Source of the DNA: a virus
Taxonomy: Duplodnaviria > Heunggongvirae > Uroviricota > Caudoviricetes
Virus record (IMG/VR): IMGVR_UViG_2690316131_000017
Direction: 5' to 3' (one strand)
DNA length: 16,159 nt
Positions 1 to 16,159 of the stretch are shown one piece after another. Every line of letters begins with the position of its first letter. Position 1 is the first letter of the stretch. Position numbers and translations under genes: made by a program. The notes below the pieces were generated by a model. That model saw nothing but the letters and a program-made list of their open reading frames with translations, was not told the DNA's origin and did not search any database.

Positions 1-1461
1 ATGAAAAAATTACTGCGTCTTTTTTTCCCGCTCTCACTGCGGGTACGTTTTCTGTTGGCAACGGCTGCGGTAGTACTGGTGCTTTCGCTTGCCTACGGAA
101 TGGTCGCGCTGATCGGTTATAGCGTCAGTTTCGATAAAACTACGTTTCGGCTGTTACGTGGCGAGAGCAATCTGTTCTATACCCTTGCGAAGTGGGAAAA
201 CAATAAGTTGCATGTCGAGTTACCCGAAAATATCGACAAGCAAAGCCCCACCATGACGCTAATTTATGATGAGAACGGGCAGCTTTTATGGGCGCAACGT
301 GACGTGCCCTGGCTGATGAAGATGATCCAGCCTGACTGGCTGAAATCGAATGGTTTTCATGAAATTGAAGCGGATGTTAACGATACCAGCCTCTTGCTGA
401 GTGGAGATCATTCGATACAGCAACAGTTGCAGGAAGTGCGGGAAGATGATGACGACGCGGAGATGACCCACTCGGTGGCAGTAAACGTCTACCCGGCAAC
501 ATCGCGGATGCCAAAATTAACCATTGTGGTGGTGGATACCATTCCGGTGGAGCTAAAAAGTTCCTATATGGTCTGGAGCTGGTTTATCTATGTGCTCTCA
601 GCCAATCTGCTGTTAGTGATCCCGCTGCTGTGGGTCGCCGCCTGGTGGAGTTTACGCCCCATCGAAGCCCTGGCAAAAGAAGTCCGCGAACTGGAAGAAC
701 ATAACCGCGAATTGCTCAATCCAGCCACAACGCGAGAACTGACCAGTCTGGTACGAAACCTGAACCGATTGTTAAAAAGTGAACGCGAACGTTACGACAA
801 ATACCGTACGACGCTCACCGACCTGACCCATAGTCTGAAAACGCCACTGGCGGTGCTGCAAAGTACGCTGCGTTCTCTGCGTAGTGAAAAGATGAGCGTC
901 AGTGATGCTGAGCCGGTAATGCTGGAGCAAATCAGCCGCATTTCACAGCAAATTGGCTACTACCTGCATCGTGCCAGTATGCGCGGCGGGACATTGCTCA
1001 GCCGCGAGCTGCATCCGGTCGCCCCACTGCTGGACAATCTCACCTCAGCGCTGAACAAAGTGTATCAACGCAAAGGGGTCAATATCTCTCTCGATATTTC
1101 GCCAGAGATCAGCTTTGTCGGTGAGCAGAACGATTTTGTCGAGGTGATGGGCAACGTGCTGGATAATGCCTGTAAATATTGCCTCGAGTTTGTCGAAATT
1201 TCTGCAAGGCAAACCGACGAGCATCTCTATATTGTGGTCGAGGATGATGGCCCCGGTATTCCATTAAGCAAGCGAGAGGTCATTTTCGACCGTGGTCAAC
1301 GGGTTGATACTTTACGCCCTGGGCAAGGTGTAGGGCTGGCGGTAGCCCGCGAAATCACCGAGCAATATGAGGGTAAAATCGTCGCCGGAGAGAGCATGCT
1401 GGGCGGTGCGCGGATGGAGGTGATTTTTGGTCGCCAGCATTCTGCGCCGAAAGATGAATAA
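1..1461 (+). CDS. phoQ: sensor histidine kinase PhoQ (complete, 486 aa)
   Basis: ATG at 1-3, TAA at 1459-1461. Translation shows two TM segments flanking a periplasmic domain with an acidic patch (EDDDDAEM), an H-box ([11 protein letters not shown]) and HATPase boxes (DNACKY, DDGPGI, GQGVGL). Length and sequence match my recollection of E. coli PhoQ. Confidence 0.96.
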
Positions 1462-1476
1462 ATATGCCCTTTTATC

Positions 1477-1566
1477 ACTACACCAGGTCAAGCCATTGAT
1501 TTAATTAAATAATTATCATTGAAAAAGTGCCAAAAATCGCAAATTGACTACACCATTAACTACACC
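1477..1566. repeat. three direct copies of ACTACACC (1477-1484, 1547-1554, 1559-1566)
   Basis: Read directly from sequence. Lies in the AT-rich junction between the phoQ stop and the first island gene; candidate recombination or arm-type site. Confidence 0.4.
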
Positions 1567-1582
1567 GTTCGGTGCACTGTAT

Positions 1583-1608
1583 GAAACAACGTGGAACAAA
1601 TAGACACA
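1583..1608 (+). promoter_or_regulatory. copy A of the AACAACGTGGAACAA motif (1585-1599) with a degenerate third AACAA box
   Basis: The 15-mer is identical to the one at 8980-8994 and one mismatch from the one at 14848-14862 (opposite strand). Confidence 0.45.
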
Positions 1609-1977
1609 AGAAATATACAGGCGGGTAATCTTTCCAGGGGGAAGCGCACCAATTCATGAGGGGCGTTAATGTCGATATGGGGATCCCCATAACGGGGCTA
1701 CCGGATTTTTTTCCGGTTAACATTTAATCAGGCTGGTGGGTTTTACATACCCTTGATCACCGTAATGATGATCCAGATGTGCACCTTTTCCACCAATGGC
1801 GGAAAAGCTCCAACCGTAACGATGATCGCTATGGTTGCCTCGATGGTCTGCGTGGTCATTATGACCATTCAGCCAGTGACCTTAATCAGAATTTTTCGCT
1901 AAAAAATGACGTTGGCCACGTCATCCTGATAGCACAAAATCACGTCGATTTTTAATGAACGGTTAAACCGTCTTTTT

Positions 1978-2012
1978 GTCACGGTGTGTCACTGGTTGTC
2001 ACTCTCCGTCAC
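1978..2012 (+). repeat. four GTCAC boxes at exactly 10-bp spacing (1978, 1988, 1998, 2008)
   Basis: Seen in sequence: gtcacggtgt gtcactggtt gtcactctcc gtcac. Helical phasing suggests cooperative protein binding, possibly integrase arm-type sites. Confidence 0.4.
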
Positions 2013-2126
2013 GATTGAGGTGGTGGTCATTCTGCCCGACCGCGCATTTTTGCGCTATCGGGAATATAAAACAGTTACCGCCGTCAGCTACCCAGCTCAG
2101 AATTGAGCCGCCTTTTAATCAACAAG

Positions 2127-2408
2127 TTACCGCCGTAACCGCTCCGGCTTCTTCCAGTGGTACGTGATTTTCTCCTTCTCCCGATACAGTTCAACGCGGC
2201 GATTGTAGGCCAGCATTTCCAGAACGCGGATCCGTATGTCGCGCATATCCGCATCATTAAGCTGGATACCATCACGGCGCATCACCTCAGCAACAACACG
2301 CGCATAATTTTCGGCTGTCACGCTGTCCGGCTGCGTGGTCTGTTCGTCAGCCTGCTGGCTGATTCCAGAGACGCGGCGGATTAATCGCAGTATTTCGGCT
2401 TCTGTCAT
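2127..2408 (-). CDS. hypothetical protein (93 aa), last gene of the island
   Basis: ATG at 2408 with a GAGG Shine-Dalgarno 6-9 nt upstream; sits 14 bp downstream of the TerL stop. No family recognised. Confidence 0.55.
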   Translation of the reverse strand: MTEAEILRLIRRVSGISQQADEQTTQPDSVTAENYARVVAEVMRRDGIQLNDADMRDIRIRVLEMLAYNRRVELYREKEKITYHWKKPERLRR

Positions 2409-2421
2409 GCTGCTGACCTCA

Positions 2422-4083
2422 TTACACCCCGCTAAATTCTTCCAGTTTCTGGCGGTGGCTGTCGCTTATATCAAAAGCAAAATCCTCATGCTCTGCCTGG
2501 AATGTACCAAACGCCATCAGCGCCGCCACGCTCGGGTCTATCTTGTTCGGTGATTTTTTCTTGTTCGGCTTGATATTGGCGTTCGCGTCACTCTGCATCA
2601 CGACGTTACTCATCGACCAGGACAACACCGGATCGCCACGATGCACAATCACCCTGCGGTTAACAAAAACTTCGAACGATTTCGCCGCCGGACTGAATCT
2701 GAGGTAGGTTTGCGGGAACGGCTCCACCTCAAAGCCTGCCCCCTGTAATTGCGTCCTGAGATGCGTGGCGTTCCACGTATCAAAGCCCACCAGCCTGATA
2801 TTAAATTTCTCCGCATCCTGCATGATGTCATCTCTGATCCGGTCGTAATCAATGCAGTCACCTGGCGTTGTGCGTATCCAGCCCGCTTTAGCCCACTGGC
2901 GATAGACAGCGCGGTTTTTATTGGCGGGGTTCTGTAGCTGGAACTCCGGCAGATAATGACGGGAAACCAGCATGATATTTTTACCGACCGGAAAGGCATA
3001 GCACACGCTGGAAATATCGCTGGTTGATGATAAGTCCAGCCCCGCGTAACACTCCTGCCCGTGTAAATCTTCCTCCGTGAACGTTCCGGCACACTCAGCC
3101 CATGCGCCGTTACCCATCCACGGGGTAGCCCCCTGGCACCAGATATTAAATCGCTTTGTCATCATCTCCACCCATTGCGACGGAATACCCCGCGCTTTCT
3201 GGATGGTTGAGGCCAGTTTTTCACGATCCACGGAAACATCGATGTTAGGGTTAGCCTTTATCCACATCGCCGGATCATCAACCTCGTTTTCGTCGTCCAG
3301 TTCGTAAATCAGTACAAAAATTGAATCGTTGACCTCTTCGCCGTCCAGGATCTGGCAGCAATAATCATAGTGCTGCTTACAGGCTGAAACGACGTTACTG
3401 CCCGATGTGGTAATGGCAAATAACAGCCCTTCGGGACGTGCGCCCATCCCCAGCTCAAGCGCGGAATAAACGCCGTTATCGGGGTGTAGGTGGTATTCGT
3501 CCACGATGGAAAGGCTTGGGTTTGTGCCCTCGATGGTTGCCGCTTTTGCTGCCAGCGGCTTTAACAGGCTGTTGCTTTTCGGGTGCATCACCTTGTGGGC
3601 CTGAATATTCACCCGCCTGCGTAACGGTCGGGATAAAAGGCACATCTGACGCGCATCATCAAAAACGATCCGCGCCTGGTCACGGCTCACCGCTGCGGTG
3701 TAAATATCCTGCTGCCCGTTCTCCATAATCAGAAACCAGTTAGCCAGAATCGCGGCGGTCGTGGATTTCGCATTTTTGCGCGGCACTTCGATAAAGGCGC
3801 TCGTGTATTTGCGCCGTCCGGTGGCCTTAACCTTAAAGCCGAGGATGCACGCAAAGGCGAACTGCTGCCACGGCTCCAGCTCAATGGGTCTGCCACGCAT
3901 CGGCCCTTTTACGTGCGGGCACACCCTGGAAAAGGCAATAAACCGCTCCACAACCTCACGATCGAACGTGTAAAGGGGGCTTTCAAGGTCCGAAAAGTAC
4001 CGTTTAACGGCCTGTTTCAGCCGTTTACAGGCCGGAATTTTGCCCGTTTTTACGTCTTCTGCGTACTTATTCCAGGCGGTCAA
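2422..4083 (-). CDS. terminase large subunit (HK97-type)
   Basis: 553 aa with an N-terminal ATPase P-loop-like segment (PRKNAKST) and a C-terminal nuclease-type region with acidic residues. The ORF-track start at 4083 is TTG with a GAGGA Shine-Dalgarno, overlapping the TerS 3' end by 17 nt. Confidence 0.88.
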   Translation of the reverse strand: MTAWNKYAEDVKTGKIPACKRLKQAVKRYFSDLESPLYTFDREVVERFIAFSRVCPHVKGPMRGRPIELEPWQQFAFACILGFKVKATGRRKYTSAFIEVPRKNAKSTTAAILANWFLIMENGQQDIYTAAVSRDQARIVFDDARQMCLLSRPLRRRVNIQAHKVMHPKSNSLLKPLAAKAATIEGTNPSLSIVDEYHLHPDNGVYSALELGMGARPEGLLFAITTSGSNVVSACKQHYDYCCQILDGEEVNDSIFVLIYELDDENEVDDPAMWIKANPNIDVSVDREKLASTIQKARGIPSQWVEMMTKRFNIWCQGATPWMGNGAWAECAGTFTEEDLHGQECYAGLDLSSTSDISSVCYAFPVGKNIMLVSRHYLPEFQLQNPANKNRAVYRQWAKAGWIRTTPGDCIDYDRIRDDIMQDAEKFNIRLVGFDTWNATHLRTQLQGAGFEVEPFPQTYLRFSPAAKSFEVFVNRRVIVHRGDPVLSWSMSNVVMQSDANANIKPNKKKSPNKIDPSVAALMAFGTFQAEHEDFAFDISDSHRQKLEEFSGV

Positions 4084-4423
4084 GCTCGTCCTCTTCTTCT
4101 GTTTCCGGTGGATTTTTACGGCGGCTTATCGGGTCAAAACCGAGCAAAGAGGCCATTTTTATCATCACTCTTTCAGCGTCGGATTTTGCGCTTAATGCGG
4201 GGTTTCTGCTCTCACCGCCCTGACTGTTAACAATGCTGAACCCGCGCGCCGCAAGGTCTGCAACGGCTTTCCGGTAAATGGAGTAGTTGACACAATACAG
4301 TTCCAGATTGCTCCAGTCGGCGGGGGTCAGGTCTCCCCGTTCCGCAAGCTGCCTAGATTTTTCCCGCCACTGCTTCACGGCGATATCATCCAGGTAGGCG
4401 GGGGCTTTCGGTGGTCTTGACAT
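4067..4423 (-). CDS. terminase small subunit, P27 family
   Basis: 118 aa; the pattern (LTPADWSNLELYCVNYSIYRKAVADL ... NPALSAKSDAERVMIKMASLLGFDPISRRK) is typical of P27-type TerS; acidic C-terminus. ATG at 4423. Confidence 0.85.
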   Translation of the reverse strand: MSRPPKAPAYLDDIAVKQWREKSRQLAERGDLTPADWSNLELYCVNYSIYRKAVADLAARGFSIVNSQGGESRNPALSAKSDAERVMIKMASLLGFDPISRRKNPPETEEEDELDRLE

Positions 4424-4546
4424 GCTTATTTTTTCGCCAGATTATTTTTCAAAAAATTCCCGTGCATAAAAATTTGAGGAGGCGTTCGGTGCCCGGCGGA
4501 GTCGGGTTTGTCCTGAAAACGCCCCCCACCCCGTCATACAGCCTCA
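4424..4546. other. candidate cos/packaging-site region upstream of TerS
   Basis: 123-bp non-coding gap between the HNH-side small ORF and TerS, containing a G/C-rich tract (aaaacgccccccaccccgtc). In HNH plus P27-TerS cos phages the cos site usually lies near terS. Position is inferred only. Confidence 0.3.
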
Positions 4547-4729
4547 TCAGCGATTGCGAAAACATTCCATAACCTCGCGGTCACGGTCGGTTAATCGCTT
4601 CGCTGTGATGCGTTCTGCGCGTCCTGACGCTTTATCTTTATGCCCTGTTTCCTGTGTCTTCCATGCGTCACGCTGCCTTATAAGTCCACGGATAAGGCGG
4701 TTTTGTTCCCGCTCATTCATCAGCGTCAT
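4547..4729 (-). CDS. small basic hypothetical protein (60 aa)
   Basis: ATG at 4727-4729 inside the longer track ORF 4547-4951, overlapping the HNH 3' end. Basic composition. Uncertain. Confidence 0.35.
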   Translation of the reverse strand: MTLMNEREQNRLIRGLIRQRDAWKTQETGHKDKASGRAERITAKRLTDRDREVMECFRNR

Positions 4730-5153
4730 ACATCCAGTTATTGCGGTTAGCGGCCCGTTCTTCCTCTGCACGAAATCCACCTGCGGCACGCTTGCTTTTT
4801 GTTGCCGGATCAAGCCATTTCGTTTTCTGGTTATGACACGCCTGGCACAATGGTTGATGGTTCCATTCGGGCCAGAAGAGAACATCATCACCGCCATTAA
4901 TCGGGATAATGTGATCCACCACCACGGCGGGCGTATATATCCCCTTCTCAAGGCATCGCACGCATAACGGGTTTTTACTCAGATACATGGCGCGGTATTT
5001 GTCCCACTGTCTGGAATATCCACGCGCGCGGCGGTGTCCTCGTCTGGCATCCTCTGCACGCCATGCCGCCCGCCTGTGCTCCTCACACTTGCCGGATTTA
5101 ACGCGCCTGTTACAGCCTGGTTCTGTGCATCGTCTTAATGGTTGCCACGGCAT
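4713..5153 (-). CDS. HNH endonuclease (terminase-associated)
   Basis: 146 aa with Cys-rich Zn-binding segments and an HNH core (DHIIPINGG ... NHQPLCQACHNQKT). ATG at 5153 overlaps the connector stop (ATGA). Confidence 0.85.
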   Translation of the reverse strand: MPWQPLRRCTEPGCNRRVKSGKCEEHRRAAWRAEDARRGHRRARGYSRQWDKYRAMYLSKNPLCVRCLEKGIYTPAVVVDHIIPINGGDDVLFWPEWNHQPLCQACHNQKTKWLDPATKSKRAAGGFRAEEERAANRNNWMYDADE

Positions 5154-5449
5154 CAGTACACCCCCACATCACGGTAAGCCGTCCAGAGTGCGCCAATCGT
5201 CATGGGTACGCGTGTTTTTGCGTTATCCGCGACAATCTGGCGATTCTCATACAGGTGAGCGATAAACATCATGCAGCCAATCTTTATGGCTGGCGTGAAC
5301 TCCAGCCCGTCATCAAAGCGCCTGCCTATGTGTATCTGGCACGCCTCAAGCGATGCGGCAATGTATCCGCTGATTAACTGGTCTTCCTCGTCTCCATCGA
5401 TACGGCAATGGAGTTTCACTTCTTCCAGGGTGATAAGTTCTTCTGTCAT
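5153..5449 (-). CDS. gp6-like head-tail connector protein
   Basis: 98 aa; N-terminal pattern (ITLEEVKLHCRIDGDEEDQLISGYIAASLEACQ) is typical of the gp6-like connector family. ATGA overlap with the upstream gene. Confidence 0.78.
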   Translation of the reverse strand: MTEELITLEEVKLHCRIDGDEEDQLISGYIAASLEACQIHIGRRFDDGLEFTPAIKIGCMMFIAHLYENRQIVADNAKTRVPMTIGALWTAYRDVGVY

Positions 5450-5784
5450 TTTTCCGCGCCCTCACGACAAAGAATTTCAAGGCGTGTCCTGGCGACATCC
5501 GGCAACGGCTGCCCGATGATATTCAGTACACGCCCCGCCAGCGGCCCCGTACTGACCTTTATCCGGCTGGTGGCGTTGATGTCCTTCCGGTACCGTATCC
5601 AGATCCTTACGGTACCAATCGCCAGCTCTGCGCCCGATGAAATGGCCTCCTTGCTGCTGATCATGTTCACGCTTGCCCAGAGTGTGTGACCGTCCTCCCA
5701 CGTTTCGAGTATTTCGCCCGTCATGGCTCTGGTCTGTTTCAGGGTCTGAATCGTTATCCTGTCACGCAGTCGCCCTATGTTCAT
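5446..5784 (-). CDS. phage head closure / head-tail adaptor protein
   Basis: Pattern RITIQ ... WASV ... IRYR ... ATSRI is typical of head-tail joining proteins. I prefer the ATG at 5784 (ATGA overlap with the portal stop) to the track start at 5826. Confidence 0.75.
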   Translation of the reverse strand: MNIGRLRDRITIQTLKQTRAMTGEILETWEDGHTLWASVNMISSKEAISSGAELAIGTVRIWIRYRKDINATSRIKVSTGPLAGRVLNIIGQPLPDVARTRLEILCREGAEK

Positions 5785-6992
5785 TCCGTTTTTTCTCCCT
5801 CGCTGATTTTTACTTCCTGTTTCCATGCCTGGCTGAACTCATCACCACCATCACGCGGTGACAGTCCTTCACGTTCGCGGGCTTCGTTCGGGCACATAAC
5901 GCCGGATTTGATGCCGCGCTCATAGGTGGCAAAGCGTTCGCCAGGTGTGGCCCGTAACAGGTCCGCGCTGTCAAACTCCACCTGATACCGGATACCAGGT
6001 ACAGGCGAGGCCACCAGCAGGGCGTTTTTTATCTGCTGCTCAAAGTTCGCCAGCCACGGGCGCATCGTCATGGTGAGAAATGCGCGGCTTGCCTCGCTGA
6101 AATTGCTGTAGGTGCTGTTGCTGTATTCCTGCAAAAAAATCGGCGAGACGTTGAACATTCGGGCGATGTCTTCAATGGTAAAGCGACGGGAGGCCAGCCA
6201 TTCAGCATCCTGATTACTCATGCCCAGCTGCTGATAGCTCATACCCCCTTCAAGGATGGGCGTTTTTCCGGCGTTTCTGGCCCCTTTGTAGCGTTCCAGT
6301 GCGGCTAATGCCTGTTTGCCCTTCACGCCGTCCAGCCATTCGCCTGACGTGATAACCCCTGCCGCCATCATGCCATCACGCATCACGCTCGCGCCGTGGC
6401 GTTGTTGGGCCAGCCCAAGCCCCAGCGATTCGCGGCAGATGGTTACAGGTGAGCGCCCCATAAAGCCGTCATCCGTGGAGTAACGAAGGTGAAGTACTTC
6501 CCACGGTAAATAGTTGTGGGTGTTTCCGGTGTAGGCGTCAGTGATGCAATAGCGCCAGTTGTGTTCTCCTGTCTGCTCCACGTTCACCGACTGCGGCGGG
6601 TAAGGATGTAAAGCCGCCGGAAAACCATCACGCCCCCACTGAATAACCGCATAAGCATTACCGTTTAACAGGCAGTGGCGGATCATCATTCGCTTAAACT
6701 AGTAGGGGGTTTGCCATGCGTTCGGGCGCTCGTTGAAGATGTGATCGACCGGATGAGAATCAAGCCACTCGCGGGCCTCCTTCCCCTTCTCATTGCGTAC
6801 CAGGTACAGGTAGCATGGCATAGTAGCCACCGCCTCAGAGATGACCGTAACGGCGTTCATGACGGCAGGCAGTGATTCCGCTGTCCCCGATGATACGTAC
6901 TCACCCGCCCCCGTGTTCGATGTGCCGGCCAGCGCCATAAATTCATCAAGCGTCATGCTGCGCTGCTCTTTTTTTCTTCTGAAAGGCCACAT
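5781..6992 (-). pseudogene. HK97-family portal protein interrupted by one in-frame TAG (codon 98, plus coordinates 6699-6701)
   Basis: Track ORFs 6699-6992 (97 aa, portal N-terminus AVMNAVTVISEAVATMPCYLY) and 5781-6689 (302 aa, portal core with FTIEDIARMFNVSP) are in the same frame, separated only by TAG and three sense codons. Combined length ~403 codons is portal-sized. Confidence 0.8.
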
Positions 6993-6993
6993 A

Positions 6994-7566
6994 TCACACC
7001 CCCGCTAAATCCGCCCACCAGCGGCGATTATCCGCACGCGGCATTTTTTCGGGGTGCTGCTCATACAGGGAACGGCGGGCCAGCTCCACGCCGGAATCGG
7101 GGTAAGCCGGTACCGATGTAACGGTAATTTCGTACAGTTCCGCCACCAGCACGGTGCGCACGCATGGATCTGTTGTGGTATCCCATACATCCTTACGGGA
7201 GCGAAAGCCAAAGCTCATGCCGGATATATCACCACGTTTAACCAGTTCGATAACGTCGCGCCCTGTACTGGTATCCGGTGGGGTCAGTTCAAAGCGTAAC
7301 CCTGTTTCATCCTCTTCCAGTTTCAGCGTGCCGGAACGGGTGCGCCCCAGTAACATACTGTGGTCATGCTCATACAGGCCGCGAACGTCATTACCCGCCG
7401 CAAGCCATTCAGTAAACGCCCCCCGCTGGAATTTTTCGTAAAACTCACCCCATAACAGTTCTGAAAGCTTATCCCAGCGAACAACGTAGCCTGTAAGCGT
7501 GTTGCTGCCGCTGGTGGTGATTTCCGATGACCGGATTTCCATACTCTTCATAATTTTTTCACCCAT
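6994..7566 (-). CDS. HK97-family prohead protease (S78-type)
   Basis: 190 aa; the pattern (GYVVRWDKLSE ... GAFTEWL ... HDHSMLLGRT ... GMSFGF ... SVPAYPDSGVE) matches the prohead protease family. Stop is 1 nt before the portal ATG. Confidence 0.85.
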   Translation of the reverse strand: MGEKIMKSMEIRSSEITTSGSNTLTGYVVRWDKLSELLWGEFYEKFQRGAFTEWLAAGNDVRGLYEHDHSMLLGRTRSGTLKLEEDETGLRFELTPPDTSTGRDVIELVKRGDISGMSFGFRSRKDVWDTTTDPCVRTVLVAELYEITVTSVPAYPDSGVELARRSLYEQHPEKMPRADNRRWWADLAGV

Positions 7567-7575
7567 AAAACACTA

Positions 7576-7595
7576 AAGGGGCTTTTAAGCCCCTT
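7576..7595 (-). terminator. stem-loop between the capsid and protease genes (AAGGGGCTT..AAGCCCCTT), candidate partial terminator
   Basis: 9-bp inverted repeat in the 39-bp capsid-protease gap, followed on the minus-strand RNA by a U-rich stretch (UAGUGUUUU). Confidence 0.4.
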
Positions 7596-7605
7596 CTGTA
7601 TGCTG

Positions 7606-8763
7606 TTAATCGTCGTCCTGTGGCAGTTCCAGAATCTTGATCGCGTTCGAATCCACCACGCCACCGCCTAAATATTTCTGCGTGAAAATTTTGATGAAGC
7701 CCGGCTCTGTGAGGTTGTCCGGTCTGGTGCGAACACCTGTTTCGTGATCAACAATGTAGTAACCGCGTTTGAAGTCACCCAGGGCAATAACGTTATCAGG
7801 CATAAACTCCAGATATTCGACCGGAAGGCCCAGCAACGTATCAGGATCACCCGCCTGTAAACGGTCACGCCAGATGTAATCACCGTTCGCGTTCTTCACC
7901 TTCTGGAGTTTTGCCGCCGTCGTGGAGTTAACCACCCAGACCGCGTTTTTGCGGTATTTTTTACGTAATGCAAATTTCAGGTCGATCAGCGGGTCCGCAG
8001 ATGTCCACGCCAGAGATTCGGAAGGTTTAATTACCTGCAACGTACCAAAATCACGCTCTTTGTCGTTCTTCTCTGCACGGGGTACGGATAAAAAGCCTTT
8101 TGCTTTTTTGTCACCGTCGCCCACAACCAGATCGCTTTCTTCGGTTTCCGTGAAGGTGTCGCCAATCTCGCCCGTCAGCCATGAAAGGATGTCCACATCG
8201 GAAAAATCCACGATTTCCTGTGTGGTGCGCGGGTACGCATAGACCGGATACAGCTTAATGCTCACCTCGTTAATCTGCGGGGTGCTGGTCTGTTCGCGTG
8301 CCTTACCCTCTTCACCGTGGTTAACGGTCGCACCGCCAGCGGAAACAAGCTGCTTAAACTCGTTGCTGCTGATTTTCTTCACGGTACAGATGCGGCGCAT
8401 GGTGGATTCATCCGCCAGCATTCGCATGATTTCGGTGTTCAGTTCGGGGATAACGGTATAACCACCATCAGCGGGAACGCCTGTACTTAATGCGCGGGTT
8501 TCACCCGTCAGAATGTAGTTTCGTAGTTCTGCGGGGTCAGTGGTCTGACTGCTTTTACCTGGCTTGCTGCGCTCTTCGTCTGCAATGGCTTCAAGGCGGG
8601 AAATGTCTTTATCGAGGGATTCAGCTTTAGCGCGTAATTCGTCAAATTTTGCGCCCTCAGCATCGTTAAGACTGCGGTTTTCTTTTTCAGCGTTCTCCAG
8701 CATGTCGCGCATCTGATTTTTAATGGCGGTTTTCTGCTGGCGTAATTCGATTATTCTCGGCAT
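7606..8763 (-). CDS. major capsid protein, HK97 fold, with N-terminal coiled-coil delta (scaffold) domain
   Basis: N-terminal ~100 aa is heptad-rich and charged, followed by an HK97-like capsid body. No separate scaffold gene. First ATG at 8763; the track ORF extends to a TTG at 8808. Confidence 0.85.
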   Translation of the reverse strand: MPRIIELRQQKTAIKNQMRDMLENAEKENRSLNDAEGAKFDELRAKAESLDKDISRLEAIADEERSKPGKSSQTTDPAELRNYILTGETRALSTGVPADGGYTVIPELNTEIMRMLADESTMRRICTVKKISSNEFKQLVSAGGATVNHGEEGKAREQTSTPQINEVSIKLYPVYAYPRTTQEIVDFSDVDILSWLTGEIGDTFTETEESDLVVGDGDKKAKGFLSVPRAEKNDKERDFGTLQVIKPSESLAWTSADPLIDLKFALRKKYRKNAVWVVNSTTAAKLQKVKNANGDYIWRDRLQAGDPDTLLGLPVEYLEFMPDNVIALGDFKRGYYIVDHETGVRTRPDNLTEPGFIKIFTQKYLGGGVVDSNAIKILELPQDDD

Positions 8764-8978
8764 AAAAAAAAGTCCTGGGGTTAAGTAAGGAACTCCAGGA
8801 CGCGGCAAACACTCAACCGTTTTTCATAAGGAAATCAGCAATCGCACCGATCGTTTTCCCGCCTGGTAATGAATATTGGCGAGCACATTAACAGGCGGGA
8901 AAGTGGCCCCAGCGTCCTGGCACCACGGGCGAGAATAATCATGATTCAGTTCGGGTAAAATATGCCGATCCGCTCAGT

Positions 8979-9008
8979 GAACAACGTGGAACAACCACGA
9001 ACAAATAA
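8979..9008 (+). promoter_or_regulatory. three 10-bp-phased AACAA boxes overlapping the -35 of the packaging-operon promoter
   Basis: GAACAACGTG GAACAACCAC GAACAAATAA. On the minus strand the proximal box (TTGTTC) sits 16 bp upstream of TATTTT (8957-8962), about 190 bp upstream of the capsid ATG. Confidence 0.5.
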
Positions 9009-9018
9009 TTTACAAAAA

Positions 9019-9046
9019 ATAACAAAAAGCCGGATTGCTCCGGCTG
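9019..9046 (-). terminator. intrinsic terminator (stem AGCCGGA/TCCGGCT, loop TTGC, U-tract on minus strand)
   Basis: Perfect 7-bp stem followed on the minus-strand RNA by UUUUUGUUAUUUUUU; 19 bp downstream of the stop of gene 9065-9289. Confidence 0.75.
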
Positions 9047-9064
9047 TATGTGCTGTATGGGTGC

Positions 9065-9289
9065 TCAGTCTCTGATCCCTTTCAGAAATTCTATCAATGC
9101 ATCTGTCTGTTCAGGATTTACTGCCAGCATTTCACCGGATAGCGCGCAACGAACAAAACCATGATGATCCTTTTCAATCAGCGCCCCCGTTTCCAGAAAT
9201 GCGCGGTAATCAGTGATATTCATCGTCTCCATGTTGTCAGCATGGTATTTATCACGCTGTTTAAGTATCTCATCAAATTTCATCGGCAT
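9065..9289 (-). CDS. hypothetical protein (74 aa) in a terminator-flanked cassette
   Basis: ATG at 9289 with a GAGGAA Shine-Dalgarno 8 nt upstream (the track ORF runs further up to 9367). No family recognised. Confidence 0.5.
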   Translation of the reverse strand: MPMKFDEILKQRDKYHADNMETMNITDYRAFLETGALIEKDHHGFVRCALSGEMLAVNPEQTDALIEFLKGIRD

Positions 9290-9373
9290 TGCGTTTTCCT
9301 CTGTTGTGTCTGTTTGTTTCAGATAGTAACTATGCCGGACCGTGACGAAAAGCCAGTAGTGCTCCATACCGTT

Positions 9374-9399
9374 TCAAATGACGCAAAAAAAGCCGGATT
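9374..9399 (-). terminator. intrinsic terminator, near-identical copy of the one at 9019-9046
   Basis: Same 23-bp sequence aaaaagccggattgctccggctg; on the minus strand the stem-loop is followed by a U7 tract. Lies 32 bp downstream of ORF 9431-9592. Confidence 0.75.
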
Positions 9400-9430
9400 G
9401 CTCCGGCTGCGTGGTGTGGTTCTGATATTC

Positions 9431-9592
9431 CTACTCTGCTAATTTGCTCAGCCCCATGTCTGCGTAAGTGCGATTTACTGCATTTCTCAGGTCTGCGTAG
9501 TTCTCCGTTGGCGGCTCCGGTGTGCCCTTGCTGCTCTGTTTTACCTGCGGGTCGTCCACCAGCCGCCCGTAAGCGGCTATCTGTGCCGTCAT
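9431..9592 (-). CDS. hypothetical small protein (53 aa)
   Basis: Not in the ORF track (under 60 aa). ATG at 9590-9592 overlaps the stop of the upstream gene (ATGA); hand translation gives MTAQIAAYGRLVDDPQVKQSSKGTPEPPTENYADLRNAVNRTYADMGLSKLAE; TAG at 9431-9433. Confidence 0.35.
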   Translation of the reverse strand: MTAQIAAYGRLVDDPQVKQSSKGTPEPPTENYADLRNAVNRTYADMGLSKLAE

Positions 9593-9903
9593 AATTCCAC
9601 CTCTCCGGTTTTAACGTTGATGGTTGTTACCTGTTCCGCTTCGGCAATCTCCCGTTCTGTCAGCGTGGCAAAGTTTGCCGCCGCCGTGGTCATGAATGCG
9701 CTTATCAGGTCGGGATGTTCCTTCGCGTATCCTTCCCGCGTGTGGCGGTCTATCGTTCTGATTGCCACCTTTAAGGTGTGCTCAGTCATGTCTAACGCTT
9801 TATATTTTGGCTCTGTTCTGTCTCTGCGAATTTTGGTCATTTGTCGCCCCTGATTCATGTTTTCGGCTGGCATGTTTGTTAAGTGATTTTGATGTATGCG
9901 CAT
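9589..9903 (-). CDS. hypothetical protein (104 aa; alternative start at 9840 gives 83 aa)
   Basis: ATG at 9903 is preceded by a strong Shine-Dalgarno (GAGGGGGGTGA); an internal ATG at 9840 also has an AGGGG Shine-Dalgarno. First gene downstream of the ori. No family recognised. Confidence 0.5.
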   Translation of the reverse strand: MRIHQNHLTNMPAENMNQGRQMTKIRRDRTEPKYKALDMTEHTLKVAIRTIDRHTREGYAKEHPDLISAFMTTAAANFATLTEREIAEAEQVTTINVKTGEVEL

Positions 9904-9953
9904 TTATTTTCACCCCCCTCGTTTAAAAAGTTTTGAGTTGTGCCTCCCCCCCC

Positions 9954-10172
9954 TCTACCCATCTACCCGAATGCTCATCATGTCAGTAATGGCGCGGCTT
10001 TCAGCGGGTAGATAGCTTTTTTGGCTCCTCTACCTGCCGTCTACCCTGCTACCTGAAATTGATAAAATCAGGTAGAAGAGGTAGAGAGGTTTTATTAGCC
10101 TTCTACCTAGCCCTCCACCCACTTATCATGTTGAATAATATGCGTTTATCTCATTCAGGTAGATGGGGTAGA
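9954..10172. repeat. replication-origin iteron field: at least 11 copies of TCTACC(C/T) / GGTAGA in both orientations with AT-rich spacers
   Basis: Copies near 9954, 9962, 10006 (inverted), 10029, 10040, 10049, 10071 and 10080 (inverted), 10102, 10158 and 10166 (inverted). Immediately downstream of the primase stop at 10189; flanked by AT-rich tracts and a C8 homopolymer at 9946-9953. Confidence 0.65.
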
Positions 10173-10188
10173 GGGCTTTTACAAAAAA

Positions 10189-11943
10189 TTATAAAAACGC
10201 GTCACAATCATCCGTTGTAATTGCGTTGGTCTGCGTTACTCCCTTAACTTTCCGCGTAATATATTCATGTCCGTAAACTTTTGCCGCTGGCTTCATGGCC
10301 TTGCTGAACTCAGCCACGTTTAGCGGTTTGCTCCTGCCTGCGTATGCCATAAACGCCAGATAGACGCGGTAAAGGCTGTTCCTGGTCGTGTACTTCACTG
10401 AATCGCCACCGCCACCCATCATCAGGCCGCGCGCTTCCTCCAGAAAATTCAGGAACTGGCAAAACTCAATAACCGGATCCGTCTGTTGCTTTATTGCCAG
10501 TGCTTCATCACCGTCGCGCTGTTCCAGGAGTAAAGCCCGTGCCTTTTCAGGGTCGGCAAAGTTCGCCAGTAATCGGCGGATAATCACAGGGATTTCAGCC
10601 GCAATCTTTTCCGGTAGCTCCCTGTCTTTTTCGGCCTCACTGACGATATTGTCGAAACGGAAAATCACGCGACGACGTGCCACACCTCCGGCCCGTTCGG
10701 TGAATATCATCGGGTTGTTGTTGGTCGCCAGCACCACCGCCCTGATTACCGCCGTGAAACGCTTTTCATATTTCGGGTTAATTTCCACGGGGTCGCCGCC
10801 CGTGATTTTCTTGATGCCCGTTCCTTCGCCTGTATATTTCGGCTGGTCTGCCAGGACGATAAGACGACTCCCGACAACCTGCGCACGTCCACCAGCATCA
10901 TCAAGCGATGTCATCTCAGCGCTTACCGTGTTCTGTTTCCCTGCCAGAAGGCTGGCTATGTGTGTGAATGTACTTTTACCGCTCCCGCCGTCTCCGGTGG
11001 CCTCAATAAACATCTGCCAGTCGTACCGGTTCGCCATAATCATGTACAGCGCGGCACATATACGCATCATCTTGCGCGGGTCTTTTCCGGCTGCGTGCTC
11101 AAGCCATTTATGAAAGTTTGGCGCGTTGTCGCGGATATTCTCCCCTGGTGCTGGTGGCGTGTACTCAATGCCGTTATGCGTGGTGATCCAGTTCTCCGGC
11201 GTGTGCGGGGAAAATTCCCCCGTTTTCAGGTCAAGCACACCATTGGCGAACGGCAGCAAATCGCCGGACGGTTCGCCCATTGGTTCGGCAATAACTTTTA
11301 ACGCTTCCACGGTGTTATTGATTACGCGCTTGCTGAAAGTGGCCCTGTGCTCTGAATAGATCGCCACCATTTCGCGGCTCAGTGCCATTGTGCTGACCGG
11401 ACACCATACCCCGCCGCGCCATACGTGAACGATTTCACTTTCAGGATGTACGCAAACGCCATCAAAGCGCCCGGCAAGCAGCTGCGCGCGCTCACTGTCC
11501 GCCATCTGCGAAAGTTGCGCCTTTTGCTTTACCGGAAGCTCAATGACCAGACCATCAGAAAGATTCTGGCGCTCACGGGCCAGATATTCGCGCCAGTTCT
11601 CCACCTCCTGAACGTGCATTCCCTCAGGGTAAAAATTTGCATCCTGTACACCTGCCGCCGCCAGCTTCTGACCAATCGCCTTTATCATTACAGGCTCAAG
11701 ATGTCCGGCCCTGAATATGCGTACTGATTTTCGGCCTTCCGGCACAATTTGCAGCTTATCCAGTTCGGATAACTGCTGCTCCCCAAGCCACACAGGAGGC
11801 TCATTATCTCCGGCCATACGCGCGTCATGTTCCTGCCATTGTTTTGCGTGTGACCAGGCATCACTACCCGCAAAAATAATGACTTCTGTTTCTTTGTGTT
11901 TTATGCCGCGTGACTGCTGTTTTACGTTCGGTGCCAGTTTCAT
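10189..11943 (-). CDS. P4-family primase/helicase (replication initiator)
   Basis: 584 aa with a Walker A P-loop (GDGGSGKST) in a D5/P4-type helicase region preceded by a primase-like N-terminal domain. ATG at 11943 overlaps the upstream stop (ATGA). Adjacent to the iteron ori. Confidence 0.88.
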   Translation of the reverse strand: MKLAPNVKQQSRGIKHKETEVIIFAGSDAWSHAKQWQEHDARMAGDNEPPVWLGEQQLSELDKLQIVPEGRKSVRIFRAGHLEPVMIKAIGQKLAAAGVQDANFYPEGMHVQEVENWREYLARERQNLSDGLVIELPVKQKAQLSQMADSERAQLLAGRFDGVCVHPESEIVHVWRGGVWCPVSTMALSREMVAIYSEHRATFSKRVINNTVEALKVIAEPMGEPSGDLLPFANGVLDLKTGEFSPHTPENWITTHNGIEYTPPAPGENIRDNAPNFHKWLEHAAGKDPRKMMRICAALYMIMANRYDWQMFIEATGDGGSGKSTFTHIASLLAGKQNTVSAEMTSLDDAGGRAQVVGSRLIVLADQPKYTGEGTGIKKITGGDPVEINPKYEKRFTAVIRAVVLATNNNPMIFTERAGGVARRRVIFRFDNIVSEAEKDRELPEKIAAEIPVIIRRLLANFADPEKARALLLEQRDGDEALAIKQQTDPVIEFCQFLNFLEEARGLMMGGGGDSVKYTTRNSLYRVYLAFMAYAGRSKPLNVAEFSKAMKPAAKVYGHEYITRKVKGVTQTNAITTDDCDAFL

Positions 11944-12239
11944 TTTTTACCCCTGAATCCGTTAATCATGGTTTTCAGCTTCTGGATGTTTGCCCGTGCC
12001 CTGGCGTTGCTGGTGGGCACGTTATGCGGCGCGGTCTGTACCAGAGAAAAATCACGCCGGAACTGATAAACAGGCATCACGCAATCATATTCGTAACCTT
12101 CACGGCGGTAAGTTACGCACCGTCCCGCCACGCCCTTAATCATTACCGTGCCGCCGTACTGGTCGCGGTAAATATCGCCGCGCGTAAATTTAGGGTGAGT
12201 GTTGCCACTGGCAGTTAAGCCAGAATATTTAAGTTTCAT
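11940..12239 (-). CDS. hypothetical protein (99 aa)
   Basis: ATG at 12239 with a GGAGAA Shine-Dalgarno; translationally coupled to the primase. No family recognised. Confidence 0.55.
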   Translation of the reverse strand: MKLKYSGLTASGNTHPKFTRGDIYRDQYGGTVMIKGVAGRCVTYRREGYEYDCVMPVYQFRRDFSLVQTAPHNVPTSNARARANIQKLKTMINGFRGKK

Positions 12240-12244
12240 TATTT

Positions 12245-12478
12245 TTATTCTCCGGTGTGCTGTTCTTTATATCTGTCGTGCAATAGATCTATTTCTTGCA
12301 GTTCCATTATTACAGGCTCAAGAAGCGTTATTAATGCCGTGGCAATTCTTGATTTTTGTTTGTCGCGTTCATTGTCGCCAAGTGTTTCAAGCCATATGCG
12401 CAATATTTCCAGCATGTTTTCACTGTGAGAAAGTGCAAGAAATGCGCGGTCTATTGTTTCGAGGTAAATATCACGCAT
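12245..12478 (-). CDS. hypothetical protein (77 aa)
   Basis: ATG at 12478 overlaps the upstream stop by 8 nt (ATGCGTGA); begins MRD. Confidence 0.5.
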   Translation of the reverse strand: MRDIYLETIDRAFLALSHSENMLEILRIWLETLGDNERDKQKSRIATALITLLEPVIMELQEIDLLHDRYKEQHTGE

Positions 12479-12704
12479 GGCTTACATCCTCAGGAAATTT
12501 TCTTCTGTAACGCGCCTCTGCCACATATTCCGCATAATCGGCGGCGATATTCAGTACATCAAGCCCCGTTGATTTATATTCTCTCGTGGAAAGTAAGAAA
12601 AAAGCCGCTCTAATAAGTTCTGGCATTGACGAAAGCGCATCAGCCGCATCATCAGGAACGCCGGAAAATTCCTGTTTCAGGGAATTAAAACGATCATCAC
12701 GCAT
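12471..12704 (-). CDS. hypothetical protein (77 aa from internal ATG; track ORF to 12731)
   Basis: ATG at 12704 is preceded by a GGGGGG Shine-Dalgarno and overlaps the upstream stop by 8 nt with the same ATGCGTGA junction; also begins MRD. Confidence 0.45.
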   Translation of the reverse strand: MRDDRFNSLKQEFSGVPDDAADALSSMPELIRAAFFLLSTREYKSTGLDVLNIAADYAEYVAEARYRRKFPEDVSHA

Positions 12705-12936
12705 AACCCCCCCCATTTTCACAATCAGCAATCAGGATGGCTTTGGCCTCATTCAGCGCCATATCCGCACTAAGTTGCATAACCGCCAGCGAATGAGGAA
12801 CGAAAGCCCCGGCATATTCTGTTTCACTGGTGGCGTGCTTATGCGCCCTGTCAGCAATAACAGAAATATCAATAAGCGCGTGCATCAGCGTAGTGAGCGC
12901 GGCGGCAGCTGCGTCCGGACGGATGTTATTGCACAT
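12697..12936 (-). CDS. hypothetical protein (79 aa from internal ATG; track ORF to 12993)
   Basis: ATG at 12936 is preceded by a GGAGGGG Shine-Dalgarno. Ala-rich. Confidence 0.45.
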   Translation of the reverse strand: MCNNIRPDAAAAALTTLMHALIDISVIADRAHKHATSETEYAGAFVPHSLAVMQLSADMALNEAKAILIADCENGGGYA

Positions 12937-13159
12937 GGTGTACCCCTCCGCATTTTTTTTCGTTAGAAATAAGCGTTCTTCTTTCCTGTTCATCGCTCAG
13001 GAATACGCAGACCTCACCGCTAAGGCGTTTAAGTAAGCCGATGATTGCCCCTGATTCGCTGTCGGTCATCATGCCAGGGTAATCCTCTGCCAGTGCGCAA
13101 ATGACTTCGATTTGGTGGGCGCGTTCTGCTGCCTGTTGTAGTGTGATTTCCTGGCTCAT
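12926..13159 (-). CDS. hypothetical protein (77 aa from internal ATG; track ORF to 13225)
   Basis: ATG (MSQEIT...) overlaps the stop of the upstream gene (ATGA). Coordinates follow the ORF-track frame. Confidence 0.45.
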   Translation of the reverse strand: MSQEITLQQAAERAHQIEVICALAEDYPGMMTDSESGAIIGLLKRLSGEVCVFLSDEQERRTLISNEKKCGGVHHVQ

Positions 13160-13356
13160 AAGCCTACCCCCTGACGAATACGGGCGGCGAATACCATCAC
13201 GCAGCCAGCCGGAGATTGCTGGCATGCTTCCTGTTCGCTGGTGGCCTCAATGGTAATCACGCGCGGTTGTGCCGTGCTCAGGGCGATAAAACGCCAGATG
13301 TATTTATTCAGGTTGTGCGAGTCCCGCCCTTGCGGGTGTGTGGTATGATTTCTCAT
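13156..13356 (-). CDS. hypothetical protein (66 aa), first gene of the leftward early operon
   Basis: C-terminal 66 codons of the 387-aa track ORF. ATG at 13354-13356 with a GAGGT Shine-Dalgarno, directly downstream of the operator-bearing promoter. The rest of the long ORF is judged spurious. Confidence 0.4.
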   Translation of the reverse strand: MRNHTTHPQGRDSHNLNKYIWRFIALSTAQPRVITIEATSEQEACQQSPAGCVMVFAARIRQGVGL

Positions 13357-13453
13357 AGCTACCTCGATACTTTCGCTATCGTTGGTGGTTAGACGCCCTG
13401 CATGTGTTGCGAGCACTGCGGGGCGTTGCTTAATTTGAGTGACAAAACTCAAA

Positions 13454-13540
13454 CTGTGCGCACAGATTAAAATCATGTGTGCGCACATGTCAATACTTAA
13501 CATCTCATTTTTTTTGCTGTATTGTGTGCGCCCATAAAGT
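13454..13540. promoter_or_regulatory. divergent promoter/operator switch with TGTGCGCACA palindromes
   Basis: Perfect 12-bp palindrome CTGTGCGCACAG (13454-13465), 10-bp palindrome TGTGCGCACA (13478-13487) and a half-site TGTGCGC (about 13525-13531). Leftward promoter read on the minus strand: TTGACA (13488-13493), 16-bp spacer, TTTAAT (13466-13471). Candidate rightward promoter TTGCTG / TAAAGT. Confidence 0.55.
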
Positions 13541-13561
13541 CCATTTAAGTGAGGTGCATCA

Positions 13562-13759
13562 ATGTCTAGCGGTAACACAAACAACAAATCAGCAAAGAAA
13601 AATATTCGATTCCCGCATGAGCTTATAGATGGGATTGATGCCAGCGTTGAACAAGAAAAATTAACTAATCCTAGTGCTAATTTTTCCGCATGGGTCTTAG
13701 ATGCCTGTGGACGCAAATTAAAATATGAACAGCGCCGGAAGGCCAAAGAATCAGAATAA
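13562..13759 (+). CDS. small DNA-binding-like protein (65 aa), candidate island repressor; possibly YlcI/YnfO-like
   Basis: ATG at 13562 with a GTGAGGTG Shine-Dalgarno. The segment KKNIRFPHELIDGIDASVEQE ... NFSAWVLDACGRKL has a strand-helix-helix pattern suggestive of a ribbon-helix-helix fold. The YlcI/YnfO (DUF3950) resemblance is from memory and unverified. Confidence 0.55.
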   Translation: MSSGNTNNKSAKKNIRFPHELIDGIDASVEQEKLTNPSANFSAWVLDACGRKLKYEQRRKAKESE

Positions 13760-13816
13760 TCACTATCAGCGCCGTGGTGTGAGGAACTACGGCGCATTTC
13801 TTTACAGGAGTAGACA

Positions 13817-14002
13817 ATGAACAACGAAGAATTACGGGAAATCGCATTATCCATACTTGAAAGACAGGTAGAAAAAAAATTAAGAGAAATGGATGAAATG
13901 CCTGACCATGAACAGGAAGCAAGGCCAAAAAGATTTGCCCTTGAGGATTTTCTTAAAAATTGCCCAAGAAAGATGAGATCGTGGCGTTGTTGTCCGCCCT
14001 GA
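13817..14002 (+). CDS. hypothetical protein (61 aa)
   Basis: ATG at 13817 with a GGAG Shine-Dalgarno; co-directional with the upstream gene and followed by a strong terminator. Confidence 0.5.
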   Translation: MNNEELREIALSILERQVEKKLREMDEMPDHEQEARPKRFALEDFLKNCPRKMRSWRCCPP

Positions 14003-14079
14003 TGACAGATTTGCCAACCAGCCAAAAATGTGGCATCGTTGTCGATACATAGTGTAATCAACATGTATATCATATTTTT

Positions 14080-14106
14080 GCGACCATCATAGGTCGCATT
14101 TTTTTT
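14080..14106 (+). terminator. intrinsic terminator (GCGACC-atcata-GGTCGC followed by T8)
   Basis: Perfect 6-bp GC-rich stem followed by an 8-T run; about 80 bp downstream of the plus-strand gene pair. Confidence 0.7.
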
Positions 14107-14376
14107 GCCTGTAATCCGGCAATTGTGGCGCTTCTTCACACAGTTGATATAATTCCAATGCTCATATTTATTTTTTGTGCAGCAGGTTAATCGTTCACAA
14201 AGGCGCTCAGGTAACTGGGCGCTTTTTGTTATGCCTGAAAAACCCCAATTTTGTTGTTTTTCAGTTTCACCAGGGCGAACGAATCCCCGCCTACGTTCTG
14301 GCGTATATTCAATCTTCATGGTTATAGCTCTGTGTTCAGATGATTGATGTGTGGCGGCTGCGTGCCGCCAGCGTGA

Positions 14377-14565
14377 TTAATGAACTGCCTTGCAGCTATC
14401 CTTCCAGGCCAGAACCTCGGATAAAGACCAGCCAACGGAACGACCGCCAAGTTTACGACGTGATGGGAATTGTCCGGCCTTTTCCAGGCGGTAGCGACAC
14501 GTACGGCTAAGGCCGGTTAGTTTTTCGCATTCTTTTTCACGTATAAACCGATCAGTGCTTAACAC
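14377..14565 (-). CDS. alpA: AlpA-family transcriptional regulator / excisionase-like protein
   Basis: 62 aa; the motif LTGLSRTCRYRLEKAGQFPSRRKLGGRSVGWSLSEVLAW matches the AlpA/excisionase winged-helix family. GTG start at 14565 with an AAGGGGG Shine-Dalgarno 5 nt upstream. Confidence 0.8.
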   Translation of the reverse strand: MLSTDRFIREKECEKLTGLSRTCRYRLEKAGQFPSRRKLGGRSVGWSLSEVLAWKDSCKAVH

Positions 14566-14837
14566 TATTGCCCCCTTTCGTTTCTTAAAGAGTCATCAGG
14601 TGTCTTATTGTGTCGTATTGTTCCCGCTAGAGTGATAAATGGCAAATACTGAGGATGTATGATTTACAGAAAATGAAACAGTAAGAATAAAATCTTTTAA
14701 ATTCACGTTAATACAAAGGCATAAAATATTGTTTCATGCCTTTTTTCTCGCTCTTTAAAGAGTGATTCGCTAGTGTATAAAAAACCAGTAACGCATTAAA
14801 AATCAGCCACTTATAAATCCGTACGCTTTTTCGCCTC

Positions 14838-14912
14838 TTGTTCGTAGTTGTTCCACATTGTTGCTCATTGTTGCACGTTGTATCTGTTCGCATATACAGT
14901 ATGCGCATACTG
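14838..14912. promoter_or_regulatory. five tandem 10-bp units beginning TTGTT (14838-14887) plus a 16-bp perfect palindrome CAGTATGCGCATACTG (14897-14912)
   Basis: Units TTGTTCGTAG, TTGTTCCACA, TTGTTGCTCA, TTGTTGCACG, TTGTATCTGT at exact 10-bp period. The second unit pair equals the 15-mer motif with one mismatch. Lies between the int stop (14930) and the alpA start. Confidence 0.5.
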
Positions 14913-14929
14913 AAAAAACACGAAAAAAA

Positions 14930-16159
14930 TTATTTTCTTCTGGCTACTGGTAGCGTGGTTACGTTTTCATGTGTTCCCGCCAGTATCCCTAACCGCTCCG
15001 TCCACATATCCAGCGCATTGCGTTTAGCATCCAGATAACGGGAATGATTATAAACTCGCTGCATTCCTGGCATCTGGTGGCCTGTAAGCTGCTCCACGAC
15101 GTGAGAATCCACGCCTAAATCGTTCAGCATCGTTGTAAAGGTGCGCCGGATGTCATGTAGTGACCAGTGAGGGTGATTTAGCCTCCTGTGCGCTAATCTG
15201 CCGTACTGCGACACGCTTGTTTCCTGTTTCACTTCCCCCAGCAATAAACCCGTGTGCCTGTTCTGCTCCACCAGCTGCGTGACGAACGGCAGTATTGCTT
15301 CCGGTATGGGCCGGAATATTGCCACCTTCGTTTTGCTGTGTTCTTTCGGCACGGTCCAGAGCATTTCGGTAAAATCCCACTCGCTGATCTCCGATAACCT
15401 CAGTTCTACCGTCCGGCATCCGAACACAATCAGGAGGCGGATTAGCGCGATGTAGTAGGGGGAGAATATTTTTTTGTCCAGTGCCTGCAATAATTCGCCA
15501 AGTTCTTTGTTGCTTAAGACACGCTCGCTTATATCCGGTTTTTTCCCAACGTCCGCCACACTCATATCATCAAGAACGTTGCTGATTGCATAGCGCCGCT
15601 TCCGGCAGAACTTAAGCGCCTGCTTGCATGTCTGTAGCAGGAACCCGGCGGAAACAGGGGCTTGCTTTGCCACCCGATCAAAACAGGCCAGCCAGTGCCG
15701 TAGCTCGCATTTATCCAGCGGCATAGGGCCAATGTGCTGTATTACGTGATTATTTAGCCGCTTTTTCAGTGGGTCATAATCCACACGGTTTTCCTTTGCG
15801 TACGACTCAAGCCAGTAGGTGAGCGTATCACCAACCGTTACCGGCTTTAACGCTTCCTGTACGGTGTAATTCATCTCATGACGTGGATTTTTCCCCTCAG
15901 CCAGCCATGCGCGACACTGGGCGGCTTTTTCCCTGGCTGATTTCAGACTCAGATCAGGATAATTTCCCAGCTTAATGCGTTCCGGTGGTGCCCCCCTTCC
16001 CGTTCCGGCCCTGTAAGTGAAATACCAGGTTAAAAGGCCGCTGGTTGAATGCCTGACGCTCAGATTTCCACCGTCATTAAGAAAGGCTGTTTTTTGGGCG
16101 GGTGTGCCGTTGATTTTCCTTAGCAGTGTATCGCTCAGTTTGTTAAGTGCTCTGCTCAT
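14930..16159 (-). CDS. tyrosine integrase with N-terminal arm-binding (DUF4102-like) domain
   Basis: 409 aa. N-terminal arm-binding-type pattern (LSDTLLRKI ... LNDGGNLSV ... WYFTYR ... IKLGNYPDLSLKSAREKA) and a C-terminal catalytic region with R..HxxR..Y-type residues (HDIRRTF ... HSRY). The ATG is the last 3 nt of the window, so the upstream region and att site are not visible. Confidence 0.9.
   Translation of the reverse strand: MSRALNKLSDTLLRKINGTPAQKTAFLNDGGNLSVRHSTSGLLTWYFTYRAGTGRGAPPERIKLGNYPDLSLKSAREKAAQCRAWLAEGKNPRHEMNYTVQEALKPVTVGDTLTYWLESYAKENRVDYDPLKKRLNNHVIQHIGPMPLDKCELRHWLACFDRVAKQAPVSAGFLLQTCKQALKFCRKRRYAISNVLDDMSVADVGKKPDISERVLSNKELGELLQALDKKIFSPYYIALIRLLIVFGCRTVELRLSEISEWDFTEMLWTVPKEHSKTKVAIFRPIPEAILPFVTQLVEQNRHTGLLLGEVKQETSVSQYGRLAHRRLNHPHWSLHDIRRTFTTMLNDLGVDSHVVEQLTGHQMPGMQRVYNHSRYLDAKRNALDMWTERLGILAGTHENVTTLPVARRK

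Follow-up and report, generated by a model that had tools for sequence, protein, structure and literature searches.

The closest described system to the locus considered here is the Vis protein of phage P4, followed by 186 Apl, P2 Cox, the TorI protein of KplE1 (CPS-53) and RdfS of ICEMlSymR7A. In work attributed to Cali in 2004, Vis reportedly binds P4 at two boxes, Box I and Box II, that lie in the interval from the core to int. From P4, P2, 186 and the ICEs it is already known that excisionase filaments on phased repeats serve both recombination and transcription. The usual form of an excisionase (RDF) site is a series of head-to-tail repeats with one helical turn from each to the next. The mode of action combines weak single sites, strong cooperativity and bending of the DNA, as it does for Apl and Cox, whose genes stand first in the operons they regulate; in 186, Apl has five direct repeats with this spacing at att and a further seven in the pR-pL interval (PMC7498355). 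The attP of P4 is bound and bent by Vis, which is also a regulator of promoters (PMC7498355, PMC2603039). TorI sites have been mapped at attL, with GTTCG, GATCG and GTCCG cores, three of them in a tandem block (PMC2951348), and lie between the core and int, overlapping the int promoter. RdfS is a winged-helix excisionase that forms head-to-tail filaments, and it binds attP and its own promoter, coordinating its own expression with that of the integrase (PMC11963761). The literature that we searched on phage-inducible islands (PICIs) defines no AlpA binding sites; the identification of a candidate motif, and its map in Escherichia coli PICIs, are what is new in the present analysis.

The window, a stretch of 16,159 nucleotides, contains a capsid-forming PICI inserted between phoQ and roxA, with the layout typified by EcCIEDL933. 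The phoQ gene (1 to 1461, + strand) precedes an island of about 14.7 kb, all of whose genes are annotated on the − strand. They include int (16159 to 14930), encoding a P4-family tyrosine integrase with an N-terminal Arm-DNA-bind_3 domain, alpA (14565 to 14377), encoding a 62-aa winged-helix protein of the AlpA/Vis excisionase family, a primase gene (11943 to 10189), and a packaging block of major capsid, protease, portal, connector, HNH and terminase genes. Relatives in complete E. coli genomes also lie between phoQ and roxA and are annotated alike, and among 5426 complete E. coli genomes, 877 contain the 701 bp surrounding the int-alpA spacer (14300 to 15000). When the empty MG1655 site is set against the island junctions of strain RM6927 (L002), the att core comes out as approximately ATAAATATG(C/T)CC; in the window this is the core region ATAAATATGCCC at 1457 to 1469, marking the left island boundary just past the phoQ stop codon.

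AlpA belongs to Pfam family PF05930 (E 5e-17), as does P4 Vis, with which it is 45% identical and whose gene, like alpA, is the first of the main operon. The AlpA model has a pLDDT of 86.5 and is predicted to fold like excisionases: its best match is the GIsul2 excisionase 8c3t (TM 0.83-0.90), with RdfS second, then Pukovnik Xis and TorI. TorI shows weak sequence similarity and is not a PF05930 member, and Apl and Cox are not AlpA-family proteins. In EcCICFT073, AlpA supplied in trans activates a fusion to the alpA promoter and has no effect on a Pint fusion (PMC6092414). We rejected a Q-like antitermination role for AlpA: the Pseudomonas antiterminator of that name is larger, has a C-terminal helix-turn-helix at about residues 128-142, reads one GGGACG element and is not of this 62-aa family.

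The subject of this analysis is an array at 14838 to 14887 (+ strand), in the spacer between the 3' end of int and alpA, composed of five head-to-tail 10-bp units (TTGTTCGTAG TTGTTCCACA TTGTTGCTCA TTGTTGCACG TTGTATCTGT); we refer to it as the distal array and propose it as a filament site for AlpA. The sequence-only reading had described five TTGTT units at this position, and the 10-bp spacing is indeed exact and four units are exact, but the fifth starts TTGTA. Tandem Repeats Finder also reports a period of 10. The pattern TTGTTN5TTGTT has six matches in the window where 0.04 would be expected, a number reached in none of 200 shuffles, and a position weight matrix scan identifies 14838 to 14887 as the only phased TTGTT array of the spacer and one of three strong arrays in the window overall. 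The same reading had noted that a 15-mer of the array, TTGTTCCACATTGTT, recurs elsewhere, and we find it with one mismatch each at 8980 to 8994 and at 1585 to 1599; as had also been observed, both of these copies are on the − (gene) strand and the copy in the distal array is on the opposite strand. The distal array is of one motif family with the sites at the island end and ahead of the capsid operon.

The sister array at the capsid operon (TTGTTCGTGG TTGTTCCACG TTGTTCACTG; 8975 to 9004, − strand, the gene strand) lies just past a terminator and upstream of the operon, and by eye its last unit could act as a weak −35 element in the arrangement TTGTTC-N16-TATTTT. It is found in the capsid-forming islands compared and not in classical PICIs. 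The first 25 nucleotides of the distal array are nearly identical to it, and in one relative (L017) they are identical. A scan of viral contigs for TTGTTCCACNTTGTT returned mostly single matches that are apparently due to chance; we note that two contigs with pairs of this sequence 7.4 kb apart look like further capsid-forming islands.

Conservation was assessed in an alignment of nine int-alpA spacers from at least four lineages, 76-99% identical. All nine contain a distal array of five or six units in a single 10-bp register on the + strand, with the int stop codon either 52 or 31 bp beyond the final TTGT. Conservation is 93-98% at unit positions 1-4, the TTGT cores, and 69-80% at positions 6-10; the mean over the spacer is 82%. 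The distance from the array to a conserved block at 14760 to 14785 is 64 bp in window-type and CFT073-type spacers alike, and the DNA in between barely aligns between the two types. A 66-aa open reading frame overlapping the array (14708 to 14908, − strand) was considered as a gene and discarded: a relative with 97% identity retains only 33 aa of it, CFT073-type spacers lack it, its Pfam match is below threshold, and RefSeq annotates no gene there. Judged from these comparisons, the region of the distal array is non-coding and under selection.

Outside this alignment the position of the array is less constant. In the L011/L012 lineage, whose AlpA is 55% identical, the array after int is absent, and the middle of the spacer instead has three (G/T)GTTCG units in the same orientation. 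They are about 130-160 bp from alpA; some 250 bp and a terminator-like hairpin separate them from the int stop codon. The spacers of two further islands, L013 at the thiM-rcnR site and L021 at the fis site, were examined and contain no such array, so the feature is not universal. The distal array has several features expected of an RDF site: at least three direct repeats about 10-11 bp apart, conserved cores, a phase that is kept (in the proximal array described below, by insertions and deletions of whole units), a candidate winged-helix RDF encoded by the same element, and like units in the att arms beside the proposed arm-type sites.

In the left att arm, a sister array (TTGTGTCTAT TTGTTCCACG TTGTTTCATA; 1580 to 1609, − strand) stands near a 12-bp tandem doublet (GGTGTAGTTAAT GGTGTAGTCAAT; 1543 to 1566, − strand) that we propose as the arm-type sites of Int, and a match to the IHF consensus (1489 to 1501, − strand) lies between the att core and the doublet. 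A second copy of the doublet is present upstream of int, beyond the window, and in all relatives examined an array that is inverted relative to the distal array is located upstream of int, just outside the window; this right-arm array was seen in L001/L002 and others. The two arms are alike in having a TTGTT array of three or four units beside the doublet GGTGTAGTnnnn x2. P4 has a comparable layout, with 12-bp doublets (GGGGGCA) annotated as 'attP arm sequence repeat' in both arms and two blocks of 10-bp-phased units preceding the doublets between the core and int. The helper-embedded PICIs have a doubled attP motif, tgTGTATTGCa x2, in 12-bp tandem and co-oriented on both arms at about 81 and 132 bp from the crossover, which was described as absent from other PICIs and whose ligand was left open (PMC10111431); the GGTGTAGT doublets have the same layout. 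This likeness concerns the doublet and not the TTGTT array.

Since arrays occur in both att arms, and since an IHF consensus adjoins the distal array as one does in the left arm, it could be asked whether the distal array consists of Int arm-type sites, or is a secondary or relic recombination site. The island at thiM-rcnR bears on this. Its Int is 65% identical overall to that of the window with a visibly different N-terminal arm-binding region, and its doublet is changed to TGTGTGGTCAGT x2 on both arms, while its arrays are still TTGTT(C/T)G and its AlpA retains the recognition helix and wing. It is thus the doublet, and not the TTGTT array, that changes with the N-terminal domain of Int, which argues that TTGTT is not an Int arm-type site, contrary to one earlier suggestion; the doublet also matches the annotated arm repeats of P4. 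Moreover, the spacer array has neither a doublet nor core-like sequence nearby and is about 1.4 kb from the int-proximal att arm, and we regard an arm-type or relic site as most improbable. An alternative suggestion, a recombination-directionality array, holds in part: the distal array has the form of an RDF site and true copies of it are in both att arms, but it is not itself an att-arm site, since it has no 12-bp integrase doublet and the int-proximal att region is about 1.4 kb away.

The island at thiM-rcnR, the layout of the P4 arms and the doublets of helper-embedded PICIs together point to Int as the ligand of the doublet, so that AlpA is left as the candidate for the TTGTT units. The PICI AlpA alleles that we compared all have an R-T-x-R-Y/F helix and units of the TTGTT/GTTCG type; P4 Vis has a different helix and different units, and is a single contrast only. 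With recognition helices so alike among the AlpA alleles, the pairing of AlpA with TTGTT derives from the exclusion of Int and from analogy rather than from true covariation. A protein search returned 19 close relatives of AlpA, and the fis-site island has TT(G/A)(T/C)TCG units and a GGTGTAGT doublet upstream of int. A genome scan for distant AlpA loci found three loci, of which the two distant ones are without informative arrays, and a further island compared for covariation (L023) yielded nothing.

Several elements flank the distal array within the spacer. A predicted IHF site, AATCAGCCACTTA (consensus WATCARNNNNTTR), is located at 14801 to 14813 on the + strand, 24 bp from the first TTGTT unit. 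The consensus has four matches in the window where 1.1 are expected. At this position it is exact in eight of the nine spacers, with six different tetramers at the N positions, and the gap of 24 bp to the array is kept in seven spacers, with window-type and CFT073-type among them (the CFT073 value having been recomputed), across intervening sequence that differs. The predicted site thus behaves as the consensus would require, the consensus positions being kept and the N positions free. On the other side of the array, between it and the int stop codon, are two A-tracts, A6 and A7, spaced 10 bp apart (14913 to 14929, + strand) and kept in all nine spacers, which likely form an intrinsic bend.

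Toward alpA, a conserved hairpin (AAAGGCAT...ATGCCTTT; 14715 to 14750) with T6 on the + strand lies between int and the alpA promoter region. It has a predicted energy of −14.5 kcal/mol (z −4.1 on the − strand), it shows a compensatory change between spacers (GGCAT/ATGCC versus GGCGTAAA/TTTACGCC), and it looks like a bidirectional terminator. Farther on is a proximal array, TTGTGTCGTA TTGTTCCCGC (14608 to 14627, + strand), of weaker TTGTGTC units with the same strand and 10-bp register as the distal array; other lineages have three to five units here, the insertions and deletions between lineages are exactly 10 bp, and the CFT073 spacer has both arrays. It lies over the −10 element and the start region of the predicted alpA promoter, a sigma-70-like TTGCCA-N17-AACAAT (14617 to 14645, − strand) that reads toward alpA and is the only such match in the spacer; the TGGCAAA of this match is invariant in all nine spacers. 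A second promoter near 14760 to 14790, with TACACT as its −10 by eye, falls in a conserved block and is at most a possibility, having a poor −35 and failing the scan criteria. By sequence comparison, then, the TTGTT motif family occupies five places: both att arms, the two arrays of alpA control, and the capsid-operon site.

Beyond the distal array, starting 9 bp past its end, is the perfect 16-bp palindrome that had been described there, CAGTATGCGCATACTG (14897 to 14912). By our own calculation such a palindrome is mildly unexpected, at about 0.25 per 16 kb. It is present in six of the nine aligned spacers and missing from three, and CFT073-type spacers hold further TTGT units in its place; the palindrome is hence lineage-specific and is probably not a core part of the module, as far as the alignment can tell. 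We rejected it as an intrinsic terminator: the predicted energies are −10 and −7 kcal/mol (z −1.7 and −1.35) with no U-tract on either strand, it forms no RNA structure of note, and the scan does not list it. A proposed kinship with the palindromes at 13455 to 13487 did not survive comparison, as TGCGCA alone is common to them and its eight occurrences, against 8.6 expected, are at the level of chance; an operator family with the TGTGCGCACA palindromes was set aside because the flanking bases differ (GTATGCGCATAC versus TGTGCGCACA).

The best explanation of these features, to which we give a probability of roughly 0.55, is that the distal array is an AlpA filament site which, together with IHF, forms an upstream control module of alpA. 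This reading is suggested by the form and conservation of the repeats, the like sites in the att arms and at the capsid operon, the family and fold of AlpA, the constant gap to the IHF consensus, the A-tracts, the placement of the array in the L011/L012 lineage, and the activation reported in EcCICFT073; from these we infer the binding of AlpA, the bending by IHF and the direction of regulation. One AlpA monomer would occupy each TTGTT(C/G) unit, head to tail and one helical turn apart, and five or six subunits would form a cooperative, DNA-bending filament that works with the IHF site 24 bp away and the two in-phase A-tracts. The distal array would be the upstream half of a two-part control of alpA, of which the proximal TTGTGTC array is the downstream half. 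Through the distal complex AlpA would increase transcription of its own gene, an effect reported with the EcCICFT073 spacer, a close relative. The proximal array could be a second operator, one that perhaps limits expression once AlpA is abundant. This protein and motif would also act in the att arms, in excision beside the integrase doublets, and at the capsid-operon promoter, in activation, such that a single small protein would tie excision, self-amplification and capsid expression together.

One weakness of this explanation is distance: the only sigma-70-like match is 190-270 bp downstream of the distal array, on the far side of a conserved terminator-like hairpin. Activation would therefore need bending or looping, or else an unrecognised promoter near 14760 to 14790, a region that scores poorly as sigma-70. 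The inversion of the distal array relative to the capsid-promoter array also means that the same geometry cannot apply to both, and the proximal array, lying over the predicted core promoter, taken alone predicts repression and not the reported activation.

The orientation of the distal array invites a different reading, in which AlpA activates a + strand promoter that reads into the 3' end of int and yields an int-antisense RNA, as the array may do at the capsid promoter. The array points toward int, and its near match over 25 nucleotides to the capsid-operon array, with identity in L017, speaks for this model; the published Pint fusion, as described, would miss a 3' element (PMC6092414). However, the promoter itself is wanting. 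There is no sigma-70-like −10 after the array on the + strand, and indeed no promoter-like + strand match within 14300 to 15100, and nothing is conserved at a fixed distance: downstream of the last unit no hexamer is common to window-type and CFT073-type spacers at one spacing, and the only sequence common there, CTGAAAAA, is 32 or 12 bp away as we read the alignment. In the L011/L012 lineage, moreover, roughly 250 bp and the terminator-like hairpin separate the array from the int stop codon. An antisense promoter, as the sequence-only reading had proposed on the model of the capsid promoter, is in our estimation decidedly unlikely.

The proximity of the array to int also raises the prospect that int is controlled from its 3' side, whether by an AlpA roadblock, by a loop between the distal array and the inverted array upstream that would enclose the int gene, or by action at the RNA level on five AACAA repeats in the int 3' untranslated region. 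The array adjoins the int stop codon, at 10-45 bp, in all nine spacers, and the inverted sister array is upstream of int; Vis and TorI both lower integrase expression (PMC2951348), and binding of RNA by Vis is reported (PMC2603039). Against this, the Pint fusion of EcCICFT073 was unaffected by AlpA (PMC6092414), although from its description that fusion held just the promoter region of int and so would not have included the 3' array. The array is also apart from int in the L011/L012 lineage, and the conservation of helical phase, together with the 10-bp insertions and deletions of the proximal array, is a signature of action at the level of DNA. We consider control of int from the 3' side to be unlikely.

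It can also be imagined that the array is a sensor for helper phages, at which an excisionase-type protein of the helper binds and switches alpA on; an early phage protein and IHF would act first, and AlpA would then take over the same sites. P4 has three TTAAAG repeats upstream of vis, which we take to be cox boxes, and vis is driven by a late promoter of P4 that has three 10-bp cox boxes upstream, where P2 Cox acts. Transcription of alpA depends on a helper phage (PMC6092414), and excisionase cross-talk has been reported for a phage and an E. coli PICI (PMC11773190). Conversely, several unrelated helpers induce these islands (PMC6092414), and the island has an equal motif in its own att arms and at its capsid promoter, so that a protein of the island is indicated and a sensor of this type is not. 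We therefore view the helper-sensor model as very doubtful, and return to AlpA as the preferred ligand of the distal array.

As an AlpA filament site, the distal array resembles the described systems to different degrees. In P4 the phased units near the RDF gene are, by eye, opposite in strand to the int-proximal arm units, as they are here. The P4 units are (N)NTCC/GTCC rather than the TTGTT(C/G) of the island, P4 is without a five-unit array at the 3' end of int, and the two integrases are only 23% identical. P4 Vis is also said to repress its own late promoter. The AlpA of PICIs is reported, in contrast, to activate (PMC6092414). Unlike the island, Apl and Cox have promoter arrays that lie between face-to-face promoters and repress, whereas the main array of the island is far upstream beside a predicted IHF site, with activation as the net effect that has been reported. 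Read from the sequence, the tandem block of TorI is CAGTTCGTCA TGGTTCGCTT CAGATCGTTG with 10-bp spacing, which is close to TTGTTCGTAG and TTGTTCG; TorI sites differ in being known only at attL, and descriptions of them mention no array following intS or at the promoter of torI. For RdfS there is no clear consensus site, and an extra N-terminal helix drives oligomerisation, whereas the island motif is sharply defined.

AlpA is the master switch of the Gram-negative phage-inducible islands, and its candidate sites, as recognised by sequence, have now been mapped, with the 12-bp doublets of the att arms assigned to the integrase. Were the helper-sensor model true, it would explain the induction of Gram-negative PICIs by unrelated helpers and would mirror the relationship between P2 Cox and P4 vis. 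More generally, the distribution of these arrays provides a testable map of how excision, self-amplification and capsid production might be linked through one protein of 62 aa.

Several further repeated elements are present in the capsid-forming island, and among those in the spacer between int and alpA is a 9-mer, ACTCTTTAA (minus strand), that occurs twice about 168 bp apart, at 14585-14594 and 14752-14764. The former is located immediately 5' of the alpA ribosome-binding site, and the latter adjoins the conserved hairpin (14715-14750); both are nearly invariant across the nine aligned spacers and could be paired sites for some regulator. Another pair of repeats, two copies of the palindrome TGTGCGCACA spaced 23 bp apart (13455-13464 and 13478-13487), is located upstream of a divergent gene (13562-13759, plus strand) encoding a 65-residue protein of the DUF3950 (YlcI/YnfO) family; the end of this gene is marked by a strong terminator near 14075-14106. 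The palindrome pair is probably the operator of this small regulator, which is transcribed against the alpA operon.

Within the main operon a single terminator, AGCCGGAGCAATCCGGCT followed by a T-run, is present twice on the minus strand (9408-9391 and 9045-9028), and approximately 55-60 nt past each copy is a similar CGGCATA(G/T)TT..AC motif, one preceding the perC-like gene and the other the capsid leader; the arrangement suggests repeated terminator-plus-promoter modules. The leader of the perC-like gene also contains two TTGT units, TTGTGTCTGT TTGTTTCAGA (9304-9323, plus strand), which run counter to the direction of the genes and mirror the proximal TTGT array of the alpA leader (14608-14627, plus strand). 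The capsid gene leader is about 210 nt long and holds, within 8763-8945 (minus strand), a 36-codon upstream ORF starting at 8942, as well as a GTCCTGG...CCAGGAC hairpin with a T8 tract after it, immediately 5' of the annotated capsid ATG, at which there is no obvious ribosome-binding site. Late operon expression may be controlled by attenuation or antitermination in this leader.

Immediately beyond the final gene of the packaging operon are four GTCAC units in exact 10-bp phase, TTTTTGTCACGGTGTGTCACTGGTTGTCACTCTCCGTCACG (1977-2015, plus strand), and five such units are found in the diverged relative L006 (4733-4777). These could be recognition repeats for the small terminase (cos/pac) or replication iterons. 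We note that two IMG/VR contigs from the viral fraction, L029 and L085, each contain TTGTTCCACNTTGTT twice, 7.4 kb apart; because in the window the TTGTT arrays of the left arm and the capsid operon lie equally far apart, both are probably packaged capsid-forming islands.

Both att arms bear a tandem 12-bp doublet, GGTGTAGTnnnn x2, at 1543-1566 (minus strand) in the window and upstream of int in the related loci L001, L002, L004-L006 and L010; in an island whose Int differs in its N-terminal region, the doublet is TGTGTGGTCAGT x2 instead. In the sister-lineage locus L012 (strain A34; 2150-2480 and 16792-17050) the integrase doublets differ between the two island ends, with TGTGTGGTCAGT on the thiM side and GGTGTAGTCAAT on the cspD side, and this locus looks like the product either of recombination between two islands or of a rearrangement of the chromosome involving a pair of att sites. 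The layout of the GGTGTAGTnnnn doublets is the same as that of the arm repeats of satellite phage P4, and is shared by a doubled motif reported only in helper-embedded PICIs; the motif class therefore seems to be general for this integrase family.
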